In this document: positions 1 through 64,000 of the stretch, one piece after another | Layout: each line of letters starts with the position of its first letter | Position numbering within the stretch: the stretch's first letter is position 1 | Notes under the pieces: model-generated | Database searches by the model: none | Seen by the model: only the letters and a program-made list of their open reading frames with translations | Told to the model about the DNA's origin: nothing | Translations under genes and position numbers: made by a program | Assembly: GCA_019056785.1 (NCBI GenBank) | Contig: DXJV01000100.1 | Coordinates: forward strand, 10,796 to 74,795 | Direction: 5' to 3' | DNA length: 64,000 bases | Origin: Candidatus Heimdallarchaeota archaeon | GTDB lineage: Archaea > Asgardarchaeota > Heimdallarchaeia > JABLTI01

Positions 1-109
1 ATTTTGGCAGGCCACTCTCTTCAAGGACAATAAAACCTCGGAGAGCGTTGTAGAATTGCTCAATTAGATGGCTTGTTTCAAATTCCTCTATCGTGATTTT
101 AAAACCCAC
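1..109 (-). CDS. N-terminal part of a gene running off the left edge; possible longin/roadblock-like protein
   Basis: Open frame from GTG at 109: VGFKITIEEFETSHLIEQFYNALRGFIVLEESGLPK. The 'LRGFIVLEESGLP' segment resembles the first beta-hairpin of Asgard longin/roadblock folds. Only 36 codons are visible. Confidence 0.4.
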   Translation of the reverse strand, partial: MGFKITIEEFETSHLIEQFYNALRGFIVLEESGLPK

Positions 110-266
110 CGGATTTTTCTCTAAAAAAATGATTGGCAAAACGGCTTTTAATCACTCTCATTACGGCAAAAGACCGATAAGAAGATTGAAGGATTAAGAA
201 TTAAAGCGTAAATTTATTAACAATTTCTGTCAGTCCTTCTGCTAAACTAATTTCAAGGTAGCAACC

Positions 267-1391
267 ATGACTCCCCAAGCAGAAGAAATTAGCGAATTAT
301 TGAAAAAGTGCGTTCAATGTGGCTCATGCATTTTAATTTGCCCAATCTATCGAGCAACAAAGGAAGAACAATTTTCGCCACGAGGAAAACTCTATTACTT
401 AAAATTAAAAGATGCTTTTCCTGAGAAATTCGACGCTGAGCTTGATAAAGAATATGCAAAAACGATTTTTACTTGTACGATGTGCGGCAGATGTGTAGAA
501 ATATGCAGCTCTGAAACACAATTGACAGAGATCTTCAAAGAAGAACGAAAAGAATCCGTTGAGCAATTCCCAAAACTCCTCACAATAGCTGAAAATGTCG
601 AAGAAGAAAAGAATGTATATGGTTTAGATAACGAAATGCGTACCGAATCATGGACAATGGAATTGTATGACGATTTTCCAGATATCGATGACCGTATTTA
701 TGAGGAAGGAAAAACGGCTGAGACGATCTTTTTCGTTGGCTGCCTAATGTCTTACCGGAGTAGGCACACAAATGTTTTACGCGCCATTTTAAAAGTGTTA
801 GAATATCTAGGCGAAGATTACATCCTCTTGGGAGGGGAAGAATTCTGTTGTGGTCATCCACTCGATCTTATTGGAAAAACAAACGAAGCAAATAAATTGC
901 GAGAACATAACACAAGCATTTTCACGAAAATCGGCGCTAAAACGATCATTACTGATTGCCCGGGTTGTTTAGAAGCTCTTCTTGAGCACCATCACATTGA
1001 CCCTTCTGTTCGAGTGCTTCATGTGACAGAATTTTTCGATGAGAAAATCGACTCTGTTCCAAACAAGTTGGATATAACGCTCAAGTATCATGACCCTTGC
1101 GAACTCTTCCGGAATGATGGGGTGACTGAAGCACCGCGCTCGCTGATGAGAAAAATAGGCATCAATATTGTCGAAATGGAACCTTCTTGCTGTGGTGGGG
1201 GTGGGATGTTACGTGTAACAGATGAGAAGCTGGCAAACAAGATAATGGAGGATCGCATTATAAAGGAGAAACTCAAAGAAGAAGATACTTGTGTAGTTAC
1301 TTGTTGCCCTTCGTGCTTGGAACAATTTGAACAAAATGAAATAACAACGAGCGACATAGCAGAATATCTCGTAAAAGCGCTCAATCTCTAG
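267..1391 (+). CDS. (Fe-S)-binding oxidoreductase subunit, GlcF/HdrD-like (two 4Fe-4S motifs plus CCG domains)
   Basis: CVQCGSCILICP and CTMCGRCVEICS; FCCGHP, CPGC, YHDPC, SCCGGGG, CCPSC. Confidence 0.9.
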   Translation: MTPQAEEISELLKKCVQCGSCILICPIYRATKEEQFSPRGKLYYLKLKDAFPEKFDAELDKEYAKTIFTCTMCGRCVEICSSETQLTEIFKEERKESVEQFPKLLTIAENVEEEKNVYGLDNEMRTESWTMELYDDFPDIDDRIYEEGKTAETIFFVGCLMSYRSRHTNVLRAILKVLEYLGEDYILLGGEEFCCGHPLDLIGKTNEANKLREHNTSIFTKIGAKTIITDCPGCLEALLEHHHIDPSVRVLHVTEFFDEKIDSVPNKLDITLKYHDPCELFRNDGVTEAPRSLMRKIGINIVEMEPSCCGGGGMLRVTDEKLANKIMEDRIIKEKLKEEDTCVVTCCPSCLEQFEQNEITTSDIAEYLVKALNL

Positions 1392-1403
1392 GAGGAATAA
1401 AAG

Positions 1404-2795
1404 ATGGAAAAACTACAGAAATATATAATCGGTGCAAATGCCTCAATCTTTCAGAAAATCGACCCCGACTCAAATGTCAAGGTTTTTGTGCCAGAAAACG
1501 AGGAGGAGATCAAAGCAGCTATAGCTTTTGCTCGAGAAAACAACCTGCCAATCACCAGTAAAGGCGGGGGCTCAGGTATGAGTGGTGCGTGCACAGGCGC
1601 ATCAAGAAAGAAAGTGATCATTAGTTCCATGCGTATGAAAAAAGTTCTTGAGATTAATTTTGATGAAGGATATGCAGTTGTTGAGGCAGGTATCACACCC
1701 GATGAATTAAATGCTGAAATCCAACAGAGAAAACCCAATTGGAAATTCTTTGTTGCACCCTCTAGTCGAGATATTGCCACAGTTGGAGGAATATTAAGCA
1801 CAGATGGCGGAGGAAATGATGCTTGGTTAGCAGGAACAATGGCAGACAACGTTTTGGAGGTGGAACTTTTTGATTATCATGGCAATAAGATAATTGTTAC
1901 AAAAATTGATAATGACAACAAAAAAGCAAAAATCACCTGCTCCAGCAAAGAATTACAAGAAAAATTACAGAAAAACAATTTCTCAATAATTGACATTGCC
2001 GGAGCACATGGAACATTGGGTTACATTTCAAAACTCAAACTGCTAATCAAGCCACTTTCAGAATATAATAATCAACGATTTGCTCTCGCGTATGCTGGAA
2101 ACTTGAATGCCCTAGGAAAAATCATTTATGAATTAATAGAAGCAAACATTCCATTAACCTACGGCGAAGCAATTGTAGAGGCCCATCACCCGGAAATTTC
2201 CAGAAAAACAAACCCGCCCATGCTCATCTTGGAATTTCCGCTAGACTTTCAAGAAAAAGTTCAAACAATTTGTAAATCGATCCCTGATGTGAATTTCAAC
2301 TCAGTAAATAAAGAAGAATTTGAACAAAAGAAAGAAATCCGAATAAAAATGGCAAAAAGAAATCCTCCAGAAGGATATCAATTAGCGCTGTTCGAGGGGT
2401 ACGGAATAGCAGGTGATAACCTCCTACGTTTTGAAGAAATCATTACAAAAATCAATCAAACGCTGGAGAGCTGTGGGTTTGAACCATTTATTAAATTTGG
2501 ACATGCTCCATCGGTCTATCATCATGGCGACAAAAAAGTAAAAGGAATAATCATGCACTCGAGGGAAAAACGGCCAGAGAAACTCACGTCAAAAATGGTC
2601 TTTGAAGGCATCGTGGCCCTTGTTGAGCTTTGTGAAAAGGAGGGCATCATTCCCAAACCAGAACACAAATGGCCATTTTCAAAAACAACTCAAAAACATA
2701 AACGACTCACAGAACTCACCACGATTCTTGGAAAAAATTTCAACCCGTTTATTTTGGATTCTACCTTGAAAGAATTAGCAGAGTTAGTTTTGTAA
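1404..2795 (+). CDS. FAD-binding oxidoreductase (GlcD/D-lactate dehydrogenase-like, FAD_binding_4)
   Basis: KGGGSGMSG, VEAGIT, ATVGG, GAHGTLG, C-terminal EH motif; SD GGAGG upstream; operonic with the Fe-S subunit. Confidence 0.85.
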   Translation: MEKLQKYIIGANASIFQKIDPDSNVKVFVPENEEEIKAAIAFARENNLPITSKGGGSGMSGACTGASRKKVIISSMRMKKVLEINFDEGYAVVEAGITPDELNAEIQQRKPNWKFFVAPSSRDIATVGGILSTDGGGNDAWLAGTMADNVLEVELFDYHGNKIIVTKIDNDNKKAKITCSSKELQEKLQKNNFSIIDIAGAHGTLGYISKLKLLIKPLSEYNNQRFALAYAGNLNALGKIIYELIEANIPLTYGEAIVEAHHPEISRKTNPPMLILEFPLDFQEKVQTICKSIPDVNFNSVNKEEFEQKKEIRIKMAKRNPPEGYQLALFEGYGIAGDNLLRFEEIITKINQTLESCGFEPFIKFGHAPSVYHHGDKKVKGIIMHSREKRPEKLTSKMVFEGIVALVELCEKEGIIPKPEHKWPFSKTTQKHKRLTELTTILGKNFNPFILDSTLKELAELVL

Positions 2796-2981
2796 AGAAT
2801 TACAAATAACTCTTCCTTTTTTTCTTGAGCTAGGATTGCTTGGAGTATAAAGAAGGTCCGAAGCCAGAAAAAGAGCTCGGCAATAAGGTATTTGAAAGAA
2901 GAAACAAGACATAGTATAAATAAGCGCTCATAAGAAAAAATAATATTAGAGCAAACGAATTTTCAATGTAGGAGATTTACT

Positions 2982-4118
2982 GTGTGGTTTATATTTCGCC
3001 CGGATGCTGTCAATGTCTGGAAGAATAAAGAAGTACTCAAACGCTACCAACGATATCGTGGGATTCTAGATGGGGCGAAGAAAGCACGTTATTTATTAGT
3101 GAAACGAATGCCAATTGACTGTTCTTTGGAGAAGGACACACTCGAAGAATTGTGGGCGGAACATGAAAGACTTGCTGAAGAATTTCCAAAATTATTGAGG
3201 AAATTAAATGGAGACCAAATAACCTTAGATGAGTTGCCGGCCCACAAAAAGTCTTTTCTTGAGTTAAAAGAAGAGATAGCATGGCGCATTTTGCGCAATT
3301 GTCATTTCTGTGAAAGACGATGCGGGATTGATAGAAGTAAGGGGGAAATTGGGGTTTGCCGAGTTGGCCAAGAGACAATTGTTTCATCAGCATTTCTCCA
3401 TACAGGTGAAGAATCGGTTCTAGTCCCCAGCGGAACGATCTTTTTTGCAGGTTGTACCTTCAAGTGCGCCTTTTGCCAAAACTATGACATCTCACAGGAA
3501 TGGAAGACAAAAAACCAACCATCAATGACTGCTGGTGTAGTGACTGACGCAAAACGATTGAGTTTACTCGAAGAACAACTATGGAAAGAGGGAGCAAAAA
3601 ACATTAATTTCGTTGGGGGGGACCCCACACCAAATTTACATACAATTATTGCTTCGCTCAAATATTTACAAGCAAACATTACACTTCTTTGGAACTCGAA
3701 CAATTATCAATCCCTTGAAGCAACAAAATTGCTTCTCGAACTCATGGATTTTTGGCTTCCAGATTTCAAATTTTGGGAGAATGATTTTGCCAAAAAAATC
3801 TCCGGCGTAGATAATTACCGAGAAATCGTCTCTCGTAACATTAAGCTAGCGTATGAAGCTGGCTCCGGGGAAGTACTGGTTAGACATCTCTTGATGCCCG
3901 GGAGGGTAGAAGCAGACACTATTCCAATCTTAGAATGGTGCGCAAAAGAAATCCCAAACGCTATGGTGAATCTAATGGATCAATATCACCCAGACTATTT
4001 GATTATTCGCCAGCCGGATAAATACCGTGCCTTAAATAGACGAATCCTCCCAGAAGAATGGAAAAGGGCAACGAAAAAAGCAGATGAACTTGGGATCTTT
4101 TGGCGCCCCGTTTCATAA
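2982..4118 (+). CDS. Radical SAM protein, PflX-like
   Basis: CHFCERRCGIDR, HTGEE..SGTIFFAGCTFKCAFCQN, VGGDPTP. Confidence 0.9.
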   Translation: MWFIFRPDAVNVWKNKEVLKRYQRYRGILDGAKKARYLLVKRMPIDCSLEKDTLEELWAEHERLAEEFPKLLRKLNGDQITLDELPAHKKSFLELKEEIAWRILRNCHFCERRCGIDRSKGEIGVCRVGQETIVSSAFLHTGEESVLVPSGTIFFAGCTFKCAFCQNYDISQEWKTKNQPSMTAGVVTDAKRLSLLEEQLWKEGAKNINFVGGDPTPNLHTIIASLKYLQANITLLWNSNNYQSLEATKLLLELMDFWLPDFKFWENDFAKKISGVDNYREIVSRNIKLAYEAGSGEVLVRHLLMPGRVEADTIPILEWCAKEIPNAMVNLMDQYHPDYLIIRQPDKYRALNRRILPEEWKRATKKADELGIFWRPVS

Positions 4119-4147
4119 ATAGGAAAAGGAAAAAAGAGGAAGAGCGT

Positions 4148-4609
4148 TTAGAGCAATTCCAAAACTTTAGTCTGCTTCTTATTATACCAAAACGCAAGGA
4201 CCATGATAATTATAAGACTAATCATTTGACAAATGGCATATTGTGCCACGGGGTCCTGCAGACCAAATAATTCTAGACCGTTTGCAATAGCAAAGACAAC
4301 GAAATAAGTTACGAAATATAAGATACTGATAATACTACTTGAGAGAAAAGGTGCTCGATAGTCCTTAAGATCATAAGAGCGCAACCGGATTAGCAATGCC
4401 TCATACAAAACCATCTCTGCGTTTGTAATAATAAAGACAGCGGCAACGATAATAACAATATATGCTGGGAGATAACCGCTCTTTAACACTTGAATGACCA
4501 TTTGTGCATGATAGATCATCGGTATCTGAGTTAGAATGGCAAAACCAGTTAAAAGGGCTAGAATCCCAAAGGGTTTGCCACGCGTCCATTGAATATTTAA
4601 GCTCGACAT
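4148..4609 (-). CDS. Hypothetical membrane protein (about 4 TM)
   Basis: Four hydrophobic segments; fills the gap between flanking genes. Confidence 0.7.
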   Translation of the reverse strand: MSSLNIQWTRGKPFGILALLTGFAILTQIPMIYHAQMVIQVLKSGYLPAYIVIIVAAVFIITNAEMVLYEALLIRLRSYDLKDYRAPFLSSSIISILYFVTYFVVFAIANGLELFGLQDPVAQYAICQMISLIIIMVLAFWYNKKQTKVLELL

Positions 4610-4761
4610 TATCTAAACCTTCACTCGAGATTCAAATCACTATTCGCTTAACAGTAAAAGCTATTAAAATATTTTGTAATCATCCGCTTTTTCAGAGAAA
4701 AATAACCAGTCAATGAAGAGAAAATACGCTCATTCATTCAGACTAAATAAGAGGATCTGTG

Positions 4762-5382
4762 CTAAGAGAGTTTAATATAACGCTCAAATTCCTCCACAGA
4801 AGCAGCACGCAATCGTTTACGAATCAAATCTCGAAGAGCAGGAAGATTATCCCCTTTTCGAGCACTGACAGTGATAATTGATGCGTCATGTTCAGGGGAA
4901 AGCGTAGATATATCGATTAGCTCTTTGAAATAAGCGACAGTACAAGCCAACGCCGATTTGTCAATTTTATCGATTTTATTTAAAGCCACAATTGGTATAA
5001 AATGCAAATCACACAAGAATTGATAGAGCTCCTGGTCAATAGGTATAATTCCTTTTTTTGCAAGGCGCTCTGAAACATCAATAAGACTTTTAGCGTCAAT
5101 TACATGGACACAAGCAGGAATTCGAAATTTGTTTTCTTCGAGAAAAACCAGAATCTCATCCTTTATTCTTTCCTCATACGTGGAAGGTCTACCATGGATC
5201 TTCCCCCAACCTGGGATGTCAACAATACGGAACTTTTTAGCAAGAGGGTATTCAATAATTTTCCGGGTTGAACCAGGCTTCTTCCCAATGACCGGTTTAG
5301 CAGCTGTTAAGCGATGGATAAGAGAACTTTTACCGGCATTTGGTCGGCCAATAAATACCACGTACCATGCAAACTCGTGCAT
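4762..5382 (-). CDS. engB: GTP-binding protein EngB/YihA family
   Basis: GRPNAGKS, KPGST, DIPGWG, NKID, SARKG. Confidence 0.9.
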   Translation of the reverse strand: MHEFAWYVVFIGRPNAGKSSLIHRLTAAKPVIGKKPGSTRKIIEYPLAKKFRIVDIPGWGKIHGRPSTYEERIKDEILVFLEENKFRIPACVHVIDAKSLIDVSERLAKKGIIPIDQELYQFLCDLHFIPIVALNKIDKIDKSALACTVAYFKELIDISTLSPEHDASIITVSARKGDNLPALRDLIRKRLRAASVEEFERYIKLS

Positions 5383-5427
5383 GAGCTAACTTCATGAAAC
5401 CAAGCTTCTTTAGTTTTTTTACGGTTA

Positions 5428-8343
5428 CTAATCACCCCAGAATGGGCGAGTCCGAGAATACTCTTTTTCAGCATTGATAATTTCAGAATAGAACTCATAA
5501 TCCTCTTTGTCATAGCTTTTTTCAAGAACACGGCTAGCGCTTTTAGGACCAATGCCTCTCGCTGAAAGAGCAATAATGGCTTTTTTCCCAGAAGCAAGAA
5601 CAAGATCTGCGCTTTTATAGCCCTGTTTGAGGATTTTCTCTTCCTCCGGAGCCAATTGTTGATGACGTAAGTGTTTCTTCAAAACTTTATGAAGCTGTTC
5701 ATTGAAAGGAGAAACAGCAGCAAGATAGCGAGCGCCACATTTTGGGCAAGTTGGTTTCTCATCCAAATTACCTATTTTGCTAATAACATTGTAGTTTCCA
5801 CACCACATACAAATCAAACGAACTTCTTTCTTATCAAGGCGCCGTTGTACTTTTTCAGCTAACTGTCGATCGGGTTTTTTAGGAATAACAAAGCCAGTGA
5901 ACCGTAATTGATTAACAGCTACTTCAGCAAGAGGCGACAAGTCATCAATTTTCTTTTTAGCGATGGTAAGAATCTCAATTTCTTGAGCGTGTATTCGCTC
6001 TAAAACTTTCGTGGTTAAAGGTATATCCATCTTATCATGAATCAATTCATTTAGAGTGGCTTCAGCAACCAAGGTCCCTTCATATGCTCGAGCAATTTTA
6101 CGGGGGTGCATCTTTCCGGATTCCCAAGGACCACGAAGTACACCAAAGCGTTTGGCAATATGAACAAACCGCCATTCATACATTGTTGTTTGTGGGAGTG
6201 TTCTCCGCAAGAGCTCTTCGACAAACTCCCCACGAAGCTCACGAATGGCACTTTCAATGTGCTCGGGCTGGAGAAAATAAGGATACGTTAAAATGATACG
6301 ATAAGCATCTGATCGAAAGCCAATAGAACAAGCAAATTTAGCCATAAGAAGTGAGCTTATGAGCTGCCCGAGGGTTTGATTGACTTTATTGCCAAAATCA
6401 GCATGAATGACTGCCATATTTGACCCCAAAGTTTCAATAATCATTGTGCTATCAGTTGGCATTGGCATGTCTGTCGAGAAATGCTTAAAGAGGAAGGAAA
6501 CAACAACGGCTTTAGCATCTTCCTCAATAGGATAAGAATCTAAAGCTTTAATCGCCGCAAGGTAATTATCATCTTCAATAAAAAACTGTTGAACGGCTTT
6601 TCGGATTTTCCCGACTTCTTGCGATACTGAAAAAGGAACAGGGATCATTTCGCCGTCCCAAACAGGAAGAGCACCAATAGGATTGTGAACCGGGGCAACT
6701 TCCACACGGTCCTCATGTATAGCAAGGATTTTCCAAGGAACACCTTTTACAATAAAAACTGTTCCAACCTGCCCTTGAATTTCCACAAATTCCTCATCTA
6801 GGGTGCCAACATTTCGGTTTGTGGCAACATCATAAATGCGATACTTCTTAACGTCTCGAATGGGGCTAAGATTACCAAAATAATAATGAAGAGTGTTTCT
6901 CCGCCGAGTAATTATCTCTCCTTCCAGCCAAATTGTTCCTAACTCTTTCATTAATTGGAGAAGAGTAACAAGCTCTTCGCGGGTAAGGCCTTTATAGGGG
7001 TAGGAACGTTTGACGAGTTTTAATAATTCATTGATAGAGACCGGACTAGTCTCCATAAGAATGCCGGCAATTTGATGCGAAAGTACTTCCCAGGGTTTAA
7101 TGTGAGGTTTGGGGACCTCGAGTTCCTTGTTAAGGGCTTTTCTACCAATGACAGCAGACTCGAGTATATCTTCTGCATCAATGGTAATTAAAATCCCATG
7201 GCTTGTTCTTCCAATTTTGTGCCCACTACGACCAACACGCTGAACAAGTGGTGCAATGTCTCTACTAGACATCATTTGAATAACAGTATCTACTGAACCA
7301 ATATCTATACCAAGTTCAAGACTCGAGGTACAAATTATGGCTTTTAATTGCCCGTTTTTAAAACGATTCTCAGCTTCTTTCCGAATTTCTTTTGAAAGAG
7401 ATCCATGATGCACGCCGTAAGGGAAATCTGTGCCGATTAGACGCATTCGATTGCCCAAAATTTCAGCGAATTGTCGAGTATTTGTGAAAACAAGGGTGTG
7501 TTCATGTTTCCTAATAATGTCAATAACTTTACATGCGCGAGCCGTTGCCTCCGGACTCGAGTAAATTCTCTCGGCCAGAGAATGATCCTCTTCTGAAGGT
7601 TTTGGATAAAGAATGTTCAATGAAATAGCTTTTTTGGTAGGTTCTTCAATAATGGTGCATTTTCGATGAGGACCAACTAATAACTTCGCTACTAAGGCTG
7701 GATTGCCGATTGTGGCTGAAAGCCCGATTCTTTGAAAGCTGTCTGGACAGAACCGTTCAAGACGTTCTAAAGCCAAAAAGAGTTGGGTGCCACGTTTTGA
7801 ATCAACAAGCTCGTGGATTTCATCAATGATTACCCATGAAACATTACGTAAGTGCTGCCCCAAGCGTTTGGCGGTTAAAATAATACCAAGCGTTTCCGGC
7901 GTGGTTATTAACATATGAGGTGGGTCTAATGTTTGTTTGCGTCGTTCATGCTGTGTTGTATCAGAATGGCGAATACTTGTACGAATACCCAGTTGATTGC
8001 CGATCTCAATGACTCGTTTGAAAATATCGCGGTTCAAAGCACGAAGAGGAGTAATATAGAGGATATTTATCCCAGGCTTTTTAACGCCCTTTTCCCATTG
8101 CGCAAGTAATCGATTAAAAACAGGGAGAACCGCCGCTTCTGTTTTGCCAGAACCCGTGGCACTAATGATCAAGGCATGCTCATGCTTTTCTATAACAGGG
8201 AAAGCCAATTGCTGAATAGGCGTGAAGGCTTCAAAACCAAGAGTGTCAATAACCTTTTGTAAGTTAGGACAAAAACTGCGATGGTTGAGCATGCAAAAAA
8301 CTCCAATAAGTACTTGTGATAAGTTAGCTTTTTTAAATTCCAA
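5428..8343 (-). CDS. lhr: Lhr-like DEAD/DEAH helicase (likely start is ATG at 8292)
   Basis: ATGSGKT, TPLRAL, DEIHE, LSAT, HHGSLS, TSSLELGID, QRVGRSGH; C-terminal CxxC..CxxC. Confidence 0.93.
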   Translation of the reverse strand: MEFKKANLSQVLIGVFCMLNHRSFCPNLQKVIDTLGFEAFTPIQQLAFPVIEKHEHALIISATGSGKTEAAVLPVFNRLLAQWEKGVKKPGINILYITPLRALNRDIFKRVIEIGNQLGIRTSIRHSDTTQHERRKQTLDPPHMLITTPETLGIILTAKRLGQHLRNVSWVIIDEIHELVDSKRGTQLFLALERLERFCPDSFQRIGLSATIGNPALVAKLLVGPHRKCTIIEEPTKKAISLNILYPKPSEEDHSLAERIYSSPEATARACKVIDIIRKHEHTLVFTNTRQFAEILGNRMRLIGTDFPYGVHHGSLSKEIRKEAENRFKNGQLKAIICTSSLELGIDIGSVDTVIQMMSSRDIAPLVQRVGRSGHKIGRTSHGILITIDAEDILESAVIGRKALNKELEVPKPHIKPWEVLSHQIAGILMETSPVSINELLKLVKRSYPYKGLTREELVTLLQLMKELGTIWLEGEIITRRRNTLHYYFGNLSPIRDVKKYRIYDVATNRNVGTLDEEFVEIQGQVGTVFIVKGVPWKILAIHEDRVEVAPVHNPIGALPVWDGEMIPVPFSVSQEVGKIRKAVQQFFIEDDNYLAAIKALDSYPIEEDAKAVVVSFLFKHFSTDMPMPTDSTMIIETLGSNMAVIHADFGNKVNQTLGQLISSLLMAKFACSIGFRSDAYRIILTYPYFLQPEHIESAIRELRGEFVEELLRRTLPQTTMYEWRFVHIAKRFGVLRGPWESGKMHPRKIARAYEGTLVAEATLNELIHDKMDIPLTTKVLERIHAQEIEILTIAKKKIDDLSPLAEVAVNQLRFTGFVIPKKPDRQLAEKVQRRLDKKEVRLICMWCGNYNVISKIGNLDEKPTCPKCGARYLAAVSPFNEQLHKVLKKHLRHQQLAPEEEKILKQGYKSADLVLASGKKAIIALSARGIGPKSASRVLEKSYDKEDYEFYSEIINAEKEYSRTRPFWGD

Positions 8344-8509
8344 GATAAGTCTAATAAACTCTTACGGTGAGAAAAAAAGTGCGAGAGGTTTACAATAGAA
8401 TGGTAAAGGGTAATTTTCAAGGGGCATTAAAGAAATAAGGAAAAGACAAAGAGTTTTTAAACAAAAAAAGAAAACAACAAATCACAAATTTGATGAGAGA
8501 ATGAAAACA

Positions 8510-8617
8510 ATGGTCGATACGAATACAATTCTCTATATTATCTATGTTGTTCTTATATTAGGTGGCCTTTTAGCTTTGGGTTATCACTTAGTTTCTGGCG
8601 AAGAAGAGGAAACCTAA
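8510..8617 (+). CDS. 35-aa single-TM microprotein, Ost4-like (not in ORF track)
   Basis: MVDTNTILYIIYVVLILGGLLALGYHLVSGEEEET; Y25-H26-x-V28 falls in the same register as eukaryotic Ost4; alternative in-frame ATG at 8501. Confidence 0.65.
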   Translation: MVDTNTILYIIYVVLILGGLLALGYHLVSGEEEET

Positions 8618-8807
8618 AACCTTTCGTAGAAAAACGCTTTTTATTTGTGCACCAGGTAAGAAAGATTTTGTGATTACTAAAGAAACGTACCTTGTTTTGG
8701 AAATTGCTAATTTGCTACAATAGTTTCAGCTATCTCTCCAGCAACGGTTTTTTAGGGCATGACAAAGAAACTAATAAAAGAGTAAAGAGGACATATTGTG
8801 AAAACAA

Positions 8808-9977
8808 ATGGCATTTTACCAGCATGAACCAAAAACGAATCTCATGACAACAACTACAACAAAGCAATTTATCTTCCATGTTGATTTAGATGCCTTTTTT
8901 GCAGCGGTAGAAATACGAGAGAACCCTTCACTGAAAGGAAAACCGGTTATGGTGGGGGGTGAGAAAGAAACAAAGAGGGGTGTTGTCACTACTTGTAATT
9001 ATGAAGCGAGAAAATATGGTGTGCGCTCTGGGATGTCAGCAAAAGAAGCAATAGAGCTTTGCCCGGAGATAATCTGTATCCCTCGAGGAAACTATTCGCT
9101 TTACCGCCAAGTGTCAGATAATATTATGGACATTTTAAACTCCTATACCGAACAATTCAGAAGAGCATCGATTGATGAAGCATATCTCAACTTAACAGAA
9201 GCAGTTGTTAAGAAATGGCATGGCTATCCAATTCCTCTTGCACAGGAGATAAAAAAGGAGATTTATGAAGAGGAACGGATCACCTGTTCCATTGGCATTG
9301 GACCAAATACAACTATTGCTAAGATTGCCACGAGTAGGAACAAACCGGATGGAATCACTTATGTTACCCCAAAAGCCATACGAAAATTTCTCGCGCCATT
9401 ACCAGTAAAAGCCATTAGTGGCATTGGACCAAAAACGGCAGAGCGATTAAAAAAGAAGCATCAAATTACAACTATAGGTCAAATTATCGCCCTGGGTACT
9501 GAGTTCGAAATGATCAGAAAATTTGGGCGATTGGGAAGCTTTTTTTATCGTGTCATCTCAGGAAAAGGAAGGACAATCATTGAACCGAAGAGCTCTTATG
9601 GTGCGAAATCAATCAGTAAAGGGCGAACGTTTTATGGAGAACTATTCGATGGGGAACCTCTAACTGTGGAACAAGTTCTGCCTAAATTAATAACACAAGT
9701 TTATGAACGAACTGTGAAAAAACGGTTCAGATATAAAACAATCACGCTTGATGTGCGCTTTCAAAGGACCTTTCAAAATGTTTCGAGAAGTAAGTCATTT
9801 TTAACAGCCAATGATGACTTTGAACGGCTCCGAGAAACAACCTTTGAGCTCCTAAACGACATTCAAAAAGATTTTGAGGGAGAAGTGATAAGAAAGGTTG
9901 CTGTAAGGGTTTCGAATCTCCAACACGAAGACCCATTACAGAAACCACTTTCAGAATTCTTTACGAACGCCTCTTAA
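8808..9977 (+). CDS. dinB: DNA polymerase IV (Y family)
   Basis: HVDLDAFFAAVE, CNYEARKYGV, SIDEAY, KPDG, GIGPKT. Confidence 0.95.
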   Translation: MAFYQHEPKTNLMTTTTTKQFIFHVDLDAFFAAVEIRENPSLKGKPVMVGGEKETKRGVVTTCNYEARKYGVRSGMSAKEAIELCPEIICIPRGNYSLYRQVSDNIMDILNSYTEQFRRASIDEAYLNLTEAVVKKWHGYPIPLAQEIKKEIYEEERITCSIGIGPNTTIAKIATSRNKPDGITYVTPKAIRKFLAPLPVKAISGIGPKTAERLKKKHQITTIGQIIALGTEFEMIRKFGRLGSFFYRVISGKGRTIIEPKSSYGAKSISKGRTFYGELFDGEPLTVEQVLPKLITQVYERTVKKRFRYKTITLDVRFQRTFQNVSRSKSFLTANDDFERLRETTFELLNDIQKDFEGEVIRKVAVRVSNLQHEDPLQKPLSEFFTNAS

Positions 9978-11874
9978 AGTTTCGTAAAGAAGGGCGTCTC
10001 CACTTTCTGAAAAGAAGAACGATAAGACCGCCAATTAAGATTGAGATTAGAGGGAGGGGTGTTTCTGGTGTGAGAAAAACAACTTCGGTCTGCAAAGGCG
10101 TTTGATAAAAAGTCCGGAGGAGAAGCATGTTTCGTGCCAGATAAACAGTCGCACTATCAGTTTTATTTGTGAGAGTGAAGGATAAAGTCGTTTTGCTGCC
10201 GTTGATCCAAACGGTTGTGACAAGCTTTTCAAAGGGTGTTATAATTTCTAGTGGGAGAGGAAGTTGATACCAATCCTTCTCGGCATTTGTAACTTTGATC
10301 GTAATTGTGAGGCCATCTTGGGAGCTTGCAGTTAATGATAATTTAGGTAAGCCTGTTTTAAAGTACCATTGATCAAAAAACCAAGTAAGGTTCTGGTGAG
10401 ACACAGAGGAAAAAATTGAGGTGAAGTCCTTGAAAAAGAGGTTACTACCAGCAAATGTTTGATAAATCACTTGAAGACAGGCGAGAAATGTTTCTGTGCC
10501 CAAGTAATTTTCCAACATTTTTAACACGACAAAACCTTTGTCATAAACAGTGTAAAAATATGGCAGGCTGTCACCAAAGGAGGTCCAATATGCCATTGAA
10601 GAGCCGAGTTTGAAATCGCCTTTGTCTAATGAGTATGCCTCATAAACTTTATAGCGGTACGCTGTTTTTTCTTTGGCATCATCTGTCCGATTTTGAGCCT
10701 CTAAGAAATAAATGGAAGTCCAGACAGCAAAAGGTTCATCGATAAAAGGTTCGAGATAACTATTTGTCCCTAAAATGAATGGAAAATACTGATGAGCAAT
10801 TTCATGGACAATGACTTCTTCCCAATAGAGAAAATTAGAGCCATTATAATAAGTATTATGAGCGATTAAAACCAGACCAGGATACTCCATCCCACCACCA
10901 CCTGGAAAAGTCACAATGGCAAGGGTTTCCCAAATATATGGACCAAATGCAGAAGAATAAATTTCAAGTGCTTGTCGGCCCATTTCAGTCGCAAGTTTAC
11001 CACGATACTCAAGCTCTTCATCGTCAAAATAATAGGACGTAATCGTTGTACCATTCCAGGTAGTGGAAGACTTGGCAAAATCGGGGCTCGCTGCAAAAGC
11101 AAGGTCACGTATCGTTACTTTCTCGTAAATGATCGTTTTTTTCACGCCCACAACTTGAGTTTTAACTGGTAAAGAACACGCCACCTGGAAGGTTTTTGGT
11201 ACAGTTAAAATCATTTCATAAGAACTCATATCATAATAGAAAGACTCACCCATAAAGGAATAGGGGCTTCTATCCCAACCATTTTGGTCATAAACTGCTA
11301 AAACCGGGTACCAATTTGTTAAATAATAAGCTTCATAGGGAGAAAGAATATAACCAAACCTGTCCTCCAACTGCGGGATAGTAGTAGTGAAGTCAATTGT
11401 GATGATAACGCTCTTAAGAGGGAGTAAGGTTGCATTCAAATTTATTTCAAGAATAGTATCAGTAATTTGATGACTACTCGAGTTGAGCTGATCGCCCTCT
11501 ACTTGTAAAGTATTAATCACAATATCGCCACCATAAGAAACAAATGCCTTGGGGTGAACATGAAAAACAAGCTGGCTAAGAGGAACATTCTCTGTATTAG
11601 TATAATTTACAACCAGAACACCCGAAATGGAGGCAGTAGCAACATCTAATTCAACAGTAAAAAAGTAACTATTAATAATTGTAGGAGTCTTTGGTTTCAC
11701 TGAGTTTCTTAAGGAGGGGGCTTGTTCTTTCTTGGTTGATGTGGCAGATGAAATAATGGAGATACTTTTCCCATGACTGGATAATTGAACAAACATCACG
11801 CCCATAAACAGTAAAACAAAGAAAAATCCAATAATTTGTCTTTCTGATTTTTTCTGCATTTCTCTAAAACACAC
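9961..11874 (-). CDS. Secreted, C-terminally anchored M1-family zinc aminopeptidase
   Basis: Signal peptide, GGMEYP, HEIAH..E, C-terminal TM followed by basic tail. Confidence 0.9.
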   Translation of the reverse strand: MCFREMQKKSERQIIGFFFVLLFMGVMFVQLSSHGKSISIISSATSTKKEQAPSLRNSVKPKTPTIINSYFFTVELDVATASISGVLVVNYTNTENVPLSQLVFHVHPKAFVSYGGDIVINTLQVEGDQLNSSSHQITDTILEINLNATLLPLKSVIITIDFTTTIPQLEDRFGYILSPYEAYYLTNWYPVLAVYDQNGWDRSPYSFMGESFYYDMSSYEMILTVPKTFQVACSLPVKTQVVGVKKTIIYEKVTIRDLAFAASPDFAKSSTTWNGTTITSYYFDDEELEYRGKLATEMGRQALEIYSSAFGPYIWETLAIVTFPGGGGMEYPGLVLIAHNTYYNGSNFLYWEEVIVHEIAHQYFPFILGTNSYLEPFIDEPFAVWTSIYFLEAQNRTDDAKEKTAYRYKVYEAYSLDKGDFKLGSSMAYWTSFGDSLPYFYTVYDKGFVVLKMLENYLGTETFLACLQVIYQTFAGSNLFFKDFTSIFSSVSHQNLTWFFDQWYFKTGLPKLSLTASSQDGLTITIKVTNAEKDWYQLPLPLEIITPFEKLVTTVWINGSKTTLSFTLTNKTDSATVYLARNMLLLRTFYQTPLQTEVVFLTPETPLPLISILIGGLIVLLFRKWRRPSLRNFKRRS

Positions 11875-11890
11875 TCACTCTATTTTTTTG

Positions 11891-12418
11891 TCAAATGGTT
11901 TCTTTTCCTTTAGCAATGCCATAACGCACTTTGACGGCAACGCCTTTCTGAAAAGCAAGCATGTACGAAGCTGAAAGTTTTGCTCGTCCGACAGCTAAAA
12001 GCTCGTCTTCTTCAGAAACAACGATAACCTCATCTTCTGGCAAAATTTCAGGGTCAACTGAAACAACGTGTTTTGCAAAGACATTACGACCAGCAGCAAT
12101 GAATTCAGCAACATCGGATTGGATTATTACTCGCCGTTTTGGGCTCGAGACAAAAACAAGTACACGCTTTGCCCCCTCTAATCCAAGGGAGAAGAGCCCA
12201 TCCTGTGCACGTAATGTAGCTAACCGTTTGCCGTCAAGAAGCACTTCACGAACCTTTTTAGTCGCTCTCGAAAAAGTAACTTGAATGGTATCAGGGGCCA
12301 ATGCTTCAGCAAACTCGGGGCCAAATTGATATTGGGCGATAGTTTTTAATTGCCGGAGGGTCCAACCATCGGGTGATTGAGCATTCTTTGTTTTTGATGG
12401 CACTTGAAATTTCTCCAA
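11891..12418 (-). CDS. PUA-domain protein (archaeosine TGT C-terminal-like)
   Basis: IAQYQFG, GRNVFAKHV, DEVIVV, GVAVKVR. Confidence 0.88.
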   Translation of the reverse strand: MEKFQVPSKTKNAQSPDGWTLRQLKTIAQYQFGPEFAEALAPDTIQVTFSRATKKVREVLLDGKRLATLRAQDGLFSLGLEGAKRVLVFVSSPKRRVIIQSDVAEFIAAGRNVFAKHVVSVDPEILPEDEVIVVSEEDELLAVGRAKLSASYMLAFQKGVAVKVRYGIAKGKETI

Positions 12419-12453
12419 AGAGAACTACCATATGCTCCCTTTTTATTTTAACC

Positions 12454-13320
12454 TTATTTCTTGGAAATCCGAACGTCCAACACGATATGCTCTATCCCAG
12501 GGGCATATTTTTTCACTATTCGCCGAGAAAGAATAGTAACAGCAGCCTTTTCCAGCATTGCAGCATTGTGAATACGATTAATAGGCCGTTGTACGGCAGT
12601 AGCTTTGTTAGGAACAGCTTCATGATAATGAATTATTCCCCCATCCCTACAAAGGCGGATCGCCAAGCGTATTTGTTCCTCGCTCGAGAACAAATAACCT
12701 ACAAGAACGCGATCGGCAACATCTCTATATCGTGGAAGGGTTGTGCAATTGTCGCCAAAGACAGGTTCAACAATACTTTCTACTTTATTTAATTGGATAT
12801 TCTCTTGTAAATAGTGAAATGCCAGAGGATTAATTTCTGCTGCAATGAGTTTTTTAGGCGAGTTATTTACCGCTAAGGGGAGAGAGAGATTACCAACACA
12901 ACTGAACATATCAATGATAATCTCACCGGGCGAAGTTATTTGCACCAGTCGGGTTCGTTCACCATGATTCCCAGGCGAGAACGTTAATTTAGCGGCATCA
13001 AGTTTGAATAAACAGCCAAGCTCCTTATGTATGGTTTCAGTATTAGGATCGCCCGCGAGTAAGTGGTATTGCGGTTCGCGAATGATGGCTGTTGTAGGAC
13101 CGATCTTTCCAAGAACAGAGCGAACAGGTTTAGAAAGGACTTGCAAAAATGCCTTACCGATGATTTCACCATAGGGAATTAATTCTCGAGGCAAAGAAAA
13201 AAGTACAATGTCACCTAAAAACCACCATCTTTTTGGCAAAGACTCGAGTAACTGCTCTGGAATATGAGGGGCTAAAAAGCTTTTTAGTTGAATTATTGTG
13301 GCATTATTCGCTTTCGTCAA
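12454..13320 (-). CDS. Trm5/Tyw2 (Met-10+) family SAM-dependent tRNA-modifying enzyme
   Basis: ETIHKE, FSPGNHGER, DMFSCVGN, EINP, DRVLVGY, KKYAPG. Confidence 0.88.
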   Translation of the reverse strand: MTKANNATIIQLKSFLAPHIPEQLLESLPKRWWFLGDIVLFSLPRELIPYGEIIGKAFLQVLSKPVRSVLGKIGPTTAIIREPQYHLLAGDPNTETIHKELGCLFKLDAAKLTFSPGNHGERTRLVQITSPGEIIIDMFSCVGNLSLPLAVNNSPKKLIAAEINPLAFHYLQENIQLNKVESIVEPVFGDNCTTLPRYRDVADRVLVGYLFSSEEQIRLAIRLCRDGGIIHYHEAVPNKATAVQRPINRIHNAAMLEKAAVTILSRRIVKKYAPGIEHIVLDVRISKK

Positions 13321-13819
13321 CGTTCTTCCTCAGAAAATCCGCAAGTAATTTGCTCAGAAAGGTAACGCTTTCTTTTACCTTAGGAGTCATTTCTTCAAGA
13401 TAACTTAAGGACTGGGGTTCAATGCCGATGAAGAAGGCTTTAAGATGTTTGAGGAAATGGCGAAGATATTTAAGATACATCTTCATGGATGTTTTATGCG
13501 GGGTGATCATAAACGCGTCATCAATATCTTTCTCTGTAAAGACGCGGATGGTTCCAGGAGATTCACCCATATTTGCGGCGTCGATAATAATTAAATAATC
13601 CGGGCGTTCTTTTTTTATAACACCGGTGAAGGCTTCAGGAACAGGACCGCTATTTAAGATAACAATGTTCTTCGGGAAAGAATAATTTTGTAACTCGTCC
13701 AGGACAGCCCCCCCAACGTAATCATCGGAACGGTCAAAGTTTCCAATGCCAAGAAGGCAAATTTTTTTCTCAAGGTTGATTTTCTTCAACTTTTTCCAAT
13801 TTATAACTTTTTGTGGCAT
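13304..13819 (-). CDS. hycI: Hydrogenase maturation protease (HycI-like)
   Basis: LGIGN..RSDD..G, GPVPE, IIDAA, TPH, GIEP. Confidence 0.85.
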   Translation of the reverse strand: MPQKVINWKKLKKINLEKKICLLGIGNFDRSDDYVGGAVLDELQNYSFPKNIVILNSGPVPEAFTGVIKKERPDYLIIIDAANMGESPGTIRVFTEKDIDDAFMITPHKTSMKMYLKYLRHFLKHLKAFFIGIEPQSLSYLEEMTPKVKESVTFLSKLLADFLRKNVDESE

Positions 13820-13852
13820 TTACAACACCTGAAATAAAAGGGGGAATCTAAG

Positions 13853-15439
13853 TCATAGGAATTTTGGCCCTTCAGGGAGCTTATCAATGTATTTCAGAAC
13901 TTTGCTAGGCCAAGCATCGACTTTTGTTCCCTTTTGAGCGACAAAAGCTGAAATATATCGTTCAAAACTACCACCGCCACAACCTGACCAAACCTCTTTG
14001 CCTGATTGCGATTTCACAGTAAAGCTTTTTGGATATTTCTGACCGATTATTGAAACATTCTGTGTCTCCAACCAATGGCTGGTTTCACGCATGCCACGAT
14101 AAGGCATATAGACTTCAAAATCGATTGTACCTACTCTGTCAAATGTTTGGAGGGTGACTTGCTCCTCTTCAGTGTCAGCAACACCTTCTTGGCTGGTCCA
14201 CCAAGGAGTAACCCATGCTTCCTGGAATTCTAGGTCAAGTATCTCCCCCAGAATCTTACGAAAACGGAGACGCAATTTTTGAGCAATGGTTTTAATTTGC
14301 TCCGGAAAACCAATGTAAAGTGTCTCGATACGATGTAACTCATCTACACGTTCAAACCCATGTGCAGCCCCACTTTCGTAGCGGTAAGTTGGCCCGGACC
14401 AATCGTAAACGAAAATGGGAAAACTATCATCAGCAATGGTTTTGCCTTGGAGGTAGATCCAAAACGGTGGGCACTGAGCGAAACTTAATCCGCCTATTGG
14501 AGGGCGAAGTTTCTCCATAATCTTCTCGGGTTCAACTTCGAGGGTAATGCGGTAATAATCTGCAATTTCTTCCCAAAACTCAGGGTCGGCGGTTTTCGGT
14601 GTGCAAACAAAGTACGGTTCAAAACCCCCTTGGTAAATGCCAGAAAGATGCCCACTTCGTTTCCAAATATCCCATGGAACAACCTTTGGAAAGATCATAT
14701 TCTTAAAACTTAGGGGCTTATAGAGATGTTCAATCATAATTTGTTTTAAGGCTTCTGCTAAAGCAGTTATTTGTGGGCCAAAAATCCATTGGTTACGATA
14801 ACCGGTTCTTTGGATCCAACCCTCTTTTATCATTAACTCCGTAGGATTATCTGTGCAACGAATCTCCTTTTTGGGGGAGCTCCAAATAACAAGATGGTGT
14901 TCATCCTTCCCACGAATCATTTCCTCAATAACTTTGTTTCTAACCAACTTTACTAATCTATCAATAGCGCCTTTTTCAATAAAGTCTATTGGGATGTTCT
15001 TTTGAAGGGTGACCGTAGCAGATGTATCTGAAAATTTAATGGAGGAAACAAAAGGAAGAGAGAATTCTTTCATGGGCCGGCGGGGGATATCAACATCGAT
15101 TTTATAAGATTTAATGACAATACCACTTATCCCAAGACGAAATTCACGGCCCAGTTTTTGGCTGAAAAATTTGCGCATTCGTAAAAGAGCATGATGGGGG
15201 GGCAAAATGCCACCACTAGTCATTGTAAACTGGAGCTCATCCTCTTTCTCAGAACGAGAAACAACAGACCATTTTGTGACCCGAGAAATTTCAGGGAGAT
15301 CTTTCTTTTTAATTCCTTTCTCGAGTAAAGCTTGCAATTCAGTAAGCCACTGGTCGATTAAACTCTTGGCGGTTGCAGGAAGCTTTCCCCGGATAATAAA
15401 ACTAAATTTGAGATGATACCGCATTGATTTGTTCCTCAA
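13853..15439 (-). CDS. serS: Seryl-tRNA synthetase, methanogen-type (type 2, Zn-dependent)
   Basis: AQCPPFW, RYESG..GFERVDELHRIE, WSGCGG; N-terminal domain lacks the bacterial-type coiled coil. Confidence 0.88.
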   Translation of the reverse strand: MRNKSMRYHLKFSFIIRGKLPATAKSLIDQWLTELQALLEKGIKKKDLPEISRVTKWSVVSRSEKEDELQFTMTSGGILPPHHALLRMRKFFSQKLGREFRLGISGIVIKSYKIDVDIPRRPMKEFSLPFVSSIKFSDTSATVTLQKNIPIDFIEKGAIDRLVKLVRNKVIEEMIRGKDEHHLVIWSSPKKEIRCTDNPTELMIKEGWIQRTGYRNQWIFGPQITALAEALKQIMIEHLYKPLSFKNMIFPKVVPWDIWKRSGHLSGIYQGGFEPYFVCTPKTADPEFWEEIADYYRITLEVEPEKIMEKLRPPIGGLSFAQCPPFWIYLQGKTIADDSFPIFVYDWSGPTYRYESGAAHGFERVDELHRIETLYIGFPEQIKTIAQKLRLRFRKILGEILDLEFQEAWVTPWWTSQEGVADTEEEQVTLQTFDRVGTIDFEVYMPYRGMRETSHWLETQNVSIIGQKYPKSFTVKSQSGKEVWSGCGGGSFERYISAFVAQKGTKVDAWPSKVLKYIDKLPEGPKFL

Positions 15440-15496
15440 AATCTTAGACAGTGAAGAGAAGATAAATCTTTCTAGTTCTCTAAAACAAAAGGGAAA

Positions 15497-16444
15497 CTAA
15501 AGAAAGACAAAGATAAGTGGTGGGAGGAAAAATAATAAGGTCATGATGAAGAACACCAAACTGTACCAAAGGCGACGTCTTCGTCGAATGTCAAAATAGA
15601 GAGCATTTGTACGCATTTCTGCAAGGCGCTCAAAGGAGAAGGGGACAAGCTGCGGTTCATCCTCTTGCCCGGGAAAGAAGATGTTGATAGAGGTGTGTTT
15701 ATCGAGTTTTACTTTTTCTATAACGCCTTTTTCTTTCCGCTTTGGATCAAAAATGATTTTCACTTTATCAGTGAAATCGCGATAAATAACAGGGAAAAAG
15801 ACAACAGCACCAATTTTTAGGCCTTTGCGTTTAATATTAAGCTCATCATAGGTTTTCTTTTTGACCGCGAAAAGTAACTTGCGTGATTGGAGGGAAACCA
15901 TCCATGCTTCAATAACAATCTGTTTCGTTTTCTTTTCTCCCACAAGAAAATCCTCGAGTTTGATATAAAATAATCCTTCTTTAGTTAGAGAAAGAAGCCG
16001 GTTAAAAAGAACCTCATTATCTTTATCGTAAATGGTAATCTCTATCTCATTATCCATACATTGTTCAATAACATAACCGGTGATGAATAACCCCTTACCG
16101 ACAACTGTTGCATCACTCGGAGCGATGATTCGAATTGGAATGGTTCTTTGCCCGCCCCATACGCCAAAAATACCACCAATGAATAACGCAAGCCCACCGT
16201 CAATCATAAGGAGAATAGTCGACCAATAATAGAAATCATTGGAGGAGTTAGAATGAACCTGAATTACTCGAGCCAAACCTAAGCTTGCACCATAAATAAC
16301 AAGCATAATACCAAACAGAATCAGAGCAATCTTGTAGAAGGGCATTGGTGGTTTGACTTTTTTCTCCTCTTTTAACGCAAGTTTCAGCTTATCTTTCTTG
16401 CGTTCTTCAGCATCTTTAAAGGCATCTAAATCCAGGCGGGGCAT
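15497..16444 (-). CDS. Hypothetical membrane protein
   Basis: Two N-terminal TMs, a soluble beta-rich domain and a C-terminal TM. Confidence 0.7.
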   Translation of the reverse strand: MPRLDLDAFKDAEERKKDKLKLALKEEKKVKPPMPFYKIALILFGIMLVIYGASLGLARVIQVHSNSSNDFYYWSTILLMIDGGLALFIGGIFGVWGGQRTIPIRIIAPSDATVVGKGLFITGYVIEQCMDNEIEITIYDKDNEVLFNRLLSLTKEGLFYIKLEDFLVGEKKTKQIVIEAWMVSLQSRKLLFAVKKKTYDELNIKRKGLKIGAVVFFPVIYRDFTDKVKIIFDPKRKEKGVIEKVKLDKHTSINIFFPGQEDEPQLVPFSFERLAEMRTNALYFDIRRRRRLWYSLVFFIMTLLFFLPPLIFVFL

Positions 16445-16591
16445 GTTAAAACCTCACGTTTATCAGAATTTGCTATGCTTAATAAATTTTGATTACCTTC
16501 GGAAATTAAGAGAAAAACAGGAAATCCTTGAAAGAAAAATTCAACCTTAAATGGTTTCAAGATGAACGGCGACCCTTTAGATACAGGATGA

Positions 16592-17296
16592 TTAACGATT
16601 AATGAGAATTTCACAGAGAACATGAGAAGAACCGATATCGAAATTTGTTGCCCCATATGAAGACAAAAACTCTACAAGCGACTCTCGGTTCAGCCAGCCT
16701 GCTTTTGCGCGTTGTTTATTAAAACCATCTTTGTCAAGAATGTGCCTACTAATCAACTCAGTAAGAGTTTTGAAGACACCGTTTCCTCTCTCAAAACAAG
16801 CAGCAATGAGAATTTTTTGTCGAGCACAACGGATGGCATTTTGGATGAGAAGAGGATGATAGGGGGTAACGTGATGGAGGACATCAGAAAGGACTACAGT
16901 GTCGGCTTTAAAGCCGGACAGATCACCAAGGATGTCACGTTTATAATAATAGCCGGAAAACTTTCGGGCAGCATATGATAAAAAAACCTCATTAAGATCA
17001 ACGCCTATATAATCAAGTTCTGCTGGCAGAAATTTTCGTAAAAGTGCTGTACCACACCCAAGGTCAAGAACCGAATTCCCTGCAACACGACTTGCTAATG
17101 CTTTTGGAATCTTTTGTTGGGGGTCGTTCATCCAAATAGAAAAGTTGTAAATGACCGGATGTTGATACATCAAACCAAAATTCCAGCGCTCACGGAATGA
17201 CAGGCGCTTTCGTTTATGACGAGATGGGCCAGTTTCAAAGCCCGTGCCAGGATGGCAAGCATGTGTTATCGTCGGTGTCAAGGAAAGATCACTCAT
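16592..17296 (-). CDS. Class I SAM-dependent methyltransferase
   Basis: VLDLGCGT, GVDLN, DTVVLSDVLHH. Confidence 0.85.
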   Translation of the reverse strand: MSDLSLTPTITHACHPGTGFETGPSRHKRKRLSFRERWNFGLMYQHPVIYNFSIWMNDPQQKIPKALASRVAGNSVLDLGCGTALLRKFLPAELDYIGVDLNEVFLSYAARKFSGYYYKRDILGDLSGFKADTVVLSDVLHHVTPYHPLLIQNAIRCARQKILIAACFERGNGVFKTLTELISRHILDKDGFNKQRAKAGWLNRESLVEFLSSYGATNFDIGSSHVLCEILINR

Positions 17297-17426
17297 TTAC
17301 TATGACCACATCTAATGTTTTCTTCAATGATTAGACAAAGCTTTTTGTTTATATACTTCTAAATTGTTATAGAAAAAGAAACATCTAAGAAGAGTTTTTA
17401 ACTGAAAGACATGAGAGAAGTTCAAA

Positions 17427-18863
17427 ATGAAAGACAAACATAAAATTTCTGTTTTCGGAACTGGCTTTGTTGGGCTTGTCACCGCAGCAGTTTTTGCAGA
17501 TAAAGGCTGGAGGGTCATTGCGGTTGACATAGATAAGGAAAAAGTAGAGAAAGTAAATAACGGAGAGCCGTTTTTTTATGAACCAAATTTAGAATCGCTT
17601 TTAAAAAGGGCAGTATTTGAGCAAAAAACGCTAACAGCAACTACAAAGCAACAAGAAAGTGTTTTGGAGACTAGTATGACATTTATTTGTGTAGGTACAC
17701 CCACTAGGAAGGATGGTAGTTGCAATTTAGACTTTGTTCGAGCTGTCACACAAACAATTGGCAAAGCACTTGCAAAGAAAAAAGACTATCATTTAGTGGT
17801 GGTAAAGTCAACCGTTGTTCCTGAAACAACACGAAAAGTGGTTTTGCCCCTGTTGGAGAAAACATCCGGAAAAAAAGTTGGAAAGGATTTTGGTTTGTGC
17901 ATGAACCCCGAGTTTTTACGAGAAGGGCAGAGCATCCATGACACCATTTTTCCGGATAGAATTATCGTTGGTGAAATTGATGAACGCTCCGGAGAAACGC
18001 TAGCAAACCTCTATGCACAACTCTACGACGAGAAAAGCGATGCTTTTAACTCCTTTTGGAGCCAGATCTATGGGAAAAAGCCACAAAAACCTCCAATTAA
18101 ACGATATTCACTCGAGACAGCGGAGCTGATAAAATATGCAAACAATTGTTTTTTGGCAACAAAGATCTCATTTGTAAACGAACTAGCTAATATCTGTGAA
18201 CAGACGCCCGGAGCAGATATAAAGGATATTGCTGATGCCATGGGATTAGATTTTCGAATCAACCCACACTTTCTCAAAGCAGGGGCGGGTTTTGGGGGCT
18301 CTTGCTTTCCGAAAGATGTCGGAGCGATTATTAGTTATGCCCTTGCCAGAAATTATCAACCAAACCTACTAGAAAGTGTCCTTGCTGTGAATGCTTTTCA
18401 AGCACAACACATGGTAGAATTGGTAGAGAAAGAGCTAGGGGCACTTAAGGGAATGACCATTGCCCTTCTTGGATTGTCATTTAAACCGGGAACTGATGAC
18501 ATGCGAAATGCCCCATCATTAACAATCATTGAGTTATTACGTGCCAAACAAGCAAAAGTTATTGCTTGGGACCCCAAGGCCATAAAGGAAGCACGAAAGG
18601 AAGAATGGCTTGGAGAGAAAATCACTTATGCTACTTCTCTTAAGGAAGCCCTCACAGCTGCTGATGCCTGTTTATTAGTAACGGATTGGCCGGAGTTCAA
18701 AACATTAACGCCAGTTGATTTTAAATGCATGCGACAGAAAATCCTTATCGATGGGCGACGAATTTATGACCCTGCAGAATTTTTAAAAGCAGGAATTCAC
18801 TACCGAGGAATTGGGCTTGGAATGAAAGAAAATGGGAATAAAAATTCACAAGGAGAACAATAA
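17427..18863 (+). CDS. ugd: UDP-glucose/GDP-mannose 6-dehydrogenase
   Basis: GTGFVG, CVGTP, KSTV, NPEFLREG, GFGGSCFPKD, FKPGTDDMR. Confidence 0.95.
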   Translation: MKDKHKISVFGTGFVGLVTAAVFADKGWRVIAVDIDKEKVEKVNNGEPFFYEPNLESLLKRAVFEQKTLTATTKQQESVLETSMTFICVGTPTRKDGSCNLDFVRAVTQTIGKALAKKKDYHLVVVKSTVVPETTRKVVLPLLEKTSGKKVGKDFGLCMNPEFLREGQSIHDTIFPDRIIVGEIDERSGETLANLYAQLYDEKSDAFNSFWSQIYGKKPQKPPIKRYSLETAELIKYANNCFLATKISFVNELANICEQTPGADIKDIADAMGLDFRINPHFLKAGAGFGGSCFPKDVGAIISYALARNYQPNLLESVLAVNAFQAQHMVELVEKELGALKGMTIALLGLSFKPGTDDMRNAPSLTIIELLRAKQAKVIAWDPKAIKEARKEEWLGEKITYATSLKEALTAADACLLVTDWPEFKTLTPVDFKCMRQKILIDGRRIYDPAEFLKAGIHYRGIGLGMKENGNKNSQGEQ

Positions 18864-19817
18864 ATGGCTAATAGATTATCATTAAATGAAAAAGTAATGC
18901 CTTTTGTTAAAGAGCTTATGAACAACGAACAATTATTGAAAGTTCATGTTACAAAAATCAATGGAGCAACTATCATTGATTGTGGACTCGAGGCCGAAGG
19001 GAGCATTAAAGCGGGGTTACTCTTTACAAAAATAACGCTGGGAGGAATGGGAGATGTGCAAATTCTTTTTCCGACAGATGCAAAACAGAGTCCATTTCCA
19101 GTTGTTCAAGTGATGACCTCACACCCTGTACTAGCAACATTAGGATGTCAAGCAGCAAGCTGGAATATCAACAAAGAAGGCTTTTTCGGAATGGCTTCCG
19201 GGCCGGGAAGGGTACTAGCCCAGAAGCCTTCGAAAATATTCAAAAAAATCAACTATACAGAAGAAAATAAGACTGCTGTTCTTTGTATTGAGTCAGCCAC
19301 CTATCCCTCAGAAGAAGTTATTGACTATCTGGCAAAAAAATGTGCCGTTCAAAAAGAAAACCTCTACCTCTTGCTGATCAAAACAGCAAGCATAGTAGAA
19401 TATATTCAAATGGCAGCTCGTGCAATTGAATTGGGAATGTTTCGCCTGGTGGAGCAATTAAACTATCCTAAAGAACATATTCTATATGCTCTTGGTGCCG
19501 GAAGGATTCCTCCATTTATTGCCGAGGAAGAACGCTCCAACGATAGAATAAACAACGCATTAATTTATGGTACAGAGCTGTATCTTATTATCCGCTCAGA
19601 ACCAGAGGATGACATAGAAAAACTTGTAGAAAAGATGATTTCAAAAGCATCGGAAAATTATGGCAAGAGATTTCTTACTGTCTTTAATGAAGCTGGGGGG
19701 ACATTCGAAAATTTCGACCTGTCACTATTAGCACCTACCGAAGTGATCATAAATGACAGCCGAACAGGAAAGCTGTTTCAAGCAGGGGAAATAAACCTCA
19801 AACAACTAAAAGACTAA
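18864..19817 (+). CDS. mch: Methenyl-tetrahydromethanopterin cyclohydrolase (divergent)
   Basis: GATIIDCG, LGCQAASW, GMASGPGR, QMAARAIE, NNALIYG, S.NYGKRF. Confidence 0.85.
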   Translation: MANRLSLNEKVMPFVKELMNNEQLLKVHVTKINGATIIDCGLEAEGSIKAGLLFTKITLGGMGDVQILFPTDAKQSPFPVVQVMTSHPVLATLGCQAASWNINKEGFFGMASGPGRVLAQKPSKIFKKINYTEENKTAVLCIESATYPSEEVIDYLAKKCAVQKENLYLLLIKTASIVEYIQMAARAIELGMFRLVEQLNYPKEHILYALGAGRIPPFIAEEERSNDRINNALIYGTELYLIIRSEPEDDIEKLVEKMISKASENYGKRFLTVFNEAGGTFENFDLSLLAPTEVIINDSRTGKLFQAGEINLKQLKD

Positions 19818-19921
19818 CTAACACGAAACAATAACAATTTCCGCTGCCGCATGAATTAAGAGAGGACAATAGACTCGAGGCACATGCTCCAGAAAAGCCG
19901 ACCGAAAAGGAAAGACGAAGC

Positions 19922-20443
19922 TTAGACTTTTTCTTTTTCTTCCTCAGGTAGAATGGGCTGCTCGTCCAGGGGTAGCCTTTCAGATTTCGGTTGAGCTTCG
20001 ACAATCTTATCGACAATTTCCATGCCGTGAGTTAAGGAGTAAACAGAGAGATCAAAACTAAGGAGTCCTTTGTTGGTCATAATAAGGAGGGATTTTATCT
20101 TCTTTAAGAAGCCATCTTTTCCTTTTATGTTTGCCCTGCCAACCGAAATAACTTCAGACCAGCTGACGCGTTTCCAGATAAACCGTTGGCGATATTTGAT
20201 CATTTCCTCATCGATGTGTAAGCGTAAGGAAGCAATTTTCAAAATGCGATAAAGTGAGAAGAAGATGAAGAGAGCGCCAATAAATATTGCAGCGAACATG
20301 ACCATATCATTGTCTACAAAAAGTAATGTTCCTATAAGTGTCGAAATACCAATAATCAAACCAGAAATTGGCAAAAGAGCCTTTCGCAATCGTTCCCGTA
20401 AAGAAGGGGACAATTCGAGGGGTTGATCTTTAATATTGACCAT
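19922..20443 (-). CDS. Membrane protein with bacterial PH-like C-terminal domain
   Basis: Two TMs followed by 'LHIDEEMIKYR..KRVSWSEVISV'. Confidence 0.65.
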   Translation of the reverse strand: MVNIKDQPLELSPSLRERLRKALLPISGLIIGISTLIGTLLFVDNDMVMFAAIFIGALFIFFSLYRILKIASLRLHIDEEMIKYRQRFIWKRVSWSEVISVGRANIKGKDGFLKKIKSLLIMTNKGLLSFDLSVYSLTHGMEIVDKIVEAQPKSERLPLDEQPILPEEEKEKV

Positions 20444-20685
20444 TAACTTTTCTCCTGTTACAGGTTAATGCCATATTACGTATTATATGTAATGTCTCAG
20501 CCTATAGTTTAAACCTTTCGGAATCTTTCGAAAAAGCGGTAAGAAAACAGATTTGTGCTTTTCACACCATTCTCTTTGCCATTTCTTTGTTAGGAACTGC
20601 TTAACAAAGATTTTTAAAAAAAATCCAGTATATAAAAAGTGGTTTCCCATTTATTTGGTGATTCTAATCATTCAAGGTAATTACT

Positions 20686-22551
20686 ATGTTAAAATTTCGA
20701 AATGAGTTTATCATGGCCCCGATAAAAACGGGCTATAGTGATGGCATGGGAAATGTTACTCCCCGCCATTTATCGTTTTATACAAAACGTGCCGAATATT
20801 TAGGCGCGATTATTTTAGAACCACTCTACTTGGACAAACGCTTGCGAGAAATACCCACGCAAATTGGCATTGATTCAGATGAGAAAATTGCTGGTTTAAC
20901 AAAGTTAAATGAGGCAATCCACGAGAAAGGCTGTAGCGTTATTGCGCATCTCAACCATCCGGGAAGAATGGCCAATCCTAAAATTCCCGGGAATATTTAT
21001 TGGTCGTCTGTGGCAAAGGCCTGTGAAAACGGAGGAAAAACGCCCATAGCAATTGACCAAGAAAAAATGGCTATTGTGCGAGAGCAATTCGTTGCTGCGG
21101 CGCGTCGCGCCGAGCAAGCAAAATTTGATGCAATCGAATTGCAATTTGGCCATGGGTATTTGTTGGCACAATTCCTTTCTCCGGCAGTGAATACAAGAAC
21201 AGATGAATATGGCGGGAGTTTTTCCAATCGTATGAAATTCCCCCTCGAAATTCTCTCCGCAGTAAAGGATGCCACCTCTCTGCCGATCATCGCTCGCATC
21301 AGCGGTGATGAAATGATCCTCAATGGTTTGAGCATTACTGATATGATTGCCTTCTCTAAAAAGCTTAAAGAAGCAAGCGTAGAAGCGATTCATGTTTCTG
21401 CTGGAACCATTTGTACGTCTCCGCCTTGGTTTTTCCAACATATGTTTGTTCCTAAAGGGAAAACATGGGCACTTGCTTCTGAATTAAAGCAAAATGTTGC
21501 ACTTCCTATTATCTTTGTAGGGCAAGTAAACACTACCATGGATATTGACTTTTTGTTGCGGGATAAAAAAGCTGATTTTATTGCTATTGGTCGTGCTCTT
21601 GTGGCTGACCCGGATTTCATTGGGAAGTATCTTGGGAAAGTTAAAGGGACAATCATGCCTTGTTTAGCGTGTGTTGAAGGTTGTTTAGGTGGCGTTAAAA
21701 AAGGGAAAGGCCTTCAATGTCTCGTGAATCCCACGGTGGATAAAAACAATCTTGAAGACCCCCTAACACCAGTTATAAAAAAGAAGAAATACGCAGTCAT
21801 AGGGGGCGGTGTGGCTGGTATGGAAGCCGCTTGCATCCTAAAGGAACGAGGACACGATGTTGACCTCTTTGAAAAAAACACCCTAGGTGGGCAGTTTCGC
21901 TATGCCCATTTAACACCAAAGAAGAAATCAATGGAAAAACTCATCCCAGCTTTTATCGAACGCCTTACAACTGACCAAGTCTCAATCATTCACAAAGAAG
22001 CAAACGCAAACGATTTACTCGGCAAATATGATGCTGCAATCATTGCAACGGGTTCACGACCCAAAATCCCAGACATCAAGGGGTTGGAAAAGTATTATTG
22101 GTCAGAAATTATGGAGGAGGACAAGCTCCCTTCAGGCAAGAAAATCATGATTATTGGCGGGGGGCTCATTGGTGTTGACATTGCAACTGCACTCATTCAA
22201 AAAGGCAATCAAGTCATCCTCGTAAAGCGAAGCACAGACTTTGGAACCCACATGGAGATGATTGCTAAAAATCTCTCTCTAAAAATGTTGAAAGAAAAAA
22301 ACACGGTTTTCAGCGACCACACCTTCATTCAAGAAATCAACAGCTCGACAGTTCGCGCAATAAGAGAGGAAAAAGAAATTGTATTTGAGGGGATAGATGC
22401 CTATGTTGTTTCAGTAGGCATGGAAAGCTATCGTCCTTTAGCAAAGGAACTCGAGGGCAAAATGCCAGTCCATATTATTGGCGATGCCAGAGAGGTCGGG
22501 GATGCACAGGCAGCAATTCGCAGCGCTTTTGAGTTAGCTTGTTCTTTATGA
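20686..22551 (+). CDS. NADH:flavin oxidoreductase (old yellow enzyme / 2,4-dienoyl-CoA reductase-like, Fe-S)
   Basis: HLNHPG, GHGYLLAQFLSP..N.RTDEYGG, CLACVEGC..C, two GGGxxG motifs. Confidence 0.92.
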   Translation: MLKFRNEFIMAPIKTGYSDGMGNVTPRHLSFYTKRAEYLGAIILEPLYLDKRLREIPTQIGIDSDEKIAGLTKLNEAIHEKGCSVIAHLNHPGRMANPKIPGNIYWSSVAKACENGGKTPIAIDQEKMAIVREQFVAAARRAEQAKFDAIELQFGHGYLLAQFLSPAVNTRTDEYGGSFSNRMKFPLEILSAVKDATSLPIIARISGDEMILNGLSITDMIAFSKKLKEASVEAIHVSAGTICTSPPWFFQHMFVPKGKTWALASELKQNVALPIIFVGQVNTTMDIDFLLRDKKADFIAIGRALVADPDFIGKYLGKVKGTIMPCLACVEGCLGGVKKGKGLQCLVNPTVDKNNLEDPLTPVIKKKKYAVIGGGVAGMEAACILKERGHDVDLFEKNTLGGQFRYAHLTPKKKSMEKLIPAFIERLTTDQVSIIHKEANANDLLGKYDAAIIATGSRPKIPDIKGLEKYYWSEIMEEDKLPSGKKIMIIGGGLIGVDIATALIQKGNQVILVKRSTDFGTHMEMIAKNLSLKMLKEKNTVFSDHTFIQEINSSTVRAIREEKEIVFEGIDAYVVSVGMESYRPLAKELEGKMPVHIIGDAREVGDAQAAIRSAFELACSL

Positions 22552-22696
22552 AAGCTTACTCTTCCTTCTCTTTTTTTCCATGCAAACTGCTCACAATATC
22601 ACAACTTATCTTAAAGGAAAAAGATAATTTTTGATGACAACAAAGGCTATTAATAGTGAATAGTGCTGTTTGGTGCTATTAATGAAGTGACCGCTT

Positions 22697-23992
22697 ATGC
22701 CTGAAACACTGCGTTCTTCAACAACTAGACGTCAAGCACTCTTTTGGCTTGACCCCTATCTTTTCGAATTTAGAACGAGAATTAAAGCGCTCCCAGCAAA
22801 AAACGAAGTTCTTCTCGAACAAACAGCTTTTTATCCTGGCGGCGGGGGCCAACCTGCAGACTCTGGAGTGTTGCTCTTACAAAGTAATCCTCGAGTTTCT
22901 TTTCGTGTCGTTGCCGTTGAAAAAAAGGGCGATGAAATCAGCCATACTCTTAAGGGGAAAGCGTCTTCTTTACAGCACCTTTCTGTCGGTATAGAAGTTA
23001 TCGGGCGCATTGATAAGAAGCGGCGGTTAAACCTCATGGCTGCACACACTTCACAGCATATTCTTTCAGCTATGATTAAGAAAATCGCTGGTATTGAAAC
23101 CGAGAAAGTCCATATTGATGAGTCTATTGTAACAGTTTTTCTCCAAGAATCGCTTCCTAAAGAGGTTCTTCGAAAAGCCGTAACAGAAACCAATGCCTTT
23201 CTTCTTTCCGGTAAAAAAGTACAAACGCATTTCTATTCTAAAAATGCTCTCCCCAAAACCGTAGCACAATCATTGCGTGGTAATTTGACCAAAATCCCTC
23301 AACAAACCGTTCGCGTTGTTCTTGTAGAAGGACTTGATGCCTCCCTCTGTGCAGGGACGCATGTAAAAAACACTAAAGAGATTGGTATTCTTGTTTTAAC
23401 AGATTTTCATGGAAAAATCATCCACTACACATTCGGAACACAAGCTTTATCCCTCTTAGCCACTCTAAATGTCGACACTATTTCAATTGCAAAACGCTTG
23501 GCGGCAAAACCAGAAGAAAATGAAAAAAGAATTGCGGCAATTTTAGAAGAATATCAGTTGTTGAAACAACTTAATACTACACTTGCAAAACAACTCGCGA
23601 AATACCAGATCCCCGAGTTGAAGAAAAAGCCTTTTGTTATTGGCCCATTTACTTTACTTGTTGGTAACTTCGAACATCTCGAACGAAAATTTGTGCTGCA
23701 ACAGCTGGGGCCCCTTGAGAAGAATACCATTGTCCTTCTCATTGTCAAAGGCCCACTGTTGGTTCTCTTATCGAACGTTAAAGACCTTGCCGCCAACGAA
23801 TTACTGGCTCTTTATTGTAAGCAAACAAAAGTAAAAGGGGGCGGGTCACAAACCATTGCTCAAGCAGCCATTCCTGAAAGTGAAACTACTACTGCTTTGG
23901 CTCTTGCACAAGAACTTATTTTGAAGGTCCTGAAGGATAATCCCTCTTCTAAAACAGCCGGCGCCGCTTCGGAAAACACACCCCAAGTTTAA
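22697..23992 (+). CDS. alaX: Alanyl-tRNA editing protein AlaX with DHHA1 domain
   Basis: FYPGGGGQPAD, HTSQH, CAGTHV, C-terminal KGGG. Confidence 0.88.
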   Translation: MPETLRSSTTRRQALFWLDPYLFEFRTRIKALPAKNEVLLEQTAFYPGGGGQPADSGVLLLQSNPRVSFRVVAVEKKGDEISHTLKGKASSLQHLSVGIEVIGRIDKKRRLNLMAAHTSQHILSAMIKKIAGIETEKVHIDESIVTVFLQESLPKEVLRKAVTETNAFLLSGKKVQTHFYSKNALPKTVAQSLRGNLTKIPQQTVRVVLVEGLDASLCAGTHVKNTKEIGILVLTDFHGKIIHYTFGTQALSLLATLNVDTISIAKRLAAKPEENEKRIAAILEEYQLLKQLNTTLAKQLAKYQIPELKKKPFVIGPFTLLVGNFEHLERKFVLQQLGPLEKNTIVLLIVKGPLLVLLSNVKDLAANELLALYCKQTKVKGGGSQTIAQAAIPESETTTALALAQELILKVLKDNPSSKTAGAASENTPQV

Positions 23993-24816
23993 AGCCAATC
24001 TTCCTTTATAATTTTCAAGGCGGTAGGATCGAACCCTTTTACCATTTCTTTGATTAATTCTAATGCATCTGGGCTCACATCCATTTCCACCAACTCGAGT
24101 GCTCTTGTACCGATTTTTGGTTCTTTACTTAATTCAATGAGCATCTTAGCAAAATCGACCAGCATCCCGATTTTCATCTGTGCAGCATAGGCCATTCCTT
24201 CCGGCTCGAGGGTCACAAGGCTTTCTAAGAACTGCTGGCAATAAAGAGATGGTTTCCCGTTCAGTATTTTCTTCTTCTCTAAATCCACAATAACTGCTTT
24301 TTTATAATTTGATGCAAGGGTTGGTAAAGTTCCAATGATTTTTTTATCAGTTATCAATTTGTCGGTCCATTCTTCGGTCTGGGGGTAGCGACTCGGAGAG
24401 AATAACTCCAGTGTTCGGACAACACGTTTAACAAAGGTCTTATTAGTCCCTGCAACAATGACGGTTTTGTAGGAGAGTACTGCCTCAATAAGCTGATCGG
24501 CGCCTTTGATCTGTTTCACGAGGAATTTTATATCATCCACTTTTTCAGGGGTCCATTGACCAACTTCCCGCTCCGCCACAAAAGGTGATACGGTTGCTTG
24601 CCGGACAGTGAAATTTCTGTCAAGGATTATATTCATAACCATTTCTTTATTGTCCTTGCAATGATGGATTGTAGACACTTGATAAAGCCCCCCAATATGG
24701 GGCAAAAGCTCCTTCACAGGTATTTGAAATGCATCCACTTTCTTACAAACATCGCACATTGCTTGAACTGTAATGATTGATTTACTGCTGCTCTTCTCTT
24801 TTGATTTTTTACTCAT
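23989..24816 (-). CDS. Hypothetical protein with N-terminal CxxC/HxC module and DENN-like core
   Basis: CDVC...HHC; 'AVLSYKTVIVAGTNKTFVKRVVRTLELFSP', 'KIIGTLP' and 'VIVDLEK' resemble cDENN elements. Confidence 0.6.
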   Translation of the reverse strand: MSKKSKEKSSSKSIITVQAMCDVCKKVDAFQIPVKELLPHIGGLYQVSTIHHCKDNKEMVMNIILDRNFTVRQATVSPFVAEREVGQWTPEKVDDIKFLVKQIKGADQLIEAVLSYKTVIVAGTNKTFVKRVVRTLELFSPSRYPQTEEWTDKLITDKKIIGTLPTLASNYKKAVIVDLEKKKILNGKPSLYCQQFLESLVTLEPEGMAYAAQMKIGMLVDFAKMLIELSKEPKIGTRALELVEMDVSPDALELIKEMVKGFDPTALKIIKEDWL

Positions 24817-25121
24817 ATTATTTGCCCACCGGCTGTTTTGTACATTTAATCATTCCTTTTGGAACAATGACTCTTTCCCATTAAAAAATTAACTTTTATG
24901 GAAAATGACACCAAAAAACATCGAAGAGCTTCCATATCCACCTTACGCTATTGAAGCGATGCTGTTGTGGTGGTTTTCTTTTGGTTTGAGGAAAAATTTA
25001 AATCGGTAGAAGCTGAGTTAACCACATTCCCAACAATACGCCCCGAAATTGGCCTCCAGATGGAACCAAACTTGGGGATGAAAGGAATCCATTCCTACTG
25101 ATAGGAAGCTGGTTTATACCT

Positions 25122-26426
25122 ATGACTGAAGTCGAATATGATGTTATAATTGTTGGTGCTGGTTGTGCAGGACCCGCTGCAGCAAAGAAAGCAGCAGAAT
25201 TAGGACTGAAAACGCTCCTTTTAGAAAAATCCCGAACGCCTGGAGAGAAAAATGTTTCGGGGACATGTCTAAACATGGCGGCGCTTGTTGATCCTGATTT
25301 ACATTATCTTATGAAAGGTCCTGTTGAAAGGGAAATTACCGAAATGCATTCGTATATGATTACGCCAGAGCGAACGACGATGTTTCGTGAAACCCCGAGT
25401 GAAGGGTTGATTCTTTTATCGATTCGCCGCGACCACTTCGATGCCTGGCACACGGAAGAAGCTCGCAAAGCCGGTGCAGAGGTCCGCTTAGCAACGACAG
25501 TAGTGGATATCATTGAAGAGAATGATGCGATAAAGGGCGTCATTACTGATAAAGGCGAGAAACTTCGAGCAAAAGTGATTATTGATGCTGCCGGCGTGAA
25601 TTCCATTGTTGGCCGAAAAGCAGGGCTTATTCCCAAGCGCAAAGGAACGGATATGATTCTCTATGTTACGGTGAATGTTCATCTTGGTGAGAAACTGGTC
25701 ACCGAACGTTTTGGCAACTCCATTTACTATTTCCTTGCCCCACAGACTCAATACAAGACTTGGCCATGGGCATTTCCAAAGAAAGACGTTGTCACTTTCG
25801 GCACAGGTGGCTATCTGGATGACAACCTCTTCAAAGATGGCATAAACTCTGTCAACGACTATATGCAGAACCTTTTGGATCTGCCCGTTATTAAAGAGAA
25901 AATAAAAGGGGGAAAAATTGCCTCTTGGGGCTTGCACCTCGAGTTTGATGAGGCATTGGAGCGGCGAACACGTGATGGATTAATCCTCACCGGTGAAGCA
26001 GGGGGATTTGTGATTCCTTTCTTGGGCGAAGGAATGGTCGAAGCCTTCTTGACAGGCATTTATGCTGCCCAAACCGCAGCTAAAGCCATCGAAGCGAACG
26101 ATGTTTCAGCAGCATTTCTAGAAGAACATTTTATGGAATACTATACAGGCAATGTTTTCTTGCAAAGCTTCCGCTATGTAGCTGACTTTAATAAGAAATC
26201 CATTCTCTCTATGCCTGACGAAGAAATCGCAGCAATGATGCAAAATGTCTGCATTGGTGGTGGCTTTATCAGTAACGCAATTCATTACAACTGGATGAAA
26301 GGCGCAGACGAAGACGATATGAGTTTGGTCCAAGAGGCCAAAGATTTCTATGAATTTATCCAGCCATATCGACAAGTTGGTTCGGAATCAGTAGAAATTT
26401 ATAAAAAAATGAGGGCTGAAAAATGA
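25122..26426 (+). CDS. Geranylgeranyl reductase/FixC-family FAD oxidoreductase
   Basis: DVIIVGAGCAG, PGEKNVSG, RRDHFD, WAFPK, GEAGG..P..GEG. Confidence 0.88.
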   Translation: MTEVEYDVIIVGAGCAGPAAAKKAAELGLKTLLLEKSRTPGEKNVSGTCLNMAALVDPDLHYLMKGPVEREITEMHSYMITPERTTMFRETPSEGLILLSIRRDHFDAWHTEEARKAGAEVRLATTVVDIIEENDAIKGVITDKGEKLRAKVIIDAAGVNSIVGRKAGLIPKRKGTDMILYVTVNVHLGEKLVTERFGNSIYYFLAPQTQYKTWPWAFPKKDVVTFGTGGYLDDNLFKDGINSVNDYMQNLLDLPVIKEKIKGGKIASWGLHLEFDEALERRTRDGLILTGEAGGFVIPFLGEGMVEAFLTGIYAAQTAAKAIEANDVSAAFLEEHFMEYYTGNVFLQSFRYVADFNKKSILSMPDEEIAAMMQNVCIGGGFISNAIHYNWMKGADEDDMSLVQEAKDFYEFIQPYRQVGSESVEIYKKMRAEK

Positions 26427-26683
26427 AGGTCGAAATGAAAGTTGACTATTATCCCGGCGACCCCGGAGAGTTTGTGCGAGTCGATGAAAGCAAATGTACC
26501 GGTTGTGGCGAATGCGCCAAATTCTGTACACGAAATGTATGGGTACAAGATGGCAAGATCTTTCGCCCAAAGAACTTGAAAGCATGTGTCGAATGTGGTG
26601 CTTGCTGGAATGTTTGTGAGTTTGACGCAGTCATTTTTGAAGAACCAAAAGGAGGAACTGGTGTAAGATTTGAATATGGATAG
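26423..26683 (+). CDS. 2x[4Fe-4S] ferredoxin (FixX-like); 3' end probably supplied by the integrated element
   Basis: CTGCGECAKFC, CVECGACWNVC, PKGGTGV; ATGA overlap with the upstream gene. Confidence 0.92.
   Translation: MKVEMKVDYYPGDPGEFVRVDESKCTGCGECAKFCTRNVWVQDGKIFRPKNLKACVECGACWNVCEFDAVIFEEPKGGTGVRFEYG
26597..26683 (+). repeat. Left copy (attL-like) of the 87-bp ferredoxin 3'-end duplication
   Basis: 72/87 nt identical to 29073-29159; first 23 nt (ggtgcttgctggaatgtttgtga) identical. Confidence 0.9.
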
Positions 26684-26699
26684 AGTTTCCTATCCATTT

Positions 26700-27011
26700 C
26701 TATTTTACTAATTCTCCTTTGAATGCTTTGTGAAGAATGGATTGTTTAAGTTCTTTAATATTTTCAGCCGCTTTAGTGGATTTTTCTAATATTTATTTTT
26801 TCTTTTCAAAAATAGTGTCAAAAAATAATACTAAATTTTTTTGTTGGTTTTTATCAATTACATCATCTATTGTAGGCAGAGGTATTTTCATCGACTTTAA
26901 ATTATTCTGAGCTATACCTCCTTGTGTTGAACCATGAAATTTGTTTGCAAATTGATCTTGACCAAGATATGAAAATAAAACGTAAGAAGCATAATGTTTT
27001 GATTTTAACAC
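26700..27011 (-). pseudogene. hsdS: C-terminal remnant of type I restriction specificity subunit
   Basis: GSTQGGIAQNNLKSMKIPLP..QQK, in-frame TAA at 26793-26795, then LKQSILHKAFKGELVK* ending at 26700. Confidence 0.82.
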
Positions 27012-27130
27012 AAAGTAGGAAAGATCTTCCGGTAGACGTACAAGGAATGTTAGTTGAGCATTTTAATATTGATGATCCATATAATGATATTTATACAAAA
27101 GTAAAAAAATTGGTTAAAAGGTATAAGTGA
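26990..27130 (+). pseudogene. 3' remnant of a TIR-like/nucleoside deoxyribosyltransferase-like gene
   Basis: NVLILTQSRKDLPVDVQGMLVEHF..; 5' part missing and abuts the hsdS remnant. Confidence 0.4.
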
Positions 27131-27180
27131 GAAACAGACATTAGATTCCTAGGAGATATTTAACATTATTTTAATTTTCT

Positions 27181-27990
27181 CTAATCTACTTTTATCTTTG
27201 ATGAAATAATCGAATACCTTTTCAATAGAAATAAATCTTATTTGCGGAAAATCATTCTTTTTAAATTTCTCAGTTTCCTTTGGTGCAAAGAAAAATAAAA
27301 TTGTATCATTATTAGATATTGAATCCTGTAAAGATTGTAATTTATTAATTATTGTTTTTTTATTTTCTGCAAAAGTTACTTGAGCACAGATTCTGATATT
27401 TTCTTTATTTAAACCATAAATATCAAAATCTTTCTGCCCCCTTCCAATAGGTTGAAGAAGAAATTCTATTTCTTCTTTGCTTTTTAAAATTCATAACAGA
27501 TAATTTCTAATTGTTCGGGAGAAAGCGATTTAACTTCTAAAGGTAATTCTTTTTCATAATAGAAATATCTCAAAACTTTAGATACTTTTGACCACTCTTT
27601 TATAGTTCCCCTAGGTTGACTGGATTGGAAGATAGGATAATCCATAAAAGAAACTTCTCTAAAACTACTTAATTGCATTGTTTTAAGTTTATATTCATTC
27701 TTTTTCAAACAACCTATTTTTGTACCTTTTGTGATTTTACCTACAAGTATAGCATCTTTTCTTATTCGTCTAAAATCAGCAGCGACTATAGCACCTTCTT
27801 TTGACATTTTGTGCATCAAATCAAATGCAAATTTTACTTCTCTAAAATTTTTTTTATATTTGTTAGGATTTGTGCTACATATATTCTCATAATGAATTGC
27901 TATTTTTTTTTCATCCCATAATTTTTCAAGTAAATCTTTTGGAACTGAGATATTGTGTCTTATAAAAACTATAATTTCCTCTTTGTCCAT
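27181..27990 (-). pseudogene. Frameshifted Mrr-like PD-(D/E)xK restriction endonuclease
   Basis: ..LSPEQLEIICYEF*, then continues in the -1 frame at about 27485 as LKSKEEIEFLLQPIGRGQKDFDIYGLNKENIRICAQVTF..KDKVD* (27181). Confidence 0.7.
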
Positions 27991-27995
27991 AATAT

Positions 27996-28253
27996 CTAAT
28001 CGATTTTTCTACATTTAAAATATTTATCATCAAAAAGTAAAGCGCCTTCCCCACGATCTGTTCTACCAAGAAAAATCTCATAATCGAATTCTACAAGATA
28101 AGGATAATCCATTATTGTTGGAAATTCTTTTTGATATTTAACAATAAAAGATTTCAAAAGTGTTTCATCATCAACGGGTCCTTGAACTCTGCACCAAATT
28201 TCTTTTCTAACATGTTTATCATAAATAGCTAATTGCTTGTTTTTTATCATCAA
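27996..28253 (-). pseudogene. Truncated hypothetical, possibly a PD-(D/E)xK nuclease fragment
   Basis: DYEIFLGRTDRGEGALLFD followed by an early stop; inside the island. Confidence 0.4.
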
Positions 28254-28361
28254 ATCATTTCCTTAAGAAAAAAATTATGATTGATATTAAGCTCTCAATC
28301 CACCACTAAATTTCGCTTCAAAAAGTTTTTTACTTATTTTGAATCCTTAGTTTGAAGGCCA

Positions 28362-28845
28362 TCATGTAATGGCTTGAAATTTGACCGGCTGTTTTTTGAG
28401 CAATAGTCCAGATAACCCAATCAAAACGATCCTTACAAGCAGGATCATACACCGAAAAAGAAGGAAAAGTAAAGATAGGATAAGAGAAAAAAGAGTAATT
28501 TTTGGGTTACGAGTAAAATAAAGACCTATGACTTTACCGGCAGGATAAGGAACAAGAAAAGTATGCTTGTGAGTGGTTACATCTGGCATATCAAACATTA
28601 ATTTAGACATTTCAAAATAAATATCTGTTAAAGGATTATGTATAATAAGCTGTTTTTGATGTAAAGAAGAATTCTTGAAACTATTTCGATAGAATTGTTT
28701 AATGAACTCATGAGTTAATTTTTCTCGACCAATAGTCTTAGCTTCTTCAGTTGAAGAAATAATACTAGTAATTATTTCAGAAACTTGAGCAGTAAAAAAA
28801 AGAGATTGCTGAATCAATAAGTTGAACTAAATCAGAAGATTTCAT
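28362..28845 (-). pseudogene. Hypothetical membrane-anchored protein, frameshifted in a homopolymer
   Basis: ATG at 28845 (MKSSDLVQLIDSAISFF) shifts frame at the A8 run near 28794-28801 into the 151-aa ORF. Confidence 0.45.
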
Positions 28846-29072
28846 AGTAAATACATCCCTATACCAAAAGAATAACCTCAGAGGAAAAAATAATGGTTGC
28901 GAGAGGAAAAAAAGGAACTCTTCTCAGAAAAAGAAAACAGATGAGAAGAGAAGAAGGAAAAAGGATAAAAAGGAGAAAAAAGAACATAAAAACATCAATG
29001 CAACAAAAAGAAAAACGCTTCTCAAATGAGAAGAGAAGGAGAAGATTCCAAATGAAGAAAGAAAACCTGTAC

Positions 29073-29159
29073 GGTGCTTGCTGGAATGTTTGTGAATTTG
29101 ACGCCGTCATTTTCGAAGAACCGAAAGGCCGTACCGGTGTTCGCTTTACTTATGGTTAG
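29073..29159 (+). repeat. Right copy (attR-like); displaced original 3' end of the ferredoxin gene
   Basis: Encodes GACWNVCEFDAVIFEEPKGRTGVRFTYG*, followed directly by the SD and ATG of the SCP2 gene. Confidence 0.9.
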
Positions 29160-29170
29160 GAGGACTTCAA

Positions 29171-29506
29171 ATGGTTACAGATGAAGAGATTGTTTCTGAA
29201 ATGGACAAATTCCGCGCAAAGATGACTGATGAAAAATACGCCCGTCATTTCAAGAATTGGAACAAAACAATGCAATACTTCTTCAATGACACAGGTGACT
29301 ATTGGCACATCGTTGTTACCAATGGACAACCGGGCAAGCCCGCGAAGGGAAAAGTTGACAAACCGGATATTAACTACGAAATGTCTACAACAGACTTTTT
29401 GGATTTGATGCAAGGACGCATTTCGGGTCTCAAACTTTACAACCAGAAACGGTTGAAAATCAAAGCTTCCATGCCGGACATTCTTAAGCTGCAAAAATTA
29501 GCTTGA
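29171..29506 (+). CDS. SCP2 sterol/lipid-binding domain protein
   Basis: WHIVVTNG..KPDINYEMSTTDFLDLMQGRISG.KLY...RLKIKA; SD GGAGG. Confidence 0.85.
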   Translation: MVTDEEIVSEMDKFRAKMTDEKYARHFKNWNKTMQYFFNDTGDYWHIVVTNGQPGKPAKGKVDKPDINYEMSTTDFLDLMQGRISGLKLYNQKRLKIKASMPDILKLQKLA

Positions 29507-29591
29507 ATGTCTCCCCTTTTTTCTTTCTTTTTTTAAACTTTAGCCAACAATTTAAAAAGCTGAAGAATATGTTTCTTTTTAATAACAGGAG

Positions 29592-30560
29592 ATGAATTAT
29601 CCCATGCCAAGGCGGCCTGATGCTGAACTTATCAAAACATCAAAGTTTCGCGAGCTGGAATTTTATGTCATGCCAACTCGAGCAGAGAGCATGATCTTTT
29701 ATTACATGCAGATTGATCTGACACACACGTTAGAATTTCTGGAAGAATACAACAAAAATCGCTGTGAAGAGGATAAGCTTACTCTCTTTCAGCTTCTCCT
29801 AACTGCAGGGGTGCGAACAATTGCTTACCGGCCAAAGGTCAATCGGTTTGTTGCCGGGCGACGGTTATGGCAACGCAATCAAATCCTTTTCTCTTTTGTG
29901 GTCAATAAATCCAAAACAGAAGCTGGTGAAGAAGTTCTTGCTATGATTGAATTTGATCCCTTTGACACTCTCGAGACTGTGCAAAAAAGAGTCAGCGAAA
30001 AAATTCACGAAGCTCGCTATGGTGAAAATAAAAATGAAAAGGACATCAAATTTTATGGCGCCATGCCCCGCTTTTTAATTCGCTTTATTTTCTGGTTCGT
30101 TCGCTGGCTGGATGAACACAATCATCCTCCCTATTTCATAACTCGAGATATGCCTCTTTGGTGTTCTGTGTTCATCGCTCATCTGGGCTCAATAAATATC
30201 GATTCAGTTTATCATCATCTTTACAATCTTGGGACAGCAAGCTTTTTCATCACAATTGGAAAAATCCACAAAGCCACCGTATTAAATCAAGAAACCAATG
30301 ACATTGAGATAAAACAGGTAGTGGACCTTCGGCTTACAATTGATGATCGCATTGCCAATGGCATTTATACCGGACGAACCGTAGATATGCTCAAAAATTT
30401 CATTGAACATCCAGAGCCACTTCTCGAACCACCGGCACTTACTGATGAACAACTAGATGCTTTAAAGTTGAAAAAATACAAAAAAGAACGCCTTGCTCGC
30501 GAAAAGCAACGCCGGAAAGAACTGCGACAAGCAAAACGGCGTAACAGAACAAAACAATAA
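29592..30560 (+). CDS. Stand-alone 2-oxoacid dehydrogenase E2/CAT-like acyltransferase domain protein
   Basis: RPKVNRFVAGRRLWQR, SVFIAHLGS, TIDDRIANG in place of DHRxxDG; no lipoyl domain. Confidence 0.8.
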   Translation: MNYPMPRRPDAELIKTSKFRELEFYVMPTRAESMIFYYMQIDLTHTLEFLEEYNKNRCEEDKLTLFQLLLTAGVRTIAYRPKVNRFVAGRRLWQRNQILFSFVVNKSKTEAGEEVLAMIEFDPFDTLETVQKRVSEKIHEARYGENKNEKDIKFYGAMPRFLIRFIFWFVRWLDEHNHPPYFITRDMPLWCSVFIAHLGSINIDSVYHHLYNLGTASFFITIGKIHKATVLNQETNDIEIKQVVDLRLTIDDRIANGIYTGRTVDMLKNFIEHPEPLLEPPALTDEQLDALKLKKYKKERLAREKQRRKELRQAKRRNRTKQ

Positions 30561-30638
30561 AGAACAAGCTACTTTCTTTCAGAACGATAAATTAAGCTCT
30601 GTGCACCTTAATCTCTGCTTAATTTTTTCTCGGTCGTC

Positions 30639-31472
30639 TTAAAGTAATTTGAGTAATTTATGACCTTGAATGGAAAGCCCAAATAAATCTGTTGGGAGCG
30701 TTTCTGCCAGTGTTTCTGTTATTTGGAATAATTTTTGCGCAGAGGGCGCTTTTGCTCCTCCAAGAGGCGTGACGGGTTGCACGACAATCGGGATAACAAT
30801 TTCGCGCAATTTATTGGCAATCATTTGAACATCATTCAAATTCGTGTCTTCAGTGACCACCAGTTTTGCAAATACTTTTGCGGGGAAGTTATTTAAAATA
30901 GAGAGTGATGTTAGTTCTCTCTCGACCAATTTTTCCCAATTACCCTTTTTTACGCTGTTGGCACTCCGGTCTTTTATATCAACACACGCATAGCTAATTA
31001 ATGGAGCCACTTTTTCAATCCGCTGAGGGTAGTAGCCATTTGTTTCAAGGTAAATAGGGATTTCCAATTCGTAAAGTTTGTTTGTCAATTCATAGAAAAA
31101 TTCTTCCTGAAAAGTTGGTTCACCCCCCGTAAGAGAGACAGAATGAAGGTCCTTTGTGGAGAGGTTAAGAATTTGCTCGATTGTAAAATCAACAGTTACG
31201 GGATTAGCGGTGGTGGTGAATTTCCAACTTCCAGGGACAGTTTCAACTCGACAAGTAGGGGCGTTGACATCACGGGAAGAGGCAGTATCACACCAGATAC
31301 AATGTAAATTGCATCCCGCCAGTCTTACAAAGATTTGCCGCCGTCCAAAACATGAGCCGCGAACAACACCACCTTCTCCTTGAAAAGAGCTAAAAATTTC
31401 GATAAGGCTTCCTTTCACAGGTGATTGTTGTTTACGCTCGCCGGCGAGGACTTCAGTCATTTTTTCTATCAA
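30639..31472 (-). CDS. queE: 7-carboxy-7-deazaguanine synthase
   Basis: EIFSSFQGEG, FVRLAGCNLHCIWCDT, LTGGEP, LETNG, QGHKLL. Confidence 0.92.
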   Translation of the reverse strand: MIEKMTEVLAGERKQQSPVKGSLIEIFSSFQGEGGVVRGSCFGRRQIFVRLAGCNLHCIWCDTASSRDVNAPTCRVETVPGSWKFTTTANPVTVDFTIEQILNLSTKDLHSVSLTGGEPTFQEEFFYELTNKLYELEIPIYLETNGYYPQRIEKVAPLISYACVDIKDRSANSVKKGNWEKLVERELTSLSILNNFPAKVFAKLVVTEDTNLNDVQMIANKLREIVIPIVVQPVTPLGGAKAPSAQKLFQITETLAETLPTDLFGLSIQGHKLLKLL

Positions 31473-31526
31473 CTCAGTATTTTTTATAGTATTGTGCTAT
31501 TTCATCCTTAACCCTTTTTTATAACA

Positions 31527-32315
31527 TCATTTTTCATTCCTGGAGATTGGTGTATAGATAGTGGGATCAGGAACAGCACTTTCCTTAAAGCCCCTCTTTC
31601 GACGTTGACAACTTTCACAATGAGCGCAATGAATGGGGCGTCCAGCGACATCTAACCCTCTTGGCTCATAGCAAGAATTGCTATATTCGAAAGGGGTTGC
31701 CAGCTTCTTGCCTAGTTTAATAATTGCTGCTTTATTTAATTTTGCGAGAGGAGAAATAATCTGTACGTGCGCTTTCAGGATTCCTCGCGACGCCGCGCGG
31801 GTAAAATCATCAATAAATTCCTGAGTGTTATCGGGGAAGGTTGTACCTTCCTCGAGATTAAAACCGGTGATAATGTCTACTTTGCCTTTGAGAGTTTCAG
31901 CATAAGCCGCTGCAATAGCAAGGAATAAAAGGTTTCTGCCCGGAATCCAAACTGCTTTGGCACTTGCTTGACTTTTGTTGAAGTCCTCAAGCTCTTGTGC
32001 AGTAGGGTGAGGGAGTGTTGTAGAACTGCCTTGAATTAAAGCGCTATTTGTCCGCCTTGCAAAGTCTGCTAAAAAGTCCAATGTGAGAAACTCATGTTGG
32101 GAAACTTCTGCAAGCTCGCCCAATTTTTTCGCGACGGTTTTTAATACCTTTTCCTCTTTAGAGCCATATAAAAAGGTAAGACAAACAACACGCTTATAAG
32201 GTTCTTTTTTTGCCCACCAAAGACAAACAGTGGAATCTAGGCCACCACTCAAAAGAACAATAGCTGATTTTTCTGTACCGCTCATTCTCCAACGCTTCTT
32301 TATTGTTTGATTCAA
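31527..32315 (-). CDS. queC: 7-cyano-7-deazaguanine synthase
   Basis: VLLSGGLDS, WIPGRN, FPDN, SCY..HCAHCESC. Confidence 0.93.
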   Translation of the reverse strand: MNQTIKKRWRMSGTEKSAIVLLSGGLDSTVCLWWAKKEPYKRVVCLTFLYGSKEEKVLKTVAKKLGELAEVSQHEFLTLDFLADFARRTNSALIQGSSTTLPHPTAQELEDFNKSQASAKAVWIPGRNLLFLAIAAAYAETLKGKVDIITGFNLEEGTTFPDNTQEFIDDFTRAASRGILKAHVQIISPLAKLNKAAIIKLGKKLATPFEYSNSCYEPRGLDVAGRPIHCAHCESCQRRKRGFKESAVPDPTIYTPISRNEK

Positions 32316-32899
32316 TCACTCTTTGACGCCCGTGCAAGTATCTCCTTTGCACTAACGAGGTAGTGAACTTTTATCTGTTGTTCTGCTTCAAATGCTGCCA
32401 GACCATCTGGCGTTCGATCAATAAAAACAAACATCTCTTGTACTTCTGCCCCCTCCTCACGTAAGGCCTGGATAGCGAAAACTTTGCTAAAACCACTCGA
32501 GATAAGATCATCCACCAGGAGAATTTTTTGCCCTTTTCGAATGGTACCTTCGATCATTTTTTTCAAGCCATGCTTCTTAGGTTCTTTGCGCAGAATGTAA
32601 TAGGGTTGTTGGAGTTTATAGGCGAGCAAAGTACCAAATGGTATTGCTGCTAACGGAATAGCTACAATGCCCTCAAATGCAACATGCTCCTGCCGGAGAT
32701 ATTTTACTGCTTCCGAAACAAGAGCATCAAACTCTGCGGGAAAGTTGGGAATGATACGCATGTCAATATAATATTTCGACTTGGCACCTGACGCAAGGGT
32801 GAAATCACCGAACTTTAGCGCCCCGGTACGTTCGAGAATCTCAAAGACTTTTGTCTTGGAAAAGGCCGTCTGTTTTGCAACCAATTTAATCACTGCCAA
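32312..32899 (-). CDS. pyrE: Orotate phosphoribosyltransferase
   Basis: FGDFTLASG.KS.YYID, RKEPKKHG, LVDDLISSG. Confidence 0.93.
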   Translation of the reverse strand: MAVIKLVAKQTAFSKTKVFEILERTGALKFGDFTLASGAKSKYYIDMRIIPNFPAEFDALVSEAVKYLRQEHVAFEGIVAIPLAAIPFGTLLAYKLQQPYYILRKEPKKHGLKKMIEGTIRKGQKILLVDDLISSGFSKVFAIQALREEGAEVQEMFVFIDRTPDGLAAFEAEQQIKVHYLVSAKEILARASKSD

Positions 32900-33094
32900 T
32901 AATAATAAGGGAAAAGAGTTCTTCTTTTATCTTTTGTGGCAAAGTAAGAATTTTCCTGCTAAAAAAGGACTGCTTTTTACCATTAAAACAAAAACCAACC
33001 TCACCGACCATTTTTTAAATAAGGAGTCGCCTCTGTTTCACTGCAAATTTTACAGCAACCGAGTTAAAGTGAAGAACAGAAACTTACAAAGGTT

Positions 33095-34450
33095 GTGAAA
33101 CTAAAAATGGAACCGACACGAGTAATCATCATGGGAGCCGCCGGAAGAGACTTCCATAATTTTAACACGTATTTTAGAGACAATGAGAATTACGAGGTAG
33201 TTGCGTTTACTGCAACACAAATACCTGATATTGAAGGCAGAGTTTACCCAAAAGAACTCGCAGGAAAACTCTACCCAAAAGGAATCCCAATTTATGATGA
33301 AGCAAAACTACCAGAAGTAATCGAGAAAACAAAGGCTGATGTCTGTGTGCTTTCTTACAGCGACCTACCATTTGACTATGTAATGCATCTGGCATCAAAA
33401 GTAATGGCTCTCGGACCAAACTTCTGGATGTTAGGGAAGAAAAAGACATCCTTGAAATCAAGCAAGCCAGTAATCTCCGTTTGTGCAATACGAACTGGCT
33501 GCGGCAAGAGCCAGACCACAAGGAAACTGGCGGTTTCACTATCGGAACTGGGCTTAAAAGTTGTTGCTTGCAGACACCCAATGCCCTATGATCCTGATTT
33601 GAATTCTCAAGCATGCCAACGCTATGGTAGCCTCGAAGACCTTGATAAATATCGTTGCACAATTGAAGAGCGCGAAGAATATGAACCACTAATTACTAAT
33701 GGTATTACCCTTTATGCTGGCGTAGATTATGAACACATTCTTCGTGAAGCTGAAAAGGAGGCTGACATCATTATTTGGGACGGCGGGAACAATGATTTCC
33801 CCTTCTTCAAATCCGACTTGGAAATTGTTGTGGTTGACCCTCTCCGACCTGGTCATGAGGTTAGTTATTACCCCGGTGAAGTGAATTTACGCACTGCCGA
33901 TGTTATTGTCATTAACAAGATGGTTTCTGCCAGCCCGGAGGATATTACCACAGTCAGGAAGAATATCGCAAAATACAATCCCAAGGCAACTGTTATTGAT
34001 GCTGCGTCTCCCTTGACTGTTGAAGGCTGGGAAAAGATCAAAGGTAAGCGTGTTCTTGTAGTTGAAGATGGCCCAACATTAACCCATGGTGAGATGGAAT
34101 ATGGTGCAGGGGCTGTTGCAGCTTGGAAATTTGGCGCTAAAGAATTAGTTGACCCCCGCCCCTATGCTGTGGGCTCAATTAAAACCACATATGAGAAGTA
34201 TTCCCATCTTGGAACAATTCTCCCCGCCATGGGCTATGGCAAGAAACAAATCGAGGAACTTGAGAAGACTATCAACGCAGTCGATTGTGACCTTGTTCTC
34301 GTTGGAACGCCCATCGACCTTGGGCGTATTGTTAACATTAAGCATGAAGCTGTACGGGTGAAATACGACCTCCAAGAAATTGGCCATCCAACATTAATGG
34401 ATATTGTGAAACCCTTCCTCGAAAAGAAAGGCTTATTAAAAGATGCGTAG
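33095..34450 (+). CDS. COG2403 P-loop protein (cyclic 2,3-diphosphoglycerate synthetase/arginine synthetase-like)
   Basis: GAAGRDFHNFN, ATQIP, RTGCGKSQT, RHPMPY, TIEEREEYE, DGGNND, EDGPTLTHG. Confidence 0.88.
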   Translation: MKLKMEPTRVIIMGAAGRDFHNFNTYFRDNENYEVVAFTATQIPDIEGRVYPKELAGKLYPKGIPIYDEAKLPEVIEKTKADVCVLSYSDLPFDYVMHLASKVMALGPNFWMLGKKKTSLKSSKPVISVCAIRTGCGKSQTTRKLAVSLSELGLKVVACRHPMPYDPDLNSQACQRYGSLEDLDKYRCTIEEREEYEPLITNGITLYAGVDYEHILREAEKEADIIIWDGGNNDFPFFKSDLEIVVVDPLRPGHEVSYYPGEVNLRTADVIVINKMVSASPEDITTVRKNIAKYNPKATVIDAASPLTVEGWEKIKGKRVLVVEDGPTLTHGEMEYGAGAVAAWKFGAKELVDPRPYAVGSIKTTYEKYSHLGTILPAMGYGKKQIEELEKTINAVDCDLVLVGTPIDLGRIVNIKHEAVRVKYDLQEIGHPTLMDIVKPFLEKKGLLKDA

Positions 34451-34492
34451 ATCTCCTATCGGCTGAAACTAGCGCGTTCTGTACGTTTCTGC

Positions 34493-35443
34493 CTATTCCT
34501 TCTCTTTTTTCTGTTTCTTTTTTTTGCATTCATTTTTGAATTTCTTCCGCAGATCTTGTAATTGCTGACGGATGTCTTCTTGTGGTCGGCTCCCTTTTAG
34601 CCCTAAAATGCTTTTATCCTTAATTGCCAGTAAGACAGAGATCAATCGCAAGTCTCCAAGACCGGTGATTGATGCATATCCGCGATCTGCCACAACAATA
34701 CAAAGCTCTTTACTTACTTTACAGCCATTCTCAGGGTTAATGATTTCGGCGATGACTTTGTTCTTTTCAAGGTTCACCCGGAACTGTATCCCATTCAATG
34801 TTTCGATCACTTCATGCCGGTCATTAATTGTAAAGCCTATTTTCCGAACAATCTCTTCGGTAGTCTTCAAGTTAAAACCAACAGGTAAGTATTCTGTTGT
34901 AGGTTTCTCGAGGACGATTTCTTTGGCACACTCTCTAAAGAGTTCCATCAAGTCTTCTGGCTCGCGCCACTCGCGAAGTGAAAAATGCCGGATATTCAAT
35001 TCTGTGAAGAGTTTCTGGAACTTGTTTTTTAATCGTGTTCGTGCTTGTTTACTTTTAAACGGAGGGACAAGAATTATGAATTCGTAGAGTGCGTTCAATT
35101 TATCTATCGTTAACTCGATTATTTCTCGAACAAAATCAACGCTCCCCCCCTTCCCCTCACACATAAACAGATATTTACGCGCACCAAGATAATAGTTAGG
35201 CATTATCGTCCGATGAATAATGTTATTAAAAGAAGTAATCCATATTTGAAGGTTCATTTCTCCCTCGGGGGTCCGTGTTTTGAACACCACAGGATCGATG
35301 CCGATAATTTCCATGAGGTTGCTGAGGTGATGACTCGTTACCTCACGGACAGCTTTATGAAATTTTGTTTGCAAGTCTGTCGGTTCAAGTGTTAAAACTA
35401 TCTTCGCTAAAAATCGAGGCATGACTTTCCCTGCTTTTTTCAT
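34493..35443 (-). CDS. Degenerate Rab-like (pseudo-)GTPase domain plus C-terminal domain
   Basis: IIGIDPVVFK..MNLQIWITS..RTIMPNYYLGA matches the Rab switch region; no GxxxxGK, DxxG or NKxD. Confidence 0.6.
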   Translation of the reverse strand: MKKAGKVMPRFLAKIVLTLEPTDLQTKFHKAVREVTSHHLSNLMEIIGIDPVVFKTRTPEGEMNLQIWITSFNNIIHRTIMPNYYLGARKYLFMCEGKGGSVDFVREIIELTIDKLNALYEFIILVPPFKSKQARTRLKNKFQKLFTELNIRHFSLREWREPEDLMELFRECAKEIVLEKPTTEYLPVGFNLKTTEEIVRKIGFTINDRHEVIETLNGIQFRVNLEKNKVIAEIINPENGCKVSKELCIVVADRGYASITGLGDLRLISVLLAIKDKSILGLKGSRPQEDIRQQLQDLRKKFKNECKKKKQKKEKE

Positions 35444-35765
35444 TCGTTTTGTATGTCAAAAAGATTCGTCTTTATTTAATATATCTTTTTTCAATTGTAC
35501 CTTCAAGAATTCTCAAGAAAATACCATGGCTTCAATCAGTACTACGACTATCAAATAAACAAAATGAAAAAATAGACAGCCGGCCCAAAAAGAAGATAAA
35601 CGAGTTCTTTTTTCTTTCTCACCTTCCATAAAAAAGGGAAGGCTTCTTTAAGAGCATTTTTAGTTGCTCTTTTCTTCTTACAAAAGCTTACTAAACAACG
35701 CTTCTAGCAGAAGGAAAAAATTAAGCTTTAAATAAGAGCTTTCCCCATACATTTCTGGAAAAATT

Positions 35766-37103
35766 GTGGTGGGTGTTATGTTTAAGACAAAAAGATTGTT
35801 AATAGTGATCTTTACTGTTTTAATATTGAGCCAAACCCCTTATAGTTTGGCTGAAAATCCTTCAACAATTATTAGCTATGAGGGAACGAAAGCTTGGGAA
35901 ATGCCACAACAACTTTTTCCCAGTAATTCTCTTTTATTTGTGAAAAACCCACAAATACTTTCAAATGAACAGGGTAAGCAAGTCGCTCTGTGGATAGCTT
36001 ATAACGAAACGTACTCTGAAATCCATTGTCAGACATTTACCGGAGAAAGCTGGCTTCTGAACAACACTATTTTTATTATTTCTGGTAATTATACACAAAT
36101 CTCAACATTCAAAGCTGTCTTGGACAGTGAGAACAAACTACATGTCGTTTGGAAGGATGCGGGGGTCCATTATCGCTCTTTATGGAATAATGTTCTTTCT
36201 CTTGTAATCGATCTTCAGGATATGTACCCCACTTTTGATCTGGCTCTTCTCTCTTCGAATCGTCTCGCTTTGGTTGGTCAGGAAGAGAACAATTTAGTCT
36301 ATCTCATTTTTGATGGTAATAGTTGGAGCGAAAGTACGACCATTATTAATTTCGATGACTTGGAGGTCCCATATTATATTCATACTTTGGACCTTGCAGC
36401 CGGAACAAATGATAATCTCTTTGTTTGTTGTACGGGTTCAAAATATGACCCAATAGAAGAAAGATCTGTAGAAATACTGCTTTGCTTATTCTATGATGGA
36501 ACAACTTGGCAAAGAACCTCAGAACCATCAGTAGAAAAACCGTACATTGGAAAGGTTACTTTTGATGAGACCGGAAAAGTGCATCTCTTTTATACCTCAT
36601 TTAATTCGGGGAATGTTCTTTGGCATCAAGTTTGGCTGAACAAATGGAGCAAAGTTGAAAAGGCCGTCGAATTTCCCCAGGACAATACGGAGAGGCATTG
36701 GAGTAGTATTATAAACCACGATGTTGCCATTTCAGGTTCAGACATCTTTATTGCTATGGCAGCAACAGAGTGGACAACCATCGGATTTAATCTCGATCTG
36801 CTCATCGCACACTATCGGAGCGGTTGGCAGTGGGAGCCAATTTTTGATGATGATGACTCTTATATCTATGAAACGTCTATTGCTATCAACAAAAATGGTG
36901 ATGTTTTCTTGCTGGCTATTGAGAATTTTACTCCGAACAACTTTACCTGTGCAGACCTCATTTTTCTCTATGGTGAAAAACTATTCAACTATAAATCATC
37001 ACATAGTATTGGCTTCAATCTTCCAACAACGATCCTTCTTTCCTCAGTAACAGTAGCAATGTTTGTATTAATAAGGCGAAGGAAGAACAGACAAAACCTC
37101 TAA
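35766..37103 (+). CDS. Secreted beta-propeller-like surface protein with C-terminal TM anchor
   Basis: Signal peptide, repeats such as LDSENKLHVVW and FDETGKVHLFY, W-S turns, TM followed by RRRK. Confidence 0.75.
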   Translation: MVGVMFKTKRLLIVIFTVLILSQTPYSLAENPSTIISYEGTKAWEMPQQLFPSNSLLFVKNPQILSNEQGKQVALWIAYNETYSEIHCQTFTGESWLLNNTIFIISGNYTQISTFKAVLDSENKLHVVWKDAGVHYRSLWNNVLSLVIDLQDMYPTFDLALLSSNRLALVGQEENNLVYLIFDGNSWSESTTIINFDDLEVPYYIHTLDLAAGTNDNLFVCCTGSKYDPIEERSVEILLCLFYDGTTWQRTSEPSVEKPYIGKVTFDETGKVHLFYTSFNSGNVLWHQVWLNKWSKVEKAVEFPQDNTERHWSSIINHDVAISGSDIFIAMAATEWTTIGFNLDLLIAHYRSGWQWEPIFDDDDSYIYETSIAINKNGDVFLLAIENFTPNNFTCADLIFLYGEKLFNYKSSHSIGFNLPTTILLSSVTVAMFVLIRRRKNRQNL

Positions 37104-37142
37104 ATTTCTTCCTTTTTTTGAATTTTCAAATAAAAATCCATA

Positions 37143-37153
37143 GTTTTATAAAT
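37143..37153 (+). promoter_or_regulatory. TATA box upstream of the 5' tRNA fragment
   Basis: ttttataaatt about 30 nt before 37184. Confidence 0.55.
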
Positions 37154-37183
37154 TCATTCACAGCAATTTACCATAGGTCTATT

Positions 37184-37208
37184 GGACGTGTGGCTTAGTT
37201 TGGATAGA
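37184..37208 (+). tRNA. 5' fragment (positions 1-23) of a tRNA, probably tRNA-Arg
   Basis: GGACGTG TG GCTT AGTTTGGATA GA; acceptor strand is complementary to CACGTCC at 40390-40396; A20 in the D-loop. Confidence 0.8.
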
Positions 37209-37338
37209 TGTTTTTGAAAAGAAAAATCCTAACTTGAAAAAATTTGTTCATAACATTAGCAATTATAATTATTTGATTATAATGATTATCATGAGCTAAA
37301 TTATCCAAAAAATAAATAAAAAAGTGTAAGAAAGTATT

Positions 37339-37713
37339 TTACTCTTTTATAGTTCCTTCTTCTTTTGCTTTTTCAATCAAAGGTAGTAAATCCATTGTTG
37401 GGATCATTGGCGCATATTGTCCCCAGGTCCACTTATCTTTTTTGTTGCGAATCTTACCTATAATATAGTAACCAAAACGATAACTATCTTTGAATTTATA
37501 TTTCGCTATTTGGTCCTTCTCACCTTCTGATTTTTGGTGTTCTAAACGTAAAATTTCAAACACTTTTTCAGGGTTATCGGTTTCTGTCATGTAAGTAGCA
37601 GCAACCACTTTCAAGAAATGGTGTCCTTTTCGAGAAATATCTTTGACTTTGATCAATCGCCCTATTTCTTTTTGCTTTTTCCTTTCAATAAATTCTTCGG
37701 CTGTTTCAGCCAC
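37339..37713 (-). CDS. Hypothetical protein (start probably GTG at 37713)
   Basis: Protein-like frame with YRFGYYIIGK..WTWGQYAPMIP. Confidence 0.7.
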   Translation of the reverse strand: MAETAEEFIERKKQKEIGRLIKVKDISRKGHHFLKVVAATYMTETDNPEKVFEILRLEHQKSEGEKDQIAKYKFKDSYRFGYYIIGKIRNKKDKWTWGQYAPMIPTMDLLPLIEKAKEEGTIKE

Positions 37714-38192
37714 AATTATCACCGTAGGTAAAATAATTCTTAGATTAATAAAAATTATGTTACCAGAAATCACAATTAATTTAAAATAATCAGTTATTCG
37801 GTATTTTTATTTTGTTCTATTTGCTCTTCGGCTTTTTGTTCTTCCTTTACGATCATTCATCAGTTGGGAATATTCTCAGTCAGATTTTTTTAATTTGTAT
37901 TTTTATATTTACAAAATTCAAGAGAATACCCACAAATAAATAGAACTCGAAAAGTTTGAATAATTCCTTGAAAATCATTTTCATCTGTTATTTGTAGTAT
38001 TTCATCTATTTGTTTCAAAGTATATTGGTTGTTACATTTATCAGTCAAAAATTAATCACGACTTTTTATTCAATTTCTGGTACATGAAGTTATTTTAGAT
38101 TGTTCGGACTTAACGTCTTTGGAGCAGACTCGCGTCGTTTCTATTCATCATCCAAGGTTCACAACGCTTCTTGTGTGAAGTTATTGATTCTC

Positions 38193-38360
38193 TCATTTAT
38201 TATTCATTTTTTTACAAATAAAGGAACTGTTTTCATAGGTGATGCCTATCGTATCGCCTTTTTTAATTCCCATCGCATTTACTATCTCAATTGGTATGGA
38301 GAGTTTGTATACTCCTGCATTATAAATTACTTTTCGTTCAAAAACTATTTTTCCTGACAT
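38193..38360 (-). CDS. AbrB/MazE/SpoVT-family DNA-binding protein, 55 aa (not in ORF track)
   Basis: MSGKIVFERKVIYNAGVYKLSIPIEIVNAMGIKKGDTIGITYENSSFICKKMNNK. Confidence 0.85.
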   Translation of the reverse strand: MSGKIVFERKVIYNAGVYKLSIPIEIVNAMGIKKGDTIGITYENSSFICKKMNNK

Positions 38361-38413
38361 ATGCTTTTTCCCTATCTTTTCTTCTTGTGCAGAATATTTA
38401 AATATTATCGTTT

Positions 38414-38432
38414 CTATACATAATATGTATAG
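38414..38432. promoter_or_regulatory. Perfect 9-1-9 inverted repeat (putative operator) between the divergent AbrB-like and nuclease genes
   Basis: CTATACATA-A-TATGTATAG. Confidence 0.55.
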
Positions 38433-38449
38433 TTTATGTACGGTAAATT

Positions 38450-40183
38450 ATGATGCTCAATCTATTATTCAGACAAGAAAAAAAACAAAGAGGTTCAAAA
38501 ACAATTATTTATAGAAATGGCACCATATTGTTGAAAAGCAAAACATCAAAATATGGAATGAACATTCCTAGTGGTTTATACAGGTGGAAAAAATTACCAA
38601 AAAAGAAAAGTGATGATAAATTAAAAGTAGTTGTTGATTTTTGGCATAAAAAAAACAAATTCGAAAGTGTACTTTGTATCATTTACCATAATAATTACTC
38701 TTGTTATTTACGACCTGTAAATAATAAAAATCAAGAACAAAATATTTTACAACTTATGAAAAAGAATGCTATTTTAAAATGTGTAATCCCAAATAAAGTA
38801 AGTAAAGATGAACAGATTCCATCAACCGATTATTTAAAGCAAGCATTATTTTTAGCAGAGCAAGTTGTTTTACCTAACATTGATACCTTACAATTAGTTA
38901 CTTTTGGCAGAATGCAAAATACAAAATACGAAATTTATTCAGATAATGAAATGAATCTTTACTTAAAATGCCGTGGTAAAATAAGTAGAAAGGGCGTTTT
39001 AATTTTATCTTCAGAAATTTCCCGTTATATACAAAATTGGTTTGAGAAAGAAATTTTATGTTTGTGTTCAATAAATGCTAAACCACCAATAGTTTTAACT
39101 TTAACAACTCGCAAGAGAAACTCCACAAAAAAAATTTACAAAGAATTAAACCTTCCCTACTATGGAGATCCAAAAGAAGGAATAGTATATTTTACATCCA
39201 ATGGTTTAGAATTAACTAAACAAGCAAGAAAGGACTTACAGTTGAAATCCCAACTAAGTAATAATGGTTATAATTTTCTTAATCTCAAATCTACTCTTAG
39301 ACATGGGAAACATTACAACAGGGAGTTTGAACAACGAGTTAGAGATTTAATTGGTAGAGCTTTTAGAGATTACGAGGACACTATTCTTTTATCAGAAGTT
39401 GAGCTCACACTTACGGATGATGATTTTCCTTTAACTGGTTGGGATAAACATCGTTTTGATTCTTTTATTTATCATCAAGATGATTTTCATGATTATGTAG
39501 CTTTAATTGAACTAAAGACATCTATCGAGCCTTCAAATAAATGTGGAATTATCGAGAGTGCAATTGCGAAGCTCTACCAGTTTAGAAAACGCATAAATAA
39601 AAAAACTATTGTTCCAATCCTTATTATTAATGAAGATATATATTATCAAGGGGAAATAGCCACCAAAGCGTATGGGGACTTGTGTAACGTCATTCTAATT
39701 GGTCGAAAGGAATTAGTTGCCTTGATAGAAAACCCATCTCATCTTCATAAAAGAATACAAAACTACCTTGACACTCAAGGCTTTAAACAATCTCCCCCAC
39801 CGATAAAAATGCGCGCAATCAATTCAGTATCCGAAGGTTCTGCATTTGAAGAAAAAATAAAGGACAAATTGCTAATTGAAGGTTACAAGGTCCAATCAAA
39901 TGTGCTTTACAGAGTACAATCTAAACATATGGAAATTGACCATATAACAACTAAACAAGATGAGAAAATACTTGTTAGTTGTAAGGATCATAAAACAATA
40001 ACTTCTGAATGGAAAATTCTCCTAAAATTATCTGACATTTTAAACATTATAGTTCTTAGAAAAGCATTACTTGGCTTTTCACAAGCTCGATTGTATGTGA
40101 AAGTTCATCCTAAAATAAAAGACAAGATCACACAAATTCTAAATCTTAAAGAAATTTCCGAAGTGGATGTTTTTATAGAATAA
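38450..40183 (+). CDS. Protein with two C-terminal PD-(D/E)xK restriction-endonuclease-like domains
   Basis: FEQRV..RFDSF..LIELKT and FEEKI..EIDHI..LVSCKD. Confidence 0.75.
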   Translation: MMLNLLFRQEKKQRGSKTIIYRNGTILLKSKTSKYGMNIPSGLYRWKKLPKKKSDDKLKVVVDFWHKKNKFESVLCIIYHNNYSCYLRPVNNKNQEQNILQLMKKNAILKCVIPNKVSKDEQIPSTDYLKQALFLAEQVVLPNIDTLQLVTFGRMQNTKYEIYSDNEMNLYLKCRGKISRKGVLILSSEISRYIQNWFEKEILCLCSINAKPPIVLTLTTRKRNSTKKIYKELNLPYYGDPKEGIVYFTSNGLELTKQARKDLQLKSQLSNNGYNFLNLKSTLRHGKHYNREFEQRVRDLIGRAFRDYEDTILLSEVELTLTDDDFPLTGWDKHRFDSFIYHQDDFHDYVALIELKTSIEPSNKCGIIESAIAKLYQFRKRINKKTIVPILIINEDIYYQGEIATKAYGDLCNVILIGRKELVALIENPSHLHKRIQNYLDTQGFKQSPPPIKMRAINSVSEGSAFEEKIKDKLLIEGYKVQSNVLYRVQSKHMEIDHITTKQDEKILVSCKDHKTITSEWKILLKLSDILNIIVLRKALLGFSQARLYVKVHPKIKDKITQILNLKEISEVDVFIE

Positions 40184-40185
40184 AG

Positions 40186-40294
40186 TGGCGGGTGCGGTCA
40201 GATTCGAACTGACGACTTCCTCTAACTGGAAATCCAAGCGCACCAGGAGATCACTCCGCAGGGAGGCGCATTATCCGTGCTATACTACGCACCC
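40186..40294 (-). tRNA. tRNA-Arg(GCG) with an intron of about 31 nt (40223-40253), CCA encoded
   Basis: GGGTGCG/CGCACCC acceptor stem, GGATA D-loop, CCTCC-CT-GCG-GA, GTCAG-TTCGAAT-CTGAC T-arm, G73. Confidence 0.85.
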
Positions 40295-40376
40295 AATCAG
40301 TAATTGGAATTGATGTTATGTCCTTTTTAAAAATATGGATTCTAATTATAAATAAATTATTTGCAAATGTTCCTTT

Positions 40377-50469: not shown

Positions 50470-50784
50470 CTACTTCTTCCTTTTTATAAACACTTTTGCA
50501 GCTAGCCCTCTCCCTAATGCCAATTTCGAGCCTTTCACTGTTATCATGACCGGTCCGTATTGAATCTTATTAACCAATTTTATTTCAGTTCCCGGGATGA
50601 TCCCCAGTTCATTTAGCCGCTTGCATGCTCCCCTTCCGCCCTCAATTCGCAATACAATTCCTTTCTGCCCTGTTTTCAATGTGAGCAAGGATATGGCCTC
50701 TGCCTCTTCTCCGGGCATGTTCGGTATGGCACAATACCGTTCTCTTTTTTTAATTTTTAAATCTGCCATTTTCTTGCGCACCAT
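50470..50784 (-). CDS. feoA: Ferrous iron transport protein A (start probably 50784 or 50769)
   Basis: RLNELGIIPGTEI, GPV, LALGRGLAAKV. Confidence 0.88.
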   Translation of the reverse strand: MVRKKMADLKIKKRERYCAIPNMPGEEAEAISLLTLKTGQKGIVLRIEGGRGACKRLNELGIIPGTEIKLVNKIQYGPVMITVKGSKLALGRGLAAKVFIKRKK

Positions 50785-50798
50785 TAAAGTCCAGTTAG

Positions 50799-50823
50799 AG
50801 TTAGGATTGCCGAACTTTATAAA
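50799..50823 (-). promoter_or_regulatory. DtxR/IdeR-type operator plus TATA box of feoA
   Basis: AGTTAGGATTGCCGAACT imperfect palindrome adjacent to TTTATAAA (50816-50823). Confidence 0.6.
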
Positions 50824-50856
50824 CTTTCGCATATCCTATCTAAGAGTGAAAGAAAA

Positions 50857-52158
50857 TTATTTCTTAGTTTTTGCGTGTAAGAGCATTAACGTTCGCGCGG
50901 TGAGATCACTGATGATTTCATTATAGTTAGCAAAGGCTTCTAGTGGGGTATCATAATGGGAAAAATAGGAATGCACCTCGCCTGGGCCGGCATCTGCCTG
51001 GGAGATATAGTAGAGATGGTCGGAGGTGGTGAGCATCCGCCAAATTCGCAGGAGTGTCGGATTATTTAATTCCTTAATGGGGGCTTCGAGGAATTTCTGA
51101 TCATCAAATGAGATGTGTTGTAATGGATTTTTAAGCCAGGCCCCCAGGTCACGATCGTCTGCCCAGCTGATTGTCGAAAAGTCGTCGATTGCTATCTTTC
51201 CTTTTGGCGAGTATTTTTCTGCCACTTCACCGGGCGTGAGGAACTCCAGATGTTCATACGTGAATACTTCACGAGGGAGATGTTTTAGGAACTCGAAAAT
51301 CCCACTTTCAGCCCAGAGGTGTTCTCCCAGTGACTCATAGTCCATGAAAATATTGATGCAATCGCCAGGAGAGTTTGCCAACCAAGAGGCATATTTGTCT
51401 GCATAGAGAGGGTATTCTTCCCAGCGCCCGGAGCCAAATCGAAATGCAATATCATCACTTAGCTGGTAGTTTCGCAAGAGTACCTTGAGGTTAGGGGCTA
51501 TTACACTTTCAAACACGTAGTTTGGTGATTGATTGTTGGCTGGCAGAATATGTTCTATTCCTTCTCCAAGTATCGTCTTAAACCCCAAGGCAGCCACTTC
51601 CTTCATTATGGCATTATTTAAAATAAGTTCAGTATTTCGAAATGTTGTTGGTTTCCAGTGGAAGAGTTCTTGCATGATTTCGGAGTGTTGTTTCACCTGC
51701 TCGCGGAATTCCGTTTTGGTAGTGCCGTAAATTGCTGTTAAGGAATGATAATAGGTTTCCCCTAAAAATTCAACGCAACCGGTTTGTGCCAATTGTTTAA
51801 AGCTATCCACAACATCCGGTGCATAGCGCTCAGCTTGTTCCAGCATTGTCCCCGTTAGACTGAAAGCAATTTTTACTTGCCGAGCATCGTTCCTAAATTC
51901 ATCAATGGCTTTCAACCAGACATCATTTGCCGGGAGGTAACATTTCTTTGCCACCCGTTGGAAAACATCTTTATTAAGTTCTTCATTGAAATATAATGCC
52001 TCGAGCTTCTCGATAGATTGCTCTTTGAAAAATCGGTCCCGACGGAAATTCTGGTTTAAACGATAGGGTTGATGAACCTGGAAATAGAACACAATCGATG
52101 TCAAACGAATCACCAAGATAGTCACTTTTCCTCGGGATATTAAAGTTATCTTTTGCAT
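50857..52158 (-). CDS. Glycoside hydrolase family 57 (alpha-amylase-like)
   Basis: FQVHQPYR, ETYYHS, FRNTEL, LSDDIAFRF, MDYE, SWAD, TSDHLYY. Confidence 0.92.
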   Translation of the reverse strand: MQKITLISRGKVTILVIRLTSIVFYFQVHQPYRLNQNFRRDRFFKEQSIEKLEALYFNEELNKDVFQRVAKKCYLPANDVWLKAIDEFRNDARQVKIAFSLTGTMLEQAERYAPDVVDSFKQLAQTGCVEFLGETYYHSLTAIYGTTKTEFREQVKQHSEIMQELFHWKPTTFRNTELILNNAIMKEVAALGFKTILGEGIEHILPANNQSPNYVFESVIAPNLKVLLRNYQLSDDIAFRFGSGRWEEYPLYADKYASWLANSPGDCINIFMDYESLGEHLWAESGIFEFLKHLPREVFTYEHLEFLTPGEVAEKYSPKGKIAIDDFSTISWADDRDLGAWLKNPLQHISFDDQKFLEAPIKELNNPTLLRIWRMLTTSDHLYYISQADAGPGEVHSYFSHYDTPLEAFANYNEIISDLTARTLMLLHAKTKK

Positions 52159-52232
52159 GGGAGTGGGAAAGAAAGGAGAAAATGAAAAAAAAAGAGGGAC
52201 ATGTTGAAAAAAACCATTTGTCTGCTGTGGCT

Positions 52233-54506
52233 CTAAAGTGAAGAGGAAATAATACCAATAAGGACGACGAAATCTTTTATAGGTAATTCATCAGCTTTCT
52301 GCCCCTGAGAAATTTTTGAGTGTTGAGTCTTGCAAAAACTTGCAAAATTAAAGAGATCAGTCGCCAGTTGTTGCACCTCACCTTTCAGGGTATCAAGGAC
52401 GGTTGCAAAATTCTTCGCAGACTTCTTGGCAAATTTCTCAGCCTGAGCATATAATTTCTGTGCTCGACTACGATCTCTAATTTGTGCATATTCCTGGGCT
52501 TTAATAATCGCTTGACAAGACTGGAAGAAGAGCATCGCAGCGGTAGTATGGATGTGCTTCTTATTAATATATTCCCAATCGACAATGTCCTCTGAGAGGA
52601 CTTGGTATTTGTTTTTATGGTCTAAAATTGCTTTATAATGGGACGCCAATCGCTGCCAGATGGTAATAAGAGAGTCGAAGAGAGCGCCATGGCTTTCAAT
52701 AATCAGAGAGGAGATTTCAGCGGGAATCTGCTTGAGGTCCAGAGAAGAAAGAACATCGGGTAAGCTCCGGAGTAAATAGCGCGCAAAGAAGTATTGATTC
52801 CCTGTATGAAGAATGTTTGCCTCTTTAAGATGGCTTTGGATGAACGTTTTGCTGAATTCTTCTTTTACAAAGAATTTCAGCTCATCCAACACCTTTCCTG
52901 TAGGGAGATTCTCATAAGCCTCTTTTGCACTTAAGAAGCTCTTCACAAGTAAGCAGAGACCTTTTGTAGCGTTTTTCTCCCGCAAGCCTTTTAACCGGGT
53001 GGCTTCGCATGTGATGATATTCAATAATACCCTGCTCTTAGAGATAAGCATTGTACGGTCATCAATGAAAGGAGGCATAAGTAAAATGGACATCAAAATA
53101 TCCTGGATCTTTTCAGTTTCTGTCTCACAAAAAGCATTTTTAATTGTAAGGTCCTGTTCATCGTCTTGCCAGGGCAAATTAAGGAACGCACGAGCAATGT
53201 TATCCACCCGTCCTTTGAAGATGACCCCAAGGCGCCGGAACCCTTTTTGAATTTCTTTACGAATCCGCTCGGCAGTTAATTTCTCATGTTTGCTTAAGGT
53301 AGTAAGGTTCTCAAGGATAAAGCCCACGGTGTTCAAAAACTCGGATTGATTATAAAATTCGATGTTAGTAAGGGGCGCTTCAGAAAGACTGGTAAGACTT
53401 TTGATCTTCGCCCGCAGCTCTTTCTGGGGGAGGTCAGTGGAAGACAATTCAAGAATTGAGCAGGTAAGAGCGACCAGAGTGGAAAAAATCTCGGTAAAGT
53501 CAATATTAGTTCGAATTTCTTCTACCAGAGCTTGGGAGGAGCTGGATTCCAGAGGAACCTCATTTAATTCTGCAAGGCTTTCATTAAAAGCTTTATTGGC
53601 CTGATTAAATAGCTTATAAGCCCTTTGATGATTGTTGTGTAAGAGAGCATTGATTGCCAGCTCCAGAAAATGGGAGCCTGTGGCGAGTTTTGCCTGCCCA
53701 CGGCAAAGAGCAATTTCAAAATCGATAGTCAGGAAGAGGCTTGGGTCGACGGGGTTTTTTTCCAGAGCAGCTTTTGCCTCGGTGAAAAGTTTATCGGCTT
53801 TATTATAAATATAAAATTTGAGGAGGTTGTCATTCCACCAAAAGTCATCTTTGGCAATATCAAGCACACGCGAATAATAAATCATATAGAGTGTCCCTTT
53901 ATAGCGCAAGTTCTTGATCTTTCGCTCGAGCAACAACTCTTTGTGCTTTTCTTTTTTAGGTTTTTGGAATGATTGAAGACTACTATAAATATTCGACTCG
54001 AAATTCATCTTACCAATTGTAGTCATTATTTTAAGGAATTCCTCGTCAAAATGCAGTTCTTTTCCCAGGCTGAACAGGATGATTTCAGACAAGTCGTGCA
54101 CTTGTGCAGAATACTCATCAATGACAGAGAGGTCCTTTGGTTCCTTAACAAGGCCTTCCAGAATGGTCTCATAATATAATAAAGAGAGAATGCGTGCAAA
54201 AAATTCTTGTAAGATAGATTGATCCCGGGAATGGACCACAACTTCAAACGCCTTTGGATTGTTTTTCAGTGCCTTGATGTTTTCACTCAAAGTCTCTTGA
54301 TATTCATAACGTTCCAAACGAGAAGTAGTAGCAATCTGATTTAACGAAGCAGCACACTCCTTAGCAAAGGGTGGCCAAATTTTACAATAATCATCAATCG
54401 TATCATAATCTGCACGGGAAAAAATCTCCTGTCGTAACGCATCATAATTGACCAGCCGATCAAACAATTGTTCTTTTAGAACATCAAAGAGCTCCACTTT
54501 TGACAT
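52233..54506 (-). CDS. Large all-alpha hypothetical protein (TPR/SNAP-like helices)
   Basis: 757-aa ORF with amphipathic helical pattern and no catalytic motif. Confidence 0.75.
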   Translation of the reverse strand: MSKVELFDVLKEQLFDRLVNYDALRQEIFSRADYDTIDDYCKIWPPFAKECAASLNQIATTSRLERYEYQETLSENIKALKNNPKAFEVVVHSRDQSILQEFFARILSLLYYETILEGLVKEPKDLSVIDEYSAQVHDLSEIILFSLGKELHFDEEFLKIMTTIGKMNFESNIYSSLQSFQKPKKEKHKELLLERKIKNLRYKGTLYMIYYSRVLDIAKDDFWWNDNLLKFYIYNKADKLFTEAKAALEKNPVDPSLFLTIDFEIALCRGQAKLATGSHFLELAINALLHNNHQRAYKLFNQANKAFNESLAELNEVPLESSSSQALVEEIRTNIDFTEIFSTLVALTCSILELSSTDLPQKELRAKIKSLTSLSEAPLTNIEFYNQSEFLNTVGFILENLTTLSKHEKLTAERIRKEIQKGFRRLGVIFKGRVDNIARAFLNLPWQDDEQDLTIKNAFCETETEKIQDILMSILLMPPFIDDRTMLISKSRVLLNIITCEATRLKGLREKNATKGLCLLVKSFLSAKEAYENLPTGKVLDELKFFVKEEFSKTFIQSHLKEANILHTGNQYFFARYLLRSLPDVLSSLDLKQIPAEISSLIIESHGALFDSLITIWQRLASHYKAILDHKNKYQVLSEDIVDWEYINKKHIHTTAAMLFFQSCQAIIKAQEYAQIRDRSRAQKLYAQAEKFAKKSAKNFATVLDTLKGEVQQLATDLFNFASFCKTQHSKISQGQKADELPIKDFVVLIGIISSSL

Positions 54507-54651
54507 GGTTATTACGCACCCATCGCACTAAACCCTATCTTCCAAAGGAAGGATACCAAATGGATAACTGATGCTTTATCCTTAAACTCTTAATGCTTTC
54601 CTTACATTAAACTGTTTTTCAATCGGCAAAGAAAAAAAGAGTGGAGGACGA

Positions 54652-55548
54652 TTATTTGGCCCCAAAATCGGCAATAAACGCCACGCCATGAGGTCCCGTA
54701 TGGGCAGAAATGGATGTTCTGCTGAGAACTTTGCGAAGGTCTAAGGGAGGGAGAATCTCATTGATCAGTTGCTCGAGCTCCGTTGCGAGCGGTTCGTTGC
54801 CGGTATGCACAATACAAGCTTTGCGTGGAAAGAGTTTGAGATTGTTCGTGGCATCATTGATCAGAGCAAACAACCCCTTCCGAGTATCCCTTACTGTTCC
54901 ATAAGGCTCATTTCGCCCTTCAGCATTAACTTTGACCAAAGCCATTTTCTTTAAGAATTTCCCGAGAAGGTACTTAGCAATACTAATCCGTCCGCCCAGA
55001 TGGAGATATTTTAAAGATTGGAGAAACAGGCGCGTTTGGACCCTGCTTACATACTCCTGTAAACGCGTGGCAATTTCGTTTGCCGGGAGACCCTGCTTTG
55101 CCAAATCGATTCCTTCTTCCAGGATGAAAACTTCAGAGTACGAGGCGTTTAGAGAATCGACAAGATAAACGGGAACATCTGGATGGGAGGATTTGATGAA
55201 ATTCGCTGCCAACCGAGCGCTGTTATAGGTGCCGCTCAATTGTGAACTTATCGTGACGACAACAATTGCGTTCTTTCCTTCTGCAATCAATGCCTCATAG
55301 GCTTTCACAAATTGTTGGGGAGACGGTTGCGCCGTTTTTGGGATAAACTTACGGTCTGAAACAAAGCGAGCATAATAGGCTTCGAGGTCAAATTGCTCGT
55401 CCTCCTTAAATGTCCGGTCATCAAAGGTGATATTAAGCGAAACAACTTGCACGCCCAATTCTTTCGCATACTCCCATGGAATATCGGATGCGCTATCAAT
55501 TACAAAACCAATCGTCATAACAATGTCTTCCTCAAAAAAGAAAAACAC
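54652..55548 (-). CDS. degV: DegV-family fatty-acid-binding protein
   Basis: DSASD, PKTAQPS, ISSQLSGTYNSA, YLHLGGRI, AHTGP. Confidence 0.92.
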   Translation of the reverse strand: MFFFFEEDIVMTIGFVIDSASDIPWEYAKELGVQVVSLNITFDDRTFKEDEQFDLEAYYARFVSDRKFIPKTAQPSPQQFVKAYEALIAEGKNAIVVVTISSQLSGTYNSARLAANFIKSSHPDVPVYLVDSLNASYSEVFILEEGIDLAKQGLPANEIATRLQEYVSRVQTRLFLQSLKYLHLGGRISIAKYLLGKFLKKMALVKVNAEGRNEPYGTVRDTRKGLFALINDATNNLKLFPRKACIVHTGNEPLATELEQLINEILPPLDLRKVLSRTSISAHTGPHGVAFIADFGAK

Positions 55549-55580
55549 GTGCAGTAATAAAGGTTTTTTGGAGGAGAAGA

Positions 55581-55775
55581 CTAGCGATTTGCTTGGACGA
55601 TTTTTCGCTCAGAGACAACCAAAACTTCACCACAGACGGAGCACCTGAATAGAACTCGAGGATGGACGTACTTGCCAACCTTTAATGACACAAGTTTCCC
55701 GCAATAGGGACAGAACCGCAGTTTTTGCAGCTCTTCAGCAACTATTCGTTGATATTCAAGGGACAGACTCTTCAC
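55581..55775 (-). CDS. Small zinc-ribbon protein
   Basis: FCPYCG..FRCSVCG. Confidence 0.7.
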   Translation of the reverse strand: MKSLSLEYQRIVAEELQKLRFCPYCGKLVSLKVGKYVHPRVLFRCSVCGEVLVVSERKIVQANR

Positions 55776-55933
55776 CCTTCAGGAGTATGAAAGAACTACC
55801 TACAAACACCTTAAGTATAGAATAAAAAAAGCAACTCGAGGGTGGGGGAGAGACAAGAAAGTATTCAGAGTGAAAAGAAATGGAGCAAAGAATAAAAAAT
55901 CAATAGAGAACAGAAACAGAAGGGGAGAAAGAA

Positions 55934-56010
55934 TGGCAGGCGTGAGGGGATTTGAACCCCTGGCCACTTAGTTAAAAGCCAAGTGCTCTACCTAGCTGAG
56001 CTACACGCCT
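55934..56010 (-). tRNA. tRNA-Lys(UUU), intronless, CCA encoded
   Basis: AGGCGTG/CACGCCT acceptor stem, CTTGG-CT-TTT-AA-CTAAG anticodon arm, AGGGG-TTCAAAT-CCCCT T-arm. Confidence 0.96.
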
Positions 56011-56164
56011 TTGTTTTTATTGGCTCTTTTTTGCTTGCTTTTCCTTTTTAAATTTGCTGTTTTGTTTATTTTCTCGCCACCGTTTAAAAGGCCTCTACAG
56101 AATTTTTTTTAATTTAAAAAAGAATGAAGATACACGGTTCAAATGAGGAGTTGAATAAAAAAAA

Positions 56165-57874
56165 ATGAATGAAGCTGAAGAACGAGAAATAATGTTATTG
56201 TTAACACAATTGAAGGAAGCAGAAAATATCGACATCCGTGCCGGTGCAGCTGAACAACTGGGACGAAAAACGCTTTTACTCGACAAGATCGTGCCTGCTT
56301 TGAAGGAGGCTTTGAATGATGAAAATTGGCTCGTACGGGTAAAGGTTGCTCAAGCGCTTGGTATGCTCGGGAAAGTTGCCCTTCCAGCCTTAGAAGCCCT
56401 GCGAGAGGCGATGAAAGAACCACGGAATAAAGCAAAACGCGGAGCATTTTATGAAGTTGTTCAAAAACTTGAGAACTTACAGATAACATTAGAAGAAGTT
56501 GGTGAAGTAGAACAACAACCAAGTACAGTAGTTAAAGAGGAAGCAGCACCCAGCCAGCCAATTAAACCCGCCGAGGAAGAAAAAGGCGAAGAGGAAGAAA
56601 AGGCACAGGAACAAAAAGAGGAACTGGAAAAACCGGAACCGACGCCAGCAGAGGTTGAAAAAGTAGCCGAAGAAAAAGTGTCGCCACCATCTGAAGTAAC
56701 AGCACCGGTACAGGAGAAGCCGCCTGAGGAGCCACCAACAGAAGAAACTGCAAAAGAAGAAGAAGCCGAGCCGGCAAAAAGCGAGGACGAAGCAGAGGTG
56801 ATTGAAGAGGCAGTAGAAGATGCTGTCGAAGATGCAATAGAAGATGCCATTGAGGAAGTAACTGACCAACCTGTTGAAGAAGATGTTGTTGAGAAGGTAG
56901 CGGAAGAAATCGCAGAGGAAGTAGTGGAGATCCAGGAACCGTCTGTGGAAGAGCAACAACCAGAACAACTTGAACCAGAAGAAAAAGGCGAAGAGGAAGA
57001 GAAACAAGCGCCTCCAAAAGAAGCAGAGAAAAAAGAGGAGGAGAAAACAACAATTGAAAAGGAACAACCGGAAATAGAACCAACTGAAACCAAAGAAGGA
57101 GCCACTACACCGACAGAAACAGCAAAAACAACAACAACAATTCAAGAGGAAATGATAAGCGAAAAACAGCCGGTTATTAAGACAGTTGAAGAAAAAGCAC
57201 TCGAGGAGATAAAGGAACCAGTGCCATTGGATGAAGTGCTGGAGTTCGAAGATGAGACGAAAACAGACGACGAGAAAAAAAAAACGATTTTGACTCTTCC
57301 GGAGGAACTGCCTGAACAAGAACTACCTGCAAAGAAATACGAACAAATTATTGTGAAAGTTATTCTTCTTGGCGATAAAGCGGTTGGAAAGAGCAGCTTA
57401 CGAACAAAGTACTGTGACAAACAACGCAAGGACGAATTTCGAGAAACTCTCGGAGCAGATTTTGTATCCAAACACCTCGAGAAGGAAGGGAAACACTATG
57501 CAATTCAGGTATGGGACCTCGCCCCTGGGCGAAAAATCGACGACCTCCGAGAAACATTTTACAAAGGAACAAAGGGGGCAGTTCTTGTCTTTGATGTTAC
57601 CGACCGGGCCACCTTAACAAACTGTAAGAACTGGCTGAAGGAGGTAAAAGAGCAAGAGCCAGAAAGCAGCTTCATTCTTGTTGGAAATAAAATAGACAAA
57701 CGTATTGCTGGTGAAGAGGGGCAAGTAACAACTGAGGAAGGCAATGCATTTGCACAAGAACTCTCGCTCGAAGCGGGGAGAACCGTCCCTTATGTGGAAG
57801 TTTCGGCAAGTACAGGAGAACAAGTCGAACACGCTTTTGAGCTGCTTCTAAGCCAGATACTTGAGACAAATTAA
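56165..57874 (+). CDS. HEAT-repeat / acidic linker / Rab-like GTPase fusion
   Basis: VPALKEALNDENWLVR HEAT; E/P/K-rich linker; GDKAVGKS, TLGADF, WDLAPG, FYKG, GNKID, VSAS. Confidence 0.88.
   Translation: MNEAEEREIMLLLTQLKEAENIDIRAGAAEQLGRKTLLLDKIVPALKEALNDENWLVRVKVAQALGMLGKVALPALEALREAMKEPRNKAKRGAFYEVVQKLENLQITLEEVGEVEQQPSTVVKEEAAPSQPIKPAEEEKGEEEEKAQEQKEELEKPEPTPAEVEKVAEEKVSPPSEVTAPVQEKPPEEPPTEETAKEEEAEPAKSEDEAEVIEEAVEDAVEDAIEDAIEEVTDQPVEEDVVEKVAEEIAEEVVEIQEPSVEEQQPEQLEPEEKGEEEEKQAPPKEAEKKEEEKTTIEKEQPEIEPTETKEGATTPTETAKTTTTIQEEMISEKQPVIKTVEEKALEEIKEPVPLDEVLEFEDETKTDDEKKKTILTLPEELPEQELPAKKYEQIIVKVILLGDKAVGKSSLRTKYCDKQRKDEFRETLGADFVSKHLEKEGKHYAIQVWDLAPGRKIDDLRETFYKGTKGAVLVFDVTDRATLTNCKNWLKEVKEQEPESSFILVGNKIDKRIAGEEGQVTTEEGNAFAQELSLEAGRTVPYVEVSASTGEQVEHAFELLLSQILETN
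56576..57000 (+). repeat. Intragenic repeats in the acidic linker
   Basis: 23-nt gaagaaaaaggcgaagaggaaga at 56576-56598 and 56978-57000; tandem (V/I)EDA units near 56810-56858. Confidence 0.8.
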
Positions 57875-58050
57875 AACTCCTGTTTCCTTTTTTCTTTTTT
57901 TGGGTCGTCCCCCTTTTTTCCCCCTCGAGGTGCACTTTCACCAACTCACTCACAATTTGAGACTTCGTAAAGAGTCCCTTACATGTGAATCGTCTTTTTA
58001 TAAGGAGAAACTTTACTAGGAATTAAGCAAAAACATCGGAGGAGGAAAAA

Positions 58051-58137
58051 ATGATAGCGAAAAGAGAAAAACCACCACCAAAGAAAATACTTCGCAAAGA
58101 GCAAGAAAAGATCCGATTCAACTTTGTGCTCCACTAA
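58051..58137 (+). CDS. 28-aa basic microprotein (not in ORF track)
   Basis: SD GGAGG; MIAKREKPPPKKILRKEQEKIRFNFVLH; paralogous to the next ORF. Confidence 0.65.
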   Translation: MIAKREKPPPKKILRKEQEKIRFNFVLH

Positions 58138-58215
58138 GGTATGAACTAAACGGTCAGAAAGAACCACCGAGAAAATAAGAAGTGACCAGCCAATAAGAAA
58201 CTGAGGTGAAAAAAA

Positions 58216-58317
58216 ATGATAATGAAACGACTCATCAAACAGAATCGACTCAAAAAGCAGCTCAAAAAGGATAGAGCTAATACCAGAATGCGCTTTGCCC
58301 TCCACACCGGCTCTTAG
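58216..58317 (+). CDS. 33-aa basic microprotein (not in ORF track)
   Basis: SD GAGGTG; MIMKRLIKQNRLKKQLKKDRANTRMRFALHTGS. Confidence 0.65.
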   Translation: MIMKRLIKQNRLKKQLKKDRANTRMRFALHTGS

Positions 58318-58327
58318 GGGAAAGTTG

Positions 58328-58357
58328 TTGGCAGGAGCCTGTATTTGCTCCTGCCAA
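58328..58357. terminator. 11-bp perfect hairpin after the microprotein pair
   Basis: TTGGCAGGAGC-8 nt-GCTCCTGCCAA. Confidence 0.6.
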
Positions 58358-58438
58358 AGAATATTCTAATGGGAACACAGTTGTTACCAAACGATCGCAC
58401 GCCGGTTTTTTTTTCGATCACTAACCGAAGAACGCCCA

Positions 58439-58933
58439 TTAAGGAAGTTTGTAACCCAACTCTTCACATAATGCTCGGCGTTCCGCTTTTTGTTTTGCCG
58501 TCTCGAGTTTCGTTACGGCTGTGCCATCAACTACACCAAGAACGGCTTTTCCAAGGGCAGTTTCTCCCACCAGGACTTCAAGCGGATTTGCTGAAGCAAC
58601 ATAAATGTTACAGACCGCGGGGTGCGCTTTAATATGGGGGAGTACGTTTATCGGGAAGGCTTTTTCCATCATGATCACAAACACATGACTCGCCCCTATA
58701 GCGAGGGCATTTTCTGCTGCCAACTGCTCGAGAGTAGGGTCGTTGCTTGTCACACGGGTCAATTGCGGCACGGCTTCATTCATTGCAACGGCACAGTTTA
58801 TTCCCGGCACGGCCGTTAACAAGGTCATAAAGAGGTTGTCAGTCGTGAAAATTGAGAAATTTCCCTGACCAATGATAACCTGGTATTTTGTCTCCGGGTT
58901 CGAAATCTTCACAACACTTAATTTCACATCCAT
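58439..58933 (-). CDS. Adenosine-specific kinase family (DUF355)
   Basis: VIIGQGNF, AMNEA, IGASHVF, FPINVL, ASANP, LGVVDG. Confidence 0.85.
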   Translation of the reverse strand: MDVKLSVVKISNPETKYQVIIGQGNFSIFTTDNLFMTLLTAVPGINCAVAMNEAVPQLTRVTSNDPTLEQLAAENALAIGASHVFVIMMEKAFPINVLPHIKAHPAVCNIYVASANPLEVLVGETALGKAVLGVVDGTAVTKLETAKQKAERRALCEELGYKLP

Positions 58934-59116
58934 AAAAGATTCCTCCGGATTCTACAGTTAGCTTTCTCATTAATAAAGACTTTTTATTGCGAGCAAAGAT
59001 TAGTAATTGCTCCCACTTGGAAACGACAGAAGAAATTCGGAAAGAAAGACTTGTTTGTAATAGGTATTTAAGAGAAGACAGTGCTAGTAATATTAAAAGA
59101 GGATGGAGGCTGAGTA

Positions 59117-59629
59117 ATGAGCACGGAACTACCCAAACAAGAATATCTCGCCCTTCCTCTGGATTTCTGTTACTTCGACCGGACAAGATATGACAAGCTG
59201 AAAAAAGTGCTTCCGACAGAAATTCTTAGCTTCAGAAAGTTGGAAGGGGGGTTTTTGCGGGTCCATTTTACAACGCGAGAAGAAAGCGCCTCAGAAGCGC
59301 GCAGGCCACGTGGTCCAGCAGGGGAAAGCAACAAGATGTCTAAGAGTGACAGCGGCGGTGAGAAGGAACGCACCCATCTTCTCTGGATTCGTTTACTCGA
59401 GTTCAACGGGAAGAAATATGTGCAATATCGTTGTGACTGCAAGTATTTTGACTACCGCCAGCTGCGAGTGGCAAAACGACTCTTCGACAGGCAGGAGCTG
59501 GAAGGCGAGCAAGTAGTGGTCGTCCCGCCACAAGCGTTCGACCAACACCGCGCGATATTTAATCTTGACAAGCATGCGTTTGTTGCGCTTACCGAGCTGC
59601 TGCAAATTCAAATACCGGTCACTGTTTAA
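59117..59629 (+). CDS. Hypothetical protein with SWIM-like zinc finger
   Basis: YRCDC..F...LDKH (third Cys replaced by Asp). Confidence 0.65.
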   Translation: MSTELPKQEYLALPLDFCYFDRTRYDKLKKVLPTEILSFRKLEGGFLRVHFTTREESASEARRPRGPAGESNKMSKSDSGGEKERTHLLWIRLLEFNGKKYVQYRCDCKYFDYRQLRVAKRLFDRQELEGEQVVVVPPQAFDQHRAIFNLDKHAFVALTELLQIQIPVTV

Positions 59630-59738
59630 GCGAGAACAAAAGCACTGCACCGTTTTTGGCAGAAAAATAGCCCTATCGAAAGGATTTTTATTACCAAAGT
59701 ACTAAACACATTAGAAGGTCTGGAAGTGTTTGTGAAAG

Positions 59739-60485
59739 ATGAGCGACGACATTGAACTAGAAGTAAGAAAACTCCGCATCTTGACGGCTAATAACGTTCT
59801 GAACACCTACCCCTATCTCAAAGGCAAACTGCGAGGGGTCTATAAAGTATGCGTCACAGGGATCTCCGGCAGCGGGAAGACAACAATGATTCGCTGTTTC
59901 GACCCCGAGGCGCACGGGAGAGAAGTCCCGAGATATTTCTATGTCGATTATGAACTGTTGAAAGATAATCCAGATCTTTTCCCGGAGTCGAACACCGCCA
60001 CCCAGACGTTCGACTTTACGGTGGTGGCACTCCTCCTGAACGAGGAGAACAAGTCAGAAATCATCAAGCTAAACGACCTCACAGAGGAGTACTTGAGCGA
60101 GAAGCGCATTAAATGGGTGACGATTTTCTACCTGTTCGGCACCCCTGGACAATGGCGCTTCAAAGACATCAGGGCATTCGCCGAGCGGCGGTCCGACGGT
60201 GTGATCTTTATCATCGACCCCATCGACCCCAAACTGCGGGAGAATTTCGAAGAATTCCGTGAGCAGGTGATAAAAAACGTCGAACGAAAAGTCCCGATCA
60301 TTTACGCCGTGAACAAACAAGACCTGCCAAATGTCCACAGCTCGAAAGACCTGACAAAAGAACTCGCCATCAAAGAAAAAGACATCTTCGATATCTCCGC
60401 CCTCAAGTGTAAAGGCATCGCCAAACCCATTATCGCCCTCATCAAGAAAATGCAGGAAGAAGAACTGGGGAAAAAGAAAGACTAA
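59739..60485 (+). CDS. Small GTPase, MglA/ATP_bind_1-like
   Basis: GISGSGKT, TQTFDF, LFGTPGQWRF, NKQD, ISAL. Confidence 0.88.
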   Translation: MSDDIELEVRKLRILTANNVLNTYPYLKGKLRGVYKVCVTGISGSGKTTMIRCFDPEAHGREVPRYFYVDYELLKDNPDLFPESNTATQTFDFTVVALLLNEENKSEIIKLNDLTEEYLSEKRIKWVTIFYLFGTPGQWRFKDIRAFAERRSDGVIFIIDPIDPKLRENFEEFREQVIKNVERKVPIIYAVNKQDLPNVHSSKDLTKELAIKEKDIFDISALKCKGIAKPIIALIKKMQEEELGKKKD

Positions 60486-60490
60486 ACGTA

Positions 60491-60525
60491 ACGACGACGA
60501 CGACGACGACAACAACAACAACAAC
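60491..60525 (+). repeat. Compound trinucleotide microsatellite (ACG)6(ACA)5
   Basis: Read directly from the sequence. Confidence 0.9.
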
Positions 60526-60671
60526 TAAACAACAGCCCAAACAAACAGAAAAAAAAACAACAACAAGCAACCCTTTTTTTAACCAACTTTTGAAAAAACG
60601 TATAAAGAAAAGAAAGAAGAAAAAAGAAGCACAAAAGAAAGAAAAAAACAAGAGAAAGGAAGAAAAGCAAA

Positions 60672-61010
60672 ATGGAATTCTGCGACGAATGCGGCGCAAT
60701 GCTCACCCCCAAAAAAATAGACGGAAAAGTAATGATGGTCTGCCCAAAGTGCGGCGAAAAGAAAAAAGAACTGACAAAAGAAGAACAAATAGTAAAGGAA
60801 AAAGTAAAACATACAGAAAAAGAAAGTATGGTGGTCATAGAAAATCCAGAACAAATAAAAACAATGCCAACGAAAAAAATGCACTGCCCAAAATGCAAGT
60901 CAGTACAGGAAACGCAATATTGGACAGTGCAAACGCGAAGCGGGGATGAAGCGCCGACAAGATTCTATAGATGTACAAAGTGCAAAACGACATGGAGAGA
61001 ATATGACTAG
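60672..61010 (+). CDS. tfs: Transcription factor S (TFS/RpoM)
   Basis: FCDECG, CPKCG, CPKC..QTRSGDEAPT..CTKC..WREY. Confidence 0.96.
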   Translation: MEFCDECGAMLTPKKIDGKVMMVCPKCGEKKKELTKEEQIVKEKVKHTEKESMVVIENPEQIKTMPTKKMHCPKCKSVQETQYWTVQTRSGDEAPTRFYRCTKCKTTWREYD

Positions 61011-61016
61011 CTTTTA

Positions 61017-62069
61017 TCACCTAACAGCTTTTTTCTTGCTGTCCTTTCCCCGGCTATGTTCCGAGCCTTCTCGGTCCTCGAGTTGGTTGGGCTCTCTCGA
61101 GTCAGCATTGCTCATGCTCGGGGAATAGATGCATCTCAGCATCCTTAGCCTCTGAGTGTTTTCCCACTCTTTGCTTGGCCGTTGTTGAGATTTTTTTTCG
61201 TCAGCTAGTACTAGTTTTCCTTTTAAAAAGTCCCCTATTGCCAGGTTGACCATTAACAATAGGTGATTTCTCAATGATTTTCTCCCATAGCTCATCGATT
61301 CTACTATTCGTTTTAGTTCCTTTGAATGGTAAATGTAGTGATAAAGTTTGTATGCCGACTGTTGTTTTTCTTCTATTTCTTTTGCCAGTTTTTCAAAGTC
61401 AATTTTTCCGTTTTTATAGTCATATCGTTGAGCTACTTTCTTTGTTTTTCTCCTGCTTATGTAGGCAGCCATTTTATCATAGTATTTCACTCTGGAGAGG
61501 AGAGTATTTTCTTCTACCGGTTGCTCGTGGTGCCTTTGACATGCTACTCGTATTTCGGGGTCGTGGATGGTGACTTCAACATAGATCTTGCTAATATGTT
61601 TGGAGGTTTGCACAAAATCGTGTAACATTAAGGCACAAAGTAAACGCTGGAGTGCAAGGGGGTAGTTTGGCCCCAACCCCTTGCGTATTCTCAATTTCCT
61701 TTTTTTCACTCGCAGTTGTGTTTTTCCTTCCTCTTCTCTATAAGTCAACCATTGAATCTTCCCAAACCCTTCACAAGTACCTCTCCCTAGATAGTCTTTT
61801 AACAGATAGGTTTTAATGACCTCTCTTGCCCGTGTCTCGTTCCAGTCATAGCAAGTTATGCGAACGTAGCCTCGAAAACCTTTGAGCACTGTCGGCTCCC
61901 GACGCTCCCCCTTCACAAGCTTTCCGGGATAGCTTCGAAGTGGATATCTTTGCATATCATTTAAAGCCCTGAGCACTTTGATCCTCACCGGCCCTTTTTT
62001 CATCACTGGAGAGGAAGTAATAAGAGGCGTTAGTAATTTTCCCTCGAGAATATAGCGTTTCTTCACCAT
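61017..62069 (-). CDS. Cas5-like RAMP fused to Cas10-type HD nuclease domain
   Basis: YILEGKLLTPL, G-loop YLGRGTCEGFGKI; LMLHDF, H, RHH, YDKMAA, SLRNH. Confidence 0.75.
   Translation of the reverse strand: MVKKRYILEGKLLTPLITSSPVMKKGPVRIKVLRALNDMQRYPLRSYPGKLVKGERREPTVLKGFRGYVRITCYDWNETRAREVIKTYLLKDYLGRGTCEGFGKIQWLTYREEEGKTQLRVKKRKLRIRKGLGPNYPLALQRLLCALMLHDFVQTSKHISKIYVEVTIHDPEIRVACQRHHEQPVEENTLLSRVKYYDKMAAYISRRKTKKVAQRYDYKNGKIDFEKLAKEIEEKQQSAYKLYHYIYHSKELKRIVESMSYGRKSLRNHLLLMVNLAIGDFLKGKLVLADEKKSQQRPSKEWENTQRLRMLRCIYSPSMSNADSREPNQLEDREGSEHSRGKDSKKKAVR
61024..61169 (-). ncRNA. Candidate structured RNA overlapping the 3' end of the Cas5-HD gene
   Basis: Four-way junction: TTCCCCG/CGGGGAA closing three hairpins, plus two flanking hairpins; strand assumed from the operon. 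Confidence 0.55.
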
Positions 62070-62830
62070 GACTGTAATGCCTCCTCCATCTCACGCCAAA
62101 GGTTTTGGACCTTTGTTTCCTCTTGTACCTTCCCCTTTACGATGGTTCGCTCCAGCCTAACTTTTTGCAGCTGAATGTTCTCCAACACCAACTTTCCTGC
62201 GCCATTATTTCCTCCCCTCCCCCAACGCAATTCGGGCATATAGAGGATGCCCTTCAATAAAAAGCCCAACTCTTTTTTTGTCAACTTTCCTAATAACTCA
62301 ATGGTAAAAATTAACCGTCCGCCGATGTAACGATCCTTGAAATTCTGAATGCTCTTCTTTGTTTTATACATCAATGAAGTGCGGTTCTCAGTTCCAATAT
62401 GTATTTTCTGTGCATCCTCAAATGTGCCCTTCAAATTATCTGAAACAACGATCACCGAATCGAACCGTATGAGCGACTGCTTTTTTATGGAGCCCATGAT
62501 TTTATGTTTAATGCACTCGTTTTCCGGGAAACATGAGCCATTTGGATGAAATCCTTCAGGTAATAATCGCACACCTGCTTGTGTTTCTCTCTTATCCGAT
62601 GAATGACACACCTCTATGCCTTGCTGCTGTGCTAGCGCCATCATCGCGTGGTTTAACATCCCCCGTAACCCTTTAACCATGTATCTGCTCCCTGCTTTTC
62701 CTTCGGCTTGTTCATTATATGCTAACAACAAATTCGTTGTATTCCCTCCACGGATCACCCCATTTCCCGGCTTTGCTATTGGCGTTTTCGCCTGAATTTT
62801 TATTCGTTTAAAGGTTCGTGCAACGAGCAT
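62063..62830 (-). CDS. Cas7-like RAMP (Csm3 group) with Zn-finger-like insert
   Basis: IKIQAKTPI, KGLRGMLNH, C..H..C..CIKHKIMGS, ENR thumb, ELGFLL, G-loop WGRGGNNGAGKL; SD GGTGG. Confidence 0.82.
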   Translation of the reverse strand: MLVARTFKRIKIQAKTPIAKPGNGVIRGGNTTNLLLAYNEQAEGKAGSRYMVKGLRGMLNHAMMALAQQQGIEVCHSSDKRETQAGVRLLPEGFHPNGSCFPENECIKHKIMGSIKKQSLIRFDSVIVVSDNLKGTFEDAQKIHIGTENRTSLMYKTKKSIQNFKDRYIGGRLIFTIELLGKLTKKELGFLLKGILYMPELRWGRGGNNGAGKLVLENIQLQKVRLERTIVKGKVQEETKVQNLWREMEEALQSW

Positions 62831-62926
62831 TTTTACCCACCTTTTAGGATTTTTCCTATTTTATAGGCAATTCTATCGCAACCGTTATATTTAAAGATTT
62901 CCCATAAAATGGTAGAGTGTGGGATT

Positions 62927-63094
62927 ATGTCTAAAATTGCTATTCCGGTAGTTATTGACGCGCGATTTCGAATTGTCATTCCGAAAGAGATTCGGGAAGA
63001 AGTAGAAGGCTTGGAGCCTGGCGAGAAGTGGTTGTTAGAGTATGATCTTGCTGGGAGCGAAGAGCAGTTAATTCTCAGGCGGCTTCGCCGGTAA
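62927..63094 (+). CDS. AbrB/MazE/SpoVT-family DNA-binding protein
   Basis: VVIDARFRIVIPKEIREEVEGLEPGE. Confidence 0.85.
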   Translation: MSKIAIPVVIDARFRIVIPKEIREEVEGLEPGEKWLLEYDLAGSEEQLILRRLRR

Positions 63095-63295
63095 GTGGCT
63101 GGTGAAGAGCCACAGGCAACTTTTTTCATGGGCGGGAAGCAAGAATATTTTCCCGAGCAGTTGTTGTATTGCCACATTTGCGGAGCTATTCCCTGGCGTT
63201 TTATTTCTCTTTTAGCTGTTCGTGAGACAAACATATTCATTACCTGAATGATTCATTACGAAAACATTAATATGATATTACTACACCACCAAAGC

Positions 63296-63318
63296 TTATA
63301 AATATTACGGAAACCGTA
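63296..63318 (+). promoter_or_regulatory. TATA box followed by a palindromic operator
   Basis: TTATAAATA then TACGG-AAA-CCGTA. Confidence 0.5.
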
Positions 63319-63351
63319 TGAGAGCCATAATACTATCCGAGAGAATGTAAA

Positions 63352-63525
63352 ATGGCAAAAATTATTTTTAAACGACAGGTAATTTTCAATAAAGGGTCAC
63401 TCCAGATGAACATTCCGAAAGAGATTGTTGAGGCGTTAGGGTTGGAAAAGGGGGATACGATAGGGATCACGTTGGAGGACGAGGGCTTTTATTGTAGAAA
63501 GCTAAAGCAAGGAGAGGAGGGGTAG
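63352..63525 (+). CDS. AbrB/MazE/SpoVT-family DNA-binding protein, 57 aa (not in ORF track)
   Basis: MAKIIFKRQVIFNKGSLQMNIPKEIVEALGLEKGDTIGITLEDEGFYCRKLKQGEEG. Confidence 0.85.
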   Translation: MAKIIFKRQVIFNKGSLQMNIPKEIVEALGLEKGDTIGITLEDEGFYCRKLKQGEEG

Positions 63526-63571
63526 GGGGGGTTCTTATTAGTCGTACAGACAAAGTTACGAGGAAGAAGCT

Positions 63572-64000
63572 TTGACTGTACGCAGCTGGTTTTCCGACCC
63601 CATTTATTTTGATCCGCAACCCAACGCCGCCTGGGTAAACGCCAACGAGTTACTGGAAGCAGGACGAAAGCACGAAGTGTTTCTTGCCGACCGGCAGACG
63701 CTCAATCTCTATCCGATTCTGGTCCGGCGGAGCGATTTTCTCCGGAGGAATGCTTCCGACCGGGTGCTGGCGCGTTTTCCGTTTCTCCGACTTACGCCTG
63801 AGGAGCGCGATGTCTTCTCTCAGCAAGAGCTCCTCGTTGCCGAGCTGTTGCGCGATTATTTCTATCGTTCTGTTGACCGCCGGATACTCGAGTGGCGGTC
63901 GTTATTGCATCATTATCTCGAGGAGCGGGGGGGCGTGCCGCTCCCGTTTCTGCGTTGTCTACCTGCTGCGGTTCCTGCCGCCACGTCGCTTTTTTCCCTC
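63572..64000 (+). CDS. Partial hypothetical protein running off the right edge
   Basis: Frame open from 63542 to the window end (TVRSWFSDPIYFDPQPNAAW..LPFLRCLP); start uncertain. Confidence 0.55.
   Translation, partial: MTVRSWFSDPIYFDPQPNAAWVNANELLEAGRKHEVFLADRQTLNLYPILVRRSDFLRRNASDRVLARFPFLRLTPEERDVFSQQELLVAELLRDYFYRSVDRRILEWRSLLHHYLEERGGVPLPFLRCLPAAVPAATSLFSL

What the first reader, a model, noticed from the sequence alone, without database searches (positions are those of the whole stretch)
26597..29159. Element integrated inside a ferredoxin gene and repaired it with its own recoded 3' end
Seen: the last 87 bp of the ferredoxin gene occur twice, flanking a 2.4-kb AT-rich insert. They share a 23-bp identical core within the second 4Fe-4S motif, 72/87 nt identity and 26/28 aa identity, so most differences are synonymous. 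The copy in use has A/T-ending codons like the island. The orphan copy has host-like codons and is followed directly by the SD of the SCP2 gene. Inference: site-specific integration at a protein-coding attB, with attP carrying a replacement C-terminus under purifying selection. The original operon was GGR-ferredoxin-SCP2-acyltransferase. A ferredoxin Cys motif is an unusual integration target.
Basis: partly seen in the sequence, partly recalled or inferred. Interest (0 to 1): 0.72.

Follow-up and report, generated by a model that had tools for sequence, protein, structure and literature searches.

The report
Decayed island inside ferredoxin gene end
A 2.4-kb remnant of foreign DNA sits inside the end of a small ferredoxin gene of an uncultured Heimdall-group (Asgard) archaeon and brought its own copy of the last 21 codons, so the gene stays whole; this trick is well known from bacterial prophages and other archaea, so it is a clean but not a new kind of event.

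Summary
The last 87 bp of an 86-aa 2x[4Fe-4S] ferredoxin gene occur twice (26597-26683 and 29073-29159): 72/87 nt, 26/28 aa, 23-bp identical core. They flank 2389 bp of 25-30% GC DNA in a roughly 42% GC genome. Ten relatives have ferredoxin and SCP2 genes adjacent with nothing between them. None has a second ferredoxin at the right-hand position. Logan contigs from other public runs bridge both junctions.

The two tails differ by 9 synonymous and 2 non-synonymous codons. The tail in use has the insert's codon bias; the orphan has the host's.

The insert holds almost only gene fragments (HsdS, TIR, ApeA-like HEPN and an unknown family) and no recombinase. A congener carries a 14-kb island next to the same operon. 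It shares three of those genes and a ~250-bp arm with two palindromes at identical spacing from the core. That island also lacks any recognisable integrase, and its junction polarity is unresolved.

Best reading: an immobile remnant of an integrative, defence-gene-carrying element that entered by an e14/icd-type crossover. Whether a dedicated integrase or host recombination made the crossover is open. This is a new member of a known kind, of moderate interest.

The parts
25122..26426 (+). Geranylgeranyl-reductase / FixC-like FAD oxidoreductase (434 aa), first gene of the operon
   Evidence: TIGR02032 GG-red-SF 1.6e-43 and FixC-like subfamily models, all below their curated cut-offs; Pfam FAD families. 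80-82% identical orthologues precede the ferredoxin in all congeners.
26423..26596 (+). Host-derived 5' part of the ferredoxin gene (codons 1-58)
   Evidence: Pfam Fer4 families. GC3 is 0.47, like the host operon.
26597..26619 (+). 23-bp core, left copy (attL): codons G59-E66, covering Cys61 and Cys65
   Evidence: Identical to 29073-29095.
26620..26683 (+). Foreign replacement tail of the ferredoxin (21 codons plus TAG), now in use
   Evidence: GC3 is 3/21 against an operon value of 0.42-0.49, P about 0.015 even at a host GC3 of 0.387. Arg = AGA. Closest at nucleotide level to the G008/G010 tails (55/66) and to the arm-linked tail of G005 (53/66).
26690..27011 (-). C-terminal fragment of a type I restriction specificity subunit (HsdS), with an internal stop
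   Evidence: Pfam Methylase_S 4.6e-4, below cut-off. Six-frame reading shows the usual ...KQSILHKAFKGEL end after a stop.
26981..27130 (+). C-terminal fragment of a TIR-domain protein
   Evidence: 47% identical over 49 aa to the C-terminus of the 144-aa TIR protein of the G005 island. That protein hits PF10137 at 2.1e-9.
27155..27990 (-). About 277-aa ORF of unknown family, split in this assembly by a 1-nt frameshift near 27483-27485
   Evidence: 168-aa ORF plus an open continuation in another frame. Contigs of runs X6 and X7 carry an extra A after 27485 that joins the two frames. Only a weak SMEK_N hit, 0.0034.
27996..28253 (-). 85-aa ORF of unknown family, 5 nt upstream of the previous ORF
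   Evidence: ORF list. No Pfam, PHROG or PADLOC hit.
28384..28482 (-). 33-residue fragment of a 378-aa protein family of unknown function
   Evidence: Profile of 6 family members matches at 3e-10, profile positions 277-309. 76% nt identity to the G005 gene.
28362..28817 (-). Truncated N-terminal part of an ApeA-like HEPN defence-type gene (151-aa ORF; its last ~40 residues read out of frame over the previous fragment)
   Evidence: 38% identical over 105 aa to the 190-aa ORF of G005. In two distant relatives that domain is the N-terminus of 511-512-aa proteins. The C-terminal part of one of them (P0009) is 56% identical to G005's adjacent 322-aa ORF, which gives a weak, below-cut-off HEPN_Apea hit; the other (P0010) also gives one.
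28818..29072 (.). Purine-rich element arm with two palindromes (CTCTTCTCA-N15-TGAGAAGAG at 28918-28950; CTTCTCAAATGAGAAG at 29018-29033) and an in-frame ATG at 29052
   Evidence: About 77% identical to the arm of G005. Both have the same spacing: 98-99 nt between the palindromes and 44 nt from the second palindrome to the TGYTGG of the core. The 9-mer is confined to the arm in G005: 4 sites against 0.34 expected. RNA fold z = -3.0.
29073..29095 (+). 23-bp core, right copy (attR)
29096..29159 (+). Orphaned original 3' end of the host ferredoxin (21 codons plus TAG)
   Evidence: GC3 is 8/21, like the host, with Arg CGT/CGC. Contiguous with the SD and the SCP2 gene. Matches ferredoxin residues 58/59-86 only.
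29171..29506 (+). SCP2-fold protein (111 aa), the host gene that follows the ferredoxin directly in relatives
   Evidence: PF02036 at 4.6e-10. Fd and SCP2 are adjacent in 10 relatives.
29592..30560 (+). Acyltransferase (2-oxoacid dehydrogenase catalytic-domain family, 322 aa)
   Evidence: PF00198 at 1.9e-10. It follows SCP2 also in G007 and G009.

Best explanation
The 2389-bp stretch is the decayed, immobile remnant of an integrative element that carried defence-type genes. A circular form of the element carried, next to a ~250-bp arm, a copy of the ferredoxin gene from codon ~58 to the stop. A single crossover inside the 23-bp block that encodes G-A-C-W-N-V-C-E joined the host's first 58 codons to the element's tail. 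This is the left copy, which is the ferredoxin now in use. The host's own tail was left as an orphan behind the arm, still joined to the ribosome-binding site of SCP2. This is the design used by e14 and phage 21 at icd in E. coli. Later deletions cut the element down to fragments of HsdS, TIR, HEPN and an unknown gene, plus one or two possibly intact small ORFs. Shown: the insertion, the duplication, the purifying-selection pattern, the foreign composition of the tail in use, and kinship with a 14-kb island at the same operon in a congener. Inferred: the circular intermediate, the crossover point, and which enzyme made the crossover.
For: Repeat and core. AT-rich insert. Empty site, with Fd directly followed by SCP2, in G001, G004, G006, G007, G009, G010, G011, G020, G038 and G040. 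The right copy has no ferredoxin 5' part. Nine synonymous against 2 non-synonymous codon changes; pS 0.74 and pN 0.09 after the core. This fits two functional gene ends that diverged in separate lineages. It does not fit an in-place duplication followed by decay. Left tail GC3 is 0.14 with AGA, like the insert (0.19). Right tail GC3 is 0.38 with CGY, like the host. Downstream synteny SCP2-acyltransferase-QueE is conserved with relatives. Three insert genes and the arm are homologous to the 14-kb island beside Fd-SCP2 in G005. In each genome the two copies share their own 23-bp identical block, and the G000 and G005 blocks differ from each other. Both junctions are bridged by contigs of other public runs. 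The same mechanism is documented for e14/icd (PMC13626634, citing Hill et al. 1989) and for 14 of 68 thaumarchaeal elements (PMC6563490).
Against: No integrase, transposase or other recombinase was found in the insert or among the larger ORFs scanned in G005's 14-kb island (three ORFs of 88-133 aa were not scanned), apart from a TnpB-like IS gene. G000 has no PF00589 match at 82.5% completeness. In G005 the composition points the other way: the tail and SCP2 on the operon side are host-like (GC3 0.33/0.44) and the arm-linked copy is element-like (0.24/0.22). The arm-core-tail there therefore looks like an unrecombined attP. The arm lies upstream of the leftward HEPN gene, so its conservation could reflect a promoter or operator rather than recombinase sites. 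The polarity call in G000 rests on only 21 codons.
Confidence: 0.7

Rival explanations
1. Same geometry, but no dedicated integrase. A circular DNA that had captured the ferredoxin tail (in some versions also SCP2) from an earlier host entered by host homologous or microhomology recombination. The crossover can then fall anywhere in the captured homology. The locus behaves as a recombination hotspot for islands, not as an att site.
For: No recombinase in either island. In G005 the repeat runs on past the ferredoxin stop into about 30 codons of SCP2, and its composition suggests a crossover further right. SCP2 is discordant between near-identical genomes: G006 and G007 have GGR 97% and Fd tail 100% identical, but SCP2 only 70%. 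Gene content after SCP2 differs in almost every congener.
Against: 23 identical bp within 83%-identical DNA is a poor substrate for ordinary homologous recombination. The left limit of the captured homology and the arm architecture are the same in G000 and G005. Each genome's two copies share an identical block at the same place in the Cys motif, as expected of a fixed crossover site.
Confidence: 0.18
2. Reversed polarity. The left tail is the host's own. The insert ends with an element-borne ferredoxin tail and landed exactly between the ferredoxin stop and the SCP2 ribosome-binding site.
For: This is what composition suggests for G005. Native ferredoxin tails of relatives also have low GC3, 0.10-0.29. 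The left tail is 26-27/28 aa like the genus consensus, whereas the right one has an odd G->R change.
Against: Those relatives have low GC3 throughout (0.23-0.34), whereas G000's operon is 0.42-0.49 and only its left tail drops to 0.14. The right tail matches host GC3 and host Arg codons. A junction exactly at a stop codon with an 87-bp diverged repeat fits no known insertion mechanism.
Confidence: 0.08
3. Tandem ferredoxin paralogues, the second decayed to its last 28 codons, with unrelated DNA accumulating between them.
For: Only the duplication itself.
Against: Ten relatives have a single ferredoxin directly followed by SCP2. There is no trace of a ferredoxin 5' part upstream of the orphan; instead there is an arm shared with another island. 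Synonymous sites are saturated while protein identity is 93%.
Confidence: 0.02
4. Assembly chimera joining a host contig to foreign DNA at a shared ferredoxin-like sequence.
For: The genome is a 102-contig metagenome bin.
Against: Logan contigs of public runs, each filed under its own study, cover the insert, and contigs from two of them bridge a junction.
Confidence: 0.02

Closest known systems
e14 and phage 21 integration into icd of Escherichia coli (Hill, Gray & Brody 1989; described in PMC13626634)
   Same: The crossover lies inside the 3' part of a protein-coding gene. The element supplies a diverged, mostly synonymous replacement end, so the gene stays functional. The host's original end remains as a C-terminal pseudogene (icdC) at the far end of the element.
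   Different: e14 has its own integrase and excises on SOS induction. Here no recombinase is present and no excised form was seen. The host is an Asgard archaeon, the target is an 86-aa ferredoxin, and the element is reduced to 2.4 kb.
[quoted passage not shown] 2019, PMC6563490)
   Same: [quoted passage not shown] Re-use of one site and tandem arrays are reported.
   Different: Those att sites are short (for example 13 bp, with 8 nt of the gene replaced), and the elements encode tyrosine recombinases or casposases. Here 64 nt of coding sequence are replaced and no integrase is found.
Integrated elements of Heimdallarchaeum and Atabeyarchaeia (PMC8813620, PMC11529989)
   Same: Asgard hosts, with AT-rich islands carrying defence and unknown genes.
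   Different: The passages I read describe integration next to tRNA genes, or at an 11-bp motif with a tyrosine integrase. I found no mention in them of a protein-coding target with end replacement. Neither paper was read in full.

Membership tests
Integrative element with a gene-end-replacing attP (e14/icd type) | Direct repeats with an identical core flank the foreign DNA | tested here: met
   87-nt repeat with a 23-nt identical core.
Integrative element with a gene-end-replacing attP (e14/icd type) | The target gene's reading frame is completed by element-borne sequence that diverged under purifying selection | tested here: met
   Intact 86-aa ferredoxin with all 8 Cys. 9 synonymous against 2 non-synonymous changes. 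The tail has the insert's codon bias.
Integrative element with a gene-end-replacing attP (e14/icd type) | Empty site in related genomes | tested here: met
   Fd directly followed by SCP2 in 10 relatives.
Integrative element with a gene-end-replacing attP (e14/icd type) | Element-encoded tyrosine or serine integrase | tested here: not met
   No hit in Pfam, PHROGs or PADLOC for the ORFs scanned in the insert and in the 14-kb G005 island. No PF00589 in G000; the six copies in G005 lie on other contigs.
Integrative element with a gene-end-replacing attP (e14/icd type) | Excised circular form or empty-site variant in the population | tested here: inconclusive
   No contig joins across the insert in the four runs laid, but these are low-depth contigs, not reads.
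Transposon-type insertion (Tn7-like, casposon, IS) | Terminal inverted repeats and a short exact target-site duplication | tested here: not met
   The best inverted pair near the ends is 33 nt at 73%. The repeat is 87 nt and 17% diverged.
SSV-type 'suicidal' integrase element | attP lies inside the integrase gene, leaving Int(N) and Int(C) fragments at the two ends | tested here: not met
   The frame running into the right core is a Lys/Arg-rich ORF that is not conserved in G005 and has no Pfam hit. The left tail ends at the ferredoxin stop.

The most novel reading that the evidence does not exclude
The arm-core-tail module marks a family of Heimdallarchaeial defence islands that move without any known recombinase type. 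They would use either an unrecognised enzyme among their unknown proteins or a host enzyme bound at the two conserved palindromes. These islands would be built to spare the invaded operon: they restore the ferredoxin end, in some versions carry a spare SCP2, and supply a conserved Shine-Dalgarno-like GGAG plus an in-frame ATG seven codons before the orphan tail. The resulting 35-codon mini-ORF would end at the native stop and could keep SCP2 translationally coupled.
Probability: 0.12. Interest if true: 0.65.

Novelty: new member of a known kind. Interest (0 to 1): 0.4.

Why it matters
This case shows an Asgard archaeon carrying the gene-end replacement scar familiar from bacterial prophages. 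The crossover lies inside an iron-sulfur cluster motif, and I found no such case described for an Asgard archaeon in the papers I consulted. It also marks the stretch after this ferredoxin as a variable hotspot in one Heimdallarchaeial genus, where defence genes, an ABC transporter and alternative SCP2 alleles come and go. The two related islands have no recognisable recombinase. Finding an intact relative would show either an ordinary integrase that was lost or a new way of moving DNA in the closest prokaryotic relatives of eukaryotes.

Tried and rejected
Search for an integrase. Pfam, PHROGs and PADLOC on the ORFs scanned in the insert and in the G005 island gave none.

Unknown proteins.
- The 378-aa family has only 6 members in 5.8 billion proteins.
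- The ESM Atlas gave no usable hit for it or for the 190-aa protein.
- AlphaFold models were too poor to search (pLDDT 52 and 37), so no fold search was run.
- A 733-aa paralogue in G008 sits in an ordinary chromosomal context.
- I first took the 190/151-aa protein for an element hallmark. It turned out to be the N-terminal domain of a 512-aa protein with a weak ApeA-like HEPN match.

Search for more copies.
- The class-wide profile search with the 190-aa family and the pattern search with the arm palindrome found only G000 and G005; the 378-aa profile also matched the G008 paralogue.
- Genome contigs returned only G005.
- Metagenome contigs returned one 1.5-kb contig.
- Four IMG/VR scans found nothing.

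The 2.26-Mb and 28-kb contigs that carry family members could therefore not be read.

Other negatives.
- There is no tRNA or Rfam family in or beside the insert.
- No RNA holder was listed among the sequencing runs, so expression is untested.
- No contig joined across the insert in the four runs laid. One small 546-nt joint in X8 (side 21) was not pursued.
- My last word-indexed search for the 168-aa ORF used the 'longer' length band by mistake. That band excludes the expected 277-aa form, so it says nothing.

Tn7-like and casposon insertion and an SSV-type split integrase were considered and rejected on anatomy.
Full report
**1. The observation**

The window encodes a GGR/FixC-like flavoprotein (25122-26426). 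It is followed, with a 4-nt overlap, by an 86-aa ferredoxin with two CxxCxxCxxxC motifs (26423-26683).

The last 87 nt of that gene recur at 29073-29159. The two copies are 72/87 identical, and the first 23 nt are identical. A rough binomial puts such a match at about 3e-24 by chance.

The 2389 bp between the copies are 25-30% GC, against about 40-46% on either side.

The right copy matches ferredoxin residues 58/59-86 only. Its stop codon is followed by GGAGG and then the start of an SCP2-fold gene. An acyltransferase and a convergent QueE gene come next.

The arrangement is not an assembly artefact. Logan contigs from four other public runs (hydrothermal-vent and sediment metagenomes, each filed under its own study) cover the insert. 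Single contigs bridge the left junction (25311-26733) and the right junction (28985-31000; 28963-29156). No contig joins across the insert, so no empty-site strain was seen, but these are low-depth contigs.

**2. It is an insertion, not a decayed paralogue**

The genome is a 102-contig, 82.5%-complete bin. The record title of a congener reads Candidatus Heimdallarchaeota.

In ten relatives from three genera (G001, G004, G006, G007, G009, G010, G011, G020, G038, G040) the GGR, ferredoxin and SCP2 genes are contiguous. About 10-40 nt separate the ferredoxin stop from the SCP2 start. None has a second ferredoxin.

**3. The two tails**

Eleven codons differ: nine synonymously and two not. After the core, pS is 0.74 (saturated) and pN is 0.09. 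The two ends therefore diverged for a long time as working gene ends in different lineages. An in-place duplication followed by decay would not give this pattern.

| Feature | Left tail (in use) | Right tail (orphan) |
|---|---|---|
| G/C-ending codons | 3/21 | 8/21 |
| Arg codons | AGA | CGT, CGC |

For comparison, the host operon has GC3 0.42-0.49 and uses CGN for 82 of 101 Arg codons. The insert ORFs have GC3 0.19 and use AGA for 10 of 18.

Relatives' native tails are also AT-rich. However, their whole operons are AT-rich too (GC3 0.23-0.34), so only in G000 does the tail stand out from its own gene.

The right tail is physically continuous with conserved host synteny: SCP2-acyltransferase-QueE, as in G007 and G009. 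I note that the argument rests on 21 codons.

**4. What the insert contains**

Almost everything is a fragment:

- an HsdS C-terminus with an internal stop (26690-27011, minus strand);
- the last ~50 residues of a TIR protein (26981-27130, plus strand);
- a 33-residue piece of a 378-aa family of unknown function (28384-28482, minus strand);
- a 151-aa ORF (28362-28817, minus strand).

The 151-aa ORF is the truncated N-terminal domain of a larger gene. In two distant relatives that domain is fused to a C-terminal part to give 511-512-aa proteins. One of these, and G005's 322-aa ORF that corresponds to the C-terminal part, give weak ApeA-like HEPN matches below the Pfam cut-off.

Two adjacent minus-strand ORFs may still be intact. 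One is an 85-aa ORF. The other is an ORF of about 277 aa that is split in this assembly by one missing base. Contigs from two other runs carry an extra A after 27485 that restores a single frame.

There is no integrase, transposase, tRNA or Rfam family.

**5. A related island next to the same operon in a congener**

In G005 (JAHLVW010000108.1), GGR-Fd-SCP2 is followed by 14 kb of 29-35% GC DNA. This DNA encodes:

- a HerA-like ATPase;
- membrane and secreted proteins;
- a TIR protein;
- a TnpB-like IS gene;
- the 378-aa protein;
- a 289-aa unknown protein;
- the ApeA-like HEPN gene, split into 190 and 322 aa.

Next comes a purine-rich arm, a ferredoxin tail, and the first ~30 codons of an SCP2 copy. 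The last ~90 nt of the contig recur elsewhere in that genome.

Three G000 fragments are homologous to G005 genes. The ~250-bp arm is about 77% identical between the two genomes, which is better conserved than the adjacent protein (38% aa).

The arm carries two palindromes built from CTCTTCTCA. In both genomes the second lies 98-99 nt after the first, and 44 nt separate it from the TGYTGG of the core. In G005 the 9-mer occurs nowhere else in 18 kb: 4 sites against 0.34 expected.

In each genome the two ferredoxin-tail copies share their own 23-bp identical block in the Cys motif, and the G000 and G005 blocks differ from each other.

This kinship is the strongest evidence that the G000 insert derives from a defined element family and is not miscellaneous DNA.

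**6. What does not fit neatly**

- Neither island encodes a recognisable recombinase. G000 has no PF00589 match at all; G005 has six, all on other contigs.
- In G005 the composition suggests the reverse arrangement. The operon-side tail and SCP2 are host-like (GC3 0.33 and 0.44). That SCP2 carries two in-frame TAA codons at Gln positions. The arm-linked tail and SCP2 start are element-like (0.24 and 0.22).
- The arm-linked tail of G005 and the left tail of G000 resemble each other (53/66) and the G008/G010 native tails (52-55/66) more than they resemble their own partner copies.
- G005's right end therefore looks like an unrecombined attP. It could be the junction between two tandem elements, which is a known outcome of site re-use (PMC6563490). 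Alternatively the crossover there lay further right in a longer captured homology.
- The arm is also the upstream region of the leftward HEPN gene. Its palindromes may be operators rather than recombinase sites.

**7. The locus is a hotspot**

G008 differs from its close relative G010 by 5.6 kb (a 329-aa gene and an ABC transporter) between SCP2 and the next shared gene. That extra DNA ends in a decayed ferredoxin tail (CWTICDFDAALIEEPKGDTGVILAYN).

G006 and G007 have 97%-identical GGR and identical ferredoxin-tail proteins but only 70%-identical SCP2, and they carry different genes after it.

The genes following SCP2 differ in almost every congener.

**8. Mechanism and comparison**

The anatomy is that of e14 or phage 21 at icd. 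A crossover inside the gene's 3' part leaves an element-borne, mostly synonymous replacement end in use and the host's end as a C-terminal pseudogene at the far side (PMC13626634, citing Hill et al. 1989).

Integration into 3'-distal parts of protein-coding genes is also established in archaea: 14 of 68 thaumarchaeal elements, including replacement of the stop codon (PMC6563490).

In the passages I read, the Asgard elements described so far integrate at tRNA genes or short motifs and carry tyrosine integrases (PMC8813620, PMC11529989).

I therefore file this as a new member of a known kind. The defining integrase feature was tested and not met, so the claim is 'works like', not 'is a member with its own integrase'.

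My odds are as follows:

| Reading | Probability |
|---|---|
| Remnant of an element that entered by a crossover in the core, with the tail in use foreign | 0.70 |
| Same geometry, but by host recombination on captured homology rather than a dedicated integrase | 0.18 |
| Reversed polarity | 0.08 |
| Paralogue decay | 0.02 |
| Assembly artefact | 0.02 |

**9. A speculative extra**

In both G000 and G005 the arm ends with GGAG, then 10-12 nt, then an in-frame ATG seven codons before the core (MKKENLY-GACW and MKKESQC-GACW). This makes a 35-codon mini-ORF that stops at the native ferredoxin stop just ahead of SCP2. It could keep SCP2 translated after the operon was split. This is an inference only; no RNA data were available.

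Noticed in passing
window 27483-27485: Contigs of two other public runs (X6, X7) have an extra A after 27485. It fuses the 168-aa ORF with the next frame into one ~277-aa ORF. The frameshift in this assembly is therefore a strain variant or a homopolymer error.
   Followed up: partly
L022:3362-3691 (G005): The SCP2 gene next to the ferredoxin has two in-frame TAA codons, both where relatives have CAA (Gln), and is otherwise 77% identical to G000's. It is most likely a young pseudogene. Recoding was not examined.
   Followed up: no
L026/L027 (G006, G007): Two genomes have 97%-identical GGR and identical ferredoxin-tail proteins but SCP2 only 70% identical, with different downstream genes. The switch lies right after the ferredoxin stop.
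   Followed up: partly
L023:3663-9244 (G008): A 5.6-kb block (a 329-aa gene plus an ABC transporter permease and two ATPases) is absent from G010. It is bounded by a decayed ferredoxin tail, suggesting an older event at the same site.
   Followed up: partly
L022:15859-17390 (G005): The ApeA-like HEPN gene is split into overlapping 190-aa and 322-aa ORFs. Two distant relatives (P0009, P0010) have it as one 511-512-aa protein.
   Followed up: yes
L022:17827-17912 and G005:C11:76008-76096: The last ~90 nt of the G005 contig, which interrupt the second SCP2 copy at about codon 33, recur at 80% identity on another contig. This is probably the end of an IS or MITE and the reason the contig breaks.
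   Followed up: no
whole genome G000: No Phage_integrase (PF00589) match anywhere in the 82.5%-complete bin, not even a XerA-type gene. G005 has six.
   Followed up: no
window 28893-29159: An 88-aa Lys/Arg-rich ORF runs through the arm into the orphan tail. It is broken by stops in G005, so it is probably not a gene; only its last 35 codons are open in both.
   Followed up: yes

Follow-up and report, generated by a model that had tools for sequence, protein, structure and literature searches.

Array-less CRISPR derivatives of Asgard archaea, designated ARAMP, were reportedly described by Makarova et al. 2020 (CRISPR J), and profiles of the HRAMP/ARAMP type are said to come from that study together with Makarova et al. 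2019. Available summaries portray ARAMP as Asgard-restricted and array-less, with diverged Cas5 and Cas7 of type III affinity and an enigmatic mechanism; its usual nucleases are given as HNH and PD-(D/E)xK, and most loci as carrying a distinct form of Cas1 (PMC8730458, PMC12669027). HRAMP comprises haloarchaeal array-less Cas5/Cas7 derivatives with nucleases (PMC8730458). Both have so far been known as gene sets alone, and were assumed to be non-programmable because no guide source was seen; the accessible literature on ARAMP holds no mention of an associated RNA.

The window analyzed here, a 64-kb stretch of DNA whose end is also the contig end, contains a pair of minus-strand genes, P0001 and P0002, which we compared with these systems (Table 1). 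Both open reading frames are present as reported in a first-pass annotation and share 7 nt (62063-62069). As a translationally coupled pair they are strictly conserved, recurring in ~33 Asgard loci and in multiple copies per genome, with a patchy distribution (27/251 sampled genomes of the phylum). The sequence motifs listed for the two proteins in that annotation were confirmed, the majority of them being invariant within the family.

Table 1 Features of the locus, in window coordinates.
Feature	Position	Strand	Remarks
Cas7-like RAMP gene (P0001)	62063-62830	minus	255 aa
Small RAMP + HD gene (P0002)	61017-62069	minus	350 aa
Candidate RNA element, structured, conserved	61013-61193	minus (gene strand)	overlaps 3' end of P0002 gene
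Junction	61008-61021		TFS stop codon 61008-61010, 4 nt, TATCACC 61015-61021 (complement of GGTGATA)
AbrB/SpoVT-like small ORF	62909-63094	plus	61 aa; PF04014 20.1 bits, cut-off 24.7
AbrB/MazE-like gene	63352-63525	plus	57 aa; PF04014 32.4 bits, above cut-off
LAGLIDADG_3 + HTH_3 protein, N-terminal 143 aa of ~530	63572-64000	plus	cut by contig end

The assignment of P0001 as a Cas7-like protein was borne out by both profile and structure comparisons. It matched Pfam RAMPs with 25.0 bits (cut-off 22.1) and PADLOC Csm3 (3.2e-5), and its AF2 model (pLDDT 81.6, pTM 0.81) had type VII Cas7 (8z4j_J, E 1.8e-9) as the best Foldseek match, followed by type IV-A and Csm3 chains, with probability 1.0 and TM 0.51/0.64. 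As modelled, the protein has an RRM-based Cas7 fold with a thumb and a G-rich loop. Invariant features of the family (alignment A2) include the KGxRG..H helix, the G-rich loop and C75/H95/C100/C106, a putative zinc cluster. In the stretch from strand 1 to the KGxRG helix, K20 and N23 alone are conserved in 30 family sequences, with no invariant or near-invariant acidic residue. At the sequence level, P0001 would lack the conserved catalytic Asp expected of a Csm3/Cmr4-type target RNase, in agreement with the first-pass reading.

P0002 gave no match by sequence in Pfam, NCBIfam, PADLOC or a PDB-sequence profile search, and has 82 homologs, nearly all from Asgard archaea. Its AF2 model (pLDDT 80.3) contains a Cas5-like small RAMP (aa 1-~120, with G-rich loop residues G95/G101/G103/W107), a Cas10-type HD domain (aa ~137-288), and a region predicted to be disordered (residues 291-349) that overlaps the RNA element described below. 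Structural matches place a RAMP fold at the N-terminus, as anticipated from the sequence. The best matches of residues 1-120 (Z 7.7, 7.0 and 6.4) are to chains that, judging by their size, are probably Csm4, Csf3 and type VII Cas5, while Foldseek ranks Csm3-sized chains first. The weak fold ranking together with context hints at Cas5 rather than Cas7; fusion to a Cas10-type HD domain and a predicted contact with P0001 are consistent with a Cas5 position.

For the HD part of P0002, the top two among 48,161 PDB chains were N-terminal HD domains of Cas10/Csm1 (6ifk_A residues 2-217, Z 8.6, rmsd 3.2, 135 aligned; 6mua_A, Z 8.0), with Cmr2 (9x25_B) at Z 5.1; Z below 13 may occur by chance for helical domains, and values of 8-9 are not decisive alone. 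The motifs follow the order HD-H-HH-D-H, with no His ahead of the HD dyad, and the residues concerned (H150-D151, H158, H180-H181, D198 and H269) are all invariant in 30 sequences. Circular permutation of HD motifs is a hallmark of the Cas10 HD domain (PMC3150331), and we read the order in P0002 as the Cas10-type permutation because it fits this pattern. Predicted fold and motif order both point to a Cas10-type domain with intact putative metal ligands, the type that the first-pass annotation had named. The 350-aa protein has no domain past HD in the model, and no Palm/cyclase. Relatives of P0002 were sought on viral contigs, and none was found.

The annotation had further proposed multimer modelling of the Cas7-like and Cas5-HD proteins. 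When applied to the P0001-P0002 pair, this gave an ipSAE of 0.74, a mark reached by 58/80 solved complexes and 2/110 mismatched pairs; the best of three controls scored 0.01. At least 85% of contacts agreed between runs, with partner pLDDT of at least 76. The model supports binding of P0001 and P0002 to each other; its pass may also stem from likeness to solved Cas5-Cas7 complexes.

The apparent C-terminal tail of the P0002 gene corresponds to an element of ~180 nt, which overlaps the last ~60 codons and is conserved in nucleotides irrespective of reading frame and stop position. Its structure, computed with RNAalifold, consists of a closing stem (AUCUCA/UGAGAU + GGCA/UGCU), a variable hairpin, a long stem (CCCCGAGCAUG / CAUAGCCGGGG in the window) with compensated changes, and a three-helix junction. 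These are followed by a variable terminal hairpin (ACAGC/GCUGU), present in 15/16 copies with differing stems, and then by GGUGAUA, which holds the P0002 stop codon. A local hairpin (GGAUGC/GCAUCC) and the long-range P1 stem are alternative pairings, and both are invariant. The covariance model R2 recognized the window element with 154 bits (E 1e-36). In alignments fitted to the model structure, 96.1% of cells were paired, compared with 29-42% in slid controls, and 12/23 pairs were doubly compensated (0/500 shuffles). Conserved G.U pairs fit the gene strand only, and neither the window region nor seven related loci matched any Rfam family. The element, conserved at the nucleotide level, has on the gene strand a multi-helix structure that the covariation supports. 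The first-pass annotation had inferred a non-CRISPR RNA as partner of the complex, for which this element is a concrete candidate; the element itself is new here.

Copies of the element outnumber intact genes. It persists beside gene remnants, occurs as solo copies on contigs C10, C80 and C65:537, and is present in 10/11 other genomes of the family, with 1-13 copies each. A search of sister genome G199 detected neither the element nor the P0002 protein. In Borrarchaeum, a structured element follows the HD gene in 12/12 loci, with extra and tandem copies inside the loci, and Hod/Thor-type loci have a conserved element in the same position. The Borrarchaeum model R1 detects none of the Heimdall or Hod copies, and R2 gave a single marginal match (E 0.03), to one Borrarchaeum copy. 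The elements of different clades are comparable and occupy the same position, and are at most putative homologs.

The genes adjoining the pair differ between clades. The locus had been described as a minimal two-protein module; the two-gene core holds, but the description is too small, with a LAGLIDADG-HTH protein or a helicase-Cas1 fusion as conserved partner depending on clade. The former is divergently placed in most Heimdall-clade loci. The window's LAGLIDADG ORF has paralogs on C88, C47, C16 (two) and C49, and full-length paralogs match PF14528 and PF01381. Other assemblies also break at this gene, and we attribute the contig end at the locus to its being repeated. In Borrarchaeum, the pair is adjoined by a DEAD/DEAH helicase-Cas1 fusion (PF01867, 36.5 bits), and no adjacent Cas1 was found in the window's locus and clade. 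On C16 of the window's genome, an ORF of ~1,320 aa matched the Cas1 part with an ad hoc HMM alone (E 2.6e-11) and had no Pfam match. A helicase match on C76, considered as a Cas1 fusion, proved to be an ordinary helicase of 724 aa. Pfam scans of the whole genome for RAMPs and Cas1 gave no matches; the RAMP scan is insensitive, since it missed P0001 itself. The two divergent AbrB-like ORFs noted in the annotation are both present, with the one at 62909-63094 scoring below the Pfam cut-off. Small divergent ORFs occupy the latter position in related loci, and AbrB cluster c6 adjoins the Cas7-like gene in 9 loci; the AbrB genes are conserved divergent neighbours of the module.

The locus had also been called array-less. 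This is correct for the 64-kb window, which contains no tandem array, and for 48/49 related loci, which have none within 10 kb; it does not extend to the genome, where CRISPR arrays, their repeats being 37 nt and 30 nt long, lie at the ends of contigs C30, C68 and C98. A CARF/CasR-like protein is encoded near one of these, and no canonical cas genes were found beside the arrays in the assembled contigs. Given these arrays, crRNAs might be used in trans.

We consider that the module is probably an ARAMP-type, array-less effector derivative of type III-like ancestry, in which a Cas5-HD/(Cas7)n complex assembles on the RNA element of its own operon. The element would be transcribed along with the operon or from it; the complex would form on this RNA, with the Cas5-like domain holding one end and copies of Cas7 coating a stretch. 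Engagement of a target by this ribonucleoprotein would lead to cleavage of nucleic acid at the intact HD site. Repression of the divergent promoters may fall to the AbrB proteins, and the LAGLIDADG-HTH protein here, or helicase-Cas1 in Borrarchaeum, could contribute DNA binding, cutting or integration. Its biological role could be defence, or the maintenance and spread of the cassette itself.

The sequence at the insertion edge bears on a different role for the element. Homology with three sister genomes stops at the TFS stop codon, and the cassette is an insertion missing from all three, with its edge within 4 nt of the element 3' end (GGTGATA). Gene remnants share a constant 3' end, while their 5' truncation points vary. 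The genes downstream in the sister genomes were not found in the window's assembly, and flanks and variable regions gave no second match in their own genome except a 17-mer in a zinc-ribbon-coding flank. These edges, and the multi-copy nature of a cassette with candidate mobility enzymes nearby (LAGLIDADG-HTH, helicase-Cas1), would suit a role in cis as one end of a mobile or integrative cassette, such as a recombination or attachment site or an ssDNA end structure, or alternatively as a 3'-UTR stability or termination structure, with solo copies as decay remnants. We regard such an account as rather unlikely. A multi-helix structure of ~180 nt with compensated changes and conserved G.U pairs exceeds known archaeal att sites and terminators in elaboration, extra and tandem copies lie inside Borrarchaeum loci, and the other side of the cassette has no inverted or matching element, nor did the sequence past the LAGLIDADG gene show a common motif. 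A cis-acting end and an RNA partner are moreover compatible, as IS200/605 omega-RNAs are both.

Two further explanations were weighed. The genomic arrays, the nearby CARF/CasR-like protein and the position of the locus ~0.5 kb from a contig end could indicate that the pair is a remnant of a conventional system of type III, or else of type IV or VII, either using genomic crRNAs in trans or non-functional. This is very improbable: the contig end is accounted for by the repeated LAGLIDADG gene, the arrays lack flanking canonical cas genes in the assembled contigs, and nearly all related loci are free of a nearby array. A search for longer, fused or Cas10 palm-bearing relatives of P0002 found none, which is weak evidence. 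The annotation had itself raised decay of a larger operon as an objection, which we reject: the pair is kept in ~33 loci together with its catalytic residues and invariant structural ones. Alternatively, the HD nuclease could be a toxin curbed by AbrB and/or by the RNA as antitoxin, in a toxin-antitoxin or abortive-infection-like system that involves no sequence-guided targeting. The AbrB/MazE-fold genes are conserved as divergent neighbours, next to the C49 paralog lies a weak HEPN-like match that stays below threshold, and a multi-copy, patchy cassette resembles addiction modules. Against this, no MazF- or PIN-type toxin could be recognised beside the window's AbrB genes, a Cas7 backbone with a Cas5-like RAMP is built to hold extended RNA, and solo RNA copies devoid of a nuclease gene would be useless as antitoxins. 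We consider this explanation improbable.

Assembly of the complex on the operon's own RNA could also be taken one step further, to a new RNA-guided element with a dedicated scaffold RNA at the operon end, in which locus-specific sequence past GGUGAUA, or another variable segment, serves as guide. Its organisation would be that of an omega-RNA or of a one-repeat crRNA with a hairpin and an 8-nt handle. This extension is speculative, and we think it unlikely. If true, such an element could identify the site at which it is inserted, or empty alleles; a LAGLIDADG or Cas1 partner would help it to maintain or spread itself, and the solo RNA copies would be extra guides, a 'dispersed array' replacing a CRISPR locus.

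Among known systems, the locus most closely recalls ARAMP. The module is Asgard-restricted and array-less, and consists of diverged Cas7 and putative Cas5 homologs; as judged from summaries, this agrees with ARAMP as a class, to whose families the proteins putatively belong. The connection made in the first-pass annotation is strengthened by the Borrarchaeum loci, where the pair adjoins an unusual Cas1 in the form of the helicase fusion. It differs from ARAMP, as summarized in the accessible accounts, in that the nuclease is a predicted Cas10-type HD domain fused to a Cas5-like RAMP, rather than HNH or PD-(D/E)xK, and in that loci of the window's clade feature a LAGLIDADG-HTH protein but lack an adjacent Cas1. 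HRAMP is likewise an array-less Cas5/Cas7 derivative with a nuclease, and is set apart by description, with another host group and other nucleases. For array-less RAMP systems, the covarying RNA linked to the module provides a candidate RNA partner.

The type III core (Cas10-Csm4/Cmr3 with a Csm3/Cmr4 backbone) shares with the module a Cas7-fold backbone and an HD domain similar both in its fold and in the permuted order of its motifs, and the joining of this domain to a RAMP in the putative Cas5 position would mimic the Cas10-Csm4 contact. The module has neither a Cas10 Palm/cyclase nor an associated array, nor does it include Cas11, Cas6 or an adjacent adaptation module, and its Cas7-like protein lacks a conserved acidic residue of the Csm3 catalytic type. 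Types IV-C and VII are also reduced type III derivatives with Cas7 and Cas5, in which the nuclease has been replaced or relocated; type IV-C carries a Cas10-related HD domain on Csf1, and type VII has the Cas7 closest in solved fold to P0001. Both differ from the module in having CRISPR arrays and in the position of the nuclease, on the large subunit in IV-C and as the beta-CASP Cas14 in VII, neither being fused to Cas5. Fusion of Cas5 to a Cas10-type HD domain would be a very compact effector layout.

A resemblance of organisation only is seen with the OMEGA systems (IscB/TnpB, IS200/605). The proteins here are RAMPs and an HD domain rather than RuvC, and the cassette lacks TnpA and shows no second end that could be recognised. 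As in OMEGA systems, the nuclease gene shares its 3' end with a structured candidate RNA, whose scaffold stops at the border of the insertion and is followed by locus-specific flank, and the element is multi-copy with many remnants. Ties of effectors to mobile elements have so far been documented mainly for TnpB/IscB and CRISPR-associated transposons; the position of the RNA end near the insertion edge ties a class 1-derived effector to such a lifestyle.

The module consists of two minus-strand genes, encoding a Cas7-like RAMP protein (P0001) and a small RAMP domain fused to a Cas10-type HD domain (P0002). They overlap by 7 nt, as the first-pass annotation had described, and no tandem array was found in the window, again in line with that reading, which held overall in both observation and interpretation. 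The window makes up the final 64 kb of its contig (74,795 bp), which places the module locus ~0.5 kb from the contig end. The source MAG (2.87 Mb, 102 contigs, 82.5% complete) is placed among the Heimdallarchaeota/Asgard archaea by homolog names and locus titles, and carries two full module copies (on the window's own contig, C65, and on C49) and a fragment on C47.

Coordinates of the module, its relatives and nearby features (window positions unless a contig, C, locus, L, or genome, G, is given)
Feature	Location	Strand or remark
P0001 gene, 255 aa	62830-62063	minus
P0002 gene, 350 aa	62069-61017	minus
N-terminus of LAGLIDADG-HTH protein	63572-64000	open ORF
AbrB-like gene	63352-63525	
AbrB-like paralog	~38205-38351 (C65:49000-49146)	
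HEAT-Ras/Roc protein, 569 aa	56165-57874	plus
Arf/Ras-like GTPase	59739-60485	plus
Cas1-like ORF	C16:11932-15867	plus
Two LAGLIDADG-HTH paralogs beside Cas1-like ORF	C16 (L056) 6205-7878, 8326-10176	minus
300-aa protein of paralogous copy	L053 (C49) 284-1186	minus
HD-only open frames	G235:C39:168977-169603, G190:C159:8346-8936	
Two gene fragments	L019:9496-10618	inverted orientation
Sole array-like repeat near a related locus	L043:19-157	~2.3 kb from short HD-gene fragment, Promethearchaeota MAG
Genuine CRISPR arrays	C30:20578-20771, C68:19-330, C68:8843-9211, C98:145328-145669 (loci L002, L001, L003)	broken at contig ends
CARF/CasR-like protein, 508 aa	L003:15716-17242	minus

P0001 passed the Pfam RAMPs model (25.0 bits, threshold 22.1) and matched the PADLOC Csm3 model, and its family profile had Cas7-11, type VII Cas7 and Csm3 among its matches to solved structures. 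The structure search that the annotation had proposed for both proteins returned a Cas7 fold for P0001, as anticipated: the AlphaFold2 model (pLDDT 81.6, pTM 0.81) had type VII Cas7 as its top match (8z4j_J, E 1.8e-9, TM 0.51/0.64), followed by type IV-A chains and Csm3. A KGxRG..H motif, a C75/H95/C100/C106 cluster, which we infer to bind zinc, and a G-rich loop are common to 30 family members. Since none of these 30 sequences shares a conserved acidic residue in the loop after strand 1, where the annotation had seen no obvious Csm3-type catalytic Asp, P0001 looks, judged by sequence, like a backbone subunit that does not cleave.

P0002 had no match in family libraries and no PDB sequence match; its homologs, at least 82, are almost all in Asgard MAGs. 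Invariant residues are G95/G101/G103/W107 of the G-rich loop, H150-D151, H158, H180-H181, D198 and H269. In the predicted structure residues 1-290 are confident and 291-349 disordered. Residues 1-120 matched type III, type VII and Cmr1 RAMP chains in Foldseek, and this domain is probably a Cas5. Exhaustive alignment of the model to 48,161 PDB representatives gave N-terminal HD domains of Csm1/Cas10 as the best two rows, consistent with the predicted Cas10-type HD: 6ifk_A (residues 2-217 onto model residues 137-285; Z 8.6, rmsd 3.2, 135 aligned) and 6mua_A (Z 8.0), with Cmr2 (9x25_B) at Z 5.1. Two-chain prediction of P0001 with P0002 gave an ipSAE of 0.74 (best of three controls, 0.01), a mark that 58 of 80 solved complexes and, among mismatched pairs, 2 of 110 attained; the pass may stem from resemblance to Cas5-Cas7 complexes already solved. 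With contact agreement between runs of at least 85% and partner pLDDT of at least 76, the prediction supports contact of the two proteins through the RAMP domain of P0002.

DNA alignment revealed nucleotide-level conservation of the final ~180 nt of the P0002 gene, independent of reading frame and of where the stop lies; the window P0002 reads a family C-terminal motif in another frame, and in most relatives conservation extends up to ~50 nt past an earlier stop. RNAalifold and per-sequence folds gave a closing stem, a variable hairpin and a long stem, together with a three-helix junction, a terminal hairpin and a terminal GGUGAUA. Many pairs of the long stem are compensated: UCCCCG/CGGGGA in the window's copy corresponds to UCUCUG/CAGAGA and UUUCCG/CGGAAA in others. 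The terminal hairpin was seen in 15 of 16 copies, its stem sequences being unrelated. A covariance model (R2) detected 25 significant copies, including, outside its training set, a solo copy on C10, the remnant on C47 and the diverged C49 paralog. In its alignment, whose fitting to the model tilts pairing counts in favour of structure, 96.1% of cells are paired vs 29-42% with slid partners, and 12 of 23 pairs show double changes vs 1-5 in controls, values reached by 0 of 500 shuffles. The conserved G.U pairs are compatible with the gene strand only, and Rfam gave no match.

The element is distributed with the proteins, occurring in 10 of the 11 other family-member genomes at 1-13 copies, more than there are intact genes; no copy was detected in the sister genome G199, which is also without the protein. 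Many protein matches are remnants of the 3' part of the gene, truncated at varying points on the 5' side but with a constant 3' end. The gene remnants examined in the retrieved loci adjoin a well-kept element. In Borrarchaeum, a structured element of different sequence lies 3' of the HD gene in 12/12 loci, nine of which also have one between both genes, with tandem or third copies in some; 12 of its 29 pairs are doubly compensated, and pairing in its alignment is 96.4% vs 41-50% when slid (0/500 shuffles). Hod/Thor-type loci have a conserved element at the same position, sharing a GAGAAGGCTTGGAA block with the window type. Short motifs, UCUCA/UGAGA and the terminal GGUGAUA, recur between clades; model-based searches did not establish homology of the elements between them.

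Scanning one genome per species yielded 49 loci, ~33 of them with the order Cas7-like then Cas5-HD by ORF clustering. Carriers are 27 of 251 sampled genomes of the phylum, in 8 of 63 genera; Ca. Borrarchaeum weybense has at least 10 loci and several Heimdall MAGs 5-6 each. Open frames with the HD domain alone (profile positions ~119-327) and the inverted fragments of L019 suggest that cassettes are often rearranged. Neighbourhoods are of three types. In the window clade, an AbrB-like gene and the gene of a ~530-aa LAGLIDADG_3 plus HTH_3 protein lie divergently beside the module; the repetition of the latter gene in the genome accounts for the assembly break at the contig end. Hod/B3_Heim-type loci have three proteins without known families, and Borrarchaeum has upstream a ~1,330-aa DEAD/DEAH helicase-Cas1 fusion (PF01867, 36.5 bits). 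A ~1,310-1,320-aa ORF on C16 of the window's genome, without a Pfam match, resembles the Cas1 part of this fusion at its C-terminus (ad hoc HMM, E 2.6e-11) and lies beside two LAGLIDADG-HTH paralogs, so that the LAGLIDADG family accompanies RAMP module and Cas1-like giant alike.

Several further features were observed. Between its AbrB-like and LAGLIDADG genes, the C49 copy has a protein whose match to HEPN (RiboL-PSP) is weak and below threshold. A paralog of the window's AbrB-like gene, 55% identical to it over 49 aa, lies 25 kb off where GC is low (0.30-0.34 at 36-40 kb). In three MAGs (L007; L008, near 3473; L013), a ~70-nt block (…GCGGTCACTACAAGCCCACTTACAGTGGTCTTGCTTAACG…) is conserved some 100 nt beyond the stop of the LAGLIDADG gene, and may be a further small RNA gene or target site. 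The window also encodes typical Asgard eukaryote-like signature proteins: one in which a ~300-aa acidic, low-complexity linker joins N-terminal HEAT repeats to a C-terminal Ras/Roc-type small GTPase, and a second, Arf/Ras-like GTPase.

Three same-genus sister genomes, mutually syntenic for at least 7 kb downstream of an orthologous TFS gene, lack the module, the LAGLIDADG gene and the element downstream of TFS. Homology to the window ends at the TFS stop codon (61008-61010), and after 4 further nt comes the complement of GGTGATA, so that one edge of an insertion lies here; further copies adjoin housekeeping genes, EF-2 (C49) and P0/L12 genes (C10). With this edge in view, the element could alternatively be an att site or an end that acts in cis. 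Another reading takes the module as a decayed type III system that uses crRNAs in trans. An array-like repeat lies within 10 kb in only 1 of the 49 loci; the window's genome does have genuine arrays, with 37-nt repeats ending ATTGAAAT on three contigs and 30-nt repeats ending GTTGAAAT on C68. The assembled DNA adjoining the C30, C68 and C98 arrays holds no canonical cas genes, only a CARF/CasR-like protein near one of them. A toxin-antitoxin-like module is a further rival reading.

In the mechanism that we propose, a Cas7/Cas5-HD complex would assemble on the element RNA, and the HD site would cleave once a target is engaged. The element resembles omega-RNAs in that its scaffold end lies at the edge of the cassette, beyond which the sequence is specific to the locus, and its terminal hairpin and GGUGAUAA-like 8-mer resemble a Cas6-type repeat end with 5' handle; these likenesses suggest that the flank beyond the element could serve as guide. 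Published summaries describe ARAMP as array-less and type III-derived, with homologs of Cas5 and Cas7 alongside nucleases and, for the most part, a distinct Cas1 (PMC8730458, PMC12669027). The traits of the module fit this description, and on the strength of those summaries the protein module probably belongs to this known kind. Judged by the accessible literature, the HD-on-Cas5 layout, the LAGLIDADG partner, the cassette behaviour and, above all, the putative dedicated structured RNA are new.

Follow-up and report, generated by a model that had tools for sequence, protein, structure and literature searches.

Array-less RAMP systems of Asgard archaea and haloarchaea, termed ARAMP and HRAMP, are regarded as CRISPR derivatives with an enigmatic mechanism, since a crRNA is normally required by RAMP proteins but is missing from these loci. 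Both were reportedly set out as array-less CRISPR-like systems by Makarova and co-workers in 2020 (CRISPR J). In its summary descriptions, ARAMP is Asgard-specific and array-less, and is composed of strongly diverged type III-derived Cas5 and Cas7 with an added nuclease; the partners named in these summaries are Cas1, HNH and PD-(D/E)xK, a distinct Cas1 homologue is said to occur in most of the systems, and the summaries leave an RNA unmentioned (PMC8730458, PMC12669027).

The locus described here lies in a 64,000-nt stretch of DNA from a Candidatus Heimdallarchaeota archaeon (the window). It holds a pair of RAMP genes on the minus strand, and at the 3′ end of the second gene an earlier note had suspected a multi-stem guide or scaffold RNA analogous to the ω-RNAs that overlap tnpB. 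We compared this stretch with its homologues in related genomes, both as RNA and as protein, and analyzed the DNA at its borders.

RAMP genes of the locus and CRISPR arrays of the genome

The two RAMP genes are as follows.

62063–62830, minus strand: Cas7-like RAMP gene P0002, 255 codons; Pfam RAMPs family PF03787 (25 bits; cut-off 22.1)
61017–62069, minus strand: RAMP-HD gene P0001, 350 codons as read; assigned from homologues and structure

P0002 precedes P0001, and the two overlap by 7 nt. P0001 has 82 homologues, all named ones being from Heimdall or Asgard MAGs, and most of them span only the first 80–85% of the query. No relative of the RAMP-HD protein was found in the IMG/VR viral contigs, a Pfam search with P0001 was without any hit, and Foldseek against the PDB gave weak RAMP matches only (E > 0.001). 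In the predicted structure, residues 1–291 are confidently folded, and the conserved folded part ends near residue 291–296 (~61195). Residues 137–289 of the model superpose on the HD domain of Cas10/Csm1 with a Z score of 8.5 (VIA-align), and the invariant residues of this domain are H150, D151, H158, H180 and H181. Residues 1–123 compare with RAMP subunits of type III/IV effector complexes and with other RAMPs at Z 7–8, and with Cas6 at Z ~6. The name 'Cas5-HD', which the earlier note had given to the gene, thus seems a fair label for a RAMP domain joined to an HD domain; however, Cas5 appears indistinguishable from Cas7 in the modelled protein.

The same note held that the RNA could replace a missing CRISPR array. 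There are no repeat–spacer repeats within the window, and the RNA element is present as a single copy per locus. However, the array is missing only locally, because ordinary CRISPR arrays sit on three other contigs of the genome (C30, C68 and C98). The repeats of these arrays end in AUUGAAAU or GUUGAAAU; neither sequence is found in the RNA, which is unlike these repeats. The Pfam models of Cas1 (PF01867) and Cas6 found nothing in this 82.5%-complete genome, in which a very diverged Cas1 could escape detection.

Fold and conservation of the RNA

The flagged stretch is within the last 50 codons of the 350-codon ORF P0001, and each stem first named there is present where it had been placed. The gene strand (61169–61024) has a minimum free energy of −51.9 kcal/mol against −34.5 ± 3.55 kcal/mol for 200 dinucleotide shuffles, none of which equals it (z −4.90), and its optimal fold consists of exactly these stems; the plus strand of the same stretch reaches a z of only −2.92. 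The region had also been described as GC-richer than the gene body and as encoding an unstructured tail. Both descriptions hold, with a G+C fraction of 0.56 at 61050–61149 versus 0.31–0.45 in the gene body, and with ORF residues 292–350 modelled as disordered (predicted pLDDT ~29).

Copies of the element were found by nhmmer and then by a covariance model (R1) in 83 Heimdallarchaeia genomes. The element occurs at ~49 places in 12 of the 83 genomes, nearly all within one family. A genome may carry up to 12 copies; the source genome has six, some without the gene. A 21-nt core motif, looked for among 185,579 species genomes, is found in Heimdall MAGs only (10/10 hits). Comparison of the copies shows that the flagged extent is a genuine part of a structured RNA but that the element is longer, running from 61191 to 61017 (~175 nt). 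Its parts are listed below.

61017–61191, minus strand: whole structured RNA element; covariance-model hit at 61007–61199 (R1, 192 bits, E 1.8e-40)
61133–61191, minus strand: domain 1, long hairpin P1, in which AUCUCA-CAAC-GGCC pairs with GGCU-GAUG-UGAGAU
61154–61169, minus strand: apex hairpin of domain 1, GAGUG/CACUC, as first flagged; folded copy by copy
61127–61144, minus strand: alternative hairpin GGAUGC/GCAUCU, mutually exclusive with outer P1 and present in the minimum-energy fold of the window copy
61048–61124, minus strand: domain 2, extended rod with CCCCG/CGGGG (the 7-bp stem first flagged) as its closing helix; from alignment pairing
61024–61042, minus strand: domain 3, small hairpin ACAGC/GCUGU; 5/5 pairs compensatory, 90.8% paired
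61017–61023, minus strand: fixed tail UAGGUGA, from the alignments; Shine–Dalgarno-like, with stops in two frames

The pairing was evaluated in two alignments. The first, made with MAFFT from 12 copies, used no structure in aligning; the second contains 35 distinct copies fitted to the model, and this fitting favours the model's structure. The rod model leaves 91.7% of the cells paired in the MAFFT alignment and 92.5% in the fitted alignment, compared with 27–41% in slid controls. In the MAFFT alignment, 17 of the 39 pairs are changed on both sides, against 3–7 in the slid controls. In the fitted alignment, compensatory changes occur at 26 of the 39 pairs and in 156 cells, against 11–32 compensatory cells in the slid controls, and none of 500 shuffles matches the rod model. 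Covariation in homologous loci, which had been proposed as a check, therefore exceeds both slid and shuffled controls, and by the criterion of compensatory change the element is an evolutionarily conserved structured RNA. The structure is assigned to the gene strand because the frequent G–U pairs fit only that strand. The proposal that a non-coding RNA overlaps the effector gene is thus borne out: the terminal part of the RAMP-HD gene coincides with a structured element that is maintained at the RNA level by compensatory changes.

The conserved fold differs in part from the multiloop that had been drawn from the single sequence. This multiloop pairs 83% of the cells in the MAFFT alignment, with 68–75% for its three inner hairpins, and 72.7% of the cells in the fitted alignment. 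Compensatory changes back its outer stems (ACAGC/GCTGT, GAGTG/CACTC and the 7-bp stem that closes it), but the three inner hairpins are not the conserved fold, being 63–73% paired versus 86–98% for the rod helices, in which 15 of the 20 pairs carry compensatory changes (fitted alignment). In the window copy taken singly, the three-hairpin form of domain 2 is the more stable, at −30.5 versus −17.1 kcal/mol for the rod. Of the 14 pairs of P1 in domain 1, six carry compensatory changes in the 35-copy fitted alignment, in which the P1 helices are 90–99% paired. P1 is retained in every copy and every subfamily with 12–14 of its 14 pairs, except in the C47 fragment (9/14); in the subfamily of the EF-2 site, GUUUCA/UGAAAC replaces AUCUCA/UGAGAU. 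Its 5′ strand overlaps the last conserved codons of the gene (ISxSA). When the copies are folded singly, the apex hairpin has a mean z of −2.6 over 34 copies, 21 of which have z < −1.5, and its stem varies as ACGAG/CUCGU, GUAGA/UCUAC and AAGCA/UGCUU. Domain 1 possibly has two conformers, outer P1 and GGAUGC/GCAUCU, because the latter is also paired in 91.4% of the cells with a covarying basal pair (AU 10, GC 10, GU 5).

A variable segment next to a conserved scaffold had been expected of a guide RNA. No guide-like segment is present inside the RNA, the variable parts of which are base-paired stems, and a search for partners of the domain 2 loop (TTGGTTGGG) stayed at chance level. The helices also contain long invariant sequence blocks. 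At gathering score, Rfam 15 finds only a tRNA-Lys (55937–56010) in the window and no family for the element; a permissive scan of 60800–61400 gives only a chance match to snoZ278 (14.5 bits, E 4.8), and the variant loci of the element have no Rfam match. No description of the RNA was found in a literature search. As far as this search reached, the LAGLIDADG cassette context of the RNA is new as well.

Since the window ORF runs through the element and terminates in the TGA of the tail UAGGUGA, the region might be merely a disordered, translated C-terminal tail in which the stems arise by chance or composition. The open frame in the window fits this explanation, and so does the fact that domain 1 is read in a single frame (DAEMH) in 22 of 30 copies. 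However, the compensatory changes at 26 of the 39 pairs and the copies that hold the RNA without any gene argue against it, and the frames do so as well. The nearest relative of P0001, a 92% identical protein at the syntenic locus L009, has a 4-nt insertion just upstream of the structure, as does the run X4, and the RNA there differs at only 3 of ~175 bases. Because of the four extra bases, the L009 ORF enters the structure in a different frame and stops inside it; both frame forms, with and without the 4 nt, occur in public DNA contigs. The DNA is present in marine or vent sediments, and no RNA run is among the public runs listed as containing it. Across the copies, the position of the stop codon ranges from upstream of the RNA, through the first apex, the rod, the last hairpin and the tail, to sites past its end. 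Copies in which the ORF does not extend into the RNA, or ends right where it begins, keep the fold, with 38/39 pairs at L042 and 36/39 at L047. In the clade of genus g16 (34–39% protein identity), the homologous RNA is entirely 3′ of the stop codon. Compensatory changes occur at 13 of its 22 predicted pairs, and it has a different tail, AUCCUUAAG. We regard a mere protein tail as very unlikely indeed.

The words DAEMH, MSNADSE and RRLGT do recur in the tail of the protein alignment, and in the window they fall in different frames, as expected from a conserved nucleotide sequence that is read in whichever frame is open. Conservation of the tail at the amino-acid level had been named as evidence against an RNA; instead, the stops vary in position and the window and its nearest relative are in different frames, so that the tail is not preserved as a single protein. 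Even so, part of the tail may be translated as well as structured, since 22 of the 30 copies share one frame and the length variants of the apex mostly differ by multiples of three.

The mobile cassette and its junctions with host genes

The RAMP genes and the RNA belong to a cassette in which LAGLIDADG-HTH and AbrB genes diverge from the Cas7-like RAMP gene, the RAMP-HD gene and the RNA, followed by the host gene. In the window, its remaining parts and the host gene are as follows.

60672–61010, plus strand: transcription factor S (TFS), the host gene, convergent; TIGR01384, 88.8 bits
62909–63094, plus strand: small AbrB/SpoVT-like gene P0087, oriented away from the RAMP genes; PF04014 score 20.1 bits, short of the 24.7-bit cut-off
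63352–63525, plus strand: second AbrB/MazE-like gene, with MazE-like homologues at L071, L076 and L078
63572–64000, plus strand: N-terminal part of the LAGLIDADG-HTH gene, cut by the contig end; 49% identity to residues 1–131 of P0088

The second AbrB/MazE-like gene is the one that is kept in other cassettes, where PF04014 hits are obtained. Full-length relatives of the LAGLIDADG-HTH protein match PF14528 (LAGLIDADG_3) above its cut-off of 22.5 bits, at 27.2 and 34.1 bits, and have an HTH in addition; in P0088, two LAGLIDADG motifs are readable, ending in GDG and ADG. The cassettes contain one or two AbrB/MazE-like genes and a LAGLIDADG-HTH gene of 520–550 residues, upstream and divergent, and this layout recurs at other loci, including the other copies of the source genome.

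Three kinds of DNA follow the RNA tail: a housekeeping gene entered at its start (ABCE1, RFC small subunit, S19e, EF-2 or Rpb7), a tRNA or, as in the window and in G081, the stop codon of TFS, which in the window is 6 nt from the tail. The tRNA flanks are confirmed by ARAGORN/Rfam at L044 and L069 and were recognized by eye only at L042 and L062. Judging from these junctions, which lie at the tail in copy after copy, the cassette ends with the RNA, and it is this end that adjoins the host gene in every copy with a readable flank. Among 29 copies, 12 have the full gene, ~10 a 5′-truncated gene and seven no gene. One and the same insertion site can hold, in different genomes, a full cassette, a 3′ gene remnant with the RNA or the RNA only, and the RNA-only and gene-truncated copies hold the fold as well as the gene-linked copies. 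Five genomes of the genus are cassette-free at the TFS site. In genus g16, more than 15 genomes are empty at the L7Ae site and keep a TATA box followed by the L7Ae leader; in occupied genomes the tail is joined straight to the leader in two cases and sits ~40 nt further upstream in two others. The loci L018 and L039, compared with a view to transfer between families, are 78% identical overall, cassette and flank taken together. From comparison of these sequences, the cassette is multi-copy, polymorphic for presence and absence, and mobile, and the RNA is co-inherited with RAMP-HD across deep divergence.

A separate MITE was considered and rejected, as the gene-less copies bear 3′ remnants of the RAMP-HD gene and have the same type of junction. 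The earlier note had named a match to an unrelated MITE or IS end elsewhere in the genome as evidence against its proposal. The genome does have six copies of the element, some of them gene-less, but these are ends of the same cassette and not of an unrelated element.

The position of the element at the exact end of a multi-copy unit is also what would be seen if it were a recombination or homing end conserved as DNA, for example a single-strand DNA structure, and the 5′-truncated copies resemble conversion tracts that began at the host-gene side. However, the many conserved G–U pairs would be A–C mismatches on the opposite strand, LAGLIDADG enzymes require no structured ends, and the element is inside a transcribed gene end. 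A role at the DNA level is thus distinctly improbable.

The main rival of the subunit role preferred below is a cis-acting role in the mRNA. The RNA would here be a 3′ stabilizer, a processing site or an insulator toward the abutting essential host gene and, where the host gene is co-directional, a new leader that supplies the Shine–Dalgarno sequence. The tail AGGUGA/AGGAGA often precedes the host start codon by 8–10 nt (ABCE1, RFC, S19e and EF-2). At the L7Ae site of G059 and G066, the cassette has taken the place of the native TATA box, which means that L7Ae must be transcribed from the cassette. Deletions at the Rpb7, RFC and ABCE1 sites strip the genes and spare the RNA, and the sole convergent RNA-only copy, at the TFS site of G081, is the most degenerate of its kind (44 bits, 30/39 pairs). 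On the other hand, the RNA is intact where it has no downstream gene to serve: the window copy, convergent with TFS, keeps 38/39 pairs, and L044, convergent with tRNA-Gly, keeps 36/39. Moreover, the tail of genus g16 is not Shine–Dalgarno-like, the long invariant blocks within helices suggest recognition by a specific protein, and 175 nt in three domains is elaborate for a stabilizer. We consider a purely cis-acting element unlikely, while taking it seriously.

Proposed role of the RNA and comparison with known systems

The reading that we favour, and hold tentatively, is that the RNA is the RNA subunit of the cassette's RAMP proteins. It would be transcribed as a 3′ extension of the RAMP/RAMP-HD mRNA and would fold into two long hairpins and a short hairpin, followed by the fixed tail of 7–8 nt. 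The Cas7-like and Cas5-like-HD proteins could then assemble on it as a fixed subunit, a surrogate crRNA that needs no array. The two exclusive pairings of domain 1, one of which uses codons of the gene end, could couple folding to translation. Against this role, the RNA offers little single-stranded sequence for a Cas7 filament and no variable guide-like segment. Other observations also point away from it: the ordinary arrays of the genome could supply crRNAs, the fold is no worse in RNA-only and truncated copies than beside the gene, and many of these copies, with their Shine–Dalgarno-like tail, are found immediately before a host start codon, which also fits a cis role.

As a programmable guide, the RNA might act like an ω-RNA if the transcript ran past the tail, so that the host flank became the guide of the RAMP effector. 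The RNA does face a host gene in all copies with a readable flank, with the junction within a few bases of the tail; its hairpin and 7–8-nt tail are arranged like the 3′ portion of a CRISPR repeat and its tag; and occupied and empty sites coexist. However, the flank would be read in the sense direction of the host gene at some copies but in the antisense direction at others, the insertion points at L7Ae differ by ~40 nt, the cassette's own LAGLIDADG nuclease could do the homing, and the RNA is unlike the genome's CRISPR repeats. Such a guide is improbable on this evidence.

RNA-guided homing would be its fuller form, and we give it a similarly small chance. The RNA would be a single 'repeat', the host gene beyond its end the 'spacer', and the complex would target cassette-free genomes. 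A Cas7-like/Cas5-HD complex loaded with the read-through RNA would recognize the same conserved gene in a cassette-free genome, where the sequence adjacent to the target would mismatch the RNA tail, much as type III systems tell self from non-self. Cleavage by the HD domain or by the LAGLIDADG enzyme would follow, and the cassette would be copied in by repair. If true, this would be a RAMP-based counterpart of TnpB/ω-RNA maintenance and of the homing spacers in CRISPR-associated transposons. If the effector is guided, it would also be a compact RNA–protein system that might be repurposed.

We compared the RNA with the RNAs of known effectors. It resembles the ω-RNA/reRNA of TnpB and IscB (IS200/IS605) in being a scaffold whose sequence overlaps the effector gene at its 3′ end and lies at the end of a mobile unit, in being multi-copy with gene-less copies, and in lying directly beside host DNA. 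Thus, the earlier analogy holds for the RNA at the effector gene end, the end of the mobile unit and the adjoining flank, but not for a guide-like segment, of which the RNA itself has none. The differences are also clear. No TnpB, IscB or IsrB gene is adjacent; the overlapped gene encodes a RAMP with a Cas10-type HD domain, and the effector is therefore a RAMP pair with an HD domain and not a RuvC nuclease. The position at the end of the element is that of an ω-RNA scaffold, whereas the cassette lacks TnpA and IS ends, and the RNA has no match in sequence or structure (Rfam).

The partner proteins, a Cas7-like RAMP and a RAMP-HD protein, belong to protein types that in type III (Csm/Cmr) complexes assemble around a crRNA, and the terminal hairpin with its fixed 7–8-nt tail recalls the repeat hairpin with its 8-nt tag. 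In contrast to a crRNA, the RNA here is ~175 nt long, mostly double-stranded and single-copy, without an array. It has neither the at least two direct repeats with spacers nor the tag common to the genome's arrays that mark a crRNA.

The cassette also resembles free-standing homing-endonuclease cassettes, with which it shares a two-motif LAGLIDADG gene, insertion beside highly conserved genes and tRNAs, and presence/absence polymorphism among close relatives. It differs from them in its CRISPR-derived effector pair and in a structured RNA that faces the target gene, and its cleavage and homing activities are putative. The literature search found nothing that links LAGLIDADG and RAMP proteins in Asgard archaea. 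A multi-copy LAGLIDADG module that exactly borders essential genes and tRNAs, with an RNA on the host side, is a new context as far as this search reached.

Finally, the locus is close to ARAMP in its restriction to Asgard archaea among the named homologues, its diverged Cas7-like RAMP (P0002), its HD nuclease and the lack of an array and of adaptation genes. The partners of the cassette, namely an HD fusion, AbrB-like proteins and LAGLIDADG-HTH, set it apart from ARAMP as portrayed in the summary descriptions. The covarying RNA joined to the effector gene is so far the strongest candidate for the missing RNA of array-less RAMP systems, and it makes the question testable with two small proteins and one ~175-nt RNA.

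Junctions with the host genes

At the Rpb7 site, the reading frame of the host gene lies downstream of the structured RNA that forms the end of the cassette, and no ATG is present at the expected start (L047, L061, L054, L064 and L049). Judging from the sequence, translation at these loci appears to begin either at ATT or at a TTG within the last hairpin of the RNA, as if the native start region of Rpb7 had been replaced by the cassette insertion. The tRNA genes adjoining the cassette end are unusually long, at approximately 134 nt (L069, 1687–1820; L076, 16558–16700), a length which suggests that they contain introns; ARAGORN did not detect the long tRNA genes at these positions. In the distant genus g16, which carries a related RNA, a strongly conserved L7Ae leader lies approximately 90 nt upstream of the start codon (CCCGACCAAGGAUUGGGUAUGA ... 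GACCCUGGAGGUCG; L092–L108). The leader is present in all g16 genomes, with an insertion of approximately 70 nt in one subgroup, and is probably a regulatory binding site for the L7Ae protein itself.

Variation within the cassette

Between two near-identical strains, the middle of the RAMP-HD gene (window 61300–61950) shows 6–20% base differences per 50-nt block; the same strains are 98–100% identical in the RAMP gene, the convergent transcription factor S gene and the RNA. This sequence pattern suggests diversifying selection or else paralogue exchange. One cassette carries one DUF4258-like and one YokU-like gene, a putative toxin–antitoxin pair, inserted between the LAGLIDADG-HTH and MazE-like genes (L076, 13174–14371).

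CRISPR arrays and cassette-gene relatives in the same genome

Ordinary CRISPR arrays occur in this genome, mostly at contig ends:

C30:20578–20771, CRISPR array
C68:18–9055, CRISPR array
C98:145317–145669, CRISPR array

Their repeats are of two types, 37 nt ending in ATTGAAAT and 30 nt ending in GTTGAAAT. Pfam models found neither Cas1 nor Cas6 in the assembly (82.5% complete).

The AbrB/MazE-like gene of the cassette has a close homologue (55% identity) at window ~38205–38351 (C65:49000–49146). This homologue adjoins a tRNA-anchored double PD-(D/E)xK nuclease gene, so that a second nuclease cassette employs a small regulator of the same kind. Further LAGLIDADG-HTH paralogues lie at C88:59383–60939 and, as a tandem pair, at C16:6217–9948. 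No RAMP or RAMP-HD matches were found on these two contigs, and the paralogues may be parts of cassettes with different cargo.
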